DNA of 64,000 nt, from the NCBI GenBank assembly GCA_034670305.1, contig JAXMNT010000021.1, forward strand, positions 1 to 64,000, given 5' to 3'. Positions 1 to 64,000 of this stretch are shown here, one piece after another. Each line of letters begins with the position of its first letter. The first letter of the stretch is position 1. Made by a program: the position numbers and the translations under genes. The notes beneath the pieces were generated by a model that searched no databases, was not told the origin of the DNA, and saw nothing but the letters and a program-made list of their open reading frames with translations. The DNA comes from Deltaproteobacteria bacterium. Its GTDB lineage: Bacteria > Myxococcota_A > Polyangia > Polyangiales > Houyiibacteriaceae.

Positions 1-42
1 GTCGCGATGCTCGTCGCGCTGATCAAGCGATCTGACCGCTGA
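1..42 (+). CDS. 3' end of probable four-helix-bundle protein (23S rRNA IVP/TIGR02436-like), truncated by window edge
   Basis: Frame 1 reads VAMLVALIKRSDR*, resembling the family C-terminus (RIVAML..L); the same tail occurs in the remnant at 44695-44714. Confidence 0.5.
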   Translation, partial: VAMLVALIKRSDR

Positions 43-125
43 TCCGCGGGCAAGGGCAAAGGCAAGGGCAGGGGCAAGGGGCAGGCTGCGAGAACGCCCT
101 GCGGGCGTTCTTCAGCAGCCTGCTA
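23..125 (+). repeat. End of dispersed element: GGGCAA/GGGCAG hexamers plus palindrome, ending in CTA
   Basis: Near-identical to 44695-44796; hairpin GCAGGCTGC-GAGAACGCCC..GGGCGTTCTTCA-GCAGCCTGC at 81-123. Confidence 0.9.
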
Positions 126-1292
126 GAACAAGAACATGAGCGAGACCGTGAGGTCGCCGTAGGTGCCGTGCACCGTTTCGTCGCGGGGCAGCTCGAAGGG
201 GCCGATCGTCTCGTCTCGTGAGACATTGGCCATGAACCCGAGCGACCCGGTCACCTCCGCGCCCCAGGCGCCGCGCCGACCCACGGTCTTGATCATGCCG
301 ATCCCGAGCCGCGCGTAGGGCGTCACGTAGGTCGCGCTCCCGTCGTCGCTGCTCTCGAGGATCGGACCGATGCCCACGAGCGCCGCGAGGCTCATCGATG
401 TGCCGCGCGAGGCGCGCATGCGCCGGTAGCCGAGCTCGAGGCTCGGAAAAACGAACCCGGCGGAGTCGGTGGACTGGTTCTTCCCTCGGCCGCCGGATAC
501 CTGGGGCCCGACCACGAAGTAGTTGCCGCCACCGCCAAACCCGAGATGAAGCGCGCCGCGCACGCCGCCCCACCAGCCGTAGGTCGCGCCGATCGAGAGC
601 GCGACACGCACGTGTGACCCTTCGTCGTTCTCGAGCTCCGGCGCGTCTTCGTACACCGCCGGGGTGCGACAGCCGGCCAGCGTACAGACCTGAGCCTCGG
701 CGCAGCCGGGTGTGCACACCGGCTCGCTGGGTTCCGGTTGCACGTCCGGCTGTACATCGGGCTGCACATCCGGTTGCACGTCGGGCTGCACGTCCGGCTC
801 CACGTCCGGCTGCACATCGGGCGGTTCGACGGCGTCCGCCGCGCACACACCGCGTTCGCAATGGGTGCCGGGTCCGCATGCGGGTTCGCACACCGGCCCG
901 ACCGGCGTCACCACCCGCGGCGTGCCGAACTCACACATGCCACGCGCGCAGTAGTAGCCCTCGCGACACGCGGGTTCGCACGGCAGATCGGCCGGCCGGA
1001 CCGGCGGCGTCCCGTACTCACACATGCCGCGGTCGCTGCAGTAGTAGCCCTCGCGACAGGCCGGCTCACAGGTCGCGTCCGTGCCGGGCGGCGTGGGCGG
1101 TGTGGGTGTGGGCGGTGTGGGTGTGGGCGGCGTGCCGTACTCGCACATGCCCCGGTCGCTGCAGTAGTAGCCGTCCCGGCAAGCCGGGTCGCACTCGGGC
1201 TGAGCCTGAACAGGGGCTGCGGCCGAAAGCGCGCACGCGACAAGCACCACAACGAGGTTCCACCGCACTGGGCTCACCGTTCGCAGATGCAT
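123..1292 (-). CDS. Secreted protein with Cys-rich repeats, PTP/PDVQ linkers and a probable C-terminal outer-membrane beta-barrel
   Basis: Signal peptide (..PVQA/Q); repeated CxPACRxGYYC..RGMCEyG; alternating beta-strand pattern with terminal Phe. Confidence 0.8.
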   Translation of the reverse strand: MHLRTVSPVRWNLVVVLVACALSAAAPVQAQPECDPACRDGYYCSDRGMCEYGTPPTPTPPTPTPPTPPGTDATCEPACREGYYCSDRGMCEYGTPPVRPADLPCEPACREGYYCARGMCEFGTPRVVTPVGPVCEPACGPGTHCERGVCAADAVEPPDVQPDVEPDVQPDVQPDVQPDVQPDVQPEPSEPVCTPGCAEAQVCTLAGCRTPAVYEDAPELENDEGSHVRVALSIGATYGWWGGVRGALHLGFGGGGNYFVVGPQVSGGRGKNQSTDSAGFVFPSLELGYRRMRASRGTSMSLAALVGIGPILESSDDGSATYVTPYARLGIGMIKTVGRRGAWGAEVTGSLGFMANVSRDETIGPFELPRDETVHGTYGDLTVSLMFLF

Positions 1293-2041
1293 ACGTCTTC
1301 TCCGTCCTCACCACCGTTGGCGCGGCACTCACCCGTGAACGAACGGAAGCCCGACTGCACACACGCGTCTTCGCAGGTGCGGTAGGCCCAGAAGGGCCCG
1401 CCGAGATCGAGGCAGAAGTTGATTCCTTGGACCCCGCCCAACACGATGCAGTTCCGGGCGCCGGTGTTGGCGCTGGTACAGGTGTCGTCGAACAGGGAAC
1501 ACACGCACTGCAGCGACGCGTTGCATCCAATCGTCGCGTTGTAGTCGTCCATGCTGATGCGGCACACCTCCGCGCAGGAGTAGGCTTCGGCGCTCCCCTC
1601 CTCACAGCGCGTTTGAATGGGGTCGATCGGATCATCGTCGCAGGCGATCCGTCGGTCCTCGGGTTCGTTGTTGCAGCGTCCGCCGTTGCATGAATCGTTC
1701 GTGCACTCGTTGCCATCGTCGCACCCGCCGCAGCTCGTGCCGCACACCGGATCGGGACCGCACTCGAGGCCGGCGCACTGCGCGATGCACCCGCCTTCGC
1801 ACGAGTTGTCGCCTTCTACGCAGAGGCCCGTGTCGAGCGCGCAGCGAAAGCCCGGGCCGACGTTCGGACAGTCGCAGTCCGACTCGCACGCTTCGGTGCA
1901 GATGAACCCGCGACTCGACGAAGCGCACAGCTCGGAAGCGCACGCGCCGTTCGATTCGCACGCCTCCCCAAACGGCTGCCCCCGCCCACACCCCGCGAGC
2001 AGGACGACACCAACGAACGCTCGGACCCAGAACCCCATCAT
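1274..2041 (-). CDS. Cys-rich lipoprotein (myxobacterial type)
   Basis: Lipobox LLAGC after MMGFWVRAF; CGPDPVCGTSCGGC and CDDGNECTNDSC motifs; start trimmed from the ORF track. Confidence 0.8.
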   Translation of the reverse strand: MMGFWVRAFVGVVLLAGCGRGQPFGEACESNGACASELCASSSRGFICTEACESDCDCPNVGPGFRCALDTGLCVEGDNSCEGGCIAQCAGLECGPDPVCGTSCGGCDDGNECTNDSCNGGRCNNEPEDRRIACDDDPIDPIQTRCEEGSAEAYSCAEVCRISMDDYNATIGCNASLQCVCSLFDDTCTSANTGARNCIVLGGVQGINFCLDLGGPFWAYRTCEDACVQSGFRSFTGECRANGGEDGEDVCICER

Positions 2042-2204
2042 GCGACCCCCACGCCCGAGCTTCGTCTGCCGCGCCCTCGCCGTCCAGCCCACACGGCCAC
2101 CATCGCTGCGGCATTCCTCACAGCCGCCAGGACCGCGACGATCCGCGGCGCGCAGAACGCTCGTAACGTTTGGCGGCCTGGCGCATCTTGCGTAGGCACT
2201 GCCC

Positions 2205-2900
2205 ATGCACGTTCTTCCCCAACCGCATCCTCGGTGGCGCCTCCTGGGCGCGTTTGGCCTGGCCGTCTGCGCCGGCTCGCTGGCCACGCTCGCAGGGAAG
2301 GCTTCCGCCGGCATGGCGTGGTCGTCGGCCACGGCTATTTGGGGACTGCTCGCGGGGGCGCTCGGCTTGGCCGGCGCGGACTTCGTCTCCGGCGTCTTTC
2401 ATTTCCTGGCCGACCGCTTTGGTCACGAACGGGTGCCGGTCCTCGGGCCGAACGTCATCGCGCCCTTTCGACTGCACCACGAAGACCCGACCGCCATGAC
2501 CTTGCACGGCGTGGCGGAGACCAACGGCGACAACGCGCTCATCCAGCTGCCCTTGGTGCTGCCGTTGGCAGTGTTCGCCGCACCCGCAGAGGGGTCCACC
2601 GCGCGGTTCTTCCTCCTGGCGACCGCGGTCGCGTTCTTCGGCGGTGTGCTCGTGACCAACCAGATCCACAAGTGGGCCCACGCCGCGGAGGTGCCAAGCT
2701 GGGTGGCCTGGATGCAGCGTCGGCGACTCGTCCTGTCGCCGGCCGTGCACGCACGTCATCACCGCACCCACGATCGCGCCTACTGCATCACCACCGGCTG
2801 GTGCAACGTTCTGCTGGACCGCTTCGGCGTGCTCACCGCGATCGACCGGGCGATGCGGAGCATCGTGCCACCCACTTGGATCGAGCCAACCGAGCGGTGA
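2205..2900 (+). CDS. carF: CarF/TMEM189-family desaturase (plasmanylethanolamine desaturase-like)
   Basis: ADFVSGVFHFLAD, FRLHHEDP, TNQIHKWAH, HARHH and YCITTGWCN His-box motifs. Confidence 0.85.
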   Translation: MHVLPQPHPRWRLLGAFGLAVCAGSLATLAGKASAGMAWSSATAIWGLLAGALGLAGADFVSGVFHFLADRFGHERVPVLGPNVIAPFRLHHEDPTAMTLHGVAETNGDNALIQLPLVLPLAVFAAPAEGSTARFFLLATAVAFFGGVLVTNQIHKWAHAAEVPSWVAWMQRRRLVLSPAVHARHHRTHDRAYCITTGWCNVLLDRFGVLTAIDRAMRSIVPPTWIEPTER

Positions 2901-2924
2901 CCGGGAAACGTTCCCAGCTCGGCG

Positions 2925-3194
2925 TCAACTGCGGGCGCGCTTGGCGAACCGCTCGCGGGCCTTCTTCTTCTCTTCTTCCCGGTTCTTGGGCGGCGCGTTC
3001 GTCTCGAGCGCATCGACGAGGCGGCGTGTGATGGCCGTGATCTCGTCGACCGCGTGTTCGAAGGTGTCTTCGTTCGCCTTCGACGGTTTGCGCGTGCCGC
3101 TGACTTTGCGGACGAACTGCAGGGCGGCGGCGCGGACTTCGTCGTCGGTCGCGGGTGGGTCGAAGTTGAAGAGCGGGCGGATGCTGCGGCACAT
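2925..3194 (-). CDS. DUF2277 family protein
   Basis: MCRSIRPLFNFDPPATDDEVRAAALQFVRKVSG family signature; TATTCT 7 nt upstream. Confidence 0.85.
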   Translation of the reverse strand: MCRSIRPLFNFDPPATDDEVRAAALQFVRKVSGTRKPSKANEDTFEHAVDEITAITRRLVDALETNAPPKNREEEKKKARERFAKRARS

Positions 3195-3308
3195 GGAGCA
3201 GAGAATAGACCTGGACCGCGAGGGTGTCAGGGGCTGCTCCATGGCCGGCTTTCGGGTTGCTGGCCGTCGTGCATTCGGTCAATCCCGCCCTTTGCGTTTG
3301 AGGAGTCG

Positions 3309-3848
3309 ATGGTGAGCGACGAGACCGAGATCACGATGGCCGGCTGGCTGCGACAGAACGTCACGCAGGACGCCCGCGCGCTCGCGTGGTTCGAAGGCGC
3401 GGAGTGCGAGCCCCGCATTCGCCGCGCGTACCGGGACCTGCTGGCTGGATACGAGACCGATCCGAGCACCATCCTCAAGACCACGCGGACCCTGACCGAA
3501 GACGAACCACGCGGGGTGGTCGAGGTCACGGACATCACGTTCTTCTCGATCTGCGCCCACCACTTCTTGCCGTTCTTCGGGCACGCCGACGTGGCGTACC
3601 TGCCCGGCACCAAGATCCTCGGCCTCGGCAAGATCCCGCGGGTCGTCGACGCGTTCTCCCGCCGGTTCATGATCCAAGAGGACCTCACGGTGCAGATCGC
3701 GCAGACGTTCATGGAGTCGGGTGGCGCCCGCGGCGCGCGGGTGATCACCGAAGCGCGCCATCTGTGCATGTGCGGGCGCGGACCTTCGCAGCCCGCCGCC
3801 ACCACCCGAGTGGAGGTGGGACTCGGCGAACTCGAAGACGCCGAGTGA
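3309..3848 (+). CDS. folE: GTP cyclohydrolase I (short form)
   Basis: FFSICAHHFLPFFG, GLGKIPRVV, IQEDLT and ARHLCM Zn-binding motifs; GAGGAG SD before ATG. Confidence 0.85.
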   Translation: MVSDETEITMAGWLRQNVTQDARALAWFEGAECEPRIRRAYRDLLAGYETDPSTILKTTRTLTEDEPRGVVEVTDITFFSICAHHFLPFFGHADVAYLPGTKILGLGKIPRVVDAFSRRFMIQEDLTVQIAQTFMESGGARGARVITEARHLCMCGRGPSQPAATTRVEVGLGELEDAE

Positions 3849-4843
3849 ACGCGCGCGCGGGTTGGGTTGCCGGAGTGCTGGTTGCCGGCGTGCTGGTTGC
3901 CGGCGTCGTGGCTGGCTCGGCGTGCGGATGCGGCGGCGAGTCCCCCGAGCGCGGGACCACCGAGCCGGAACCGGCGGCGTCCGCGACCCTCCCGCACACG
4001 ATTCGGTTCGGGGTGGGTGAGACCGCGCGACTCCTCGACGTCCGGGCGCAGGAGATGGACACGAACGTGGTCGAGGTCGTCGATCCGTATGAGGACGACG
4101 TCGTTCGGTTCGAGGTGCGCCCTGCCCGCACATTGCTCGACGAGATGTTCGGCGAGACGTGGCGGAGTCAGGAAGAGCTGGTCTTCGTCTGTCACGACGG
4201 CTACCGCGCGGGCGTGTCGGTGGCGCGCCTTCTGCGCCATCGGGTGTGGTTCGCGTTCGCGCGTCAGGACGCGAGTTTCGCGATCGACAAACCGGTGGGC
4301 GGCGAGGTCGTGCGCACCGAGCTCGCGCCGGCGTATCTGGTGTGGGACAGCCTGCGCGACGATGTGATCCGGAGCGAAGGCGACTGGGGCTGGCCGTACC
4401 AGATCGTCGCCGTCGAATACGCGACGGTGGCCGAACGCTACGCCCGCCTGACGCCGCCGCAGGTGGAAGGGATGGCCGCTCGGGTCGAACCGACCGACTC
4501 AACCGTCGGGGAAACAACCGCGGTGACAGACCCGGCCGCGGACGCAGCATCGGTGCAGCGCGGCTTCGATGCGTTTCGTCGCTACTGCACCCGCTGCCAC
4601 GCGATCAACGGACAAGGCGGCACGGTCGGTCCAGAGCTGAACTATCCGGCAAACGTGACCGAGTACCTGAAACCCGAGTGGCTCGTGCGCTGGATCGGCG
4701 ATCCGCAGAGTGTGCGCCACCGAACCCCGATGCCTGGGCTGCCCGCTGGTGTGCCCCACCGCGACGAGACCATCGCGGACTTGGTCGCGTACCTGACCGC
4801 GATGGCCGACCGGAAGCTCGAACCGCAGGACGACGGCGTTTGA
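3845..4843 (+). CDS. Lipoprotein with C-terminal c-type cytochrome and N-terminal domain resembling the molybdopterin-oxidoreductase fold
   Basis: CTRCH heme motif, GPELN and distal Met (TPMP); GTGA overlap with folE stop. Confidence 0.8.
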   Translation: MNARAGWVAGVLVAGVLVAGVVAGSACGCGGESPERGTTEPEPAASATLPHTIRFGVGETARLLDVRAQEMDTNVVEVVDPYEDDVVRFEVRPARTLLDEMFGETWRSQEELVFVCHDGYRAGVSVARLLRHRVWFAFARQDASFAIDKPVGGEVVRTELAPAYLVWDSLRDDVIRSEGDWGWPYQIVAVEYATVAERYARLTPPQVEGMAARVEPTDSTVGETTAVTDPAADAASVQRGFDAFRRYCTRCHAINGQGGTVGPELNYPANVTEYLKPEWLVRWIGDPQSVRHRTPMPGLPAGVPHRDETIADLVAYLTAMADRKLEPQDDGV

Positions 4844-5523
4844 TGTTCGAGCAGTTCTACGCCGGCGACATCCAACACCCGCTGCTGCTTTGGGCGGCGT
4901 GTGTCGCAGGCGTCGTCTTCGCGGTGGCGCGGCGCCAAGGCGTGCACCCGAGCGTCTACCGCTACGCGCTCGTCGTCGGCGCGGTGGCGTTCGTGGACGC
5001 GTGGCTCACCTCCAACGACATCCCGGGCATTGGCACGTTGCCGGGCGTACTCGCGACCGCAGTGCCGGTGGCCTTCGTGGTGCTGGGCGACCTCCGCTAC
5101 CTGGTGCTGACCGAGAGCCTCGAAGTCGGTGAGGGCGGTGGCGCGATTCGGTTCCGTCTGAAGGGCGTGCTCATCGCGCTCGCGTGGTCGCTGCTCGTGC
5201 CGGCGCTCGCGCAGGTCGTCGTGCGGTTCGTCGTCGTCAGCGACGAAAGCCGGGTGCTGTTTCTGAGCTACGAAGTGCTCTTCTTCGCGCTCGTGCTCCT
5301 GCGACGGCCGTATATGCGTTGGCGGTTGTCCGATACGGGCGCACGCGCCTGGCATCGCAAACTAGATGCGATCGCGCTGCTCTGGTACGGCACCTGGATC
5401 ACCGCGGATGTGATCATCCTCGGCTTCGACCTCGACGTCGGCTACCTCGTCCGTGTGCTGCCGAACTTGCTCTACTACGGCGCCTTCCCCGCGGTGCTCG
5501 TCGCAACCGCACCCAAAGCCTGA
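4843..5523 (+). CDS. Integral membrane hypothetical protein
   Basis: TGATG coupling with upstream gene; several hydrophobic segments. Confidence 0.75.
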   Translation: MFEQFYAGDIQHPLLLWAACVAGVVFAVARRQGVHPSVYRYALVVGAVAFVDAWLTSNDIPGIGTLPGVLATAVPVAFVVLGDLRYLVLTESLEVGEGGGAIRFRLKGVLIALAWSLLVPALAQVVVRFVVVSDESRVLFLSYEVLFFALVLLRRPYMRWRLSDTGARAWHRKLDAIALLWYGTWITADVIILGFDLDVGYLVRVLPNLLYYGAFPAVLVATAPKA

Positions 5524-5548
5524 CCGGCCGAAGCGCAAGCGTCGGCCC

Positions 5549-5768
5549 CGTGCCCGTGTCCGTGTCCGTGCCCGTGCCCGTGGCCGTGCCGACGCCGAAT
5601 CCGAATCCGAAGCCGAAGCCGAAGCCGACGCCGACGCCGACGCCGAAGCCGACGCCGACGCCGAATCCGAAGCCGAAGCCGACGCCGAAGCCGACGCCGA
5701 AGCCGAAGCCGAAGCCGACCGACGCCGAAGCGGAAGCCGAGCCGACGCCGACCCGACCGCCGACGCCG
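5549..5768. repeat. Hexamer microsatellite tract (GTGCCC/GTGTCC then GCCGAA/GCCGAC)
   Basis: Directly visible, between convergent genes. Confidence 0.95.
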
Positions 5769-5771
5769 TTC

Positions 5772-8117
5772 TCAGCTCCGGTCGAGCCAGTGGGGGCCGG
5801 CGGACCAGCCGAGGAAGGGGCGGCGGGCGGGGTGCTTGGTTTCGATGCAGCGGCGCAGGTCCTTCAGCGCCGGAGAGAACCGCGCGACGAACGCACCGGA
5901 GGCCTGCTCGTTCAGCATGGCGTCCGCTTCGTCGACGAACCGGCGCTGCATCGGGTGGCCGTGTGCGCGCTCTCCAAGCGAGAGGAAGAAGAGCATCTGC
6001 CGCCAGCTGTACGCCGCGTTCTTGCGGTGCAGGCGCACGGCGTGCCCGTCGTTGGTCTCGACGCTCAGCAGGGTCACGGCGTACTCGAAACACGCCATCG
6101 CGAGTTCGGGCGCATGGGCCGCGATCTCATCTTCCAGACCGAGCCCGGCGGTGAGGACCGCGAGGTTCTGGCTGGTGAGGATCTGCTGCTGCTCGAGGAT
6201 CATCCCGTTCTCGGCCACGCTCCGCCAAAGTCCGCGGCTCTTGGGCAACGCCGCCCGCTGCGTGCACAGCGCGGCGAACGCATCGCCGCCCGCCCGCCGC
6301 CCGAACGAGAACCAAGCCTTCTTGCCGGCGGCCTTCCGGGCACCGAGCGCGCGGTAGTCGATGTCGTAGTAGCGGGCGTAGAGCGTGCCGGACAGAAGCG
6401 CGCCGGCCTGCTTCGCCGCTTCGAGGAACTTCGGCGAGAAGGTGCCCATGAAGATGTCGGCCGCGACTTCTTCGACGAGCGGCAGCGCGAGACCGCTGCG
6501 CTTCGCGAGCGCGCTGAGTTCTCCGACGAGCTCGTTCGGCACGATCGCGTGCGGGAACTTGGTCATCGCCAAGTGCGAGAGCTCCCGCAACGCGCGGCGC
6601 GGCGCGGCGTGGTCGCCGTCCGTGCGGTGCGCTTCCACGGCGGCTGCCCACGGAAGCTCCTCGAGCCGCACCTGGTGTTCGAGGTCGGTGAGCAGGAGCG
6701 AACGCCGGCGCCGGAACGCCTGGTACAGGCGGCCGTAGAGGGTACGGAGCGACGGGTCTTCGAGACCGCCCGCCACGACATCGGAGGTGATCTGCGGCAG
6801 CAACTGCGCGAACGTGTTGGCGGACGTGACGACGCCTTCGTCGACCAACGTCTCGAGCGGCGCGAACCACGCGCGCATCAACTTCCGGCGGATGCCCGCC
6901 GGCGCCGGCACCCGCACCGCATCGACTTCGAGATCGTCTCCGAGCGACTCGAGGGCGGCCGCGTCGAGGCGCGCCTCCTTCAAGTCCCGCAGCCGGGCCG
7001 CGACCTGCTTGGCCAGATCCGCGTGGAGCGGCGCGAGACACGATGCCTGGGCCGCGCGGTGGGCGCGTCGCGCCTCGCTCGAGGGGAGCCCACGTACTGT
7101 GACGGATCGCGCGAGGATCAGGCGCAGCCGTCCGACCTCCCGGCCGCTCAGTGCACGCAGGTCGCGCACCGCGCGCTCCAGCAGCGCGAACAGGGTGGCG
7201 TGCGCCGAACCTGGCGCGTGCAAGCCGCGCACGAGGGTGTGCCGCGTCCGAGCCAGTCGGTGCTCTGCCACGAGCGTCCGCGCCGCGGAGAGAAACGTGT
7301 CGTCGATGCGCTGAAGCGGCCATCCGCCGTGAACTTCGTAGCGGCCCGCCGAGTCACGCCGTGGCGTGCCGTTCGCATCGAGCGTCACGGTCGGAACCTC
7401 GCCCTCCACCGTCGAGCGCAGAAGGTCCAGCGCCCGATCGTAGAACGCCGCCCAGACCGTCAGGGACTCGCGCTCGGCGACCACGTCCGGCTGCGGACGC
7501 GTCGCGTCCAAGACCGCCGCGACCTCCGCGTTCGATCGGAGCTGGACGCAGGTCGAGGTCGCACGTCCGCGGCCCGGGCGCGGGATCGGAAAGAAGCGAA
7601 GCGTGTGCATCCACGGCGCGATCGCATCGAGCAGAGGCTGGGCTTCTGCGACCCGCCCGTTGGCGACGAGCCACGCCACCACCAGCAGTGCGCCCTCTTC
7701 CGGCACCCCGACGTCGTAGTCGCCCGTCTCGAGCCACAGGCACAGCTCCGCCAGCCCCTCGGACGAGACGAAGTACGCGTTCAGCGCGGCTCGATCCTCG
7801 AGTCCGAACCGCTCGCAGAGCACGGTCTCGTGCGGCTGGATCGGTCCGCCCGCGAGCAGACGGCCGGTGGCGAACCCGCCGGTCACGACCTCGAGCGTCG
7901 CCCAGACCGGCACGTCCGCCAGTGGCTGGCGCCGGCCGACCTGGAGCGCACCAACGAACTGCGCCCGCAGCACCGCGGTCCACTTGATCACCTTGGCGGC
8001 GGCGCGCGCACGCACCGCGGGATCCGCGTGAGACTCGGCCGCCCGCTGAGCCTTGGCCAACTGGTGCGCTGCGTAGGCGGCGCCCATCGCGCCGTGTTCT
8101 TCGTGTGAATCGGTCAT
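5772..8117 (-). CDS. Large hypothetical protein (781 aa), function unknown
   Basis: Long ORF with host-like codon bias; motifs WATLEVVTGGFATG, EEVAADIFMGTFS, ILEQQQILTSQNLA. Confidence 0.85.
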   Translation of the reverse strand: MTDSHEEHGAMGAAYAAHQLAKAQRAAESHADPAVRARAAAKVIKWTAVLRAQFVGALQVGRRQPLADVPVWATLEVVTGGFATGRLLAGGPIQPHETVLCERFGLEDRAALNAYFVSSEGLAELCLWLETGDYDVGVPEEGALLVVAWLVANGRVAEAQPLLDAIAPWMHTLRFFPIPRPGRGRATSTCVQLRSNAEVAAVLDATRPQPDVVAERESLTVWAAFYDRALDLLRSTVEGEVPTVTLDANGTPRRDSAGRYEVHGGWPLQRIDDTFLSAARTLVAEHRLARTRHTLVRGLHAPGSAHATLFALLERAVRDLRALSGREVGRLRLILARSVTVRGLPSSEARRAHRAAQASCLAPLHADLAKQVAARLRDLKEARLDAAALESLGDDLEVDAVRVPAPAGIRRKLMRAWFAPLETLVDEGVVTSANTFAQLLPQITSDVVAGGLEDPSLRTLYGRLYQAFRRRRSLLLTDLEHQVRLEELPWAAAVEAHRTDGDHAAPRRALRELSHLAMTKFPHAIVPNELVGELSALAKRSGLALPLVEEVAADIFMGTFSPKFLEAAKQAGALLSGTLYARYYDIDYRALGARKAAGKKAWFSFGRRAGGDAFAALCTQRAALPKSRGLWRSVAENGMILEQQQILTSQNLAVLTAGLGLEDEIAAHAPELAMACFEYAVTLLSVETNDGHAVRLHRKNAAYSWRQMLFFLSLGERAHGHPMQRRFVDEADAMLNEQASGAFVARFSPALKDLRRCIETKHPARRPFLGWSAGPHWLDRS

Positions 8118-8190
8118 GGGTCCGGGAGCTGGAGTCGAACCAGCGCCATCGCGGTACCAGCCGCGAGTTCTTCCACTGAACTACCCCGGA
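8117..8190 (-). tRNA. Atypical tRNA-like RNA, 6-nt anticodon loop (CTGGTA), C73, encoded CCA
   Basis: TCCGGGG TA GTTC AGTGGAA GAAC T CGCGG CTGGTA CCGCG ATGGC GCTGG TTCGACT CCAGC TCCCGGA C CCA; all four stems pair. Confidence 0.85.
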
Positions 8191-8260
8191 ACGGGTAGGC
8201 CGCTCCACCAGATGGGAGCGGCCCGTGAAATGCTGGTGAACGCATCGGTTCACGCTGCAG

Positions 8261-8334
8261 TGGGTCCGAGAGCAGGAATCGAACCTGCGCCGACACGGTA
8301 AACAGCCGTGCGTTCTCCACTGAACTACCTCGGA
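8261..8334 (-). tRNA. Atypical tRNA-Asn(GTT)-like RNA with T37 and C73, encoded CCA
   Basis: TCCGAGG TA GTTC AGTGGA GAAC G CACGG CTGTTTA CCGTG TCGGC GCAGG TTCGATT CCTGC TCTCGGA C CCA. Confidence 0.85.
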
Positions 8335-8340
8335 GGTCGG

Positions 8341-8368
8341 AAGCTAAGTCGGCCGAAGAGACCCGCAA
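8341..8368 (-). promoter_or_regulatory. Putative sigma70-type promoter for the tRNA-like pair
   Basis: TTGCGG-N16-TAGCTT, 6 nt upstream of the first tRNA base. Confidence 0.55.
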
Positions 8369-8370
8369 CC

Positions 8371-8409
8371 AAGAAAACGGGAGCGCACGCCACCGCGCAC
8401 GCTCCCGTT
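8371..8409 (-). terminator. Rho-independent terminator of the upstream cytochrome gene
   Basis: ACGGGAGCG..CGCTCCCGT stem followed by TTTCTT on the minus strand. Confidence 0.7.
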
Positions 8410-8449
8410 CCACACCACACCCGCTCACTGCGCGCCGAAGCGCGGGAGA

Positions 8450-8947
8450 TCAGTTCTCCGCCATGCCGTGGCAGCTGAAACAACCGAAGCCCTCCTGCGT
8501 CTCCGGGTTGTAGGGCTCGGCGCCGAGCATCTCGGTCATGCGTGGCCACACACGCTGCACCATGAACTGCGCCATGGGCTGCTCCGACTGGAACATCGAG
8601 GGCACGTGCGCGGGGTTGAGCGGAGCGATTCCGTTGGGCATCGCGAAGTCGACCTCCTGCATGTTCTCGCCGTGGCAGGTGGCGCAGTTGAACTCGGCGA
8701 ACCGCTCGCCGTCGAACTCCTGGAACATGCTCTTGAGCTCAGGCATCACCTGCTGCTGCATGAACGCGAGTCGCGCCGGACGATCCATGTCGGCCCAATC
8801 CGTCGGCTCAGGCATCTCGACGGGCGAGGACGCAGTTTCGTCTCCGGTCGTCGCTTCCACGTCGTCCGTCGATGTGCCGTCCGACCCACCACACGCCAGT
8901 ACGAGAGACATCCACACCACCACGTTCACATGTCGCCAAGCCGTCAT
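8450..8947 (-). CDS. Di-heme c-type cytochrome lipoprotein
   Basis: Lipobox VLAC; CATCH and CFSCH; GGAGG SD. Confidence 0.8.
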   Translation of the reverse strand: MTAWRHVNVVVWMSLVLACGGSDGTSTDDVEATTGDETASSPVEMPEPTDWADMDRPARLAFMQQQVMPELKSMFQEFDGERFAEFNCATCHGENMQEVDFAMPNGIAPLNPAHVPSMFQSEQPMAQFMVQRVWPRMTEMLGAEPYNPETQEGFGCFSCHGMAEN

Positions 8948-9022
8948 CGAGAGCACCTCCAACCGCGACCCTAGTCCGGTTCGATGCGCCAAGGCTGAAA
9001 CGGACCGTCCCAACCCTGCAAC

Positions 9023-9934
9023 TCAGGACGGCGTGGGCGTCGGGAACTGCGATCCGAAGTGCGCCACGGCCATCTCGACGAACGCGCGCACAGCGGCGGA
9101 GTGGTGTTTGCGGCTCGGAAAGGCGACGCACATCCAGAGCGAGGGGCTGCGCCAGCCGGGGAGCACCGCGGCCACGGTGCCTGTTTCGATCGCCGGCTGG
9201 GCAAAGAGGTCAGGGACCGCGGCGATGCCAAGACCGGCTTCCGCGGCCCTCAACGCCATGGGCAAGCTGTTGAGCGTGACGCGGCAGCGTGGCGTCGCCT
9301 CCACGCGGTTCTGATCCGAGTCCTCCAACACCCAAGGATGCGGGAGGCTCGCGGGCTGGTAGACGATGCCGTCGTGCCCTGCGAGGTCTGCCGGTGTCTC
9401 CGGCGTGCCGCGCGCGTCGAGGTACGCGGCGCTGGCCACGAGTCCAAAGGAAGTCTCCGCCAACCGCCGCACGATCAATGAACCGGTGGGGTCCGGCACG
9501 GCCGCGCGAACCGCGAGATCCACACCCTCTTCGATGAGGTCCCGGTGTTCGGGACCGAGCAAGAGTTGCACGTCGACCTCTGGGTACCGCTGGATGTACT
9601 TCAGCACCACCGGCGACAGAAAGTGTTCACAGAGACTCACGGAGGTTGCGATGCGCAGGGTGCCCGCCGGTGCGTCGCCCAGCGCGCGCACCGCTTGCAG
9701 TCCGCCGGAGATCTCCGTCGATGCGCGACGGGCGGATTCCACCAGCCGGCGTCCCGCGCCCGTGAGTCCGAACCGGCGTGCGGTGCGTTCGAACAGACGC
9801 ACGCCGACCTCGTCTTCGAGTTGGGCGAGCTTGCGACTCAGGGTGGACTTCGACACGCCGGTCTTCCGCGCGGCCTCCGCGAGCGATCCCGCCGCCGCGA
9901 CGTCCGCCAACATCAGCAGCGCGTTGAGGTCCAT
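9023..9934 (-). CDS. LysR-family transcriptional regulator
   Basis: GSLAEAARKTGVSKSTLSRKLAQLEDEVGVRLFERT HTH; DLIEEGVDLAVR. Confidence 0.95.
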   Translation of the reverse strand: MDLNALLMLADVAAAGSLAEAARKTGVSKSTLSRKLAQLEDEVGVRLFERTARRFGLTGAGRRLVESARRASTEISGGLQAVRALGDAPAGTLRIATSVSLCEHFLSPVVLKYIQRYPEVDVQLLLGPEHRDLIEEGVDLAVRAAVPDPTGSLIVRRLAETSFGLVASAAYLDARGTPETPADLAGHDGIVYQPASLPHPWVLEDSDQNRVEATPRCRVTLNSLPMALRAAEAGLGIAAVPDLFAQPAIETGTVAAVLPGWRSPSLWMCVAFPSRKHHSAAVRAFVEMAVAHFGSQFPTPTPS

Positions 9935-10050
9935 GCGGACACTGAAGAGCAACCCCGCGCGGGATGCAAGCGGGGCGTCCGCGCTCACCCCACGGGCCCC
10001 CAACGAAAGAACGGGGCGGACGCCCACGCGTCCGCCCCATTCTGCGTCGA

Positions 10051-10233
10051 CCGGTCACACACACACCAGTCTCACAGGCCGGTCACACACACCGGTCACA
10101 CACACCGGTCACACACACACCGGTCACACACACCGGTCACACACACACCGGTCACACACACCGGTCACACCCGCCGGTCACACCCGCCGGTCACACGCGC
10201 CGGTCACACACACCAGGCACACACGCCGGTCAC
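10051..10233. repeat. Minisatellite, about 13 copies of CCGGTCACACACA (13-15 bp units)
   Basis: Directly visible. Confidence 0.95.
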
Positions 10234-10239
10234 ATGCGC

Positions 10240-11361
10240 CTAGCGCTCGCAGACGAAGGCGCGGACCGAGCCGTCGAGCGCGGCGGTGAAGACGATCTCG
10301 CCGGCCGGGTCGGTGCGGACGGACACGCCGTCGGGCAACGCGACCGCGCCGAGCTCGGCGCCGTTCTCGGTCGACCACGCGCGCAGGGACCCTTCGTCGC
10401 CGAGCGTGAAGGCCACCCGGCCGCCCTGTCCGAGCGCGATGGAGTGCGAGCGGTGGGCGGGCGTCTCGATGGCCACGCCGGCGGTGAGGTCGGCGCCGTG
10501 GAAGAAGCGGACCCGTCCGTCGTCCACCGCGGCGAGCACGTCGCCCGCAACCGCGATCTCTCGGGCCGCGAATCCTTCGCCGCTGACGAACGCGCCGACG
10601 GTCTCTCCGGTCGCGCCACTCCGCACTTCGAGCGCGTGTTCGCCGGCACCGGCGACGACCAGTGCCCCTTCGAGGAAGGCCAGGTCGCGCACGTCTTCGA
10701 CGGCGGTCTCCAGCGGGCCGAAGCTCTCCCCGGTGGCCGGGTCGCGCAGGGTGACGCGGCCGAAGGACGACACATCGGCGTGGGCCACGAGACCGCGGAT
10801 GGCCTCGACCGCGACCGCGCTGATCGCGGTGTCCGGCTCGGTGCCGCCGACGATGTTCGGGAACGAGAACTCCACATCGAGCGAGGTCACGAGCCCGCGC
10901 TCGTCGCCCGCGACCACCGCCATGCCGGCGCCGTCGCGGCCGGGCAAGAACGCGAGATCGGTCGGCACCCCCACCGAGGTCTCGATGCCGTACGCGAAGG
11001 ACGCGGTGTTCAGTTCGGTGACGAACCCATCCAGGGTCCAGAGTTTGACGACGCCGTCGACCGAGCCGACCGCGACCTGGAGGTTCTCGTTCACGGCGAG
11101 CGTGGTCACCTCGCCGTGCTCGGTGGTGTCGTCGTTGTCGATCTCGCCGACCTGCAGGAACGCGCCGCCGTCGTGGAAGCAGCGCTCGAGTCCGGTGACG
11201 AGCGGAGGCAGGGTGACCGGCACGAGCGGCAGCCGAATCTCCACGTCGGCGAGCGGCTCCATGCGCACGGGCGGCGGCAACTCGGTGAACTCCGTGGTGT
11301 CGGCGCAGCCGGTTCCGAGCAGGAGGGAGAAGGCGAGGAGAAGAAGCGGTGTGTGTTTCAT
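10240..11361 (-). CDS. WD40/beta-propeller lipoprotein
   Basis: Lipobox LGTGC; GSVDGVVKLWT and GDEGSLRAWS WD-like repeats. Confidence 0.85.
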   Translation of the reverse strand: MKHTPLLLLAFSLLLGTGCADTTEFTELPPPVRMEPLADVEIRLPLVPVTLPPLVTGLERCFHDGGAFLQVGEIDNDDTTEHGEVTTLAVNENLQVAVGSVDGVVKLWTLDGFVTELNTASFAYGIETSVGVPTDLAFLPGRDGAGMAVVAGDERGLVTSLDVEFSFPNIVGGTEPDTAISAVAVEAIRGLVAHADVSSFGRVTLRDPATGESFGPLETAVEDVRDLAFLEGALVVAGAGEHALEVRSGATGETVGAFVSGEGFAAREIAVAGDVLAAVDDGRVRFFHGADLTAGVAIETPAHRSHSIALGQGGRVAFTLGDEGSLRAWSTENGAELGAVALPDGVSVRTDPAGEIVFTAALDGSVRAFVCER

Positions 11362-11451
11362 GAACACCAAGATGGCCGCTCGATGAGATAGTCGGTAGCC
11401 CAGGTGCGTGCATACGACCCATAGAGGCCATCTATGGGCGAGCGCAGGAGC

Positions 11452-11675
11452 CCGGAGCCGAAGCCGACTCCGAAGCCGAAGCCGACGCCGACTCCGAAGC
11501 CGACGCCGAAGCCGAAGCCGAAGCCGAAGCCGAAGCCGAAGCCGAAGCCGAAGCCGAAGCCGACTCCGACTCCGAAGCCGACTCCGAAGCCGAAGCCGAA
11601 GCCGAAGCCGAAGCCGAAGCCGAAGCCGATGCCGACGCCGATGCCGGCCGACCCAAGCCGACTCCGACTCCGAAG
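11452..11675. repeat. Hexamer microsatellite (GCCGAA/CCGACT/GCCGAT)
   Basis: Directly visible, between the divergent WD40 gene and clpB. Confidence 0.95.
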
Positions 11676-11781
11676 CTGGGTCCGGATCTTTGCGGGCGGC
11701 TTTGGTCGCGGTTGGCACGGCGTGCGTTACCTGCCGCTGTGAGGGTGCGAACGCGGCCGGCGTCGGACGCGATTGGGTGCG

Positions 11782-11809
11782 TTGACCGGTGCACTCGTGT
11801 GCTTAGCTT
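11782..11809 (+). promoter_or_regulatory. Putative clpB promoter
   Basis: TTGACC-N16-TAGCTT. Confidence 0.4.
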
Positions 11810-11901
11810 GCTGCTCGTGCCGCGGTGGTCAGCCCCACCGCCCGTTTTCAGCTTCCCCGCACCGTGTTCGGTGTGCCGGAACCCGTCCGCAGAAGACCCC
11901 C

Positions 11902-14511
11902 ATGCGACTTGATCGACTGACCCAGAAGACCCGTGAAGCCCTGCTCACCGCAAGCCAGCACGCCGCCGAACGCGGCCACCCGGAAGTGCATCCGGAGCAC
12001 CTGACCATCGCCCTGTTCGCGCAGCCCGATGGACTCGCCCCTGCGATCCTCACCAAGGCCGGTGCCGATCCGCGCAAGGTGGTGCAGGCCGCCATCGATC
12101 GCAGCGCCCGGTTGCCCTCGGTGCAAGGCGGCGCCGAGCCGACCCTCAGCCGCTCGACCCGCGAACTGTTCACCCGCGCCTGGGGCGAGACCGAGAAGTT
12201 CGGCGACGAGTACACGAGCGCCGAACACGTGTTGCTCGCCATGACGGAGGACAAAGACCAGCGCGCCCTGCTCGGCGTGACCCGGGAGGATCTCCAGACG
12301 GCCGTGTCGGAAGTGCGGGGCACCCAGAAGGTCACGGACCCGAACCCGGAGGGGAAGTTCCAGGCGCTCGAAAAGTACAGCCGCGACCTCACCCGCGAGG
12401 CGCGCGAAGGCAAACTGGATCCGGTCATCGGCCGCGACGAAGAGATCCGCCGCGTCATGCAGGTGCTCTCCCGCCGGACCAAGAACAACCCGGTGCTGAT
12501 CGGTGAACCCGGTGTCGGCAAGACCGCCATCGTCGAAGGCATCGCGCAGCGCATCGTCTCGGGCGACATCCCCGAGTCCCTCAAAGACAAACGCCTGCTC
12601 TCGATGGACCTCGCGTCGATGGTCGCGGGCAGCAAGTTCCGCGGCGAGTTCGAGGAGCGCCTCAAAGCGTTCTTGCAAGAGGTGGCGTCGAGCAACGGCG
12701 AGATCATTCTTTTCATCGACGAGTTGCACACGCTGGTCGGTGCCGGCGCCGCCGAAGGATCGATGGACGCGTCCAACATGCTCAAGCCGGCGCTCGCGCG
12801 TGGGCAGCTGCGGTGTGTCGGCGCGACGACGCTGGATGAGTACCGCAAACGCATCGAGAAAGACGCGGCGCTCGCCCGCCGTTTTCAGCCGGTGTTCGCT
12901 GGCGAACCGAGCGTGACCGACACCATCGCGATCCTGCGCGGTCTCAAGGAACGCTACGAGGTCCACCACGGCATCCGCATCCAGGACGCGGCCATCGTCG
13001 CAGCCGCGTCGCTCAGCGACCGCTACATCACCAACCGCTTCTTGCCCGACAAGGCGATCGATCTCGTGGACGAAGCCGCCTCTCGGCTGCGCATGGAGAT
13101 CGACTCGATGCCGGTCGAGATCGACCAGGTCGAGCGCAAGGTCATGCAGCTCGAGATCGAGAAGCAGGCCCTTCGCAAAGAGCGCGACTCGGCGTCCATG
13201 AAGCGGCTCGACCTGCTCGAGAAGGAGCTGTCCGAACTCAACGAGAAGAAGGCCGGCATGCGCGCCCGCTGGCTTCGCGAGAAGGAGCTCATCGGTGCGA
13301 TCCGAACCGCGAAGGCCAAGGTCGAAGACCTGAAGGTCGAGCTCGAGCGCGCGCAGCGCGTGGCGGACTTCGATCTGGCCGCGAAGCTCCAGTACGGCGA
13401 CATTCCTGCGGCGGAGAAGGCGGTGCAGGAAGCGCAGAACACCCTCGCGACCGCGCACGAAGGCGGCGCGTTCCTCAAAGAAGAGGTCACCGACGAAGAC
13501 ATTGCCGCGGTGGTCAGCCGCTGGACCGGCATCCCCGTGAGCAAGATGCTCGAAGGCGAGAAAGAGAAGCTGCTCGCGATGGAGCAGCGCCTCACCCAGC
13601 GCGTGGTCGGCCAAGACGAAGCGGTGGTCGCCGTGGCGAACGCGGTGCGCCGCAGCCGCGCGGGACTCGGCGAACCGGGGCGCCCGATCGGATCGTTTCT
13701 GTTTCTCGGACCGACCGGCGTTGGCAAGACCGAGCTCGCCAAAGCGCTCGCCGAGTTTCTCTTCGACGACGAGCGCGCCGTCGTGCGGCTCGACATGAGC
13801 GAGTACATGGAGAAGCACTCGGTGTCGCGGCTCATCGGTGCCCCGCCTGGCTACGTCGGATACGACGAAGGCGGACAGCTCACCGAACCGGTGCGGCGCC
13901 GCCCCTACGCGGTCATCCTCTTCGACGAGATCGAGAAGGCACACCCCGATGTGTGGAACGTGCTCTTGCAGGTGCTCGACGACGGCCGCCTCACCGATGG
14001 ACAAGGCCGCACAGTCGACTTCGGCAACACGGTCATCATCCTCACCTCGAACGTCGGCTCGCAGCACCTGACCGAAGACGTGGTCACGGAAGCCGCGCGC
14101 GACCGAGTGATGGCGGAGCTCCGCTCGAGTTTCCGGCCGGAGTTCCTCAACCGGCTCGACGAGACGATTCTTTTCGGACGCCTCGGGACCGAACACGTGC
14201 GCTCCATCGTCGACATCCAGCTCGTTGGTTTCCGCAAGCGCCTCGCGAGCCGGGATCTGCGCGTGGAAGTGAGCGACGACGCGAAGGACTTCCTCGCCCA
14301 CGCCGGATACGACCCGGCCTACGGCGCGCGTCCACTGAAGCGGGCCATCCAGCAGTACGTCGAGAACCCGCTCGCTCAGGAGCTGCTCGCCGGACGCTAC
14401 GTCGCGGGAGACGTCATCGTCATCGACGTGGTCGCGGGCAAACTCGGTTTCGGCAAGAAGGTCGCCGGCGCGGAGTCCCTCGGCACGCTGGACCCAAGCC
14501 TCGAAGCCTGA
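11902..14511 (+). CDS. clpB: ATP-dependent chaperone ClpB
   Basis: Two AAA+ modules ([16 protein letters not shown]), coiled-coil middle domain, GYVGY pore loop. Confidence 0.98.
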
Positions 14512-14514
14512 GCT

Positions 14515-14907
14515 TCAGCGGGCGTCGAGGACGTGGTCTTCGAGGACGAAGGCCGTCATCGTGCCGGAGACGACTTTGCGGTCGCCGACGGTGGCGAAGA
14601 CGTCGAGCACGCGCTTCTTGCCCCGGGACTCGGCGACGGTGGCGACGGCGACGACGGTCTCGCCGACCTTCACCGGCGCGACGAAGCGCACTTCGGCGGA
14701 GCCGAGCACCACGTTCGGATCGTTGACCGCGAGCATGGCCGCGTAGTCGACCGCGCCGAAGACGAAGCCCCCGTGCACCAGCCCCTTGCCGTCCGCGCAC
14801 ATGATCTCGCGGGTCAGCAGGGTGATCGTCGCTTTGCCTTCTTCGAGCTCCGTGACCTCTCCACAGAGGTTGCCATCGATCTCGAGGTGCGTGTTCGGCT
14901 CGACCAT
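14515..14907 (-). CDS. PaaI/hotdog-fold thioesterase
   Basis: GLVHGGFVFGAVDYAAM; VRFVAPVKVGE. Confidence 0.9.
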   Translation of the reverse strand: MVEPNTHLEIDGNLCGEVTELEEGKATITLLTREIMCADGKGLVHGGFVFGAVDYAAMLAVNDPNVVLGSAEVRFVAPVKVGETVVAVATVAESRGKKRVLDVFATVGDRKVVSGTMTAFVLEDHVLDAR

Positions 14908-14937
14908 GGGCAACAGTAGCGCTCAGGCGCCGGAGCG

Positions 14938-16293
14938 TTACTCGGAATCTGGCAGTTCGACCCGGACCGGGGTGCGCTGGTCGGGTCCGGGCACGCCGAG
15001 CTGGCCGTACATGTTGCTGCCCCAGCAGAACACCCGGCCTCGGGTGTCGAGCGCGCACGCGTGCCGTTCGCCGACATCGAGCGACGCGATGTCGCCGAGG
15101 CCCACCACCGGCACGAAACGTTCGCGTTCGTCGGTGGTCCCATCGCCGAGCTGTCCCGCGAAGTTGGCGCCGCGGCAGAGCGCTCGGCCGCCGGCACGTA
15201 CGCACGCGCTCAGGTACCGCGTCCGGTACTCGGTGACGTCGCTCAGTCCGTCGACCCGGCGCTCGGTCGGCGCGACGCTCGGTGCCCAGCAGTGCAGCGA
15301 ACCGGAGACTACCGCGCACTCGGCGCCGGCGCCGGTGACGTCCCCACGACCGACGCCGACATCGGTCGCGTCGAGATCGACCCGCGCCGTCTCGGTTCGG
15401 TAGATGCGGCTGCCGCTCGGGGAGTGGCCGAGCAGCCGGCCCCAGCAGAAGACGCCGCCTTCGGTCGCCACGCAGGTCGCTTTGTCTTCCGCGCTGATCG
15501 CGAAGGGTCGCGGAACTGGGATCTCCACCGTGCCATCGGCTTCCATCGGCAACCGGAGCAGCTGCCCCTCCAGATCGCTGCCGCGGCAGCGCACCGCGGT
15601 GCCGAGTTCGTGGGTGAGCGCGGCGCAGGTGTGCCGTGTCCCGATCGCGACGTCGAACACGCGTCCACCGTACCCGACCAGGATCGGCCGCTCGACGTTG
15701 CGGCCCTCGTCGAGACCGATCTGCCGCCACGCGTTCGAACCCCAGCACCACAGGTTGCCGGAGCCCGGCTCGTTCGCGCAGGTGTGGCTGCCGCCCATGA
15801 ACACGTCCTGCATCGGCGGCAATCCGTCGACGCGCTGCGGCGTGTCGCTCGGCACGTCCACGCCCTGGCCGATCTCTCCGTCTTCGCTCTGGCCCCAGCA
15901 CCAGACGTCGCCCGCTTCGCGGACCACGCAGGTGTTGTGGTGGCCAGTCGTGATCGAGACGGCGGGATTTGTGGGTTCGGGGCCCGCGTCGGGGAGCGGT
16001 GCGTCGTGGGCGGGTGCGTCGGTGCTGGCGTCGGGGAGGTCCGCGTCGTCGGTGGCGATGGTGTGGGAGCGGTAGCAGCCGGCGAGGGCGAGGAGGGCGA
16101 GGAGGGCGGCGGTAGCGGAAGCGGAAGCGGAAGCGGAAGCGGAAGCGGAAGCGGAAGCGGAAGCGGACGCGGAAGCGGTAGCGGAAGCGGACGCCGAAGC
16201 CGAAGCCGACGCCGACGCCGAAGCCGACGCCGAAGCCGAAGCCGAAGCCGACGCCGAAGCCGAAGCCGAATCCGACGCCGAAGCCCTGTTCAT
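14938..16293 (-). CDS. RCC1-repeat lipoprotein with long (Ser-Ala)n tract before the lipobox
   Basis: HTCA..CWGSNxxGQLG repeats; LALAGC lipobox; ATGA coupling with the upstream gene. Confidence 0.85.
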   Translation of the reverse strand: MNRASASDSASASASASASASASASASASASASASASATASASASASASASASASASASATAALLALLALAGCYRSHTIATDDADLPDASTDAPAHDAPLPDAGPEPTNPAVSITTGHHNTCVVREAGDVWCWGQSEDGEIGQGVDVPSDTPQRVDGLPPMQDVFMGGSHTCANEPGSGNLWCWGSNAWRQIGLDEGRNVERPILVGYGGRVFDVAIGTRHTCAALTHELGTAVRCRGSDLEGQLLRLPMEADGTVEIPVPRPFAISAEDKATCVATEGGVFCWGRLLGHSPSGSRIYRTETARVDLDATDVGVGRGDVTGAGAECAVVSGSLHCWAPSVAPTERRVDGLSDVTEYRTRYLSACVRAGGRALCRGANFAGQLGDGTTDERERFVPVVGLGDIASLDVGERHACALDTRGRVFCWGSNMYGQLGVPGPDQRTPVRVELPDSE

Positions 16294-18506
16294 TCGGCGG
16301 CTTCGGCGGTGTCTTCGAGGCGGGCGACCGTGACCGGCACGCCGTTGATGGCGGCGGTGCCGGTGAGGGCGTCGAGTTGTTCGTGGTCGGTCAGGTCGTT
16401 CATGCTGACGCCGGGCTTCTCTTGGGCGACGCGCTGACGGATGCCTTTGCGGCCGTGGCCGAAGCCGTGGGGCAGGCTGACGACGCCGGGCATGACTTGG
16501 TCGGTGATCTCGGCTTGGGTCTCCACGCTGCCGACGCGGCTGGTGACGCGGACACCGTCGCCGTTCGCGATGCCAAGCGGCTCGGCGTCCTTGGGATGCA
16601 TCATCAGCGTGCAACGCGACTTGCCGCGCATCAGGCGTGGTGCGTTGTGCATCCAGCTGTTGTTGCTGCGCACATGGCGCCGGCCGATCAAGAGCAGTCC
16701 TTCGTGCGCCTCGGCGGTGTCGAGTCGATCGAGGTCGCCGAGGAAACACTCGGGCGCAAGCGCGATGCGGCCCTTCGCGGTTTTGGGGAGCCGGTCCGGC
16801 ATCATCGGGTGCAGCGCGCCGAGATCGATGCCGTGCGGATGCTGCAGCAGCACTTTCAGGGTGAGCTTGCCGGGTTGCCCGAAACGTTTCGGTTTGATGC
16901 CGGCGACGCCCGCGCCGTAGGGCCCGAGGCGCAGACCGGCGTCGACGATCGCGCGCGGTCCGAGTTGTTCGAACGCTCGGACCTGAAGCGTGCGTTTGCC
17001 GAGCTGGCCGCCGCGGAGGATCTCGACCCGGCGCGTGAGGCCGAGAATGATCTCCCAGTCGTGTTTCGCACCGGCCGGTTTGGGGATGACCGCGGGCGAG
17101 AACTTGGCGGTGTTGCGCACCGCGACCGCGTGAAAGATCAGATCGTAGTGATCGCGTTCGAGCGGCGAGACCGGCGGCAGGATCACGTCCGCGTGGCGGG
17201 TGGTCTCGTTGAGGTACGGATCGATCGACACGACGAAGTCGAGGTCTTCGATCGCCTTGTCGAGCTGCGCGCCATTCGGGGTGGAGAGCACCGGGTTGCC
17301 GGCCATCGTGACGAGCGCGCGGATCTGTCCTTCGCCCGGCGTGAGCATCTCTTCGGCCATGACGCTGGCCGGCAGCTCGCCGTTGAACTCCGGCAGGTTG
17401 CGCACCCGGCTGCGCCAGCGACCGAAACTTCCGCGGCCGAGTCCGAAGCCGTTGGCGGCGTCGACGATGTCGATCGCGGGGTTCGGGAACATGACGCCGC
17501 CCGGTCGATCGAAGTGGCCGGTGAGCAGGTTGAGCAGGTTGATGGCCCACGCGTTGAGCCCACCGAACTCTTGGGTGCAGGCGCCGACCCGGCCGTAGAC
17601 CGCGGCGCGTTCGGTCATGCCGATCTCGCGGGCCAGCCGCCGAATCGTCGCGACCGCGATGCCGGTGCGTTTCGCGGCGCGTTCGGCGGTGAACGGCGCG
17701 ACGGCTTCGCGGACCTCCTCGAGCCCATCGCAGACCGGCGCAAAGCGGCCGAGGTCCACGAGGTTCTGCGCGAACAGTTCGTTCACCATCGCGAGCAAGA
17801 AGTACGCGTCGGTGCCCGGCCGGATGAACTGGTGTTCGTCGGCGACGTCGGCGGTCTCGGTGCGCCGCGGATCGATGACCACGACCCGGCCGCCGCGCGC
17901 CTGGATCTCGCGCAGCCTTCGCCGCATGCCGGGCGCGGTCATGATGCTGCCGTTGGACGCCATGGGGTTGGCGCCGATCATGAAGAAGAGGTCGGTGCGG
18001 TCGAGATCCGGGATCGGAAACAGCACCTGGCTGCCGAACATCTTCAAGCTCGCGAACATGTGCGGCAGCTGGTCGACGCTGGTCGCGCTGAAGCGCTGCT
18101 TGGTCTGCATCGCGCGCAGCATCCACGGCCCGTAGAGCATCGCGCCGAGGTTGTGGGCGTTGGGGTTGCCGAAGTAGAGCGCAAGCGCGCCCTTGCCGTG
18201 TCGCTCTTGCGCCGCGTGAATGCCCTGCGCCGCGTAGTCGAGCGCGTCGTCCCACGACATCGGCTCCCAGGTCGCGTGTTCCCCCCGCCCAACCCGTTTC
18301 ATCGGATGGCGAAGCCGATCGGGATCTTCGTAGAGGTCTTGCAGCGCGGTCGCCTTCGGACAGACGTGGCCCTGGCTGAACTCGTCCTTCTCGTCGCCTC
18401 GGATCGAGAGGATGTCGGTGCGGCCCTCTGGACGGTCGTCGAGTTTGATCTCGAGACCGCACATGGCTTCGCAGAGAGGACAGGTGGTGTGAGCGGTTCG
18501 TTGCAT
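16290..18506 (-). CDS. Molybdopterin (bis-MGD) oxidoreductase family protein
   Basis: CPLCEAMCG..CPK Fe-S motif; GANPMASNGS; C-terminal molydop-binding domain (RSNNSWMHN, LPHGFG). Confidence 0.92.
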   Translation of the reverse strand: MQRTAHTTCPLCEAMCGLEIKLDDRPEGRTDILSIRGDEKDEFSQGHVCPKATALQDLYEDPDRLRHPMKRVGRGEHATWEPMSWDDALDYAAQGIHAAQERHGKGALALYFGNPNAHNLGAMLYGPWMLRAMQTKQRFSATSVDQLPHMFASLKMFGSQVLFPIPDLDRTDLFFMIGANPMASNGSIMTAPGMRRRLREIQARGGRVVVIDPRRTETADVADEHQFIRPGTDAYFLLAMVNELFAQNLVDLGRFAPVCDGLEEVREAVAPFTAERAAKRTGIAVATIRRLAREIGMTERAAVYGRVGACTQEFGGLNAWAINLLNLLTGHFDRPGGVMFPNPAIDIVDAANGFGLGRGSFGRWRSRVRNLPEFNGELPASVMAEEMLTPGEGQIRALVTMAGNPVLSTPNGAQLDKAIEDLDFVVSIDPYLNETTRHADVILPPVSPLERDHYDLIFHAVAVRNTAKFSPAVIPKPAGAKHDWEIILGLTRRVEILRGGQLGKRTLQVRAFEQLGPRAIVDAGLRLGPYGAGVAGIKPKRFGQPGKLTLKVLLQHPHGIDLGALHPMMPDRLPKTAKGRIALAPECFLGDLDRLDTAEAHEGLLLIGRRHVRSNNSWMHNAPRLMRGKSRCTLMMHPKDAEPLGIANGDGVRVTSRVGSVETQAEITDQVMPGVVSLPHGFGHGRKGIRQRVAQEKPGVSMNDLTDHEQLDALTGTAAINGVPVTVARLEDTAEAAE

Positions 18507-18598
18507 GGCGGACAGAGGGTACCCCCGTCTCGTGCGCTCGGCCCGCCCGGGCTCAGGCCGACCTCACGCCTTCCGCCCACAGGTGGTACACCCCGGCG

Positions 18599-19789
18599 AT
18601 GGACCTGAATGTCGAGAAGGCCCGAAGCTTCTTTCCGCAGCTCGAAGACGGGCTGATCTACTTCGAGAACGCAGGTGGATCGTACGTGGCGCGCCCAGTC
18701 GTCGACCGGCTGACGACGTACCTCACCGACAGCCGGGTCCAGCCGGAGTGGGGCTTCGCGTCGGCCAAGCGGGCCAAGCCGCGCCGCGACGCCGGTCTAC
18801 AGTCCGCCGCTGCGCTCATGGGGTGCGATGTGGTCGATGTGCTGGTCGGCCACTCGACGACCAACCACGTCTACGTGTGTTCGCATGCGCTCGCGGGCCA
18901 CTTGAAGGGGCACGCGATCGTCGTCACCGATCAAGACCACGAAGCCAACTCGGGTGCGTGGCGGCGGCTCGCCGAACGCGGCGTGGAGGTGCGGGTCTGG
19001 CCGGTCTCCAAGACGACCGGTGGGCTGGAACTCGACGCGCTTCGGCCGCTGCTCGACGAGAGCGTGCGGCTGGTCTGCATGCCGCACGTCTCCAACGTGA
19101 TCGGGGAGATCAACCCGGTGCGCGACGTCGCCGATCTCGCGCATGCGGTCGGCGCCAAACTCTTCGTCGACGGCGTCGCCTACGCACCGCACCGCCGCGT
19201 CGATGTGAAGGCGCTCGGCGCCGACTTCTACGTGTTCAGCGCCTACAAGGTGTACGGCCCGCACGTGGGTCTCCTCTACGTCGCGCCCGAGATGCGGCCG
19301 CATCTGGAGAACCAGAACCACTTCTTCCTCGGCGGCATCGGACTCAAGTCGGTCAACCCCGGCGGCCAGCAGTACGAACAGCTCGCCGCGCTTGCGGGCG
19401 TGACCGACTACTTCGATGCGATGCGCGGGGACCACTCACTCAAGGTGCTCTTCGACGCGTTCGCCGCCCACGAGACGACGCTGCTCGCCGCGATGCTCGA
19501 AGGGCTGCAGGCCCGCGGCTGTACGATCGTCGGACCGAGTGCACCCGACCGCGGCACGCGGGTGCCGACGATCGCGTTCACCCCCAACGCCGCGATGGGG
19601 TCTCCAAACGACGTGGCGCAGGGCCTCGCACAACGGGGCATCGCGACCGGCGCCGCCCACTTCTACGCGCCGCGGGTGCTCGAATCGCTCGGGCTCGATC
19701 TCGAAGTCGGCGTGTGCCGAGCGAGCCTCGTGCACACCAGCACGCTCGACGAAGTCGCGCGCTTCTTCAGCGCGCTCGACGAACTCTAG
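18599..19789 (+). CDS. Class V PLP aminotransferase / cysteine desulfurase-like protein
   Basis: YFENAGGS, DHEAN, VDGVAYAPH, FSAYKVYGPH (PLP Lys). Confidence 0.9.
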   Translation: MDLNVEKARSFFPQLEDGLIYFENAGGSYVARPVVDRLTTYLTDSRVQPEWGFASAKRAKPRRDAGLQSAAALMGCDVVDVLVGHSTTNHVYVCSHALAGHLKGHAIVVTDQDHEANSGAWRRLAERGVEVRVWPVSKTTGGLELDALRPLLDESVRLVCMPHVSNVIGEINPVRDVADLAHAVGAKLFVDGVAYAPHRRVDVKALGADFYVFSAYKVYGPHVGLLYVAPEMRPHLENQNHFFLGGIGLKSVNPGGQQYEQLAALAGVTDYFDAMRGDHSLKVLFDAFAAHETTLLAAMLEGLQARGCTIVGPSAPDRGTRVPTIAFTPNAAMGSPNDVAQGLAQRGIATGAAHFYAPRVLESLGLDLEVGVCRASLVHTSTLDEVARFFSALDEL

Positions 19790-19820
19790 CCTTCACCGCA
19801 GGTTCTTCACCGAGCGCCGA

Positions 19821-20639
19821 TCAGCAGCCGATTTCGTCGGTGGAGCCGTCGCAGTCGTCGTCCATGCCGTTGCAGGACTCCGGCGTCGGAGAGATCGAAC
19901 ACGGGGAGAACGCGCCGCCAACGCACATCGTGGTGCCGGCCGCGCAGACGCCAGGCTGTTCGCAGCCACGGCTCTCTCCGTCCGTGCACTCGCAGCCTTC
20001 GTCGACGGCGCCGTCGCAGTCTTCGTCGGTGCCGCCGTCGCACCGCTCGAGGCTCGACGGGTTCACGCTGGGCAACGCGTCGTCGCAGTCCGTCATGTTC
20101 TCGACGTAGCCGTCCGGTCGTGTGCACGCCGCCAGCGCGTCGGCCGCGTCGCCGAAGCCGTCGGAGTCGCTGTCGCGGTAGTAGGTGAACGAAACGCCTT
20201 CGTCGATTCGTTCGTCGCAGTCGTTGTCCACCGCGTCGCACGCTTCGCTGAGCAGGGGCGAGCGAAGCGGATCCATGTCGTCGCAGTCCGCACCCCCACA
20301 CGTCATCGAGATCGCGCTGTCGCCGTCTTGGTCCCCGCGCAGGTCACACTCGGTCGGACACCGGCCGAGGTCTTCGCTGCACTCGTCTTCGCCGCAGTCG
20401 AGGGGCGTGCCCTCCATGCATCCGATCTCGTCAGCGCCGAGGCCTGGCTCGCAGACTTCGGTGCCGTTGCAGGCCACTCCGTCGTCGCAGTCGAGGTCGC
20501 GGGTACAGCGTGCGGGCCCGGCGTCCCGGGTGCCGACGTCGCGGAAGCGCGGGGCGTCGGCGCCGGCGTCCACCATGAACGCGTCGTCGTCTCCGCACCC
20601 GAAGCACACGAAAGAGAGGAGGAGCATCCAGCGGGTCAT
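19821..20639 (-). CDS. Lipoprotein with repeated putative metal-binding (DCDD..E.CDG.DNDCDG) motifs
   Basis: Lipobox CFGC; three to four repeats; ATGA coupling. Confidence 0.85.
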   Translation of the reverse strand: MTRWMLLLSFVCFGCGDDDAFMVDAGADAPRFRDVGTRDAGPARCTRDLDCDDGVACNGTEVCEPGLGADEIGCMEGTPLDCGEDECSEDLGRCPTECDLRGDQDGDSAISMTCGGADCDDMDPLRSPLLSEACDAVDNDCDERIDEGVSFTYYRDSDSDGFGDAADALAACTRPDGYVENMTDCDDALPSVNPSSLERCDGGTDEDCDGAVDEGCECTDGESRGCEQPGVCAAGTTMCVGGAFSPCSISPTPESCNGMDDDCDGSTDEIGC

Positions 20640-21217
20640 GCGATCTCCTGGATGGTGGCGACGGTGTCGCGAAGCTCCTCGAGCAACGGATGCGACCAGT
20701 TGTGGCCGAGCGCTTCGACGACTTGCGCGTAGTACCAGAGCGACCCTTCTTTGCCGGCGGTGAAACGCGACCAGAGATCCGCGCCGACCGCGCCACGCAG
20801 GTCGCGCACGATCGATCGTGCGTTGTGGAGTTTGTCCGCGGCGCTGACGAGCTTGAGATCGTGCGGCTCGTCGCGCAGGTGTTGTAGGTACGCGACCTTG
20901 CGCGCCTTCCACGGAGGCTTCGGCAGCTCGGTCGAATCGCTCAGCGCCTCCACCATCGTCCGCACGCGGACCCCGAAGCGGGCTTCGAGATCGTCCGCGT
21001 CCGCACCTTCGATGTCCTCGAGGTAGTCGTGCAGGACCGCGGCGATCATCTGGTCCTCGTCTCCGCCATGTTCGCCGACGGTCACCATCACCTGGAGCAG
21101 GTGGGTCAGGTACGGCACGCCCGAACCCTTCCGGATGTGGGTGCGGAACGCGTCCGCGGCCAGCGCGAGGGCTTCGTCGAGTTTCGGGGTGTAGCGGTCG
21201 GAATCGGTGGCAGGCAC
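20636..21217 (-). CDS. Stand-alone RelA/SpoT-type HD hydrolase (small alarmone hydrolase/Mesh1-like)
   Basis: RKGSGVPYLTH, AAVLHDYLED, ADKLHNARS. Confidence 0.88.
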   Translation of the reverse strand: MPATDSDRYTPKLDEALALAADAFRTHIRKGSGVPYLTHLLQVMVTVGEHGGDEDQMIAAVLHDYLEDIEGADADDLEARFGVRVRTMVEALSDSTELPKPPWKARKVAYLQHLRDEPHDLKLVSAADKLHNARSIVRDLRGAVGADLWSRFTAGKEGSLWYYAQVVEALGHNWSHPLLEELRDTVATIQEIA

Positions 21218-21424
21218 CCGCGCAAACTAGCCCAAATCGCGGCTCTGTGACCTCGAAGCGACGCGCCGGCTGGCGGTGGCACGAACGAACGAACGTTCTC
21301 ACCCGCGACAACTGTGTCGTGGTCGACCCGAAGAGGGTCTCACCGTTGCCGCAGTTTCTTGCCCAAATGGGACCCAAGGATGCAGAACGGAGATGGTTCG
21401 AACATTGCACAGTTGAGGGGCACG

Positions 21425-21781
21425 ATGGCCAGAGCAAGACGACGGTTGAGGGGAGAGCGGGTCACCACGGGTGATCGCGTCGGCGTCCTCAAGCGGCGTG
21501 CGGCCCGGCTCTCGCGGCGCGGCGACTCCCGCAAGGCCCTCGTTGCGCTGCGGCAGATGGTCGCGCTCGGTGGTCAGGCCCGTCATTGGGTCCAACTCGG
21601 CGATGCCCTCCGGCGTGCGCGGAAACACCCGGAGGCGCTTCATGCGCTCAAACAGGGGCTGTTCCTCCATGAGCGGGAAGGCAACCCGGCCCGGGCCGCG
21701 ACGGTCGCCCGGCTGATTTTGGCGGTGGATCCATGCTGTTCCGCCGCCTCGAAGTGTCTCGATCGGGCAGCGAGAAACTGA
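21425..21781 (+). CDS. Small basic TPR-like protein
   Basis: HWVQLGDALRRARKHPEALHALKQG TPR-like helices; GAGGGG SD. Confidence 0.65.
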   Translation: MARARRRLRGERVTTGDRVGVLKRRAARLSRRGDSRKALVALRQMVALGGQARHWVQLGDALRRARKHPEALHALKQGLFLHEREGNPARAATVARLILAVDPCCSAASKCLDRAARN

Positions 21782-21833
21782 CGTGAACGCCTCAACCCAC
21801 GGTCCAAGGGTGGTGCTGGGCACCGAGCGGACC

Positions 21834-21839
21834 TATGAT
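21834..21839 (+). promoter_or_regulatory. Putative -10 element (TATGAT)
   Basis: Near-consensus -10 box directly ahead of the structured region. Confidence 0.45.
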
Positions 21840-21846
21840 GATGCTC

Positions 21847-22217
21847 ATGACGGTTCCACCGTCTTTGAGTCGGCAAGGGGGTTGGGCTTCGGCCCCGCAT
21901 TGGTGCGAAATCCCGGTGAGCTTCGTTGCTCCCGAGAGCGCCGGTTCCTCCGGGAACCCCTTTGTCCAAATGGGGGCGTCAATTCTGGCGTCCTCCGACC
22001 ACGAAAGCCCTGTCAGGGTCTGGCCACGTGCCAGAGACCCGAGGGCCACCGGCCTTAGCCGGGGGAGGCAAAGCCCAATGGACTGTACCTATTTGTTCGA
22101 GCTCTCGATGGGGGTCCAGGCGTCCTAACGCGCCTTCCCGGCAACTCTCATAGGGTTGTCTGACCCCTACGGAGGTCGACGAAAGAGGCGATGGCCCGGT
22201 GGCTGTCGCCTCTTTTT
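21847..22217 (+). ncRNA. Candidate large structured ncRNA (unassigned)
   Basis: Nested stems with G-U pairs, C(UUCG)G and C(UACG)G tetraloops on + strand, -10 box upstream, terminator downstream. Confidence 0.6.
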
Positions 22218-22220
22218 ATT
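22182..22220 (+). terminator. Rho-independent terminator
   Basis: AAAGAGGCGATGGCC-CGGT-GGCTGTCGCCTCTTT followed by TTATT. Confidence 0.85.
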
Positions 22221-22257
22221 CCGTCGCCCCCGCGCAAAGACAGGCGAGGTGCCTGGG

Positions 22258-22325
22258 GTGCGAGATGCCCTCGGTAGAAGAGTTCGAGCCCCGCAAAGAC
22301 CGGTGTGCGAGATGCCCTCGGTAGA
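22258..22325. repeat. Two 21-bp direct repeats GTGCGAGATGCCCTCGGTAGA
   Basis: Copies at 22258-22278 and 22305-22325. Confidence 0.9.
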
Positions 22326-22450
22326 GCGAGCCTGAAACCGGATGATTGGTCGGACCAATGCGGCGCCTGTATCACCTTCGATGGTGGACGAAGCGTGCGC
22401 AAATTCCAGCCAGCCCCCGAACCGGGTAGAAAACCAACTAGGGTTGCAGC

Positions 22451-23356
22451 GTGCGCATTCTCTTCTGTGGAACCGGTTGGCCCGAGATCGTGCCTTTCAT
22501 TCAGCGGCGTCTCGGCGAGGGCCACGAGGTCCTGCTGCGCGACATGAGCCGTCCGCTCGTCGAACAGGTCGCGGACGTCGACGTCCTGTTGCCCTCGAAC
22601 GGGCACGTCACCGCCGAGGTCGTCGCGGCGGCTTCCAAGCTCCGGCTGATCCAGCAGCCGGCCGCCGGGTTCGAAGGCATCGACCTCGAGGCGGCGCGAG
22701 AGAGGGACGTTCCGGTGTGCAACGCGCCGGCGAAGAATGCGAACGCCGTCGCCGAAGCCGCCCTGCTCCTGATGCTGATGATCGCCCGCCGGGTGCCCGA
22801 AGCGCGGCGGGCATTCGCCGCCCGCGAACTCGGTCGACCGGTCGGGCGCGAACTGCGCGGTCGCCGGCTCGGCATCGTCGGCTTCGGCCAGACCGGGCGC
22901 GCGCTGGAACGGAGCGCGCAGGCACTCGGCCTCGAAGTCCGTGGCGTGGGGTCGCGGGGCGGCCGGCCAGGGTTGCTCCAGCTGCTCGGCTGGGCAGACA
23001 TCGTCAGCCTTCACCTGCCGCTGACCGCGGAGACGCGGGGGCTCATGGACGCCGAGGCCTTCGCGGCGATGCGGGAAGGATCCTGGTTCATCAACTGCGC
23101 GCGCGGAGGCATCGTGGACGCGAAGGCGCTCTCCGAGGCGCTGGCCGGTGGGCGGCTCGACGGGGTCGGACTCGACGTGCACGCGGTGGAACCGGCGGAT
23201 CCGACCGACCCGATCTACGCCGACGATCGGGTGGTGGCGCTGCCGCACGTCGCCGGGTCGAGCGAGCCTGCCTTCGTCGCGATCGCGGAGGTCGTCGGCG
23301 CCAACATCGAGCGGCTCGCCGCGGGCGAGTCGTTGCTGCACCGGGTGGACCGCTAG
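22451..23356 (+). CDS. D-isomer-specific 2-hydroxyacid dehydrogenase
   Basis: GIVGFGQTG, SLHLPLT, INCARGG, GLDV and PHVAG motifs. Confidence 0.93.
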   Translation: MRILFCGTGWPEIVPFIQRRLGEGHEVLLRDMSRPLVEQVADVDVLLPSNGHVTAEVVAAASKLRLIQQPAAGFEGIDLEAARERDVPVCNAPAKNANAVAEAALLLMLMIARRVPEARRAFAARELGRPVGRELRGRRLGIVGFGQTGRALERSAQALGLEVRGVGSRGGRPGLLQLLGWADIVSLHLPLTAETRGLMDAEAFAAMREGSWFINCARGGIVDAKALSEALAGGRLDGVGLDVHAVEPADPTDPIYADDRVVALPHVAGSSEPAFVAIAEVVGANIERLAAGESLLHRVDR

Positions 23357-23496
23357 GTTCGACCACGGTTCGACCACGGGCCTCTTCGCCGAAAACGGTC
23401 CACACTGCATGTCGGTGCGGTGGGAGTCGCACCCCTCTTGTGTTCAGCGCGGCCCCCGAACGGCGCGCTTTCGATTCCTTGGTGGGAGACTTTGCG

Positions 23497-24594
23497 ATGA
23501 CGAAACGAATGGCTTGGGTGTGTGGCCTGGCGATGGCGATGGCCTGCAGTGGCAAGGACGGTCCGCCCGATGAGATGGACGCCGGCGGCACCGACACCGG
23601 CAGCCGTGTGGACACCGGTACGACCGAAGACGGCGGTCCGGCCGACGACGTCGGCACCATCGAAGACTCGGGTACGACCGAAGACGGCGGCACCGCGGAC
23701 GCGGACACGACCGCGGACACCGGCGGTGCGGATGCGAACCCTGGCTGCACGACGGAAGCCGGCTGCGACGAAGCGGACTACTGCGCATGGGGCGGAAGCT
23801 GCGGCGCCGGCGAACCCGGCATGTGCCGCGAGCGACCCGAAGTCTGCACCGCGGACTGTCCAGGCGTGTGCGGCTGCGACGGCAGCTTCTACTGCAACGC
23901 GTGTGTGGCTGCGCGCAACGGCGTGGACGTCGACGACGAAGGCTCCTGCACCGAGCCGGGCCCCTGCGACGCGCAGGACATCGAGGTGACCGGCGCGTGC
24001 GAACGCTTCTTTGGCTGGTCGTGGAACGGCCGCGACTGCCGCGGCAACAGCGGCTGCGAGTGCACGGGCACCGACTGCGACTCGTTCTTCGAGTCCGAAG
24101 ACGCCTGCCTTGCCGTGTACGGCCGATGTGGATCGACCGGCGGAACCTGTGGCGGTATCACGGGCGCGATCTGCCGCCCGTCGGAATGGTGCGACTACGA
24201 GATGTGTGGCGTGGCCGACGGCATCGGCACCTGCCGCCCGCGTCCGGAAGCCTGCCTCGACGTCTACGATCCGGTCTGTGGCTGCGACGGCCGCACCTAC
24301 AGCAACGACTGCTACGCGCACAGCGCGGGCGCGGACGTCGCATCCGACGGCGAGTGCGCCGCGGTCGATGGCGACTGCGGCGGGCGGGCCTGCACCGACC
24401 GCGAGTTCTGCGACTACGACGTGGACCTCGCCTGCAGTGGCGACGGAGTCTGCACGGCGCGACCGGAAGTCTGTCCGTTCGTGTTCGCACCGGTCTGCGG
24501 GTGCGACGGACGCACGTACGACAACGACTGCTTCGCGAACTCGAGCGGCTTCGACTACGCCGCCCGTGGCGCCTGCGGCCCGCCCGACGCCTGA
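23497..24594 (+). CDS. Kazal-like domain Cys-rich lipoprotein
   Basis: Lipobox AMAC; three PEvC..y.PVCGCDGxTYxNxC repeats. Confidence 0.88.
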   Translation: MTKRMAWVCGLAMAMACSGKDGPPDEMDAGGTDTGSRVDTGTTEDGGPADDVGTIEDSGTTEDGGTADADTTADTGGADANPGCTTEAGCDEADYCAWGGSCGAGEPGMCRERPEVCTADCPGVCGCDGSFYCNACVAARNGVDVDDEGSCTEPGPCDAQDIEVTGACERFFGWSWNGRDCRGNSGCECTGTDCDSFFESEDACLAVYGRCGSTGGTCGGITGAICRPSEWCDYEMCGVADGIGTCRPRPEACLDVYDPVCGCDGRTYSNDCYAHSAGADVASDGECAAVDGDCGGRACTDREFCDYDVDLACSGDGVCTARPEVCPFVFAPVCGCDGRTYDNDCFANSSGFDYAARGACGPPDA

Positions 24595-24622
24595 ACGAGC
24601 CTCCCGCGCGAGAGAGGATAGC

Positions 24623-24657
24623 GAGAACCCCGTACGCGAGACGCGCACGGGGTTCTC
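24623..24657. terminator. Hairpin between convergent genes
   Basis: GAGAACCCCGT..ACGGGGTTCTC inverted repeat. Confidence 0.6.
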
Positions 24658-24690
24658 TGGGTTTGGGGATGGAGGGAGTTCGTGGGAGGG

Positions 24691-26112
<1,422 letters not shown>

Positions 26113-26251
26113 GGGTGTCTCCGGTTTCTGGTTGGTCGGCGCTCCGGAGAAGTTCCGGTTCCGACCCCCGCGTTGTGGCGGCCTACGGATTCCTTCCTGG
26201 GTCGCGCGGGCGACAACTCGGCAACGCAACGGGTCATCCAGGTGACGGCCC

Positions 26252-29206
26252 TCAGTACGCGTACGAAGCACCCAGCGTGATGCTCATGCCCGGGTCGTAG
26301 CCGCGCGTCTCGAGGTTGGCTTGCATCAGCCGCTCCCGCTGCAGCGCGATGTTGCGGACCGCGCCAGTGAGCGCGACCTGTTCGGTCACGTTCCACCGGA
26401 CCTGCAGGTCCAGTTGGTGCAGCGGCTGCCGGTACGAGTCCGGCAAACCGTTGGTGCCCACCTCTTCGAGCCGTGGACCCGAGACGTTGTAGAAGACGTA
26501 GGCGCTGATCCGTTCGTTCGGCTGGTACCCGACCGAGAGGTTCACCACCCACGGCGATTGGAACGCGAGTGGCCGCTCGGCCGAGGTGGCGGCGATGCGC
26601 TGGGCCTCGTTGAGCTGCGCCTCCGATCGGACGAGGGTGAGGTTGCCGCCGACCGTCCACCCTTCGAGCCGCGGATGCACCCGTTTCAGATCGAGCCGCC
26701 CTTCGATCTCCACCCCGAGGTTGGTCGCGCCCTCGATGTTCTGGAACGACACCGTGCGGTTCGGATCGAGAATCACCATCTCGATGGGGTCGTCGAAGAT
26801 CTTCGCGAAGCCCGTGAAAGAGAGCACCTCGGTGCTGCTTGGGAACAACTCCCACCGCAGGTCGATGTTCTGGATCCGAGTACGGCGCACGTTCGGGTCG
26901 CCGAACTCGGTTCGGTTGCGCACGAAGTTCGGGAGCACGAGCCCGCTCAGTTCCCTGGCGCGGGGACGGGCCACGGTGATCGAGTACGAACCGCGAATGA
27001 AGAGATCGTCGGTGAGCTGGAACACGGCGCTCGCGGCCGGGAGCGGATCGACGTCGGTTCGGAATACCCGTCCCTCGTTCGATCGCGCCTCGTCCGAGAA
27101 GGTCGTGCCGGGGACCAGCACCTGCCGAAAGGCCTCCACGCGCGCGCCGGCGAACAAACGCAGCCACTCGACCGGCTGCACGTGCATCGCTGCATACGCT
27201 GCGAATTGGTCGGTGCTCGAGTCGTAGCCATCGTCCGGCGCCGTCACTTCGCGAAGGATCCACGCACCGCCGGTGCCGTAGTTCTCCGCCGCGAAGAGCT
27301 CGCTCGGAGGCAACCGGAAGTCCGCTGGATCCGAAGGGCGCGAGGTGCGCCGGTATTGGAAGCGCCGCACGCTGAAGGTGCTGTCCGCGCCGTGGTAGTT
27401 CAGCCCGAGATCGAGGCGGACGGTGCCCGCGTTGCGCCAGTCGTATCGGAGGTCGAGGCCGGCGCCGTAATCCTGCTGGTCGAGCTCCATGAAGAGCCGC
27501 TGCCCATCGGCGGGGTTGGTCGGCGCCCACTCGTAGCTGCGCGCGCTGCCATCGTCGTTGCGCCCCCACGGGTTCGCGTCCCAGCTCTGGTCCGCGGTCG
27601 AGGTCGGGGAGTAGCGGAAGTCGCGCGTGTCCGGCTCGTTCCGTCGCGCGAGCGCGGTCTCGACGTGCCACTTCACTTCGGCATCGCCAAAGGTGTGTCG
27701 ACCGCGGAGCTGGTTGAACCAGAGCGTGCGTTCTTCGAACTGGAGCCGGAACCGGAGCGCGGCTTCGTCGTTCGAGATGTTGTTGAGGATGCCGCGGTCG
27801 ATCGCCGTGTAGTTGGTCGCGCTCTGGTTGAAGAGGCTCGTGTAGGTGAGCGCGTGGTCGTCGCCGATCTCGAGCGTCGTGTGCAGCAGCCCGTACAGCC
27901 GCGCGCGCTCCTCGAACGACTCGCGCCGCATGTTGTCTTTGGCTTCGACTTCGGCGTCTGGGTCGCTCGAGACGGTGGGGGTGCGGACCGTCTCGACGCG
28001 CCGCTGCTGGTCGAGCGTCCATCCGGCCGCCGCGAAGACGCCGAGGTCGGTGCGTCCGAGATCGAACCGGTTGCCGATCGAGAGGCCGAGGCTTCGCAGC
28101 GGCATGTTGGCGGACTCGCGACGCAGTTCGAAGTCGGAGTCGAAGGCGGTCGACGCGGCCTGGCGCTCCTCGGCGTCGGGAATGGTCACCAGATCGAGCC
28201 GCCGGTCGCGCACTTCGTTCGGGAGATCGCGGGTCCCGTCGTCGAAGCCCAGCCGATCGAAGCGTCCACCGCGGTAGGTGGGCGCGTCGCGGAAGGTCGT
28301 CTCGCTGTTGTAGCCGAGGCCGATCGACGCGCCGAAGGTGAACTCTTCCGGGTACTGCTGCGTGGTCAACTGCATCACACCGCCGCCGAACGCGCCTGGC
28401 AGATCGGGGGTGAAGCTCTTGACGACCGCGATGCTCGAGAGGACCGCCGATGGGAAGAGATCGAGCTGCACGCCGGGCTCGTAAGGATCGAGCCGGGGCA
28501 GCAGCGCGCCGTCCAGCGTGACGTTGGTGTACCGCCCGCCCAGACCGCGCACATACAGGTAGCGCCCGCCGACCACCGTCGTGGCGACCACACGCCGCGC
28601 CGCCGAGGACGCTGAGCTGTCGCCCGCCCGGCGGATCTCCTCGGAGCTGACCGCATCCCGCACCGCCGCCGATCGGCGCCGGACCTGGAGCTGGGTGGCG
28701 GCCGTGTTGGTGTTCACACGGTAGCTGGTGACCACCGCCTCACCCATCGTGGAGGTGTCGAGGTGCAGCTCGATGTCGTCGAGGTAGGTGATCTCCCCTT
28801 CGCGAACTTCGACCTCTTCGAGGCGCGCGGGCGCGTAGAATTCTTCGACCACGCGGATCGTGTAGCGCCCGGGCGGGAGCTGAAACTGAAAGCGGCCTTC
28901 GCCTGTCGTGTCGACCTCGCGTCCGGTCTCGACGATCTGGACGCGGACCCGGTCGAGCGGGATGCGGCCGTTGTCGCCATCGAGCACGCGTCCGGTGACG
29001 CCGGTGTCCCCTTCGCCGAGTGCGTCCCCGAGGTCCACTGAGGCCCCTTCGCCCGCGACTTCCCCCTCCACGGGACCCTCCACGGGTCCTTCGACGGGCC
29101 CTTCGACGGGGCCTTCGATCGGCCCTTCGACGGGTTGGGCCATCGAGGATGCGGCGAGGCCGAGGCTCCCGAACAGGAGCACGGTGGAGGACAGGAGGTG
29201 ACGCAT
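26252..29206 (-). CDS. TonB-dependent receptor with N-terminal carboxypeptidase-regulatory-like domain
   Basis: Plug motif YVRGLGGRYTNVTLDG, LDLFPS; C-terminal aromatic strand; (PVEG)n linker. Confidence 0.93.
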   Translation of the reverse strand: MRHLLSSTVLLFGSLGLAASSMAQPVEGPIEGPVEGPVEGPVEGPVEGEVAGEGASVDLGDALGEGDTGVTGRVLDGDNGRIPLDRVRVQIVETGREVDTTGEGRFQFQLPPGRYTIRVVEEFYAPARLEEVEVREGEITYLDDIELHLDTSTMGEAVVTSYRVNTNTAATQLQVRRRSAAVRDAVSSEEIRRAGDSSASSAARRVVATTVVGGRYLYVRGLGGRYTNVTLDGALLPRLDPYEPGVQLDLFPSAVLSSIAVVKSFTPDLPGAFGGGVMQLTTQQYPEEFTFGASIGLGYNSETTFRDAPTYRGGRFDRLGFDDGTRDLPNEVRDRRLDLVTIPDAEERQAASTAFDSDFELRRESANMPLRSLGLSIGNRFDLGRTDLGVFAAAGWTLDQQRRVETVRTPTVSSDPDAEVEAKDNMRRESFEERARLYGLLHTTLEIGDDHALTYTSLFNQSATNYTAIDRGILNNISNDEAALRFRLQFEERTLWFNQLRGRHTFGDAEVKWHVETALARRNEPDTRDFRYSPTSTADQSWDANPWGRNDDGSARSYEWAPTNPADGQRLFMELDQQDYGAGLDLRYDWRNAGTVRLDLGLNYHGADSTFSVRRFQYRRTSRPSDPADFRLPPSELFAAENYGTGGAWILREVTAPDDGYDSSTDQFAAYAAMHVQPVEWLRLFAGARVEAFRQVLVPGTTFSDEARSNEGRVFRTDVDPLPAASAVFQLTDDLFIRGSYSITVARPRARELSGLVLPNFVRNRTEFGDPNVRRTRIQNIDLRWELFPSSTEVLSFTGFAKIFDDPIEMVILDPNRTVSFQNIEGATNLGVEIEGRLDLKRVHPRLEGWTVGGNLTLVRSEAQLNEAQRIAATSAERPLAFQSPWVVNLSVGYQPNERISAYVFYNVSGPRLEEVGTNGLPDSYRQPLHQLDLQVRWNVTEQVALTGAVRNIALQRERLMQANLETRGYDPGMSITLGASYAY

Positions 29207-29215
29207 GGGTGGTCC

Positions 29216-29647
29216 TTAGGGATCCGCGGGTTCGGTCATGACGGCGATCGTCGCGGCGCCGCCCGCGCGCGCGAGGTCCAGGGCTTCGGCTGCGCGCTCG
29301 AAGGCGACGTCGTCGTGGGCGTCGAAAAAGACTTTGCGGTCGTTGCGGGCCGCGAGGACGCGGGTCAGCTGGGTCGGAAAACGATCGTCCGAGATCACGT
29401 CGCGCTGGATTCGCAGCCGCCCCTCCGCGTTGACGCTCACGACCAACGGAACGGTGGGGTCGATCGCTTCGGCGGACAGGTCGTCCGTGTCGTCGGGAAT
29501 GTTCACCCAGAGCTGTTTGAACATCGCCGGGGTGATGACCATGAAGATGATCAGCAGCACGAGCACCACATCGACGAGCGGCGTGACGTTCATCTCGGGG
29601 GTGTGTCGGCCCTTTTTCTTCGGGCCGCTCGAGAGATCCATACCCAT
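29216..29647 (-). CDS. exbD: ExbD/TolR family protein
   Basis: MNVTPLVDVVLVLLIIFMV. Confidence 0.92.
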   Translation of the reverse strand: MGMDLSSGPKKKGRHTPEMNVTPLVDVVLVLLIIFMVITPAMFKQLWVNIPDDTDDLSAEAIDPTVPLVVSVNAEGRLRIQRDVISDDRFPTQLTRVLAARNDRKVFFDAHDDVAFERAAEALDLARAGGAATIAVMTEPADP

Positions 29648-29650
29648 CGT

Positions 29651-30100
29651 TCAGATCCCGTTGCGCGCGAGCGGCGCGGTGTCGGACTCGGGTTCGCTCG
29701 AGACACCGACGCGCAGCATCACGCCCGGGAAACCGATGCGCTGCGCCATCGCGAAGAAGCCCCGGACGCGGCCGTACGAGACCCGACGGTCGGCGCGCAA
29801 CATCAGCTTGCGCATCGGGTCGCCCGCGTGGGCGTTGTCCAGTACCTGCACGAAGTTTTGGTCGTCGAGTGCGCGGTCCTCGAAGTAGAGCGCTCCGTCC
29901 TCGCGGATGGAGAGCATGAACGGTTCGGGACCGTCGGGGTCGGCTTCGGCGTGCTCCAGCACGGGCAGCTGGACCGACGCGCCCTTCTCGGTGTTCGGGA
30001 GGACGACCATGAAGATGATGAGCAGCACGAGCACCACGTCGACGAGCGGCGTGACGTTCATGCTCGGCTTGGCGCGCCCCTTGCTCGACCGGGTGGCCAT
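29651..30100 (-). CDS. exbD: ExbD/TolR family protein
   Basis: MNVTPLVDVVLVLLIIFMV; LRADRRVSYG. Confidence 0.92.
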   Translation of the reverse strand: MATRSSKGRAKPSMNVTPLVDVVLVLLIIFMVVLPNTEKGASVQLPVLEHAEADPDGPEPFMLSIREDGALYFEDRALDDQNFVQVLDNAHAGDPMRKLMLRADRRVSYGRVRGFFAMAQRIGFPGVMLRVGVSSEPESDTAPLARNGI

Positions 30101-30102
30101 GG

Positions 30103-30882
30103 CTACGCCACTGCCGCGCGGCGGGTGCCGACGCTGCTGACTTCTTCGGTTCGATCCTCCGTCAACGAGCGCTCCCCGGAGGTGCGCTCCACTTCCGGCT
30201 GCGTGTGAAGGAGCGCGTCCTCGTCTGCAGCGCTGAGTCGATCCACGAGTTCGCCGCCCGCGTTGGCGAGCGCGGCTTCGAAGAGCGCGATGCGGTTGGA
30301 GAGGGCGTTGTAGATGAGCACGACTGGAATCGCGACCACGAGACCCATGCCGGTCACGACCAAGGCTTCGCCGATCTCTCCGCCGATGGTGGCGATGCCG
30401 CCGCCGCCTTCTTCCGCGATCTTCTGGAACGTGAACAGAATCCCGAGCACCGTGCCGAGCAGCCCGACGAAGGGCGCGGTCGAGCCGGTCGATGCCAGCA
30501 CGTTCATGCCTCGGTTCAGGTCCGCGGAGATGCGCTCGGACTTGCGCTCGAGGGCGCGCTCGGTGAGGTGCACCGACTTGTCGATGCTCTTGCCCTCGGC
30601 GCGGCGGTCGAGGAACGTGCGCAGCCCTTCGTACACGCACGAGGAGAGGTGGTTGCGGCCGGCCTTGGATGCGGACTCGAGTGCGCCCGCGAAGTCCCCC
30701 GCGTCGAGTTTCGGATCGGTCTCGGCAGCGAAGGCAGCGGCTCGGCGCTTCGAGAGAAGGAGCAGAAGGCTCCGGTCCAGGATGACCGCGAGGCTGAGCA
30801 GCGCTTGGGTGGTGAGCACGCCCACCACGATCTGCACGGGGAGCGGCGCTTCGCGAATGATGTGGAGTAGGTCGAGTTGCAT
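30103..30882 (-). CDS. exbB: ExbB/TolQ/MotA proton channel
   Basis: GSTAPFVGLLGTVLGI; EALVVTGMGLVVAIP. Confidence 0.93.
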   Translation of the reverse strand: MQLDLLHIIREAPLPVQIVVGVLTTQALLSLAVILDRSLLLLLSKRRAAAFAAETDPKLDAGDFAGALESASKAGRNHLSSCVYEGLRTFLDRRAEGKSIDKSVHLTERALERKSERISADLNRGMNVLASTGSTAPFVGLLGTVLGILFTFQKIAEEGGGGIATIGGEIGEALVVTGMGLVVAIPVVLIYNALSNRIALFEAALANAGGELVDRLSAADEDALLHTQPEVERTSGERSLTEDRTEEVSSVGTRRAAVA

Positions 30883-30922
30883 CAGAGGCTCCAGAGGTGG
30901 CGGGATCGGTCGGAACGAGAAG

Positions 30923-31681
30923 TCATAGGTTGCGGGCGCGGAAGACGAAGGGCTGGCGCCATTGCCAGGTGATCGCGTCGCCGGTCGGCTCGCGGGCGGG
31001 CGTCCATTCCCGCCAATGCGCCCGCATGCAGTCGCGTACGACGCCTTGGAGAACCGGGTGGCCGCGCAGCAGGTCGAAACGCTGGAGCAGGCCCGCGGCG
31101 TCGACCTGTACATGGACGAGGACGACGCCGGCGATCCCCTGCTCCCGCACGGCGGCGGGCTCTTCGCACCGGAACCGAGGACGTCCGGCCCGAACCGACT
31201 CCGTCGTCACCCGAGGGGCGCGACGCTCGGCCCGCATGGTGGGCTCCGGCGGTGGGGGCGGCGGTTCTTCCGCGGTCGCAGCGGGTGCTGTGGCGGTGCC
31301 CGTACCGCCGGGCACGCCGCGGGTGTCGCCACTGGTGGGTCCGACCGGTCCGTCGTCGCGAAGCGGCTCTTGGCTCTGTTCGGGCTGCTCGTCGGGGATT
31401 TCGTCGGGCGGACGCAGGGTCGGTCGGACCGCTGCGGGCCGCATGGCTTGTACCGGCGCGACGATCGGCTCGGGTTCGGGCTCCGGCTCGGGCTCCGGCT
31501 CATCGGGCAGCGGGGCAAATTCGACTTCGACCTCGGGTTCAGGTGCCGGAGCCGGCGCGGGGCGCTCCAGCGCGCTGAACGCGTAGACTGTTCCGCCCAG
31601 GCAGAACGCCGAGACGAGACACGCGAGCCCGAAGAGCAGGTGTCTCGATCGCCGTGGTCGGCTCTGGAAGTCGCGGAACAT
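30923..31681 (-). CDS. tonB: TonB-family energy transducer
   Basis: N-terminal TM, (PE)n Pro-rich spacer, TonB-C-like QGIAGVVLVHVQVD. Confidence 0.8.
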   Translation of the reverse strand: MFRDFQSRPRRSRHLLFGLACLVSAFCLGGTVYAFSALERPAPAPAPEPEVEVEFAPLPDEPEPEPEPEPEPIVAPVQAMRPAAVRPTLRPPDEIPDEQPEQSQEPLRDDGPVGPTSGDTRGVPGGTGTATAPAATAEEPPPPPPEPTMRAERRAPRVTTESVRAGRPRFRCEEPAAVREQGIAGVVLVHVQVDAAGLLQRFDLLRGHPVLQGVVRDCMRAHWREWTPAREPTGDAITWQWRQPFVFRARNL

Positions 31682-31788
31682 GAACGCTGGCCCAGGAGGT
31701 AGGCGGCCCGGGTGACGTCCGCGTGTCACTCGGGTTCATTCTTCGCGTCACGCCGCGACGGGTGCTGTGTCCGTCTGCGCGGTGTGAC

Positions 31789-32961
31789 TCAGAACGACGC
31801 TTGGACGCGGACGCGGATCTGGTGATCGCGGCGGCTCGGTGCGCGGTGGTGCGCGTAGTAGAGGCCGACGCGCACATCGGGTGGGGTCCCGAAGTTGAGC
31901 CCCGCGGTCAACAGCACCTCGCGCGTGGTGGGCATGCCGGGCGCGCCCGGCTCCAGTCGAAGGTGCGATGCCCGCAGCGCGGGCTGCAGCCAGAACTCCA
32001 TCGGCAAATCGATCTGGTAGGCGAGCTCCACGGAAGTCCCGCGTGCTCGGTCGGTGACCGCCGCGGCTCCGTCGGGTGTGAGGTGTGCAAACCAGTGTTC
32101 GACTTGAAGCCACGCGCCGGCGACGAGCACGCTGAGATCCGCTTCCGCCACGTGGGTCCGTCGCGCTTGTGCCGGACCGAAGCCGGAGGCGAGCGCGGTG
32201 CTGCTCGAGAAGTCGCCGTTGTCGTCCACGGCGGTGTCGTGAGACGTCGCGTAGCTGGCCCCGAGCTCGAGTCGATCGAACGCATCGATCCAGTGCGCGA
32301 GGTCGACGGTCAGCCGCGCGGTGTAGAGGAGGTCGCCGGGTTCCACGTCGTCGCGGCCCGCGCCGGCGCCGAGGATGCCGGCGCCGCCGAGCACCGCGAA
32401 CTGGTACCGAATGGGAAAGTCGCTCGGCGCGTGAAGCTTGACGCCCACATCGCGCAGCGCGCGCTTGAGAAACTGGCCGACAAAGTACGGCCGGTCCCAG
32501 AACACCAGATCGCCGTAGGGCGTGATCGTCGTCGCGCCGACCGGGATGCGGAACTGCCCGGCGGTGACCTGGAGGGGAAACGGCGCCCGCCACGAGAGCG
32601 TGAGATCGAGCACCGGCAAGGTCGGCGCTTCGAGGCCGAGTTGAATGTAGGCTTCGACGTTTCGCCCGAGGTCGGCCCGCAGGCTGAGCCGCGCGGTCCG
32701 GATCCCGAAGGGCGTGGTCGACGCCACCGCGTCGGGGACCCGGCCCCACGCGCTGGTCGTAGCCCAGAGGTTGAGCAACCCGCCGAACACCAAACGGTCG
32801 GTCCACGGCGGCTCCGACACCGCGTCCACCGCGGTCTCAGCCGTCGCCACCTCGCCCGGCGGGGTGTCCACGGTGGGCTCGTCTTGCGCGGCCGCGGGGC
32901 GGGTCAGGAACGAGAGGACGACAACAAAGATGCAGACGAAGGCAGGGGTTGAGCCAACCAT
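31789..32961 (-). CDS. Outer-membrane porin (OprO/OprP-like)
   Basis: Signal peptide; FGIRTARLSL, VTAGQFRIPVG, RDVG; terminal Phe. Confidence 0.75.
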   Translation of the reverse strand: MVGSTPAFVCIFVVVLSFLTRPAAAQDEPTVDTPPGEVATAETAVDAVSEPPWTDRLVFGGLLNLWATTSAWGRVPDAVASTTPFGIRTARLSLRADLGRNVEAYIQLGLEAPTLPVLDLTLSWRAPFPLQVTAGQFRIPVGATTITPYGDLVFWDRPYFVGQFLKRALRDVGVKLHAPSDFPIRYQFAVLGGAGILGAGAGRDDVEPGDLLYTARLTVDLAHWIDAFDRLELGASYATSHDTAVDDNGDFSSSTALASGFGPAQARRTHVAEADLSVLVAGAWLQVEHWFAHLTPDGAAAVTDRARGTSVELAYQIDLPMEFWLQPALRASHLRLEPGAPGMPTTREVLLTAGLNFGTPPDVRVGLYYAHHRAPSRRDHQIRVRVQASF

Positions 32962-33017
32962 GCGTCTTACACACCACGTTCTCCCCGACCCCGCAAACGC
33001 CCCGCGGAGTTCGTGGG

Positions 33018-34181
33018 TCAATCGATGAGGACCCAGCGGAGGCCGGGGCCGACGTCGAGCCGTTCGATCGAGGTCAGGGTGCCATCGGCTTCGATGCGGT
33101 AGCTCTGCAAGGCGCCGCTGTCTTGGCCGGCCGCGACCACGAACCGACCATCCGGGCTGAGATCCATCTCGCGCGGGCGGGCTTCGGTGGACACCGTGCC
33201 GAGGGATGCGAGGCTGCCGTCCGGCTCGACGCGGAACATCGCGATCGAGTCGTGGCCGCGGTTGGTGCCGTAGACGAACTGGCCATCCGGTGTGATGTGT
33301 ACGTCGGCGCACGTGTTGCTGTCGCCGTCGACGCCGCCCGGCAACGTACTGGCACGGCCGATCAACGAAAGCGCTCCGTCGCCTTCGATCCGGTAGGCCC
33401 CGATTCGGTCGGCGTACTCCTCGATGAGGTACGCGAGCTCGCCGTTCGGGTGGAATGCGATGTGCCGCGGTCCGGTGCCGCCGGCGCCCACGGTCCGTGC
33501 GCCCGCGGTCAGGGCGCCCTCGCCGTCGAGCGACCACTGCTGGACGGACTCGCCGTTGCGGTGCGGCACGTAGAACTGGGTGTCCGAGTAGCGCGTGGCG
33601 GCGTGGGGTTCGACGTCGGTGTCGGCGGTGTCGGTTTGCGCGTGCGGCGGTGCGCCACCGACGTCGTGCACCCGGAGCCGGTTGTCGCCGAAGTAGGCAC
33701 TCACGAGATGATCGCCCAAGACCTCCAGGTACACCGGGTTGCCGGTGTCCGGCGTGAGGCCGACGAGTGAAGGCACGCCCATGCCGTCCAGCGACACGGT
33801 GCCGATGCTGTTCCCGAGCCCGACGTAGATCCGGTTCTGCGCGCGTGCGTGGACCATGGCGCCAGGCCGGTTCGGCAGCACGAGGTCGAACTCCGTACGC
33901 GCGGACATCGATCCATCCGCGCCCAGATCGACGACCGCCAACCGTTCTTCTCCCCCGACGCTCACGATCATGCGCCGCACCCGCGCGGGTTCTCCGGCGT
34001 CGGGTGTGCCGACGTCCGAGGGGGCATCCAGCAACGAGGCGTCGACCGAGTCGCCACCGTCTGGGTTCGCGTCGAGGGGGGCCGGTGCGTCGCGTGTGGC
34101 GGCATCCACCGCTCCGTCGTCGTCTCCGCATCCGGTGATCGACGCCCAAGCGAGGACGCAGCACGCGACGCGCAGACTCAT
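33018..34181 (-). CDS. Lactonase (6-phosphogluconolactonase-like) 7-bladed propeller lipoprotein
   Basis: GTGPRHIAFHPNG, ADVHITPDGQFVYGTNRGHDSI, PREMDLSPDG. Confidence 0.9.
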   Translation of the reverse strand: MSLRVACCVLAWASITGCGDDDGAVDAATRDAPAPLDANPDGGDSVDASLLDAPSDVGTPDAGEPARVRRMIVSVGGEERLAVVDLGADGSMSARTEFDLVLPNRPGAMVHARAQNRIYVGLGNSIGTVSLDGMGVPSLVGLTPDTGNPVYLEVLGDHLVSAYFGDNRLRVHDVGGAPPHAQTDTADTDVEPHAATRYSDTQFYVPHRNGESVQQWSLDGEGALTAGARTVGAGGTGPRHIAFHPNGELAYLIEEYADRIGAYRIEGDGALSLIGRASTLPGGVDGDSNTCADVHITPDGQFVYGTNRGHDSIAMFRVEPDGSLASLGTVSTEARPREMDLSPDGRFVVAAGQDSGALQSYRIEADGTLTSIERLDVGPGLRWVLID

Positions 34182-35101
34182 GGCGTCGTCTCGATCTCTT
34201 CTTCGGCCGGCGCCGCGGGGGCCGCCGGTCCGGAGCCCTGGTTGCCGTCGTTCGTGGACGGGCGGACGAACCGAAGCGTCATGCGGTCGCTCTCGCCGAT
34301 GTCGGTGCGCTCCTGTTCGGTCATGCCTTCGCCCCGCATGACAGGCGGCAACGACCACACACCCTCGGGGTGAAGGTGGGTGTCGCGCGGGTTCGCGTTG
34401 ATCTCCGATCGTGCGTCGAGCACCAGGCCCGCGGCTTCGGCGAGTTCGATCACGTAGGACTCGGAGACGTAGCCGCTCTCTCCGGTGCGGGCTTCGGGAT
34501 GGTCTTCGTGCGCGCGGTGCTGCACCACGCCAAACACGCCGCCCGGCTTGAGCACCCGCGCCACCGCGGAGAAGTAGTCCGCGACGTTGTGGCCTTCGGA
34601 GCGGATGAAGTTGTGGATGCTGCGGAAGGTCAAGACCATGTCGACCGAACCGTCCGGCACGTCGGCGAGCATGTTGCCGGGGTGCAGGATCTTGAGCTCG
34701 ATCTGGTCGTAGAGTTCGGGGTGGCTCGCCACCATCGCGCGGAAGTTGCGCTCGTACTGGCCGCGGCGTTCGTCTGTGGGATCGATGCCGCCGCTGATGA
34801 GCGTGCCGTGGTCGCGAAGCGTCGGCGCGAGCACGCGCGTGTACCAGCCGCCGCCGGGCCAGACTTCGACCACTGTCATGTCCGGTCGCAGGCCGAAGAA
34901 CTCGAGGGTCTCCTTCGGGTGACGGGAGGAGTCGCGGCCACGGTCGTCGGCACGCCAAGCGCCGGCGAGTGCCGCGTCGAGGTCTCCGGTGACGACGTTT
35001 TCGAACCGGGCTTCGGGTTCGGCGTGTTCGACGGGCGGGGTCTGGCCGCCGCACGCGAAGGCCAGGACAAGCAGGAGGGTGGGAACAGAAGAAGTGCGCA
35101 T
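34178..35101 (-). CDS. Class I SAM-dependent methyltransferase lipoprotein
   Basis: RHPKETLEFFG, VVEVWPGGGWYT, LKPGG, IGESDRMTLRF. Confidence 0.9.
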   Translation of the reverse strand: MRTSSVPTLLLVLAFACGGQTPPVEHAEPEARFENVVTGDLDAALAGAWRADDRGRDSSRHPKETLEFFGLRPDMTVVEVWPGGGWYTRVLAPTLRDHGTLISGGIDPTDERRGQYERNFRAMVASHPELYDQIELKILHPGNMLADVPDGSVDMVLTFRSIHNFIRSEGHNVADYFSAVARVLKPGGVFGVVQHRAHEDHPEARTGESGYVSESYVIELAEAAGLVLDARSEINANPRDTHLHPEGVWSLPPVMRGEGMTEQERTDIGESDRMTLRFVRPSTNDGNQGSGPAAPAAPAEEEIETTP

Positions 35102-35276
35102 GCGGGCGAGCATAGTGCCATCGCGGCCGACGTCACCCCCCACGAGCGCGAGTCGATGCGACGCGTTCGGGCGTGATCGATCTGGAGCCGATCGGGTAGT
35201 CTCCGGCGCATCGGAACGCGGCCGGACGAACGTTCTGGCCCGAACCAACACGCGCACGCGCGACAAGGGGTGTGGA

Positions 35277-37286
35277 ATGAAGTTGCAGTGGAAGCAGACG
35301 GGACCGGCACGCGAAGCATCGGTCGAGGTACCGCCGAAGGCGCCGTGGATCGGCGACTACGTGATCGCCTACGACGAGGTTCGCGAGCGCACGCTCTACG
35401 TCTATTCCCCGCAGTTCCACCAGTTCGGTTCCGCGTGGCTCTTCGACGGTCACGGCTGGACCGACCTCGGCTTCGAGCCGATTCGGACCGAGAGCCCGGA
35501 CCAGCGGTGGATGGGGTTCTGGGATCCGTCGCGCAAGGCGGTCGTCGGGTGGAACATCTGCAAGGACAACGAGTACAACCCGATCCCGCTGGGCGTGGCG
35601 TTGACCGAATCCGGCCCCGAGATCGTCCCGACCACCGGGGACGGCCCGGTACGCTCCGACGACGCGGACGAAGCGGGTGCGCTCTTCTGTTACGACCGGG
35701 CCCGCAACGTCACCGTGTGCATGACCCACCTCGGGATCTGGGAGCTCGACGCCCGCGGCGCGTGGTCGAAAGTGCGCGACGAAGCGGACATCCCGAAATC
35801 GCGCTGGACCGAAGAATGCCACTCCGCCGCGTGGGACGCGACGCGCAACGAGTGCGTCTTCGTGTTCGCGGCAGAGGACGAGAACGAAGACGACCGCTTG
35901 TTCGCGTTCTCATGGAACGGGGAAGCGCTCACCCTGTGCCCGAACGAGGGACTGCCCGACGGAGTCATCACCGGCTGGATGAACACGGGACCGCTCGCTT
36001 GCAATCACCCGGAGCACGGGATCGTGTTGCATCTTGGCGCGCCGCGGGGCTTTCTGGTCCGCACCGATTCGGGCTGGAGCGAACTCGCGGTGAAAAAGCC
36101 CGCGCCCGCCGGTCAAAAGTGCCGGATGGGGTACGACGCCAACGCGGATGTGTTCGTGCTCGGGCCGGGCGACCTCGAGGCCAGGCCGGGCGCGTACCCT
36201 CAAGAGCAGGTCGTGTTCCACGTCTTCGACGACGGGGTCTGGACCAAACTGGGGGTCACCGCGGCCAAGAGCCCGGTCGGAGAACTCTGGGCCAAGCGGT
36301 TCGGAGCGTTCGTCCAAGTCGGTCCGGAGCGCCGCAGCGTGTGGCGGGCCATGGGCAACTTCTACCTGACGTTGCTCGAGTTCGACCCGGCCCAGGGATG
36401 GAAAGACCTCGTCGACAAGACCACGTTCAAGGAACTCTGGGACGGCGGCCACAGCGACAACGGCTCCACGGTACAGATGGGGATCGTCGCGGACGAGCAG
36501 GGTGTGATGCGCGCGTTCGCCAACGAAGGGGACGTGTACGTCTTCGACGAAGAGAAGTGCGTGTGGTCGCGCGAGAGCGAGAAGAACGAACTGCTCAAGC
36601 GGCGGCTGTGGGCGCGGCTCTGCTGGGACTTCTCCGAGAAGCGGGTCGTGCTCTGGGGCGGCGAGATCAAGGGTCGCAAGAACAACCACGTGCTGATCTA
36701 CGAGGATGGCGCCTGGCGTCAGTGCAAGAAGAGCTCACCGAAACCGAAAGGGTTCGCGCGCAAGAAACGCGAGCGCAGCGTCGAGTACCAACTTCTCTAC
36801 GACCACGGCCTCGGCGCGGTGGTGCGCTTCGGCTACGAGGAGGTGGCGGTGCTCCAAGGCGAGATCCTGGAGCCGTCCGAACCGGAGGGCTACGGCGCCC
36901 TCAACGACGACGCGCACCGGGTCGTGATGTCGGACCCCGCGACTGGACAGACGTTGGTGTTCAACTGGCAGACCGGTGTCGTCTTCCGCTTCGACCTCGG
37001 CGGATGCGAACAACTGGCGACGATCGAGTTGCCGGACGATCTGATCCTTCCGAAGCACGTCGACAAGGCCTACTCGATGCGGACCTTGTGCGACGACGTG
37101 GCGTTCGACCCCGCGACCCGCACGCTCTGGTGCCAGAACCCAGAGGACGCCTGGGGCACCTACCGCGTCGACCTCGGCCCCGTGTTCGAGGCCGCCGCGA
37201 AGAAGGGCGAGCGCACCCAGCCGCCCCCGGCGGAGGTGAAGAAGAAGAAGAAGGCCGCGAAGAAGAAGAAGGCCGCAAAGAAGTAA
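35277..37286 (+). CDS. Hypothetical Kelch/beta-propeller-like protein with Lys-rich tail
   Basis: Recurrent [AY/W]D..R..V and W.xDG..W motifs; [16 protein letters not shown]-terminus. Confidence 0.8.
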
Positions 37287-37294
37287 AGCCGCAG

Positions 37295-37620
37295 CCCCTT
37301 GCCCCTGCCCTTGCCCCTGCCCTTGCCCTCGGTTCGGGGCCCGGGGTTCGGGCTCGGCTTCGGGGTCGGCTTCGGCGTCGGCTTCGGCTTCGGCGTCGGC
37401 TTCGGCTTCGGCGTCGGCTTCGGCTTCGGCTTCGGCGTCGGGTTCGGCTTCGGCTTCGGGCTTCGGGCTCGGCGTCGGCTTCGGGGTCGACTTCGGCTTC
37501 GGGCTCGGCGTCGGCGTCGGGTTCGGCTTCGGCTTCGGCTTCGGGTTCGGGTTCGGCTTCGGGCCTGCACCCAAGGGCAAGGGCAAGGGCAAGGGCAAGG
37601 GCAAGGGCGCTCCAAAGGCC
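37295..37620. repeat. Composite repeat: (CCCTTG)n - (GGCTTC/GGCGTC)n - TGCAC - (CAAGGG)n
   Basis: Inverted hexamer arms around a microsatellite core; inverted relative of 40315-40535. Confidence 0.92.
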
Positions 37621-37638
37621 CCGGCTTCGCCTGTGCCT

Positions 37639-38565
37639 TTAGAGCGGGAGCTGGATCGAGCTTCGCGACAGGTTGATGCGGATCTCCAGTCGGCCGGCTT
37701 CGCCCGAGTCGGGATCGGTGAGGGACATGTCGACCTCCATCTCCATTTCGGACGACTGCACGATCGGGTGCTGGCTCAGGTCGAGCGGAAGGTACGCGAC
37801 GCGTGCCACGACCACGTCGCCGCGGGTGACGGTGGCGCCTTCGGGGGTGTCCGGGAACTGGATGCCCTGCGCGACGATCTGGGCGGTGACTTCGAGCGCG
37901 GGCACCGGCTCTTCGACCCGGCTGGCGACGTGCATCTCGCCTTCGAGTCGGGTCGGATCGATCTGCAGACGGCGGCGCTCCAGCTGACGCGCGGCGGCGG
38001 TCGCGTCGATGGGCCAGCGCGCGCCGATCGCCTGCGGCTCCGGGTTGCCGAAGACCGCGTCGTGATCGTCAGCCGGTCCGTCTGGGATCACGAGGCTGAG
38101 CATCTTGAGTTCGACCGGTCCGATCTCCACGCCGTCGGCCCGCGTGATCGTGCCTTCGTCGCCCCGGGTGACGTTCAGGATCGTGCCCGCCGGCACGAGC
38201 TCGAGATCGGCGGTGCCGTTGTTCGCGATGGCCTGCGTGACCTCGTACCGGAGCGCGGCCTGTCGGCCGTGTGCATCGAGCGCGGTGACCTCCACGTTGG
38301 CTTCGATCTTCACGCGGATGTCGCGTCCGCGTTCGTCGGTGTCTTCGCCCATGAAGACGTTCTGCGACTCGACCTCGTGCGCTTCGGTGGTCTCTGCCCA
38401 GCGCCGGCCCACCGCCTCGGGTCGGTCGATCTGGATCGGGTACGTGGCGGCGGGGTCGACGGTGTCGGCGACGACCGTGGTGCCCTCACCGTTCGTGGAT
38501 GCGGTGGAACCACCGCATGCGAAGAGGAGGGCTGCGATGAGACCGAAGACGCTCGAACGATTCAT
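37639..38565 (-). CDS. Hypothetical lipoprotein
   Basis: Lipobox LFAC; TAGAGT 7 nt upstream. Confidence 0.8.
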
Positions 38566-38735
38566 GCGGCGGACTCTACCCAAGAACCGAACCGAGTTCG
38601 AACAGACTCCCGGGGTTGGAAACCTGACGACGGGCGCGTGCACCTCGCGAAGCGAGCCAGGTCGGTTTCGGGGTCGGCTCGTGCTCGGGTTCGTGCCTTG
38701 AGGGCAAGGGCAGGGGCAAGGGCAAGGGCTGGCCG

Positions 38736-40256
38736 TCAGGCGAGTTCGCCGGGCGGGATGCTGCCGCGGATTTCGACTTCGGCGTCGGCGTCGACCGTCT
38801 TGCGCTCGAGGCTGCTCGCGTCGTCCACGATCTCGAGCGCGCGGGTGGCGCGCGCGTCCCGTTCGGTGAGTGAGTCGTTGTCGACGACTTGCACGGTGTG
38901 CAGTCGGTGCAGGTACTCGAGGTCCAGCTCGCCGGTGCTCGGCAACATGAACACCCCGTAGAGGCGCGCGATGTTCCGGAGCCGCTCGATCGTGTCGACG
39001 GGCACGTGGCATTGCGCGTGCGTCAGGATGTAGAGGATCGGCGTGCGGCGTTCGCGGCGCTGCAGCCGCTGCAGTTCGTTCGCGAGCATGCCGAACACCT
39101 TTGCGTAGTTTCGACCGCGCTCGCCCTTGAAACAGAGCACGTAGGGCACGCTGATGCCGCCGGTGTCGCTGCGTCCGTGGCGCGCGTGCTGCACTTCGTA
39201 GAGGCGCGCGTCGAAGAACCGGAAGTACACGTCTTCGCCTTGCAGCAGCAGCTTCTTCACGAGCGTGAGCGCCAGGCCGCGCGCGAAGACCGAACGTTGT
39301 CCGCGCATCGAAGCGGACGCGTCCACCATGATGTAGTGCAGGCGCCGGTCCTCTTCCGCCTGCTTCTCGCGGGCGTAGTAGAAGACCTCGTTCTCGGCGA
39401 ACCGTCGGTCGAAGAGCTCCGGGTCGAACGCGAGTTCACTCAGGACGAGCGAGTCGAGCGTGCCGCGTCGTTCGACGCCCGAGTAGCCATCCACGCTGAA
39501 GGTCTGCTGTCCGCTGGCGCGTTTGGTCTCGAGCACGCTCGGCAAGAGATCGAGCGAGAAGTTCACGACGTCGTTTGCTTCGGGCGAATGAAAGACGTTG
39601 AGCAGATCGAGCATCTGCAGCGCGCCGGCGGCGCTCGCTTCTTCGCCGAACATGCCGAGCAGCCGCAACGTGTCGAGATCGATCTGTTCGATCGCGGTGA
39701 TGAGTCGGAGCCGTTCTTTGGCCACGTGCTGGAGAAAGCCGATGTCGGCGCGCCGGTCGTGTCCGGTGAAGAGCGCGGGCAGCTGTGGTTCGAGATCCGA
39801 GTAGATCTCCGGGTCCATCGGAAGGAGCGTGACCGGCCCACCCAGACTGTGGTGTCCGCGAAACCGCTCGTAGAGCGGGCCCATGACCTTGAGCAACACG
39901 ACGCTGATGAGCTCGTCGCTGAGCCGCCACTGCCGCGCCTTCTCGAGCACCTCGCTGTGACCGATCTCGAGCAGCGTCTCCGTGTAGATGCGGAGCGCTT
40001 CGCCGGCCGGACCGGGCAGGTTCAACTGCTGGAGGATCGGCCGCGGGCCGAGCGGGGTGCTGGCCGGATCGACGACCATCAACATGCCGACGTCGTGCAC
40101 CGCCCAGAACGGAACGGTGAGCCCCACCTTCATGAGCGAGTTGCGCCAATGCGCTGCCCGCAGGGTCACCATGGGGTTGTCGGTTCGGACGACGCTGAGC
40201 GCGAGCGAGCCGATCTCGCGTTGCTGCGCAGTCGAGGTGTGCGGGCCTACCGGCAA
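38736..40256 (-). CDS. vWA (MIDAS) domain protein
   Basis: IMVDASASMRG DxSxS motif; TTG start with TAGGTT 6 nt upstream. Confidence 0.85.
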   Translation of the reverse strand: MPVGPHTSTAQQREIGSLALSVVRTDNPMVTLRAAHWRNSLMKVGLTVPFWAVHDVGMLMVVDPASTPLGPRPILQQLNLPGPAGEALRIYTETLLEIGHSEVLEKARQWRLSDELISVVLLKVMGPLYERFRGHHSLGGPVTLLPMDPEIYSDLEPQLPALFTGHDRRADIGFLQHVAKERLRLITAIEQIDLDTLRLLGMFGEEASAAGALQMLDLLNVFHSPEANDVVNFSLDLLPSVLETKRASGQQTFSVDGYSGVERRGTLDSLVLSELAFDPELFDRRFAENEVFYYAREKQAEEDRRLHYIMVDASASMRGQRSVFARGLALTLVKKLLLQGEDVYFRFFDARLYEVQHARHGRSDTGGISVPYVLCFKGERGRNYAKVFGMLANELQRLQRRERRTPILYILTHAQCHVPVDTIERLRNIARLYGVFMLPSTGELDLEYLHRLHTVQVVDNDSLTERDARATRALEIVDDASSLERKTVDADAEVEIRGSIPPGELA

Positions 40257-40314
40257 GGGGTGAACCTATACCGCATCCGTCGGCTCCGTGTCCCCCTTGC
40301 CCGCGTTCCTTCAG

Positions 40315-40535
40315 GCCTTGCCTTCAGGCCTTGCCCTTGCCCTTGCCGTTGCCCTTGCCCTTGAGTGCAGGCCCGACGCCGAAGCCGATGCCGAAGCCGA
40401 AGCCGATGCCGAAGCCGATGCCCGACGCCGAACCCGACGCCGACGCCGAACCCCGAACCCCGAACCCCGAACCCCAACCCCAACCCCAACCCCAACCCAG
40501 GGCAAGGGCACGGGCACGGGCACGGGCAAGGGGTA
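40315..40535. repeat. Composite repeat: (CCCTTG)n-TGCAGGCCC-(GCCGAA/GCCGAT)n-(CCCGAA/CCCCAA)n-(GGGCAC/GGGCAA)n
   Basis: Same architecture and TGCAGGCCC junction as 37295-37620, opposite orientation. Confidence 0.92.
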
Positions 40536-40553
40536 GAGCGCCTTGCTGGCGCT

Positions 40554-41414
40554 CTACGGCGCGATGCCGCCGATTGGGGTGCCGACCAGGGTGCGGATGT
40601 TTTGGAGGGTCACCGCTTCGAGGATCCACACGTCGCCGCAGACGATGAGGGAGGCTTCTTCCTCCATCACGAGGTTCTGTACGTTTGCCCGCGGCAAGCG
40701 CGCTTGCAGGAAGTCGCTCCGGTGCGGGTTGGGCCCGCCCGAATGCAGATCGAGCAGGCCAAGAGGAAATACTTCTTCCTGCACGATGACCACGATGTCG
40801 CAGTCCTCCATGTCCATGGGCTCCGAGATCCGCAGCTGGATCTGCACCATGTCCGGATCCCGATCGGAGATGGAGAAGCCCAGTGTGAGCCCTTCGAGCG
40901 CGATGGAGCGGGACTCGATCTGTTCTTCAGGTGGCGGTTCGCGTCCAGTGAGGAAGTTGCCGAGCGCTTCGCGCTGCGCTTCGTCGAGCTCGATCTCTTC
41001 GTCGCAGGTCCGCAGGCGCGACGCGCCTTCGGTGGCGAGGCGCATCAGATCTTCGCGGCGCACCATGCCGCCGATCTTCTCGTCGTTTCCATCGCGTTCG
41101 TAGGCGACCGAACCGAGCACGAACCGGTTGCGCGCGGTCTCGGCTTCCAGGTGGTCGCAGGCGAAGAGCACGAGCTCACCGCGCGATGCCAGCACGAGCG
41201 CGATCTCGTCCGACCCCGGAATGACCGCGCCGAGGCGGAGCTCGCCGGCTTCGAGCGGGATCGTGACGTGGGTCTCCATCGTCAGTGGGTTCGGCATGCC
41301 GGTTTCTCCGGTCGGTGTCGTGTCGCGGTGCTGGGCGTCGCCGCCTCCGCACCCTGCGCTCGACACCGCGCCCAAACACATCGCTACACACCCGAGGAGC
41401 GTCCGTGACCGCAC
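40554..41414 (-). CDS. Hypothetical lipoprotein
   Basis: GTG start with TATGCT 6 nt upstream; lipobox SAGC. Confidence 0.7.
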   Translation of the reverse strand: MRSRTLLGCVAMCLGAVSSAGCGGGDAQHRDTTPTGETGMPNPLTMETHVTIPLEAGELRLGAVIPGSDEIALVLASRGELVLFACDHLEAETARNRFVLGSVAYERDGNDEKIGGMVRREDLMRLATEGASRLRTCDEEIELDEAQREALGNFLTGREPPPEEQIESRSIALEGLTLGFSISDRDPDMVQIQLRISEPMDMEDCDIVVIVQEEVFPLGLLDLHSGGPNPHRSDFLQARLPRANVQNLVMEEEASLIVCGDVWILEAVTLQNIRTLVGTPIGGIAP

Positions 41415-41435
41415 GCGCGGAGCATACCATCGAAC

Positions 41436-41578
41436 CCCCGTACCCGTGCCCGTGGTTCGGGCTCCGGCGTCGGCATCGGCATCGGCATCGGCCTCGGCAT
41501 CGGCCTCGGCATCGGCATCGGCATTGGCATCGGCATCGGCATCGGCCTCGGCCTCGGCATCGGCATCGGCTTCGGCGC
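41436..41578. repeat. Hexamer microsatellite (GGCATC/GGCCTC)
   Basis: Directly visible, between divergent genes. Confidence 0.95.
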
Positions 41579-41650
41579 CCGCCCCTCTGCGCTTCCCCGT
41601 CGAGCTGCGCACTTCCTTGACCCACCACCCGTCCTCGGTACGTTCTTCGG

Positions 41651-42979
41651 GTGACCCGGCGCGCCACCATCTGTCTCCTGCTCGCGCTCACCGCGTTCGA
41701 TGCGGCCGGCCTCGCGACCCTGGTCGCTGCCGACGAGCTGCCCTGGCGGCGTCGGCGGCGCGCCGATGTGCGGCCAAGCCGCCGCGCCACCGCGATCGTC
41801 ACCGTGGCCGACTGGCCGGCCGAACCCACCAGTCCGCCCAACGTCGAGCCCGAGCGGTTCGCGAATGCGATCAAGGAGCTCTGCGGTTGGATGCCGCCCG
41901 GTCGCGCCACCCGCTACGGCGGCTGGATCCAGGAGTACGCGGCAGAGTTCGAAGTCGACCCCTTCCTCCTCGGCGCGCTCATGCACCGCATGGGCCGCTG
42001 CAACCCACGCGCGGAAGGCATGAGCGGGCTCGGACTCACTTCGATCCCGCGGCGCATGTACGGCGACTACGTGCGACACGGCCGATACCAGTACTGGGTC
42101 CGCTCCACCGAGAACCAAGAGTGGCTTGAGCAGTCGCTGCAGATGGACCGGTTCCCATTCGCGGAGGTCCGCATCCAGCGCCCGCAAGAGAACCTGTATT
42201 TCGCCGCTGCCTTCCTCCGGGTGTGGCGCGAACAACACCAGAGCCTCACCGAAGCGTTCGAACAGCACCCGCACCGCCACTACGTCTCGCACTTCGTGTG
42301 GGGCGACCGGGTCCGCAGCGATCGCGCGGAAGACCGCATCCTGACCGACCGGCGCCGGCTCTTGCAGTACTACGGGACCCAGCCCGTGATGGCGCCGATC
42401 GAAGCGCTCGGACTGAGCTGGTCCCCGCCGCTTGACGGCGCCCCACGGGTCATCAGCAGCTGGATCGGCGCCGAGCGCGATGGCGGGGAACGATCCCACC
42501 GCGGGGTGGACGTCGAGAGCGTGCTGGGAGAGCCGGTGCGCGCTGCCGCCAGTGGCCGGGTGAACTTCGCCGGGGTGGATTTTCCTGGCCGGCAGAACAA
42601 CCGGAACATGACGCCCGAGGAGATCGAGGCGGTGCCCCGCCAGCGCCTCGGACGCGGCGGGCGCTACGTGTGCGTCCTGCATCGGCCAGCCGCCGCGAAC
42701 ACAGAGGACGAGGCGGACGCACCCGACGCCGAGACGGCCACCGAAGATGGCGAAGAGGGCACGCACGGGTGGATCCGCAGCTGCTACATGCACCTCGAAG
42801 ACGTCGACGTTCGCTGGGGCCAAGACGTCGTTGCGGGGGAGCGGATCGGCACCGTCGGCCGCACCGGCATGCTCCGCTCGGCGCCGCATCTGCATTTCGA
42901 GCTGCACTCGCCCGACGGATTGATGGATGCGTCGGAAGTGCTCGCCGGGCACCTCATCGGCCACCGTCCGCCGGACTGA
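41651..42979 (+). CDS. M23 metallopeptidase with N-terminal lytic-transglycosylase-like domain
   Basis: HRGVD, YMHL and PHLHFE M23 motifs; AAEFEVDPFLLGAL and ENLYFAAAFL SLT-like motifs. Confidence 0.88.
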   Translation: MTRRATICLLLALTAFDAAGLATLVAADELPWRRRRRADVRPSRRATAIVTVADWPAEPTSPPNVEPERFANAIKELCGWMPPGRATRYGGWIQEYAAEFEVDPFLLGALMHRMGRCNPRAEGMSGLGLTSIPRRMYGDYVRHGRYQYWVRSTENQEWLEQSLQMDRFPFAEVRIQRPQENLYFAAAFLRVWREQHQSLTEAFEQHPHRHYVSHFVWGDRVRSDRAEDRILTDRRRLLQYYGTQPVMAPIEALGLSWSPPLDGAPRVISSWIGAERDGGERSHRGVDVESVLGEPVRAAASGRVNFAGVDFPGRQNNRNMTPEEIEAVPRQRLGRGGRYVCVLHRPAAANTEDEADAPDAETATEDGEEGTHGWIRSCYMHLEDVDVRWGQDVVAGERIGTVGRTGMLRSAPHLHFELHSPDGLMDASEVLAGHLIGHRPPD

Positions 42980-43072
42980 AGCGGCAGGTCGGAACGTTCA
43001 TGTCGGAACGCTGACGCCGAAGCCGAACCCGATCCTGTAGCGGATCTACAGCGGATCGCGCAGCGAAACGCT

Positions 43073-44248
43073 CTAGCGGACGACGCCGGTGCGGCTGTCG
43101 TTCGTGACGACCTGCCAGACCAGCTCCTGCATGCGCCGCGCGACCGGTGCGCTGACGCCGTTGGCCGCCGGCAAGCCGGTGGGGTTGCGGCGGTAGATCG
43201 TCGCGTACATCACGAGGCCCACGTAGTACGCCATCGCGGCGCCGTGGTGGATGTCGTCGACGGGACCGCTGTGCACGGTGTTCATGCTGCTCATCCGGGA
43301 GCGCCAGTCGACCGATCCAGCTTCGCTCGCCGGCACGGGCCACTCGTTCGGCCAGTTGCTGTAGCCGTTCTGAATCAGGGTGTGGATGGTGAGTCCGCCG
43401 AAGTCTTCGCCCGCTTCGATGCGGTCGTAGAGCGCGCCGAGCGCGGTGCCGGCCGGGATGAGGCGGACGGTCAGGGTGCCCGAACAATCGCCCGCGCCGC
43501 CGTAGTAGGAATCGGGCGTCGGTGTGCGGCCGGTGGAGGCTTCGTCGGCGATGCGTTCCCAGCGCGGCCGGTCGTCGCGCAGCTGCTGACGCCAGTCGTG
43601 CACGTGCGGCGGATCGTAGTCGCCGTCGGGGTCCGTTCCGTACACGTGGTGCCAGGTCTCGTAGACGAAGAGTTCGGCGTCCGGACGCGCGCTCACGAGC
43701 GAGCAGAAGAACCGCCGCGCGTAGAACGGGGACTGGTGCCACATGTACGCTTGGTCGAGGAAGACGCCTTCGGTGACGACCATCGTGTCGTAGCGGGAGG
43801 CGTTGGTCTCGATCTCGCGTCGGAGGTTGCCGACCTCGTTCCAGTTCCAGCTCATCGGAGCACCGGGCGTGGTGTGCAGGAACTCCGAGTAGGCCTGTCC
43901 GCCGGACCGGGCGAGACCGCTCAGGACCTCGGGGATCGTCTGGGCGCCGCCCTGATACATGTCGCGGTGGCTGACCAGGCTGTGGCCGACGAAGTAGACG
44001 GTGGCGTTGTCGCGCGGCGCCGTCCCGGTGGGAGGCGGCTCGATGTACGCGTCGGTGCCTTCCGGCACGTCGATGCCAACTGTGCCGCTGTCGACGGCCG
44101 AGGAGGCGTCGACGCCGACCTCGCCGGAGTCGGGTCGGTTGGCGTCGGGCGCGTGCTCGTCTGGCGCGACCTGGCGGGCCACGCCGACACAGCCCAGTCC
44201 ACCGATTGGGAGGAAGAGAAGAGCGAGGGTGAGGTGCGCGGATTTCAT
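43073..44248 (-). CDS. Lipoprotein with SGNH-hydrolase-like domain
   Basis: Lipobox GLGC; YFVGHSL block I; DDIH. Confidence 0.75.
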   Translation of the reverse strand: MKSAHLTLALLFLPIGGLGCVGVARQVAPDEHAPDANRPDSGEVGVDASSAVDSGTVGIDVPEGTDAYIEPPPTGTAPRDNATVYFVGHSLVSHRDMYQGGAQTIPEVLSGLARSGGQAYSEFLHTTPGAPMSWNWNEVGNLRREIETNASRYDTMVVTEGVFLDQAYMWHQSPFYARRFFCSLVSARPDAELFVYETWHHVYGTDPDGDYDPPHVHDWRQQLRDDRPRWERIADEASTGRTPTPDSYYGGAGDCSGTLTVRLIPAGTALGALYDRIEAGEDFGGLTIHTLIQNGYSNWPNEWPVPASEAGSVDWRSRMSSMNTVHSGPVDDIHHGAAMAYYVGLVMYATIYRRNPTGLPAANGVSAPVARRMQELVWQVVTNDSRTGVVR

Positions 44249-44398
44249 CGAAGCCGGCTATATGCGCGAGCCAGCAAACGCCCGCAACCGGTTGTGGGGA
44301 TTTCTCCCAGCGTTTGACCGCACTCTCGGGTGCCGTGGGGATTGGAAACCCGGCCGCGGCACCCACGGAGCCCTGGATCGAAACAACCCGCGCAATCC

Positions 44399-44796
44399 TA
44401 GCAGGTCGCTGAATAGCGACCTGCTCCCTTGCCGTTGCCCTTGCCCGTGCCCTTGCCCGCGTCGTGGACGCCGTGTGTTTCGCGACGGCGAGGCCGCGAA
44501 TCGGAGCCCGATGCCCAGCGGACGAAGCCGCCGGGCATCGGTCGGTGCTACGCGGTGCAGCTCCGCAGCCGCGCGACGCGTAGGAGGTTGTATGCGGCCC
44601 CGGCCAGGTAGGCGGCGAACTGTGTCTTGCGTCTGCCTCGATATTCATGGGTGTGCCCCCAAGAAGTATCGAACGGGCTCTCGCCACCTCGAGCTCAAGC
44701 GATCTGACCGCTGATCCGCGGGCAAAGGCAAGGGCAGGGGCAGGGGCAAGGGGCAGGCTGCGAGAACGCCCTGCGGCGTTCTTCAGCAGCCTGCTA
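44399..44796. mobile_element. Putative non-autonomous element: palindrome plus hexamer inverted termini enclosing a four-helix-bundle gene remnant
   Basis: Left TAGCAGG..CCTGC-(CCCTTG)n-CCCGCG and right CGCGGG-(GGGCAA)n-GCAGG..CCTGCTA are inverted; right end duplicated at 23-125. Confidence 0.65.
44510..44714 (+). pseudogene. Degraded four-helix-bundle (23S rRNA IVP-like) gene
   Basis: Fragments GIGR..TRRRLYA..R*AANC and CLDI..KYRTG..LE-LKRSDR* in two frames resemble EG.G..DRRRFY.IARGSA.EC..LD..Y..G..LL.RIVAML. Confidence 0.55.
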
Positions 44797-44831
44797 TGCG
44801 CGGGTCATGTACCAGTCATGAAAGAGAGGCG

Positions 44832-44990
44832 TCAGCGGCGTTGGCCGCGGCGGGGCGGGGGGCGGCGGCGGGGCCGAACCGGCTGCAACTGCGGTTGCGG
44901 GGCGACCAGCTCGCCGAGCGCTTCCAGGATCTCGCCGATCGTTTCGGTCACCCGTTCCTGGAGTCGTTCGAGCGTGCCCTTCTCTTTCAC
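44832..44990 (-). CDS. Small hypothetical protein (about 52 aa)
   Basis: Amphipathic helix LERLQERVTETIGEILEALGEL followed by PQPQLQPVRPRRR; start uncertain. Confidence 0.45.
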   Translation of the reverse strand: MKEKGTLERLQERVTETIGEILEALGELVAPQPQLQPVRPRRRPPPRRGQRR

Positions 44991-45120
44991 CCGTTCATGG
45001 TTGGGGCGCGTGTGAGCAATGTCAACCTCGATGTACGAAAGATGCACGCCTTTCAACACACTTGTCGCGGATCCATTACGGAAACGTGGGACGCTGGCAA
45101 GAGTGCGGTAGGGTAGGCAG

Positions 45121-45615
45121 GTGACGAGACCGTCGACGATCCCGATGGATGGGCGTGCGCTGACCGCAGCCGAGCAGGTCGCACTGCTCGACGAGATGGC
45201 GGACATCATTCAGGCGAGCCACCTGTTCAAGTCGCTCGACACCGACGGCCGCACCGAGGTGCTGGAGTCCGGCTACGTGATGACGTTCCACGAGAACGAC
45301 GTGGTCATCAAGCAGGGCGACGTCGGCGAAGTGATGTACCTGATCCTCCGCGGCAAGGTCGCGGTCGAGACGGCGACGCCGGGCGGCACGATCCAGTTGG
45401 CGGAGCTCGGTCACGGAGCGTGCGTCGGTGAGGTGAGCGTGCTCAGTGGTCAGATGCGAACGGCGACGGTGACGGCGCTCGAGGACGTCGACGCGGTCGC
45501 GTTCCACAAACACCGCATCGAGCGGGTGCTCCAGAAGTTTCCGCGGGTTCGAGAGATCCTCGAGTCGATCGTCGATGCGCGCGCACGCGACACCATCGAA
45601 AAAATCATCGGCTGA
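45121..45615 (+). CDS. Stand-alone cyclic-nucleotide-binding domain protein
   Basis: VIKQGDVGEVMYLILRGKV; GEVSVL..RTATV phosphate-binding cassette. Confidence 0.92.
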   Translation: MTRPSTIPMDGRALTAAEQVALLDEMADIIQASHLFKSLDTDGRTEVLESGYVMTFHENDVVIKQGDVGEVMYLILRGKVAVETATPGGTIQLAELGHGACVGEVSVLSGQMRTATVTALEDVDAVAFHKHRIERVLQKFPRVREILESIVDARARDTIEKIIG

Positions 45616-45622
45616 GCGGTCC

Positions 45623-47062
45623 GTGCACATTCATCTGATCGGGGTCTGTGGCACGGGCATGGGGGCGCTCGCTGGGCTCCTCGCGAGCCAGGGCCACCGG
45701 GTGACCGGCTCCGATCGCGCGTTCGATCCACCCATGGGTCCGGCGCTTTTGCGCTGGGGCGTCGAGACGATGCCGGGATGGGATCCCGCGAACCTCGAAC
45801 CGGCACCGGATCTCGTCGTGGTCGGCAACGTCTGCCGGCCGAACAACCCGGAGGCGCGCGCCGCCATCGACGGAGGCCTGGCCTACACCTCGTTCCCGGG
45901 CGCGATGGAAGCGCGGTTCTTGCGGGACCGACCCTCACTCGTCGTCGCAGGCACCCACGGCAAGACGACCACGACGAGCCTGGTCGCGCACTTGTTGCGG
46001 GAGGGCGGCACCGATCCGGGCTTCTTGGTCGGCGGCATTCCCCGCAACTTCGACGCGAGTTTCCGACTCGGCGGGCCGAACGCCCCGTTCGCGATCGAAG
46101 GGGACGAGTACGACTGCGCCTTCTTCGAGAAGAAGCCGAAGTTCTGGCGCTACCACCCGAAGTGCGCGGTGCTCACGTCGGTCGAGCACGACCACATCGA
46201 CATCTATCCGGACGAAGCCTCGTACCTGGATGCGTTCCGCGGGTTCATCGACCGCATCCCCGAAGACGGCCTCCTGATCGCCTACGCCGGCGACCCGCAC
46301 GTGCGCGCGTTGGCCGCTTCGGCCCATTGTGGCGTCCGCTTCTACGCCCTCGAGGGCGACGACACCGGCGGGGTCCCGGCGATTTGGACTGGGGCGCTTG
46401 GACAGCCGACTGAAGACGGTGGTCAGCCGATCGACCTGTTCGGGGGCGGCACCTTCCTCGGGCGCGTGCACAGCCCGCTCTCCGGTGCGCACAACGCGCG
46501 CAACGTCGTCGCGGCGATCGCGCTCGCGACGGAAGGCGCGGGGGTGGACGTGGCCGCGGCGATGAACGCGATGCCGAAGTTCGCGGGGGTGCGCCGGCGC
46601 CAAGAACTCTTGGCGGTGGCGGGCGGCGTCCGGGTCTACGACGACTTCGCCCACCACCCGACCGCGGTCCGCGAGACCCTCGCAGGGCTTCGGCGCCGGC
46701 ACCCGAGCGGCAAACTCATCGCCGCGTTCGAACCGCGAAGTGCGACCGCGTCTCGAAGCCAGCACCAAGCGGAGTACCCCGACGCGTTCGCGAGCGCGGA
46801 CGTGGCGGTGCTCGCGCCGGTCGGTCGGCCGGAGATCGACGCGTCGGAGAAGCTCGACATCGACGCGATCGTCTCCGCCATCGGACGCTCGGGGCACCGT
46901 GGGGTCGCGTGTGGTTCGCTCGACGAAGTCCGCGCTGCGATCCTCGATCACGCTTCGGCCGGAGACACCGTGGTGCTGATGAGCAACGGGTTCTTCGGCG
47001 GGCTGCACGACCAGGTGATCGCCGGCCTCACCCTTCAGTCTCTCGAACCGCTCGACCGCTGA
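45623..47062 (+). CDS. mpl: Murein peptide ligase (Mur ligase family)
   Basis: HLIGVCGTGMG, YPPM-like DPPM, AGTHGKTTT, IEGDEYD, YDDFAHHPT, MSNG.FGG. Confidence 0.88.
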   Translation: MHIHLIGVCGTGMGALAGLLASQGHRVTGSDRAFDPPMGPALLRWGVETMPGWDPANLEPAPDLVVVGNVCRPNNPEARAAIDGGLAYTSFPGAMEARFLRDRPSLVVAGTHGKTTTTSLVAHLLREGGTDPGFLVGGIPRNFDASFRLGGPNAPFAIEGDEYDCAFFEKKPKFWRYHPKCAVLTSVEHDHIDIYPDEASYLDAFRGFIDRIPEDGLLIAYAGDPHVRALAASAHCGVRFYALEGDDTGGVPAIWTGALGQPTEDGGQPIDLFGGGTFLGRVHSPLSGAHNARNVVAAIALATEGAGVDVAAAMNAMPKFAGVRRRQELLAVAGGVRVYDDFAHHPTAVRETLAGLRRRHPSGKLIAAFEPRSATASRSQHQAEYPDAFASADVAVLAPVGRPEIDASEKLDIDAIVSAIGRSGHRGVACGSLDEVRAAILDHASAGDTVVLMSNGFFGGLHDQVIAGLTLQSLEPLDR

Positions 47063-47121
47063 ACACCGTTTGCAAGGCGCGAGCGTTTGACGTGTCGCGG
47101 AGGCGGCCCCATCAATCCCGG

Positions 47122-47919
47122 ATGCGGAATCCGACGATCGCGGCGCTCTTGGGGTTTGTCCTCTTCGGTTGTGCCGACACCGCCCCCCCGACCTGGCCCG
47201 GCGAAGGAGAGCTCACGGCCTCCGAGTCGAGCGCCGATGGTGTGACGCTCAGCTGGCCAGCCGCCAGCGACGACAACCACGTCGCGCACTACCGGGTGCT
47301 TCAGGAAGACGACGAGATCGCGACGGTGTCCGGCAGCACGCTCGAGTACCGGGTGTCCCGGCTCGACGACGCAACCGAGTACCGCTTCGGGGTGCTCGCC
47401 ATCGACGACTCACAGAACGAGAGCGGCCGCCTCTACCTCACGCTGACCACGCACGACGGCACCCCGCCCGGATGGAACCGGGGCGCGCGGCTCATGGTGG
47501 AGGCGCTCGAAGCCGGCGAGGGGGAAGACCCCAAGGTTCAGCTGCGTTGGGGCGGCGGGAACGACAACATCGGCATCGCGGGGTTCCGGCTGCGGCGGGA
47601 TGGACACATGGTCGTCGAACTCGGAGCCGAGGTGTACGAACACACGCTCGAGGGCGGCGCCGAAGGCATCGATCTGGTGGCGTTCGACGAAGCGGGCAAC
47701 GTCTCGGTCCCATTGGCGGCCAGTCCAGGCGAAGTCGCCGAAGTGGCGCCGCCGGCCGAACCGACCGAGCCGCCTGGCACGTTGAACAGCGCGCAGCTCC
47801 CGAGCTCCGCTGCGATCCGCGAACAGCTCCAGCGGGCGACCCCGCGCCTGCAGATCAACCGCCCGCTCATCCGGCCCCAGGTGCAGCAGCGCTTCCAGCT
47901 CGACCCCACGATGCGCTGA
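47122..47919 (+). CDS. Fibronectin type III domain lipoprotein
   Basis: Lipobox LFGC; VTLSWPAASDD..YRV; YRFGVLAID. Confidence 0.85.
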   Translation: MRNPTIAALLGFVLFGCADTAPPTWPGEGELTASESSADGVTLSWPAASDDNHVAHYRVLQEDDEIATVSGSTLEYRVSRLDDATEYRFGVLAIDDSQNESGRLYLTLTTHDGTPPGWNRGARLMVEALEAGEGEDPKVQLRWGGGNDNIGIAGFRLRRDGHMVVELGAEVYEHTLEGGAEGIDLVAFDEAGNVSVPLAASPGEVAEVAPPAEPTEPPGTLNSAQLPSSAAIREQLQRATPRLQINRPLIRPQVQQRFQLDPTMR

Positions 47920-48038
47920 AGCGACCCGCCCGCCCCATCCACGACGCGGGCCACCCTGGATCCAAACGGGCCACCCCAGAACCCAAGCGCACGGGAGAAG
48001 GGCTGGTGCGAGCGGCGCGTTCGACGTAAGCCGTAGTC

Positions 48039-49643
48039 ATGGCCGACACGGACTTCGATTGGATCATCATCGGCAGCGGCTTTGGCGGCAGCGTGTCCGC
48101 GCTGCGTTTGGCCGAACGGGGACACCGCGTGCTCGTCATCGAGAAGGGTCGACGGTTCGGCACCGAGGACTTCCCCAAGAACAACTGGGACGTGAAGAAC
48201 TGGATGTGGAATCCGGGCATGGGCATGAAGGGCATCTTTCAGATGACCTTCTTCGAGCACGTCACCGTCCTGCACGGCGTCGGGGTCGGCGGCGGTTCCC
48301 TGACCTACGCGAACACCCTCCCCACCCCGACCGCGAACTTCTTCAACGCGAACTCGTGGGGCCACCTGGCGCGCTGGCAGTCCGAACTCGCCCCGCACTA
48401 CGAGACCGCGCGCCGCATGCTCGGCGCCACCGAGAACCCACGCATGACCAAGGGCGACCGGGTGTTGCTCGAGATCGCCAAAGAGATGGGCCGCGAGGAC
48501 GACTTCCACAAGACCACGGTCGCGGTGCACTTCGGGGAGCCCGGCAAGAAAGTGCCGGACCCCTACTTCGATGGCCGCGGACCGGACCGCGTCGGCTGCA
48601 CGTTCTGCGGCGCATGCATGACCGGCTGCCGGGTCGGGGCGAAGAACACGCTCGACCGCAACTACCTCTACCTCGCAGAGAAACTCGGTGCGCAGGTCCA
48701 GTCGCAGACCGAGGTCACGCACGTCGGCGAGCTGGCCCGGTCCGGCCAGGAACGGGGCGGCTACTTCGTCCGCGTGAAGCCGTCCTTCGGTCGCGGCGAG
48801 GAAGAGACGATCAGCGCGAAGAACGTCGTCTTCTCCGGCGGTGTGCTCGGCACGATCCCACTGCTCTTGGCGATGAAAGAGAAGAACGATGGGTTGCCAC
48901 GCTTGAGCGACCGGACGGGCGACTCGGTGCGCACCAACAACGAAGCGCTCATCGGCGTCATCGCCCCGAACGTGGAAGAGGACCTGTCGGAAGGCGTCGC
49001 GATCACGTCGATCCTCCACACCGACGAACACAGCCACGTCGAGCCGGTGCGCTACGGCAAGGGTTCGGACTTCTTCCGGCTCATGACCTTGCCGCATGCG
49101 AACAAGCCGACCGCTCTGGCGCGCATGGCCGGCGCCGCGGGTGGATTCCTCCGCCACCCGAAGCTGTGGAGCAAAGCGATCACGATGAACAACTGGTCGC
49201 GCAAGAGCATGGTGCTGCTCTACATGCGGACCCTCGAGAGCACGCTGAAGCTGAGGCTCGGCCGCAACTTCCGGACCGGGTTTCGGCGCGGCCTGGTCAC
49301 GCAGCTGCCCGAACACTCCGCGGCGCCGAGCGCCTTCATGGACGAGGCGACCGAGATCGCACAGCGGTTCAGCGAGAAGGTGGGCGGCGTGCCGATGAAC
49401 CTCGTGACCGAGACGCTGATGGGCATTCCCTCGACCGCACACATCCTCGGGGGTGCGTGCATGGGCGAAGACGCGGACAGCGGCGTCATCGATCCACTCC
49501 ACCGCGTGCATGGACACCCGGGGCTGTACGTGATCGATGGGTCTGCCGTCTCGGCGAACCCGGGCGTGAACCCCTCGCTGACGATCACCGCGCTTGCCGA
49601 ACGCGCGATGTCCCACGTCGCCGCGGCCCCCACGCGATCGTAG
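48039..49643 (+). CDS. GMC oxidoreductase (cholesterol oxidase ChoD-like)
   Basis: IIGSGFGGS, GVGGGSL, CTFCGACMTGC, AHILGG, NPGVNPSLTI. Confidence 0.93.
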   Translation: MADTDFDWIIIGSGFGGSVSALRLAERGHRVLVIEKGRRFGTEDFPKNNWDVKNWMWNPGMGMKGIFQMTFFEHVTVLHGVGVGGGSLTYANTLPTPTANFFNANSWGHLARWQSELAPHYETARRMLGATENPRMTKGDRVLLEIAKEMGREDDFHKTTVAVHFGEPGKKVPDPYFDGRGPDRVGCTFCGACMTGCRVGAKNTLDRNYLYLAEKLGAQVQSQTEVTHVGELARSGQERGGYFVRVKPSFGRGEEETISAKNVVFSGGVLGTIPLLLAMKEKNDGLPRLSDRTGDSVRTNNEALIGVIAPNVEEDLSEGVAITSILHTDEHSHVEPVRYGKGSDFFRLMTLPHANKPTALARMAGAAGGFLRHPKLWSKAITMNNWSRKSMVLLYMRTLESTLKLRLGRNFRTGFRRGLVTQLPEHSAAPSAFMDEATEIAQRFSEKVGGVPMNLVTETLMGIPSTAHILGGACMGEDADSGVIDPLHRVHGHPGLYVIDGSAVSANPGVNPSLTITALAERAMSHVAAAPTRS

Positions 49644-49705
49644 CAGACGGGCTCGCCTGGTTCGGCTGCCGGGTGGTCACGCAACCCTGCGCGAACCGGA
49701 TCCGA

Positions 49706-50596
49706 TCACTGGATCAGCGCGCGGATCGCATCGGCGACGACGCCGGTCCGGCTTCGGCGGTTCACGTCCGGCGCGTCCAGGCCGAGCCGGTGCGCGAGGC
49801 ACAGCGTCGTGCGGGCCAGCTCGACACCGCACGCCAACCGCACGAGCCCCGCGTTCTCACCCACCACGTCCGGCATCGCGCAGACGAAGGTGCCGCGTCG
49901 GCACGCGTCCACCGCCACCTGCATGCGGCTGACCCGTAGGCCGACCCGGCGGGGTTCGTGTTCCGGCCATGCGTCGGGGGTGGCGCCGCGCTCGTCGGCT
50001 GCGGGCGCGACGAACACCGCGGTGCGCACCGCGTTCGAGTCCCCGGTCCAGGCGAGCGGGTGGCCCGGTGCGCAGTACACGCCGTGGGTGAGTTCGGTGA
50101 GCCGGTGCACTTCGACGTCCGGGTCGAGGAGTGGATCGTCGAGCAGCGCGAGGTCGAGCGCGCCTTTGCGCAGCATCGGGATCACCTGGTCGGAGGGGCA
50201 GGGCGTCAGGTGCACGGTGAGCCCTGGGTGCTCCTCGGCGAGCGCCTCGACCGCACCGAAGACGAACACAGGCGCCAGCGGACCCGGGCAGGAGATGTGG
50301 ACGGGGCCATGCAGCCCAGGGGTCGTCGCCGCTTGGAGCCCCTCGTCCATCATCCGCATCGCGAACCGCACCGAGCTCAACATCTCCCGGCCGGCCGCGT
50401 TGAGCTGGAGCCGGCGGCCCACCCGATCGAAGAGCGGCGTCCCCACGTTCTGTTCGAGCAACTTGATGGTGCGCGAGAGCGCGGAGGGGCTGACGTGAAG
50501 CGCGGCGCTCGCAGAAGGCAGGTGTTCGAGCTCCGCCACGACCCGGAAGGCGGGCAAATAGGACCAAAGCGAGGCGATGCGGCGGGACCGTTCCAT
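49706..50596 (-). CDS. LysR-family transcriptional regulator
   Basis: ASAALHVSPSALSRTIKLLE..LFDRVGR. Confidence 0.93.
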   Translation of the reverse strand: MERSRRIASLWSYLPAFRVVAELEHLPSASAALHVSPSALSRTIKLLEQNVGTPLFDRVGRRLQLNAAGREMLSSVRFAMRMMDEGLQAATTPGLHGPVHISCPGPLAPVFVFGAVEALAEEHPGLTVHLTPCPSDQVIPMLRKGALDLALLDDPLLDPDVEVHRLTELTHGVYCAPGHPLAWTGDSNAVRTAVFVAPAADERGATPDAWPEHEPRRVGLRVSRMQVAVDACRRGTFVCAMPDVVGENAGLVRLACGVELARTTLCLAHRLGLDAPDVNRRSRTGVVADAIRALIQ

Positions 50597-50721
50597 GATC
50601 GTTGAGCATATTAGAACGATTCGTGCAAAAAGTTCTACTGAGAGAATCGAAACGCATCGCGCCCTGCCGCTTAGGGGTCAGGCACGGCCGCTCGACGCGG
50701 CCCTTGAAGGGGAGACTTACG

Positions 50722-51618
50722 ATGACTCGATTGAACAAACACACGGTGCGCACCGCACTGGCCGCCCTGACCACCCTGACCACTTTGGCGATGGGGGTCG
50801 GCTGCTCCGACAGCGACCCATCCAGCGACACCCGCACCCTGACCCAGAGTTTCGCGGGCCTGGACGTGCTCGGGGCCGACTTCGTCTACGAAGGCTGGAT
50901 CATCGTAGACGGCGCGCCGGTGTCGACTGGGCGCTTCAACGTGGATGCCGACGGCAACCCGACGACCGCCGCGCCCACGATGCCCGCCGCCATGGTGGAC
51001 TCGGCCACGACCTTCATCCTCACGATCGAGCCCGCGGTCGGAGACGACCCCGCGCCCTCCGCGGTCCATGTGTTGGCAGGGGATCTGAGCGGCGGCGTCG
51101 CCAGCCTCACCGTCGCGCACGGCGCGGCGCTCGCCACCGACTTCGCGTCGGCCGAAGGCCAGTTCATCCTGGAGACCCCGAGCAGCGCGGCACCCGAGGA
51201 CTACAACCAGGGCATCTGGTGGCTCGTGCCGGGCGATGCGCCTTCGGCGGGCCTGACCCTGCCGGCTTTGGCCGACGGGTGGGCGTACGAAGGCTGGGTC
51301 GTGGGCAGCGACGGTCCCGTCTCGACCGGCACCTTCACGGTGGCCGCCGGCGCAGACTCCGACCTCGCCGGTGCAACCGGTGGTCCCGATGGCGATGGAC
51401 CGCCTTTCCCGGGCCAGGACTTCATCACGCCCGCCGTCTCGCTCCTCGGCCAGACCGCAGTGATCAGCGTCGAGCCGGTGCCGGACACCAGCGCCGCGCC
51501 CTTCGCCCTCAAGCCGCTTGTTCTCATGGACATCCAGGACGTCATGGCGCCCACCACGCAGTTCATGAGCAACAACGCCGCCGCGACCAACCCGACCGGC
51601 GTCGCGATGTTCGAGTAA
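50722..51618 (+). CDS. Lipoprotein with duplicated YEGW..PVSTG.F module (often annotated anti-sigma factor)
   Basis: Lipobox GVGC; internal duplication; GGGGAG SD; divergent from LysR across an AT-rich spacer. Confidence 0.8.
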   Translation: MTRLNKHTVRTALAALTTLTTLAMGVGCSDSDPSSDTRTLTQSFAGLDVLGADFVYEGWIIVDGAPVSTGRFNVDADGNPTTAAPTMPAAMVDSATTFILTIEPAVGDDPAPSAVHVLAGDLSGGVASLTVAHGAALATDFASAEGQFILETPSSAAPEDYNQGIWWLVPGDAPSAGLTLPALADGWAYEGWVVGSDGPVSTGTFTVAAGADSDLAGATGGPDGDGPPFPGQDFITPAVSLLGQTAVISVEPVPDTSAAPFALKPLVLMDIQDVMAPTTQFMSNNAAATNPTGVAMFE

Positions 51619-51703
51619 GCACCTGTCTCTCTGTCCCTCGGCAAGCGCGGAGGGGCAGAGAATCCGTGTGAAGTCCGGTCCCCCGTACTACGCTCGGCGC
51701 GCC

Positions 51704-52720
51704 ATGGACCGGCTCGAGCGACTACTGGACCTCGTACATGTGCTCCAGACAGCGCGTGAACCGGTCCCCTTGAGTGCGATCAAGGAGCGGTTCCCGGACT
51801 ACGACGACGGCGCGGAAGAGTCGATGCGCCGCAAGTTCGAACGCGACAAGGCGGAGCTGGCGCGCATCGGCATCATGCTCCGGTACGTGGACGACGAAGA
51901 CCTCGGCACCGGCTACAGCGTCGACACCGAGGCGTCGTACCTTCCGGCGATCACCCTCGACGAAGCGGAGCGGGCGGTGCTCGCGACCGCCGCCCAGGCC
52001 GCGCTCTCGGACTCCGGTTTTCCGCACCGCCGCCCCCTGCGGCTCGCGCTCGCCAAACTCGGCGCCGCCCCGGAAGAAGATGCACACGCAGCGGTGCAGA
52101 TGAGCCACGGGGCGCCCGATGCCCTCGAAGACCACGGTCGCGTCGAGTCGCTCGGCGAAGCGCTGACCACCCGCAAGCGGGTGAAGATTCAGTACCGCAA
52201 ACCGGGCGCCAACGACGCGACCGAACGCGAGGTCGACCCCTACGGGCTCTTCCTGCGCCGCGGTGCCTGGTACCTGGTGGCGTTCGACCACCGCACCCGA
52301 GAGGTGCGCATGTTCCGCCTCTCCCGCATCGAGGACGCGGTGGTCAACACCAAGAAGCCGGGCACGCCGGACTTCGAGGTTCCGTCGAGTTTCGATCTGG
52401 CCGCGATGATGCAGACGTCGCCGCTCGAGTACCACGTGCACGAACGGCTCGCGGTGAAGATCCGGGTCGACCCGGACGTCGCGTTTCTGGTGGAACGTTC
52501 GTGGGGAAGCCCGGACGCCGATGGGGTCTTCCACGTCGAGACGACCTACCTCGACTACCTCGTCGACCAGGTGATTCGGCTCGGCCTACGCGCCGAGATC
52601 CTCTCGCCCCCCGAGGCGCGCGAAGCCATCGGTGCGGCGCTGCGCAAGGTCGCCAAAGCGCACGGGGTGCCCACCGGCGAGATGATCGAAGACGGCTTCG
52701 ATTGGGGCATGGGATTTTGA
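51704..52720 (+). CDS. WYL-domain transcriptional regulator, PafB-like
   Basis: ERLLDL, RRKFERDKAEL wHTH; REVDPYGL..GAWYLVAFD..RMFRLSRI. Confidence 0.92.
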   Translation: MDRLERLLDLVHVLQTAREPVPLSAIKERFPDYDDGAEESMRRKFERDKAELARIGIMLRYVDDEDLGTGYSVDTEASYLPAITLDEAERAVLATAAQAALSDSGFPHRRPLRLALAKLGAAPEEDAHAAVQMSHGAPDALEDHGRVESLGEALTTRKRVKIQYRKPGANDATEREVDPYGLFLRRGAWYLVAFDHRTREVRMFRLSRIEDAVVNTKKPGTPDFEVPSSFDLAAMMQTSPLEYHVHERLAVKIRVDPDVAFLVERSWGSPDADGVFHVETTYLDYLVDQVIRLGLRAEILSPPEAREAIGAALRKVAKAHGVPTGEMIEDGFDWGMGF

Positions 52721-53703
52721 GTCGCCTCGACCAAGAGCTCACTCGGTTTCTGTTTCTGGTGCCGTACGTCGCGCAGCACGAAGACGGTGTGCCGACCGCC
52801 GAGCTCTGCGAACAGCTCAGCTGTACGCCGAGCGAACTGCGACGCCTGGTCGAGCGGGTGGCGTTGGTCGGCACACCCGATGGCGCACCGGACGAGCTCG
52901 TCGAGATCTACCTCGAAGGGGACCGGGTCTTCGTCGCGTTGCCTCAGCGGTTCACGCGTCCGCCCCGGTTCACGGTCCAGGAGATGCTCGCGCTGCTCCT
53001 GGCGCTCGCCCCACTGCGGGACGCGCCGCTTCCGTCGTTGCAGCAACAGGCCGAAGAGTTGAGTCAGCGGCTCGTCGGGCTGGCGAGCGAACGCGCCACC
53101 GAAGTGGCGCCGGCATTGCTCGATCGGGTGGTGATCCACGCCGACGGCGCAGAGCAGCCGGCCCATCTTCGCGATCTGGAAGTCGCGGTCCGCGACCGCA
53201 CCTGGGTCGACGCGGTCTACTACACCGCGGGCCGCGACCAGTTGACCACCCGGCGACTCGCGCCGATCGGTCTGTTGCAAGTGCGCGGCGCTTGGTACGT
53301 GGTGGCGGCCGACGAAGCCAAACGCGGACCGACCGCGACCAAGACGTTCAAGGTGGAGCGGTTCCGCTCGCTCGCGCTCAGCGACGCAACGTTCGATGCG
53401 TTCGAGGTCGACCTCGGCCTCATCCGCCGGCGGCTCGAGGCGCGCGATCTCCAGGGCGCCAAGAGCGAAGACGTGCGCGTCGAACTCGATGGCCGCGAGC
53501 GCACCTTTCCCACCGGGTCCACCCACACCATGCGCCGCTGGATCCGCAGCTTGCGCGGACGCGGGGTGATCCTAGGCCCGAGCAGCGTGCGGGAAGAAAT
53601 GCGACGGGAGCTGCGTTCGTTGGTCGAGCGCTACGCCGATGCGGACGGGCGTTCGAGAGAATCGGTTTCGCAGGCCCAGGCGACAGAACAGGACGACGCG
53701 TGA
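52717..53703 (+). CDS. WYL-domain transcriptional regulator, PafC-like
   Basis: RFLFLVPYV, PDELVEI, RPPRFT; YYTAGRDQLTTRRLAP..WYV..TFKVERF; TTGA overlap. Confidence 0.88.
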   Translation: MSRLDQELTRFLFLVPYVAQHEDGVPTAELCEQLSCTPSELRRLVERVALVGTPDGAPDELVEIYLEGDRVFVALPQRFTRPPRFTVQEMLALLLALAPLRDAPLPSLQQQAEELSQRLVGLASERATEVAPALLDRVVIHADGAEQPAHLRDLEVAVRDRTWVDAVYYTAGRDQLTTRRLAPIGLLQVRGAWYVVAADEAKRGPTATKTFKVERFRSLALSDATFDAFEVDLGLIRRRLEARDLQGAKSEDVRVELDGRERTFPTGSTHTMRRWIRSLRGRGVILGPSSVREEMRRELRSLVERYADADGRSRESVSQAQATEQDDA

Positions 53704-55352
53704 GCGAACCCCAACAGATGCTTCTGGCCGCGGTCGTCGCGTGCGCCGAACGCGCTGGCGACGCACTCCGCTCGGGCGGCGCCCCGGCCGATCTCATCTC
53801 GGAACTGAGCCAACTCGACAGCCACACGGTTCAGCCCACCGGCACCTGGCGGGTCTCCGTCCCCGAGACCGCCACCCGTGGCCGCGCAATCACGATCACC
53901 CTGCAGAACGACGACGAGGTGACCCTCTCGGTCGTGCATGCACCGACCTGGCCCGACAACCGCGGCACCACGTTCGCGTGGGCCGTCGGTCAAGGCGCCA
54001 CCCGCGATGGCCAGGCGTTGCTGCCGCAACCCAAACGAGACCTGGACCGATCGGTGGTGTTCGTTCCGCCGAGTGGCGACCGCGCGCCACGCGAGACCAC
54101 CGCGAGGGTCGCGCCCGCGCGCTTCGTGACCTGCGCGGACGGCTCGCTTCGGCTCTGCCGGGTGGCGAGCGGCGAAGGGGTCGCCGCCGTCCACGACCCC
54201 CGCCGCGACCGCGCGGGCCAGGCGATCCTTGAAGCGGTGCGTGGCTCGCGCGCCCCACTTCGGTTCTCGGACTGGCCCCCCCTCGAAGCGGAGGTCGCGT
54301 TTGCCCCGCTGCAGATCCACCCGGAGGAAGCGCCGGTCGTGCGCGACGCCGGCACGCTCGACCGCGCGGTGGGCTGCTGGTTCGCGCAGCTCGCCGGCGA
54401 TTCCCTCGGCAGCCTGGTCGAGTTCCAGAGCCCAAAGCGCATCCTGGAGAAGTACCCCGAGGGCGTCCGGGATCTCGCCGATGGCGGCACCTTCAACACC
54501 ATCGCCGGCCAGCCCACCGACGACTCCGAGATGGCGCTCGCCATGGCGCGCAGCGTGGTGCGGCTCGGCCACTACGACGCGGCGGCGGTGCTCGACGCCT
54601 ACGCCGATTGGTACGACTCACGCCCCTTCGACATCGGCAACACCGTCGGCGCAGCGCTGCGTGCGGCCACCGCGGCGAGGCGGGAAGGGCGGCCCATGAT
54701 CCCGGCCGTACAACGCGCCGCGAGCCAGACCAGTCAAGCGAACGGCGCGCTCATGCGGCTCGCGCCCTTGGCGATCTTCGCGTCCCAGGCGGACCCGGAC
54801 GTGGTCGCCAGACTCGCGCGTCAGGACGCGTCGCTCACCCATCCGCACGCCGCCTGCCAAGACGCCAACGTGCTCTTCGCGATGACCATCGCGCATGCGA
54901 TCCGGGTGGGCTGCTCCGCCGAAGCGACCTTCGCGTTCGCGGTGCAGTTGTCCCACGACCTGAACCTGAACGAAGTGGTGCAGGGCGCGCTCGCGGATGC
55001 GGAGGAATCGCCGCCGGCCGACTTCCAGCATCAGATGGGCTGGCTGCGCATCGCGCTGCAGAATGCGTTCTACCAGCTGCTGCATCAGCCGAGCCTCGAG
55101 CAAGCGCTGGTGGACACCGTCGGCGGCGGCGGCGACACGGACACCAACGCGTGCATCGCGGGTGCGCTGCTCGGTGCGGTGCATGGCCGCGGCCAGGTGC
55201 CGATTCGGTGGCAGTCGCGGGTGCTGGCGTGCCGGCCCCTCGAAGGGTTGCCTGGGGTGCGCAAAGCCCGTCCCCGCTGGCTCTGGCCATGCGACGCCGA
55301 AGCGCTTGCAGAACGTCTGCTGAGGGCTGGCGAACAGTTCGCCCGCACCTGA
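53700..55352 (+). CDS. ADP-ribosylglycohydrolase (DraG/ARH) with degenerate N-terminal inositol-monophosphatase-like domain
   Basis: GDSLG, TDDSEM, ANGALMR, TH, GGDTDTNACIAGALLGA; GTGA overlap. Confidence 0.9.
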   Translation: MSEPQQMLLAAVVACAERAGDALRSGGAPADLISELSQLDSHTVQPTGTWRVSVPETATRGRAITITLQNDDEVTLSVVHAPTWPDNRGTTFAWAVGQGATRDGQALLPQPKRDLDRSVVFVPPSGDRAPRETTARVAPARFVTCADGSLRLCRVASGEGVAAVHDPRRDRAGQAILEAVRGSRAPLRFSDWPPLEAEVAFAPLQIHPEEAPVVRDAGTLDRAVGCWFAQLAGDSLGSLVEFQSPKRILEKYPEGVRDLADGGTFNTIAGQPTDDSEMALAMARSVVRLGHYDAAAVLDAYADWYDSRPFDIGNTVGAALRAATAARREGRPMIPAVQRAASQTSQANGALMRLAPLAIFASQADPDVVARLARQDASLTHPHAACQDANVLFAMTIAHAIRVGCSAEATFAFAVQLSHDLNLNEVVQGALADAEESPPADFQHQMGWLRIALQNAFYQLLHQPSLEQALVDTVGGGGDTDTNACIAGALLGAVHGRGQVPIRWQSRVLACRPLEGLPGVRKARPRWLWPCDAEALAERLLRAGEQFART

Positions 55353-55353
55353 C

Positions 55354-57618
55354 GTGTCCTTCGACCCTCACGCGTTTCAGACCACCGACGTCGACGCGAT
55401 CGATGCCGCGCTCGCCAAGCTGAGCGCGTGGCCCGCCGAGTTCGGGTCACCGGTGGTGCGTGGCGGCATGATCGACCTGCATCGCCACCGGCTCGGCTCC
55501 GCCGCCCGGTTGGTCGCACACCGTCTGCTGCTCACGTCCGTCCCGGTGGGCGAGGCGCTGCAGTCGTACGCCCCGATGGTGAGCCGACTCGAACTCTCGC
55601 CGGGCTGGTCTTGGCGCGGCGTGTCGCTCGACGCGCTTCGCGAAGTCTTGACCGTGGTGTTGCACGACGCCGGCGACTCGGCGCGTTCGGAAGGTGTGCC
55701 CCGCACGGACCCGAATCCGCTGAAGGCGCTGCCGCGCCTCTCTCGCCTGCACCTGGTCGCGGCGTGGCCCGAGGTCGATCTCAGCGGCTTCGCGCACGTC
55801 ACCGAACTCACGCTCGAGAAGCACGCCACGATGCTCGTCCCGGCGCAGGTGCCGCCCGAGTTGCGGGTGCTGCGGCTGCGTCACCTGGAGGACGCCGACG
55901 TCGATCTCGCTTCGGTCCCGGGACTGCGTTTGATCGAGCTTCGTAGTTCGCCGCGCACCGTGCTCGAAGGGCTGCCGGCGCTCGAACACCTCGTCGTCTG
56001 CCAAACCTTCGGCGGTCCGCGCGCGCTACGCACCACCGAGCGCTTGCCCGCGGGTCTGGAGACGCTGGCGATGTACGTCGACGACGCGGACCGGCTGCCG
56101 GGGTTGCTCGCGGGTGTGCCGAACCTGCGCAGGCTCTCCGTCCGGAACACCGACGCGCTGCAGGTCGGCAGTCTGCCGAACCTCGAGTCGTTCTCGGCGC
56201 TCAAGTGCACGTTCGCGCAAGGGCTCGGCAACCAGCCTGCGCTGACCTCGTTGCGGCTTCGTTCGTGCCGCGGCGAAGCGCTCCGCGGCGGCTCCTTCCC
56301 GAAGTTGCGCCGGCTGGAGCTCGACGACTGCGACCTGCGCACCCTCGATGGCTGCGCCGGCGTGCCGCTCGAAGAGGTCGTGATCCAGAAGTGCCATTCG
56401 CTGAAGGACGTCTCCGCGATCGGCAAGGCGCCCCTCCAGAAGGTCGTGATCGAAGCCTGCAGCGACCTCCGCAGCGGCTCCGGGCTCGCGAAGGTTCCGC
56501 CGGGCCAGCTCACGCTCCGGCAAACCGGCGTGGACACCGACGACCCCGCGCTCGCGTCGGCGCTCGGCCGCAGAGCGCACGTCAAACGCCACCATCAGAA
56601 ACCGAAGCCGCTCAAGGGCGCGGGCCGGACCCGCCTCTCGCGCATTCGGAAGTTGCTCGGCCACAACCTCGCCTCGGCGCGCAGCGGCGTCGAACTCTTG
56701 CGTGCGCTCGACGACGACGTGGTCGCCGACGCGCTCTTGCTCGGCGTCGAGTTCGACGAAGACGCGCTCCTGCCGGGCTACGTCTTGCACCGAGTGCGGG
56801 CCGGACACCGGACCTTCATCACCCGCGAGGTGGTCGCGTTCCTCCCTCAGGCCGAAGCGCTGCGGGCCCAGGTCGACGCGCTCGACGTGACACCGACCCC
56901 AGGGGTGAAGGACGACCTGCGCGCGCTCTGCCAGTTCCCGAACCTGCAGCGTCTGGTGGTCCGCGTCACCGCGCCGTTCGCGACCGGACCCGACGACTGG
57001 CCCGCGCTCCCCGGACTCGAGTCGCTCGAACTCCGCGACGTCCACCACCCCGTCGTGCTCGCGCGCATGCCGAAGCTCGAGCGGCTGCGGGTGGTCGGTG
57101 CCCGGGTGCCGGTCTCCCTCGTGGACACCGCGCTCGAGGAACTCGAACTGGTCGGCCCCCACATGCCGCTCATGGATCTGGTGAAGCAGACCAAGGTGAA
57201 GTCGCTCGTCCTGCGCGACGCCTGTGAGTTGACCGGGTTCGCGCATGGGGCGCTCGAACGCGTGGTGGCCTCCGGCGAAGGGGTGGTCGCGGGTCGGCCG
57301 CTCTCCGAGTTGCCGAGTCTGCGCCACCTCGATCTCGTCGATGCCCGCGGCATCGGCAACGCGGCCGGCCTGTTCGCCCTGCCGAAGCTCGAGTGGCTGT
57401 CGCTCCCGCCGCCGCAGTCGCCGGCGGACCGCGGCGGGCTGCGGGAGGTGTCGGCGTCGCTCCGGCACCTGACGCTGCGTGGCTGGGACCTCAACCGCGA
57501 CGACTACGTGGGTCTGGAAGCGAGCGGTATCGAGACCCTGACGCTCCGCGAGATGCCCCACGCCTTCGCGGCGTTGCCCGATGGGCTCCGCGCCCGGACG
57601 GTGATCGAAACGAACTGA
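55354..57618 (+). CDS. Leucine-rich repeat protein (two LRR blocks)
   Basis: Recurrent LPxLxxLxL motifs; starts 1 nt after the ARH stop. Confidence 0.85.
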   Translation: MSFDPHAFQTTDVDAIDAALAKLSAWPAEFGSPVVRGGMIDLHRHRLGSAARLVAHRLLLTSVPVGEALQSYAPMVSRLELSPGWSWRGVSLDALREVLTVVLHDAGDSARSEGVPRTDPNPLKALPRLSRLHLVAAWPEVDLSGFAHVTELTLEKHATMLVPAQVPPELRVLRLRHLEDADVDLASVPGLRLIELRSSPRTVLEGLPALEHLVVCQTFGGPRALRTTERLPAGLETLAMYVDDADRLPGLLAGVPNLRRLSVRNTDALQVGSLPNLESFSALKCTFAQGLGNQPALTSLRLRSCRGEALRGGSFPKLRRLELDDCDLRTLDGCAGVPLEEVVIQKCHSLKDVSAIGKAPLQKVVIEACSDLRSGSGLAKVPPGQLTLRQTGVDTDDPALASALGRRAHVKRHHQKPKPLKGAGRTRLSRIRKLLGHNLASARSGVELLRALDDDVVADALLLGVEFDEDALLPGYVLHRVRAGHRTFITREVVAFLPQAEALRAQVDALDVTPTPGVKDDLRALCQFPNLQRLVVRVTAPFATGPDDWPALPGLESLELRDVHHPVVLARMPKLERLRVVGARVPVSLVDTALEELELVGPHMPLMDLVKQTKVKSLVLRDACELTGFAHGALERVVASGEGVVAGRPLSELPSLRHLDLVDARGIGNAAGLFALPKLEWLSLPPPQSPADRGGLREVSASLRHLTLRGWDLNRDDYVGLEASGIETLTLREMPHAFAALPDGLRARTVIETN

Positions 57619-57686
57619 AGCAGCGACGGGCGCGACCCGCCACTCTCCCGAAGACCCGCAGCGCCAAGAGAACGTATCCTCGCGCC

Positions 57687-59465
57687 ATGGGGACTTTGAA
57701 AAAGGTGTTGGGTGCGCCGGCGGACCTCGGGGTCCGGCGCGCCTACGGGGCGGCGCTCGAGAAGAAGAAGCAGCCGCTCGGCACGTTCGTCCGGCTGCAG
57801 TGCGACGCCGAGGAAGCCACCGGCGACGCGCAGCGGCTGCTCCAACGCGAGGCTTGGGATCTGGCGCGCGAACACGAACGGGACTGGCTCGCGCCGCTCT
57901 TCGAGATCCCCTCGGTCGGCGCGGTGCAGCGCCAGCCGCTCTTCGAGCAGCGGCGCGGACTCGTCGAACACCTGAACGTGCACGAAGACGTGGTCGACGA
58001 CTTCGATGCGATCTGTGAACGCGCGCCGGTGGTGAGTGTCTCCGGCCGCATCCACGACCACAAACAGGCCGCGCGGTTTCTGGAGCTGGCGGACTCGAAA
58101 CACATCGACCAGGTCCACACGCTCCGGCTCAACGGCAACCACACGAAGCTCCTGTTCGAGCTCGCGCGGCGCAAGCGACCGCTCGCGTTGCGCACGGTGG
58201 TGGTGAACGTGGATGCGGCGGCGGACTTCGACGCACTCGCGGCCTGGGATGCGTTCGAGGGAATCGAGTCGCTCGAGATCTTCTGCGGCAATACGGACGT
58301 GGCGACGTCGCTCGTGGCCTGGATCGGCGCCGCGGGGTTCGCGAAGCTGCACACGCTGAAGTTGAACATGCCGCTCTCGAAGAAGACGGTGGCCCCGCTG
58401 GTGGCGGCCGAACTTCCCGCGCTGCGGCACTTCGCACTGCGCCGCGCACCGCTCAAAGCGGCCGGCACGAAGGCGCTCGCGAAGGCGGCGTGGCTCGGCC
58501 AGCTCGAGTCGCTGGAGATCAAGACCTGCGACCCAGGCACCGCGATCACCGAGCTGCTCAAACCGGCGACCCAGCTGTCGACGCTGATGGTCGGGGGACC
58601 GGGCGGTCTGACGGCGAAGTCGATGCCGCTGTTCATGGAGGCGCTCGGTGGCTTGAAGAAGCTTCGCTCGCTCTCGATCGCCGGCAACGCCCTCCGTCAC
58701 AAGGGCGCGGACGCGTTCGTCGCGGGCGCCAAATCCGTGAAGGACCTCGAGGTGCTCGACCTCTGCGGCCTCGCGATCAAGGACGTTGGCGCGAAGGCGC
58801 TCGCGACCGCCTCGCTCCCGAAGCTGACCAGTCTCGACTTGAGCCAGAATGGGATCGGGGCACCGGGCATGGACGCGCTCGCACAGAGTGGCTTCTTCGC
58901 GCGCATCCGGGACCTCAACCTCGCGACGAACAAGTTCCAGAACAAGGGCGCGCTCGCGTTCGCCAAAGCGCCGAAGCTCGCGCTCGAGTCGCTCACGCTC
59001 TCGTACAACTGGATGGGCAAGTCGGGGCTGGCGGCCATCCTGAACCACGCGGGCGTGCGCGGGCTGCGCACGCTGCGCGCGGGCGAGAACAACTACCAAG
59101 AAGCGCCGCTCGAGGAACTGGCGAAGAGCGCGGTTCGACTCGAGTCGCTCTCCTGCCGGGACGCCACCGTCGAGTCGGTGGACGCTTTCTGCAACTCCGA
59201 CGCCGGGACCGAGTTGCGCTGGTGGACGCTCCGCATGGTGCCGACGCGGACGAAACAGGTCGAGGTGGAAGCAGCACTCGATCGGGTGATCGCCGCTCCG
59301 AAGCTCGAGAACCTGATCGACTTCCAGACCGGAACCTGGAAACTCGGCGCCGAGGTGTTCGGCCGCCTCCGCCGCCGGTTCGGCCACCGCATCCACGCCC
59401 CGATCGACACCCAGCCGCACCTGCGCGACGCCCCCATCGAGCCCCGCATCCGCCCCGGCGACTGA
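57687..59465 (+). CDS. TIGR02996-like N-terminal domain plus LRR protein
   Basis: VLGAPADLGVRRAYGAAL..PLGTFVRLQC; RRGLVE; LxxLDLSxNxIG repeats. Confidence 0.88.
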   Translation: MGTLKKVLGAPADLGVRRAYGAALEKKKQPLGTFVRLQCDAEEATGDAQRLLQREAWDLAREHERDWLAPLFEIPSVGAVQRQPLFEQRRGLVEHLNVHEDVVDDFDAICERAPVVSVSGRIHDHKQAARFLELADSKHIDQVHTLRLNGNHTKLLFELARRKRPLALRTVVVNVDAAADFDALAAWDAFEGIESLEIFCGNTDVATSLVAWIGAAGFAKLHTLKLNMPLSKKTVAPLVAAELPALRHFALRRAPLKAAGTKALAKAAWLGQLESLEIKTCDPGTAITELLKPATQLSTLMVGGPGGLTAKSMPLFMEALGGLKKLRSLSIAGNALRHKGADAFVAGAKSVKDLEVLDLCGLAIKDVGAKALATASLPKLTSLDLSQNGIGAPGMDALAQSGFFARIRDLNLATNKFQNKGALAFAKAPKLALESLTLSYNWMGKSGLAAILNHAGVRGLRTLRAGENNYQEAPLEELAKSAVRLESLSCRDATVESVDAFCNSDAGTELRWWTLRMVPTRTKQVEVEAALDRVIAAPKLENLIDFQTGTWKLGAEVFGRLRRRFGHRIHAPIDTQPHLRDAPIEPRIRPGD

Positions 59466-59503
59466 AGGCATCCGCGCTTCCGAGGGCTTGGTATCTTCGC
59501 TTC

Positions 59504-61264
59504 GTGACCACTCTGCGCGAGGTACTGAACGCGCCGGCGGACCTGACGGTACGGCGTGCGTACGGCGCCGCACTCGAGCAACAGAAGCAACCGCTCGGCC
59601 GGTTCATTCGACTGCAGTGCGACGCCGAACAAGCGGACGGTGACCCGTCTCGCGCCCTCGCGCGCGAGGCGTGGGATCTGGCACGTGACCACGAACGGGA
59701 ATGGCTCGCACCGCTGTTCGAGATTCCTTCGATTGGTGCGGTGCAACGCGGGCCACTCTTCACGCAGCGCCGCGGTCTGGTCGAACACCTCTGCGTCGAC
59801 GAAGAGATGGTCGGTGACTTTGACGCCATCTGTGAGAGGGCGCCCATCGTCAGCATCGAAGGACGGGTTCATCGTCACCGAGACGCATGGAGGATCCGCG
59901 ACCTGGCCGGGTCGAAACGCATCGAGCAGGTGCACAGCTTCCGGCTGAGCGAGCTCCACGCACCACTGCTCGTGGAGCTGGCGAAGCGCGCTCGCTCGCT
60001 CCGTTTGCGAGCGGTCCAGACCCACGTGGGTTCTCCAGCGGAACTCAATGATCTGATGGCGTGGGATGCGTTCGACGGCATCGAGTCCCTCGAGCTGCGC
60101 TGCGACCACACCGAGACGGCGTCGAAGCTCGCGCGCTGGATCGGCACCGACCCGCGCTTCGCCAAGTTGGACACGCTGGTGCTTGATGCGCCCCTCGGTA
60201 AGTCCGACGTCGCACTCCTCGCGGGGGCCAACTTTCCGAGACTTCGGCGATTCGCATTGCGGCGCGCGTTGCTTCGGACGGCAGCCACCCGCGTGCTCGC
60301 CAAGGCGTTATGGCTCCCGCAGTTGGAGTTCTTGGAGTTGAGTGGCTGCGCATTGGGCCAAGCAATCACCGACGTGGTGAAGGTGGCCTCTCGTGTCTCC
60401 ACGCTCGTGGTCGCGGGGCCTCGCGGGCTGAGCGCGAAGGCGATGCCGGCTCTTGTCGACGGGCTCGGTGGGTTGCCCTCGCTCCGTTCGCTTTGTATTC
60501 GCGACAACGTGCTTCGGCACAAAGCCGCCCATGCCTTGGCCGTGGGGGCGCAGTCCGTGCGGGGCCTGGAACACCTCGATCTCTCTGGGCTCGCGCTCCA
60601 AGACGCTGGGGTCAAGTGGTTCGCGACCGCGCGCTGGCCGAAGCTCGTGAGTCTGGATCTGAGCCGAAACGGAATCGGCCCGCCGGGGATGGATGGGCTC
60701 GCACAGAGCGGTTGTCTGGAGCGCGTTCGGTTCCTCAACCTCGCGACGAACAAGTTCCAGAACAAGGGCGCGTTGGCCCTTGCGGCCGCGCCCAAGCTCG
60801 CGCTCGAATCCCTCACCTTGGCGTTCAACTGGATGGGCAAGACCGGCGTGGCCGCGATCTTGAAGCACCCGGGTGTGTGTGGTCTGCGCGAGCTGCGGGC
60901 CGGGACCAACAACTACGCGGACGCGCCGCTGCTGGAACTCGCCAAGAGCTCACTTCGACTCGAGACGCTCATCGTCCGAGGCGTCAGTTCAGGATCGTTG
61001 CGCGCGTTCTGTGGGTCCGAAGCCGCCAAAGAACTGCGCCACTTTGACGCCAACTACGTCTCGGTGGACCGGGACGACGCCGCGGACACGGTCGATCATC
61101 TCAGCGCGGCGCCCAACCTTGGCAACGTCATCCGACTCCAAACCGGCTTCGGGTATCTGAGAGTCGGCGTGTTGGACCGACTTCACGCGCGGTTTGGCCA
61201 CCGAATCTTCGACCAGCGAGACGACCCAGAGCTGTCGGGTTTGCCGATGGAAGTCAGGATCTGA
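59504..61264 (+). CDS. TIGR02996-like plus LRR protein, tandem paralog
   Basis: Colinear with 57687-59465 (e.g. NLATNKFQNKGA identical). Confidence 0.88.
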   Translation: MTTLREVLNAPADLTVRRAYGAALEQQKQPLGRFIRLQCDAEQADGDPSRALAREAWDLARDHEREWLAPLFEIPSIGAVQRGPLFTQRRGLVEHLCVDEEMVGDFDAICERAPIVSIEGRVHRHRDAWRIRDLAGSKRIEQVHSFRLSELHAPLLVELAKRARSLRLRAVQTHVGSPAELNDLMAWDAFDGIESLELRCDHTETASKLARWIGTDPRFAKLDTLVLDAPLGKSDVALLAGANFPRLRRFALRRALLRTAATRVLAKALWLPQLEFLELSGCALGQAITDVVKVASRVSTLVVAGPRGLSAKAMPALVDGLGGLPSLRSLCIRDNVLRHKAAHALAVGAQSVRGLEHLDLSGLALQDAGVKWFATARWPKLVSLDLSRNGIGPPGMDGLAQSGCLERVRFLNLATNKFQNKGALALAAAPKLALESLTLAFNWMGKTGVAAILKHPGVCGLRELRAGTNNYADAPLLELAKSSLRLETLIVRGVSSGSLRAFCGSEAAKELRHFDANYVSVDRDDAADTVDHLSAAPNLGNVIRLQTGFGYLRVGVLDRLHARFGHRIFDQRDDPELSGLPMEVRI

Positions 61265-61273
61265 GCGCGGGCG

Positions 61274-63412
61274 TCAGAAAGGCGTGAAGCCGCCGTCGTC
61301 GGTCCAGCGGTACCAGGTTCGTTCGTTGCCGCGGCGGACGCGGAGGACTCGACCTGGTTGTCGTTCGAGGGCGCGGTCGCGTGTGCCGCTGACGCCGTCG
61401 GAAGGATCTCGGCCGCCGGTCTGTAGGGTCGCGCGCCACACCGACTCGGTGGTGCCGAGCGGCCATGCCGTCCACGCGCGCGCCTCTCCGTCGCCGTGCA
61501 CGCTCGCAAAGAGGACCGTGCCTCCGGCCGGCGGGTTCTGCGTCTCGCTCAAGAAGGTCTCGTCGAGGTGGCCTTCGAAGGTGTGCGACCACATCTCGTC
61601 GCCTGCGACGCAATCCTCGCGCATCTCGTGCACTGCGACGAAGGTCCGTCGGTCGTCGTGGGCGGACATCAGGTAGACGTCGACCCGCGCGCCGCGCTCG
61701 AAGACGTGGGTGGCGGCGACCCGGAAGCTCGTGCGGATGGCGGCCGCCGCGTCGGCGTGCGCGGCCACGAGGCGCCGTGGGATCGCTACGCAGCCATCGT
61801 ACGGCGCGAGGTACGTGGACTTCGCCCACCCGCGGGCTTCCCGCGACACGACGAAGTGGGCCCACGCGTCTTCGTCGGTCGACGCCCCGTCGCTCGGCTG
61901 CCCATCCAGATCGCCTCGCAGCGCGACCACGACGGTGTCTTGGGGTACGACGTGGCCGAAACCCGCGTCGGCCTCGGGCCGCTCGCGGACATTCAAGCGC
62001 ACGGTGGTGCGCATCAGCTGCGGCGTCAGCCCCGAGACCGACTCGCCGGTGAAGCGCGCCCCGGTTCCGCCGAACTCGGTGGTCAGCGCGTCCGCCGCGT
62101 GTGCATCGACGTCGGGTGCTTCCGCGACGACGCTCCAACCCTCGTCCGTGGCGACGAAGCGCACCGGCACCGCCCGCTGCTCGGCCGGAAGCCGGCGCCA
62201 GATGACGGCCAGCTTGCTCAGGCTCTCCGAGCTGCCGAAGACGAGGGGCGCCACCGCGCTCGGCTCGGTGGGCTCGGTCGTCGGGCTGGGTGGGTCGTCG
62301 GTGGGTGCGCGCATGGCGCCCTGCGGTTCCGACTCGGACTCGGACACGACCAGGTAGGTGGCGACCCCTCCGCCGACGAGCATCAGGCAGACGAAGATGA
62401 TCAGCAGCTCTCGGGTCTTGCCGCGCGGTTTCGGCGCCGCGTGCTGCATCGAGGGAACCGCTGGCGCGCCGGCGGGAAGCGAAGGGGTGCCCTCGGCCGA
62501 CGGCTGTCCGAGTTCGGTTGGTCCGGTCCCGAAGTCGTCGGGCGGTCGCGCAGCCACGGCGGGCAGCGACACGTCGGTGAACGGCGCGAGCGACGCGGCG
62601 AAGGCGCGCATGTTCGGACGCGCGGCGGGGTCGAGCACGAGCGCGGCATGGACCGCTTCAGTGAGTGCGCGCGGCAAACTCGGCGCGACCTCGGCGAGCG
62701 GCGCGGGTGGTTCGGTGTGCAGCTGGATCGCAAGCGCGCCCATGCTCGTCGCATCGAACGGGCGGCGTCCGGACAGCGCTTCGTAGACGACGATCGCCAT
62801 CGACCAGACGTCGCTCGGGGGCCCGAGTTCGGAGCTGCCTTTGACCTGCTCCGGCGACATGTAGACCGGGGTCCCGATCGCCATGCCGGTCTGGGTGAGC
62901 CCGCCTTCTGCGGCCACCTTCGCGATGCCGAAGTCGAGCAGCTTCGGCACGGTCTGGCCTTGGACTTCCGCGAGGAAGATGTTCTCCGGTTTGAGGTCGC
63001 GGTGCACGATGCCGCGGTCGTGCGCGCACGCGAGCGCGTCCATGACCGGCAAGAGCCACGCGATCGCTTCGGCTGGTGAGACCGCCGCCCGGGCGAGGCG
63101 TTCGTCGAAGGGTTCGCCGGTGAGGAACTCGAGCACGAGGAAGAACGCGCCGTCGTCGGTCTCGCCCATGTCGAGCACATCGACGACGTTCGGGTGTTCG
63201 AGCGCGGCCGCGGTGCGCGCTTCGCGAAGGAACCGCTCGCGCACTTCCGCGTGCCCGGTCAGATGCGCGTGCAGCATCTTGACCGCGACCCGTCGGCCGG
63301 TGAGCTCGTGGGTGCCGGCGTAGACGACCCCGAAGCCGCCGGTGCCGAGCACCCGCTCGAGGCGCACCTTGCCCACCGTCTGACCAAGGCGGGGATCGTC
63401 GGCGTCCGTCAT
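61274..63412 (-). CDS. Membrane Ser/Thr protein kinase with extracytoplasmic SH3-like region
   Basis: GTGGFG, VAVK, HRDLKPEN, DFG, GTPVYMSPEQ; TM helix; LNVRERP. Confidence 0.93.
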   Translation of the reverse strand: MTDADDPRLGQTVGKVRLERVLGTGGFGVVYAGTHELTGRRVAVKMLHAHLTGHAEVRERFLREARTAAALEHPNVVDVLDMGETDDGAFFLVLEFLTGEPFDERLARAAVSPAEAIAWLLPVMDALACAHDRGIVHRDLKPENIFLAEVQGQTVPKLLDFGIAKVAAEGGLTQTGMAIGTPVYMSPEQVKGSSELGPPSDVWSMAIVVYEALSGRRPFDATSMGALAIQLHTEPPAPLAEVAPSLPRALTEAVHAALVLDPAARPNMRAFAASLAPFTDVSLPAVAARPPDDFGTGPTELGQPSAEGTPSLPAGAPAVPSMQHAAPKPRGKTRELLIIFVCLMLVGGGVATYLVVSESESEPQGAMRAPTDDPPSPTTEPTEPSAVAPLVFGSSESLSKLAVIWRRLPAEQRAVPVRFVATDEGWSVVAEAPDVDAHAADALTTEFGGTGARFTGESVSGLTPQLMRTTVRLNVRERPEADAGFGHVVPQDTVVVALRGDLDGQPSDGASTDEDAWAHFVVSREARGWAKSTYLAPYDGCVAIPRRLVAAHADAAAAIRTSFRVAATHVFERGARVDVYLMSAHDDRRTFVAVHEMREDCVAGDEMWSHTFEGHLDETFLSETQNPPAGGTVLFASVHGDGEARAWTAWPLGTTESVWRATLQTGGRDPSDGVSGTRDRALERQPGRVLRVRRGNERTWYRWTDDGGFTPF

Positions 63413-63461
63413 GCGACGCGAGGTTACCACCCCGACGGGAGCGGTCGCGCCGGCGCGCCGT

Positions 63462-63998
63462 CTACATGATCTTCAGGCCAAACGACTCGTCTTCGTAGAG
63501 GCGCTTGAAGATGTCCGCGTAGCGGGTCTCGATGTTCTTGCGTTTGACCTTGAGCGTCGGCGTGAGTTCGTCTTCGGCGACGCTGAGTTCGCGTTCGAGC
63601 AGGTGCACCTTCTTGATCGTCTCGACCTTGGCGAGTTTCGCGTTCGCTTTGCGGATCGACTCGGTGACCCGTGTTCGGAGCGCTTCGTCCGCGGTGACCT
63701 TCGCCATGAGGGCGTTCAGTCCCTCGGGCGTCGACAGCGGATCGGCGCGCAGCGCGGCCAAGAGCGCGTCGGCTTCTGCGCGGGTGCAGTGGCCGTGCTC
63801 CGCGCCCCACTCGACCGCTTCGCCCGGACCGATCGTCACGAGCGCGACGAGGTACGGCCGCTTGTCGCCGTGCGCGTGGGCTTGGCTGATGAGTGGGTCG
63901 GACGCTTTGACTTCGTTCTCGATGTTGGCCGGCGTGAGGTTCTTGCCGCCCGCAGTGATGATGATGTGCTTCTTCCGGTCCTTGATGAACAGGTAGCC
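63462..63998 (-). CDS. Long-chain fatty acyl-CoA synthetase, 3' part (truncated by window edge)
   Basis: GYLFIKDRKKHIIITAGGKNLTPANIEN; GDKRPYLVAL; ELTPTLKVKR. Confidence 0.9.
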   Translation of the reverse strand, partial: GYLFIKDRKKHIIITAGGKNLTPANIENEVKASDPLISQAHAHGDKRPYLVALVTIGPGEAVEWGAEHGHCTRAEADALLAALRADPLSTPEGLNALMAKVTADEALRTRVTESIRKANAKLAKVETIKKVHLLERELSVAEDELTPTLKVKRKNIETRYADIFKRLYEDESFGLKIM

Positions 63999-64000
63999 GT

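Follow-up and report, generated by a model that had tools for sequence, protein, structure and literature searches.

A single-copy structured RNA of the Polyangiales with a candidate conserved mini-ORF

The window, which is the whole stretch of 64,000 nucleotides of DNA that was analysed, very likely contains an independent RNA gene, representing a new family of 350-400-nt RNAs in the Polyangiales, an order of the Myxococcota. This gene is single-copy and order-wide, being found in most genomes of several Polyangiales families, complete genomes included. Its product features a 5' domain of ~220 nt with a four-way junction (P2, P2a, P2b and P2c), the hairpin P3 and a second junction (P4/P5 and P6), followed by a 3' module composed of a Shine-Dalgarno (SD)-like site, an AUG or GUG codon, a frame of 12-24 codons that lies half in helix P7, a stop codon in a loop and a terminator. 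The RNA is probably not purely non-coding, its candidate mini-ORF being conserved. It belongs to no catalogued family, and its combination of features in stand-alone form was not found described. The statement as a whole, a new RNA family whose 5' domain would gate the mini-ORF, is put forward with a confidence slightly below even.

Transcription unit and fold

The predicted RNA (Table 1) is, as read from its sequence and that of its homologues, a stand-alone unit in which a -10 box precedes a folded RNA that closes with an intrinsic terminator, with a predicted 5' end. The initial annotation had proposed that the + strand encodes a structured RNA of several domains that stands alone; the fold, the covariation and the conserved transcription signals agree with it, and all the sequence elements that it listed are present where it placed them. 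Its TATGAT box is matched in 31 of 33 homologues by a hexamer of the TATGAT/TATGCT/TATCTT/TATAGA type in the corresponding position, the other two being sequences that were extracted too short. The aligned members of the large clade have a TTGGCG-type hexamer, 17 nt and a TATCTT-type hexamer, and the relatives of the window have TGGTGC, 17 nt and TATGAT or TATGCT. A consensus promoter scan called 0 sites in 21200-22700, so that the evidence for the promoter and its -10 box is entirely comparative. The terminator, also predicted initially, is confirmed by comparison of homologues: its helix has 13 pairs, of which 11 are compensatory, and is 96% paired in the 65-sequence alignment. A sequence scan reports a terminator-like site at 22198-22210 followed by a T-run.

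Table 1. Position of the RNA, its elements and its neighbouring genes in the window.
Feature	Position	Strand	Remarks
HD_4 protein gene		-	precedes the TPR-like gene
Small TPR-like protein gene	21314-21781	+	precedes the RNA
-35-like hexamer TGGTGC	21811-21816	+	17 nt upstream of the -10 box; read from sequence
-10 box TATGAT	21834-21839	+	comparative
Predicted RNA, ~373 nt	21846-22218	+	start placed from the -10 box, end from the terminator U-run
5' hairpin GACGG-TTCCA-CCGTC	21849-21863	+	MFE fold; lineage-specific
Domain 1	21872-21966	+	P2 closes P2a, P2b and P2c
P2, 12-bp stem GGCAAGGGGGTT/AACCCCTTTGTC	21872-21883 with 21955-21966	+	7/9 pairs compensatory
P2a, GGGC..GCCC	21884-21895	+	homologue comparison
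P2b, CGCA-TTGG-TGCG	21896-21907	+	100% paired
P2c, variable-length arm	21911-21955	+	homologue comparison
P3, variable hairpin	21972-21995	+	covaries
Joining strand, CGACCACGAAA in the window	21996-22006	+	near-invariant columns; CCACC..GAACGC in most homologues
P4, GCCCT/AGGGC	22007-22011 with 22042-22046	+	compensatory changes; encloses P5
P5, with conserved AG bulge	22016-22040	+	inside P4; the two helices P4/P5 96% paired
P6 hairpin CCGGC-loop-GCCGG	22049-22062	+	invariant, 65/65
SD-like site GGGGGAGG	22061-22068	+	invariant or nearly so; directly after P6
Mini-ORF, 16 codons + stop, MDCTYLFELSMGVQAS	22078-22128	+	conserved start, stop and frame
P7, long helix	22098-22116 with 22162-22178	+	MFE fold; 8/15 pairs compensatory
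P7a hairpin	22118-22135	+	within P7; stop codon in loop
Intrinsic terminator, stem + U-run	22182-22218	+	covariation; inner part called by scan
2-Hydroxyacid dehydrogenase gene	22451-23356	+	follows the RNA

The + strand of 21834-22220 has a minimum free energy (MFE) of -190.1 kcal/mol, compared to -158.4 +/- 6.2 for 100 dinucleotide shuffles (z -5.10), none of which folds as well; z is -3.31 for the - strand. The fold was compared among homologues in an alignment (A2) of 65 sequences less than 96% identical, from which RNAalifold gave a structure of 97 pairs. In this structure 91.0% of the cells are paired, a percentage favoured by the derivation of the structure from the very alignment that was scored, against 43-48% when the 3' partners are slid by 1-3 columns. 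Sliding the partners also lowers the pairs changed on both sides from 59 to 35-45, the compensatory cells from 315 to 99-116 and the covariation score from 0.246 to 0.07-0.10, and the observed values are reached by none of 500 shuffles. In 99 cores aligned, and thus fitted, to the covariance model (A4), 95% of the cells are paired and 30 of the 38 pairs are compensatory. Many pairs of the 65-sequence alignment alternate between G-U and G-C, which fits the + strand only. Covariation supports most of the predicted helices.

The 5' region is unalignable between clades, and clades other than that of the window have different 5' hairpins. Within domain 1, the 12-bp stem P2 and the three hairpins proposed inside it (GGGC..GCCC, CGCA-TTGG-TGCG and TCCCGG..CCGGGA) hold up in the comparison with homologues, a pair of P2b being CG in 58 and GC in 32 of the model-aligned cores. 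The homologues also agree with the hairpin GGGGGCGTCA/TGGCGTCCTC and with the pairings GGGTC..GACCC and AGGCG/CGCCT of the initial annotation. P3 is missing from three homologues (L060, L116 and L104). In P4 one pair alternates between CG (42 of the model-aligned cores) and UA (41), and compensatory variants of P6 are present in the distant members L201, L203 and L217 (identified partly by eye). P7 compensation is exemplified by GGACUC/GAGUCC versus CGAGCUC/GAGCUCG, and this helix buries the second half of the mini-ORF. The unpaired bases of the junctions are highly conserved in sequence, many of them being invariant, and the UUCG loop is specific to the lineage of the window.

Other pairings first read in this segment have to be revised. 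The long-range stem AGCCCTGT/ATAGGGTT gives way to a local helix, P4, in which its GCCCT pairs with AGGGC, and its 3' arm ATAGGGTT lies inside an insertion absent from most homologues (A2 columns 501-519). The strand assigned to a GACC/GGTC hairpin is the 3' strand of P7, with its partner in the second half of the mini-ORF region (22098-22116), and the pairing TGGAC..GTCCA has no conservation in homologues. Two further pairings seen by eye, one between the joining strand and the 3' arm of P7 and one between P6 and the terminator, did not hold across clades.

Distribution, known families and gene context

The genome of the window has a single copy of the stretch according to both sequence search and the covariance model. 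BLAST against 60 relatives returned just short pieces, in 17 genomes, and profile and covariance searches were therefore needed. A profile search of the loci from BLAST-positive relatives gave collinear matches over ~300 nt, and the nhmmer search suggested by the initial annotation recovered homologues, full-length ones included. Scanning one genome per species for an exact pattern yielded 32 stretches, of which 29 are homologues; the titles of 28 of these 32 records refer to Myxococcota, Polyangiales, Myxococcales or delta-proteobacterial MAGs, and one homologue is located on a contig binned as Coxiellaceae. A second, independent pattern retrieved 76 metagenome stretches, all 76 being homologues (nhmmer E <= 2e-23).

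The covariance model R1, a core of 169 positions, has a match in 79 of the 88 genomes of the family (58 of the 62 of good quality), with one match per positive genome except for one genome that has two. In the order, 74 of 151 genomes are positive; certain families are nearly always positive (11/15, 9/10 and 15/22), and others negative or nearly so (0/9, 0/23 and 1/23). Outside the order a match was found in 0 of 132 genomes sampled from the class and in 1 of 126 sampled from the phylum, these searches having been run with the stricter filters of Infernal on sampled genomes, so that the negatives hold for the genomes searched. Promoter hexamers, core, SD and terminator are all present in the single match outside the order, whose frame has 12 codons. 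Two partial matches of 35-37 bits, L223 and L224, miss the core when inspected by eye and were judged to be probably false. Related genomes are not independent, and the homologue counts given here overstate the number of events.

The RNA has no counterpart in Rfam 15, in accordance with the initial annotation, which had suggested a cmscan search. At the gathering threshold the whole window gave no match except two tRNAs at 8120-8334. In 21700-22460, with E up to 10, five matches reached 10-15.4 bits, against cut-offs of 38-80, and among 13 homologous loci, with E up to 5, there were four unrelated matches, each in one locus only. ARAGORN found 0 genes in 21000-23000. It had also been claimed that the RNA is not RNase P RNA, tmRNA, 6S RNA or SRP RNA, and this is borne out: none matches here, and the canonical copies are encoded on other contigs of the genome (RNase P RNA, RF00010, class A model, on C4 with 275.6 bits; tmRNA, RF00023, on C38 with 169.9 bits; 6S RNA, RF00013, on C96 with 56.7 bits; SRP RNA, RF00169, on C37 with 69.7 bits). 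A few short motifs are reminiscent of cobalamin riboswitches. RF00174 was considered on that account and gave no match in 21700-22460 at E <= 10 or in the 13 homologous loci, and the look-alike motif lies in the CGCA/TGCG helix, whose covariation is that of a simple hairpin. In a full-text search of journals available without subscription, no account of an RNA of this kind from Myxococcota was among the papers listed.

Two RNA libraries, made in different studies, contain contigs that lie on the RNA. These cover 21863-22099 and 21859-22129 with 95-96% identity (9 and 12 differences), each being one short contig of a metatranscriptome assembly. Their substitutions in P3 (21976, 21977/21990, 21979, 21993 and 21994) keep all pairs. 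Two DNA assemblies run through the RNA region. The flanking genes are uncovered in both RNA libraries, which counts as no evidence. As such contigs report presence, and not strand, ends or level, and DNA can occur in RNA libraries, they give weak support for expression of the RNA.

The genes that surround the RNA differ between families, and none is a universal neighbour among the loci examined. In the large clade the RNA is preceded by genes coding for a phospholipase D-type synthase (- strand), a Crp-like regulator and a class II cAMP phosphodiesterase, and followed by an ABA4-like gene (- strand) and two genes for unknown proteins of ~600 residues. Since the ABA4-like gene is convergent with the RNA in 14 loci of this clade, the RNA is not a leader there, in agreement with the initial annotation, which had judged a stand-alone RNA more likely. 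One other family has the order Crp-like, phosphodiesterase, TPR-like and RNA, while in further families genes for YceI and YchF adjoin the RNA and a VWA protein is encoded downstream. An FHA-GGDEF cyclase gene is found beside the RNA in one related locus, and a neighbour similar in sequence in a second one. The small TPR-like protein was considered as a partner of the RNA; its gene adjoins the RNA in the window as well as in five further lineages (upstream in four, convergent and downstream in one) and was not found in the remaining loci examined. Across the carrier loci examined there is no conserved neighbour gene hinting at a ligand.

The candidate mini-ORF

In the window an ATG (22078) is found 9 bases after the SD-like site and the putative frame ends with TAA at 22126-22128. 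The arrangement was followed in 74 sequences, the 65 of A2 and 9 from other families, all of which have GGAG, 8-12 nt, a start codon and 14-23 codons. The start is ATG in 71 and GTG in 3 of them. The stop is TAG in 53, TGA in 11 and TAA in 10, with no TGG, and it is kept as a stop through 13 inferred changes. In a nucleotide alignment made blind to the frame, start and stop each fall at one column in 64 of the 65 sequences. The frame is 45, 48, 51 or 54 nt long in this alignment and 69 and 72 nt in distant members, which makes at least five length classes, all of them differing by multiples of three. Between P2b and the start, 25 distances occur, distributed over the three classes modulo 3 (23/17/12), and the upstream domain is thus without frame conservation. 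A further 41 loci come from other families and from one other class; 38 of them have the same arrangement, with 12-24 codons (31 identified by pattern and 7 by eye), one has a 41-codon frame and two are weak partial matches judged to be false.

Inferred changes number 122, 116 and 120 at codon positions 1, 2 and 3 of the mini-ORF. There is hence no third-position excess in the frame, a third-position pattern being present in its valine codon only (1/4/17), and the peptide sequence would be weakly constrained. As codon periodicity is absent, the case for coding is carried by the SD, the start, the stop and the frame. Helix P7 takes its 5' strand from the second half of the frame, and much of the apparent peptide conservation can come from P7 pairing. 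This double use, together with the even substitutions, suggests that the frame is kept and the peptide only loosely, as in regulatory leader frames.

Pairing of the SD-like site with the joining strand was examined. CCACC and GGAGG are 89% paired, with one-sided changes in 3 of the 4 pairs, and almost no covariation is seen between them because the SD is nearly invariant. The pair CCACC+GGAGG is present in 52 of 99 sequences, many distant members being unpaired there. In partition-function folds of 65 RNAs no common partner hides the SD, whose pairing is 0.33 as compared to an average of 0.32 for the RNA.

The term 'ncRNA' of the initial annotation holds for the structure and probably not for the coding status, in view of the 16-codon mini-ORF conserved in 74/74. 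That annotation had named protein-level conservation of the overlapping ORF (21847-22128) as evidence against itself; the last 16 codons of the 97-codon ORF 21835-22128 are the mini-ORF with its conserved start, stop and frame, and the remainder of that ORF is not conserved.

Proposed mechanism and significance

In the homologues a structured, conserved domain lies immediately 5' of a ribosome-binding site and its frame, an arrangement expected of a riboswitch, which would in addition bind a specific ligand and change its expression platform in response. It is tentatively proposed that the 5' domain senses, in cis, a metabolite, a protein or ribosome state and would gate ribosome loading and translation of the mini-ORF. 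The ribosome loading site would lie beside P6 and the sensor would decide whether the mini-ORF is translated; as translation must open P7, ribosome entry and the fold of the RNA would be coupled. The output might be a micropeptide or a remodelled RNA. The more specific idea of a stand-alone sensor-plus-mini-ORF gene, in which a large aptamer-like domain reads a signal and sets translation of the frame, with the peptide or translation itself as output, is a doubtful one. In its boldest version the signal may be a nucleotide second messenger, as hinted by the neighbouring genes for Crp-like and phosphodiesterase proteins, HD_4 and FHA-GGDEF. The association with second-messenger genes is not universal and may arise by chance in genomes rich in signalling genes.

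The RNA might instead act in trans, by protein sequestration, as a scaffold or in catalysis, with the 5' domain doing the work and a mini-ORF that is secondary or tunes stability. This is possible, if rather unlikely. Highly conserved unpaired junction bases, a single copy that is near-universal in several families in a housekeeping-like manner, a downstream gene that is not conserved and a weakly constrained peptide all point to it, but the SD spacing, the start restricted to ATG or GTG, the stop kept through 13 changes and the in-frame lengths would be left unexplained, and no partner protein is consistently encoded near the RNA. It is improbable that the RNA is purely non-coding, with SD, start, stop and frame as by-products of structural constraint. 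Length classes, at least five, that are all multiples of three, as nowhere else in the RNA, and three stop codons that interchange and are never TGG, next to a start that is ATG or GTG only, argue against such by-products, despite the missing codon-position periodicity, the ORF nucleotides that double as P7 and the frequency of open frames in the G+C-rich DNA here. A leader-peptide attenuator would make translation of the mini-ORF set the formation of the terminator, with read-through into the downstream gene or antisense to a convergent one. Homologues do share a short ORF followed by a helix and an intrinsic terminator, and in the window the same-strand dehydrogenase gene starts 230 nt after the RNA. 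Such a function is quite improbable, since the gene that follows varies by lineage and has convergent orientation at 14 large-clade loci, no conserved antiterminator pairing was seen (by eye only) and the conserved 220-nt 5' domain would have no role.

There is very little chance that the RNA is a diverged member of a known family, such as RNase P RNA, tmRNA, 6S RNA, SRP RNA or a cobalamin or other riboswitch: its size is like that of RNase P RNA or tmRNA, but Rfam 15 and ARAGORN are negative for it and the canonical RNase P, tmRNA, 6S and SRP RNAs are encoded elsewhere. The chance that the locus is an ordinary protein gene, using the 97-codon ORF or that at 21783-22058, is practically nil. 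Both ORFs are open in the window, but they have no Pfam match, homologues have indels of all lengths (the 25 distinct lengths, 23/17/12 modulo 3) and compensatory base-pair changes are present, so that this explanation is refuted by the alignment.

The RNA brings together, in stand-alone form, traits of large orphan RNAs and traits of leaders and dual-function RNAs. The Salmonella mgtA leader with mgtL and the glutamine-II ('Downstream-peptide') riboswitch, located before genes for small proteins, are short-ORF leaders. They resemble the sensor-plus-mini-ORF arrangement proposed here in having a folded 5' domain, a ribosome-binding site and a very short frame coupled to structure; the present RNA differs from them by a larger RNA domain (~220 nt), the lack of a sequence relation in Rfam, its own terminator and the absence of a conserved downstream gene. 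Dual-function RNAs comprise RNAIII/hld of Staphylococcus, SgrS/SgrT of E. coli and SR1/SR1P of Bacillus. Like these it is stand-alone and structured, has its own promoter and terminator and carries a predicted small frame, which is shorter (12-24 codons) and codes for a weakly constrained peptide, and there is no sequence relation to them.

Large orphan bacterial RNAs include raiA, OLE, GOLLD, ROOL and HEARO, which are taken to be part of the Rfam library searched. A length of several hundred nt, many covarying helices, invariant junction bases and confinement to one lineage are shared with this group, but the RNA matches none of these models, has an SD and a conserved candidate mini-ORF and is chromosomal and single-copy. 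With tmRNA it has in common a size of ~360 nt, a highly structured organization and an internal short frame whose stop is in a structured region; unlike tmRNA, its frame has an SD-like site and a start codon, and ARAGORN and RF00023 are negative here. It also differs from a type I toxin mRNA, which codes for a small hydrophobic membrane peptide, as the predicted peptides have 12-24 residues that are mostly polar (e.g. MDSNSRIGLSPEVRAS).

Large bacterial RNAs with a complex fold and lacking an assigned function are rare, and each of them tended to reveal new biology. The RNA described here is tractable, being single-copy in most genomes of several Polyangiales families, with ~180 natural variants and presence in metatranscriptomes. 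Conservation across the order of a frame, but not of its peptide sequence, would point to a regulatory use of translation with no tie to a downstream gene. A ligand-binding 5' domain would make the RNA the founder of a riboswitch class whose output is unusual, and a peptide that acts would rank with the shortest gene products conserved in bacteria.

Gene context of the RNA

The order of genes around the RNA is kept in the large clade, the largest group of homologues, at locus L050 and 13-18 further loci, and also at L046. It comprises genes coding for a phospholipase D-type synthase, a Crp-like cNMP-binding regulator and a class II cAMP phosphodiesterase, followed by the RNA and a convergent ABA4-like gene. 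The latter precedes two genes for paralogous unknown proteins, each of ~600 residues, which have no Pfam match. In other families the RNA lies beside a divergent YceI-like gene, itself next to the gene of the GTPase YchF (L172, L177, L178 and L180); YchF also adjoins the RNA at L006 and L011. The genomes G082 and G184 each carry two matches to the RNA covariance model, found on separate contigs, which may reflect a true duplication or mixed bins.

The RNA of the window is preceded by a gene for a small arginine-rich TPR-like protein that ends 53 nt before the RNA -10 box. Four further lineages (L003, L004, L005 and L007) carry a homologue of this gene immediately 5' of the RNA, and in a fifth (L011) the homologue lies downstream in convergent orientation; none was found at the remaining RNA loci examined. 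The TPR-like protein is a possible partner of the RNA, or the loci possibly have merely gene order in common.

Other features of the window

Two tRNA genes are the only Rfam matches at gathering threshold in the whole window. Long ORFs overlap in several frames around the RNA locus, some of which would encode cysteine-rich repeats, and most are likely artefacts of high G+C content. The Pfam scan near the RNA covered four window frames, of which three gave matches (HD_4, TPR-like and dehydrogenase) while the fourth, ORF 21835-22128, had none.

Two direct repeats occupy positions 22230-22325, downstream of the RNA terminator and ahead of the dehydrogenase gene. An exact search of the own genome found copies of a 21-nt repeat core confined to the spacer that follows the RNA. 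One related DNA assembly has 268 other nucleotides in place of the spacer at 22225-22429.

Features of the window around and beyond the RNA
Feature	Position	Strand	Remark
tRNA gene	8120-8190	-	Rfam match
tRNA gene	8264-8334	-	Rfam match
Long overlapping ORF	19821-21437	-	
TPR-like protein gene	21314-21781	+	Pfam match
Direct repeat, 15 nt	22230-22244 and 22289-22303		
Direct repeat, 24 nt	22255-22278 and 22302-22325		copies 96% identical
Long overlapping ORF	22342-24594	+	

Variation within the RNA

Large-clade homologues, and only these, feature a second frame just 3' of the Shine-Dalgarno-like site, mostly of 20-23 codons (MCIWTAILESDSHRRFGRVSP and similar). It starts 2 nt past the GGAG core, in a reading frame other than that of the mini-ORF, and this spacing is shorter than a normal start allows.

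Some large-clade members (such as L103, L071, L085, L068, L095 and L062) carry a ~22-nt segment of the 5' hairpin region in one or two additional copies, at columns 45-90 of A2, the alignment of 65 RNA homologues, showing that the 5' end of the RNA lengthens by local duplication.

Follow-up and report, generated by a model that had tools for sequence, protein, structure and literature searches.

The window analysed here is a stretch of 64,000 nucleotides (G000:C21:1-64000), and its first position is also the start of contig C21. At 44398-44796 it contains a short element that begins within CTAG (44398-44401) and has the dinucleotide TA outside both ends, as the left (44399-44400, inside the CTAG) and right (44795-44796) copies of a target duplication. 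The left terminal inverted repeat (44401-44424), which lies on the 3' side of the transposase gene and is IRR by IS convention, is folded back by an inner inverted copy, and its outer arm is common to plain IS5 relatives. It is followed on the plus strand by an array of the hexamers CCCTTG/CCGTTG/CCCGTG and then CCCGCG (44426-44461), as in the parent element L118 described below. At the right end an inverted hexamer array on the minus strand (44717-44752) precedes the terminal inverted repeat of the transposase 5' side (44753-44794; IRL by convention), again folded back by an inner inverted copy. The left hairpin folds as DNA at -13.1 kcal/mol (z -7.7) and the right one, which is longer, has a z of -6.5; none of 200 shuffles was as good in either case. 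The original prediction had described a left end of CTAG, hairpin and hexamers, a right end in the inverted arrangement with a different hairpin, and a sister end at 23-125, and these observations hold. The sister, identical to the right end of the window copy at 96% over 103 nt, is the right end of a second copy on the plus strand (1-125) with gene tail, hexamers, a hairpin at 81-123 and TA at 124-125. It belongs to the older (B) allele and is cut off because the window begins where contig C21 begins.

The neighbouring genes encode a 391-aa protein with no NCBIfam match (43073-44248) and a small protein resembling cyclic-nucleotide-binding domains (45121-45615). Long arrays of the hexamers CCGAAG/CCGACG occur in the window at 5496-5782, 11365-11699, 16047-16327, 37287-37592 and 41409-41611, and elsewhere in G000 such arrays often come after a short CCCTTG tract. 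A tandem array of 13-15-nt ACCGGTCACACAC lies at 10037-10252.

The interior had been read as a four-helix-bundle gene decayed by stops and frameshifts, and an interior without HMM similarity to that family (PF05635) had been named as evidence against this reading. A six-frame search with two four-helix-bundle profiles gave best i-E values of 0.21 and 1.5, both non-significant, so that by profile the similarity is lacking. The same type of search with the IS5 transposase profile matched the minus strand at 1.2e-9. The larger remnant comprises the last 31 codons and the TAG stop of an IS5-family transposase (44548-44643, minus strand), of which 44551-44643 shares 30 of 31 residues with the C-terminus of the L118 transposase; the window peptide alone had its best NCBIfam hit, at E 0.017, to an IS1182 model. 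The 3' untranslated region of the transposase gene occupies 44462-44547 on the same strand. At the DNA level, 44668-44714 on the plus strand is the 3' tail with TGA stop of a PF05635/TIGR02436 gene, longer derivatives of which exceed the PF05635 cut-off, and to this extent the helix-bundle reading was right. About 11 of 117 codons and the stop remain, with a 1-nt and a 27-nt deletion; the premature stop that had been proposed is absent.

Aligned with the parent, the window copy consists of parent positions 1-246 (window 44399-44644, 96%) and 1619-1721 (94%), its right-hand part being the last ~155 bases of the parent with the gene tail included. About 1.3 kb of the parent is absent at a GATATC junction, which carries a 23-nt remnant (44644-44666) of a 76-nt two-hairpin insert, as judged from alignment to the copy at C22:19074. 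Coding capacity is absent from the window copy, and the ends of the parent are retained. It had been called transposase-less, which is correct in that this copy has no working transposase; given that its largest coding remnant is a transposase and that the parent encodes one of the IS5 family, it does not represent a transposase-less class of element. The window copy is very probably an older, internally shortened descendant of an IS5-family insertion sequence of 1.72 kb with a passenger gene, that is, of a transporter IS (tIS). In itself it is ordinary debris, and its value lies in the intact parent.

The parent was reached by two steps. A 53-aa transposase tail on contig C73, which as a fragment matches NF033581 at 6e-11 and below the cut-off, retrieved plain IS5 elements whose outer ends are the same and, from two named MAGs (L061; L078/L079), deleted forms that carry the passenger. 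With an 80-aa fragment of the passenger a group of mostly 117-aa proteins was reached, and aligning 42 of the 120 listed proteins led to the best 80 of 367 metagenome loci. Complete elements are present in L118, where the element spans 223-1943 (1,721 bp, on a metagenome contig), and in L119. The search for a transposase with matching ends, suggested with the original prediction, found an IS5 transposase between the same ends in both.

In L118 the transposase runs on the minus strand from 1436 to 375 (354 aa, DUF772 plus DDE domain) and the passenger on the plus strand from 1507 to 1860 (117 aa, PF05635), with 70 bp between the two start codons. This head-to-head pair occurs in 7 of the 13 best loci (L118-L121, L123, L126, L129); besides the complete L118 and L119, a full-length transposase match is found in L121, L123 and L129, while L124 retains a transposase start and L130 consists of ends and passenger only. 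The L118 and L119 transposases score 262 and 261 bits against NF033581 (cut-off 140), with PF05598 and PF01609 domains. Against the IS1182 model NF033551 the L118 protein reaches 195.5 bits, below the cut-off of 270, and has 354 residues for 488 model positions. D144, D253, E307 and the motif R303-x3-E307-x6-K314 are invariant across 20 aligned transposases, which we take to be the DDE/YREK signature. The L118 passenger scores 78.1 bits against PF05635 (cut-off 33.8) and 79.3 against TIGR02436 (cut-off 24).

Each end of the parent consists of a hairpin followed by a tandem array, and the left and right arrays match. GCAGG..GCTGA arms stand at both ends and are common to plain IS5 relatives. 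At either end of L129 and L130 the hexamers give way to a 20-nt repeat unit. Relative to the gene, the two end hairpins of L130 have changed places in comparison with L129, as an inversion between the arrays would produce. One of the two arrays lies beyond the transposase, and the arrays therefore mark the ends of the mobile unit and not just the leader of the gene. Plain IS5 and passenger-bearing elements share a GATCGAC...GATC motif ahead of the transposase start, and the passenger start occupies the position just upstream of this motif where plain IS5 has its left end. In L128 (after ~1550) and L131 (after ~1415) the right end of a passenger-bearing element is interrupted, presumably by a group II intron.

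The whole autonomous form was seen only in metagenome contigs. A plasmid search matched 213 records, none of which spans 80% of the element. The L118 transposase has homologues at E<=1e-60 in 20 of 401 genomes of the phylum, and none of the 30 loci fetched carries the passenger; close passenger homologues occur in 8 of 301 genomes of the class, G000 included, and none of the 7 other loci has an IS5 match. DNA searches with the window copy against 40 relatives gave short matches only, nearly all to hexamer arrays. Searches of L118 for sigma-70 promoters, terminators and Rfam families returned no match.

The element inserts in TA, mostly within CTAG. Of the 21 paired copies, 17 are flanked by TA at either end and several do not have CTAG on both sides. 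C-T-A precedes the ends at more than 90% at each position; position -3, for example, is C at 115 of 126 ends on one side and 99 of 106 on the other. The check for empty sites and target duplications proposed with the original prediction yielded paralogous empty sites in repeats that fit a 2-bp TA duplication and not one of 0, 3 or 4 bp, the pairings C78/C87 and C22/C20 being inferred from their flanks. A 4-bp CTAG duplication was considered and rejected because copies flanked by GTA|TAG, GTA|TAC, CTA|TAA and CTA|TAT exist. At the window locus the element is missing from the relatives X5 and X7, whose sequence there consists of 587 and 635 other letters, and neither offers a clean orthologous empty site. 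As many as 112 of 218 ends lie at a TAG closing an ORF of at least 80 codons, compared with 545 of 2802 other CTAG strand-sites. Insertion at such a stop codon, seen for about half of the ends, would leave the host gene intact, and either selection or targeting could explain the excess. CTAG as such occurs only 1615 times in G000, and 203 of these sites are formed at ends of this IS.

A pattern search of G000 returned 126 left and 107 right ends, which bears out the multi-copy mobile unit of the original prediction. Of 210 contig ends, 149 run into the element (70 via the left end and 79 via the right), which places it at some 70% of the breaks in the assembly. All 61 left ends of the A allele and 59 of its 62 right ends are near contig ends, and 53 of the 61 and 56 of the 62 show no difference across 115 nt. 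The B allele and others, to which the window copy and its sister belong (both B), are diverse and mostly contig-internal. The depth in sequencing run X1 is 2327 for a contig that lies in the transposase tail and 38.6-39.1 for the flanks, a ratio of about 60 that is only a rough guide, from runs that may stem from the source sample; the loose end at 44643 continues into the transposase in the same run. In the assembly itself, none of the six NF033581 matches exceeds the cut-off, and the fragments together cover 71% of the parent's transposase and 100% of its passenger. G000 holds two cohorts: about 60 nearly identical copies at which the assembly is interrupted, and older, degraded ones, among them the window copy. 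From the contig breaks and the depth, the A-type copies are probably full length, and we infer that full-length copies spread in a recent burst and that their core was lost during assembly. That the element transposes is suggested indirectly, by some 60 near-identical ends with differing flanks.

When all PF05635 genes of the genome were collected with their flanks, as had been proposed, 37 of 47 matches lacked these ends, an outcome that had been named beforehand as speaking against the original prediction; they belong to other cassette types. The proposed link to hexamer tracts holds for 274 of 572 CCCTTG-type tracts, which lie in this element, and fails for the 298 outside it. Other unassembled repeats start at CCCTTG/GGGCAA tracts at nine contig ends (C2_3, C11_3, C14_5, C15_3, C21_3, C50_5, C51_5, C71_5 and C88_5), as if these elements targeted the hexamer tracts. 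IS5-like ends without hairpin or hexamers at C84:18349, C72:18006, C5:181546 and C41:1964 are traces of plain IS5 relatives.

The older copies show how the parent decays. Among 59 older derivatives mapped on it, the ends are preserved far more often than the middle, and most have private, often multiple, colinear deletions. The window copy would have lost its core between two GATATC sites, one in each gene, and this junction is common to 11 of the 59. One of these eleven is free of an insert, and together with the intact ends of the window copy and the better preservation of ends in general this would fit descent from a single deleted ~400-bp founder that was amplified in trans, as a MITE, by the IS5 transposase. 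Against such a founder, a C/T marker splits 7:4 among the eleven and 10:5 among the rest, 10 of the 59, from both groups, show a second, recurrent deletion (parent 106-132), and the ten copies that carry an insert each look different at the junction. The marker split and the recurrent second deletion favour repeated losses at short repeats over the amplification of a single MITE, and we regard the founder as possible but doubtful. The mobilisation in trans of the deleted form that the original prediction had invoked finds no support in derivatives with mostly private breakpoints. The window copy most likely decayed in place, though with both ends intact it could still be mobilised in trans.

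G000 has only 78 GATATC sites, and two families of hairpin inserts, one of 76 nt at ~117 loci and one of ~127 nt at ~44 loci, are flanked by such sites more commonly than by any other; the GATATC sites of the deletion would thus be preferred targets of these small inserts. Members of both families insert at GATATC/AATAT sites and pile up as tandem arrays. The right end of the passenger gene is a hotspot for inserts, and older copies in G000 lose the gene freely. G000 also has 11 Y1-type (PF01797) genes of ~235 aa, of which 3 lie within 1 kb of a hairpin insert compared with 3.5% of random sites, numbers too small to tie these genes to the mobilisation of the inserts. The four Y1 loci inspected (C20:45721, C31:83470, C38:23649 and C68:18551) have their own, different long inverted flanks.

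These Y1 genes bear on the idea of an independent transposase-less unit, built around the four-helix-bundle gene and moved by another enzyme such as a RAYT or an RT. An intact transposase is absent from the assembly, Y1-type enzymes are present, and L130, L125 and L127 keep an intact passenger without a transposase. However, the window copy contains a transposase remnant, its outer arms and TAG context are common to plain IS5 elements, and the inspected Y1 flanks are of another kind. L118 and L119, as intact parents with the same ends, refute this idea, and we consider it extremely improbable.

The dN/dS of the passenger, 0.10-0.40 (21 pairs) beside 0.09-0.19 for the transposase (10 pairs), indicates that it is under purifying selection. 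In a quick tree of 38 different transposase sequences, the 5 full-length passenger-bearing ones form one branch (SH-aLRT 96), which suggests a single capture by this IS branch, in a sample that is uneven in that the passenger-bearing transposases were found via the passenger. In a tree of 76 passenger rows, the close clade comprises 16 rows (support 96), 9 of them of this IS type and not in one branch; IS-borne passengers are not monophyletic and require 5 changes on the tree. In L131 the passenger lies tail to tail with a two-ORF transposase of a second IS5 subgroup (NF033580, both ORFs over the cut-off), and L125 and L127 represent two sites of a single cassette of ~780 bp, flanked by CTAG, whose terminal repeats differ from those of the IS. 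In both types of element, inverted hexamer arrays lie inside the ends; the test for such arrays across the passenger tree required equal unit lengths and therefore undercounts them, and its counts are without shuffle control.

Avd is the partner of the reverse transcriptase of diversity-generating retroelements (DGRs). To our knowledge, PF05635 is widespread and has no shown function outside DGRs. The passenger profile matches structure 2GSC at E 8e-13, and PMC10053308 describes PF05635 as resembling Avd, names 2GSC and suggests that 2GSC is homologous to Avd. By analogy, the passenger protein may be a working partner of the transposase, as a cofactor or as a factor for end pairing or target choice. 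Besides this relationship, the two genes share a 70-bp divergent region, the passenger remains under purifying selection beside transposases diverged to 74-79% identity, and the gene occurs in two IS5 subgroups and a third type of cassette. However, the 33 other transposases in the tree are without such a gene in their loci, and beside most of the gene's close relatives there is no IS5 transposase. Transposases without passenger and passengers without IS5 transposase mean that neither partner needs the other, and we judge a working partnership rather unlikely.

Alternatively, the passenger might be kept for a benefit to the host cell, with the IS as a mere vehicle. Purifying selection and the 37 further PF05635 matches that G000 keeps outside the IS would suit this, but the free loss of the gene from older copies and the insert hotspot at its right end would not, and we know of no host phenotype for the passenger. 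We hold such a benefit to be unlikely.

Our preferred reading, by a modest preponderance, is that the four-helix-bundle gene and the mirror-image repeats form a hitch-hiking module in terminal-repeat elements, kept for an action on the element's own folded arms or transcript and not as a catalyst. The transposase would bind the outer GCAGG arms and move the unit by DDE transposition, the mode of other IS5 elements. A further reading, which we put forward as a tentative and not very probable proposal, is that the helix-bundle gene takes an active part in its mobile element: the protein would bind or help to build the mirror-image arms of whichever unit it belongs to and thereby boost or steer transposition. 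Its substrate would be the arrays, which are hexamers here and 20-mers in L129/L130, are matched left to right, and include one array 1.2 kb away beyond the transposase. If this were true, PF05635 would be a general accessory factor that DDE transposons have picked up repeatedly, and would correspond to Avd in retroelements. Because the gene stands beside the transposase in an autonomous IS of 1.7 kb, the parent offers a complete small system for testing it, for which transposase-less cassettes are unsuited.

Among known systems, the parent agrees with the IS5 type of NF033581 (transpos_IS5_4; DUF772 plus DDE_Tnp_1) in a transposase above the cut-off with conserved DDE residues, in outer ends and TAG context like those of plain relatives, and in the short target duplication at a preferred site (TA/CTAG) of the IS5 family. 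It differs from this type by the divergent PF05635 gene and by ends doubled into a hairpin, followed by an array that matches the array of the opposite end. The window copy resembles MITEs and mobile insertion cassettes in its kept ends and lost transposase. MIC231 is an IS-derived mobile insertion cassette, and in the cassettes L130, L125 and L127 the passenger is intact, whereas the window copy has lost the passenger too. The 11 of 59 derivatives that have its junction in common differ in inserts and markers. As for REP/RAYT systems, the four inspected of 11 Y1 loci have other long inverted flanks, and the ends here are of IS5 type. The element also differs from a DGR, having no reverse transcriptase in its 1,721 bp, which are filled by two genes and the ends. 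With PF05635/TIGR02436 proteins (23S rRNA IVS protein; Avd-like; PDB 2GSC) the passenger shares scores over both cut-offs and the match to 2GSC, but it does not lie in rRNA (no Rfam match in L118) and sits head to head with a DDE transposase.

ISfinder reportedly lists passenger-bearing members of other IS families, and the family alone may therefore not be new. The literature matches listed, drawn from outside subscription journals, ISfinder and supplements, include no IS with a PF05635 passenger in their accessible text. By the definition in 10.1101/2021.05.26.445724 and PMC9330008, a tIS has the structure of an IS whose inverted repeats enclose a passenger gene, and the former, a TnCentral preprint, restricts the term to IS1595 and IS66. 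The passenger lies inside the inverted repeats beside an intact transposase in L118 and L119, and the description thus applies to the parent and not to the window copy. Compared with the tIS so defined, the parent is of IS5 and not of IS1595/IS66, and its cargo is not a resistance or regulator gene. Its conserved four-helix-bundle passenger is an unusual cargo for a transporter IS.
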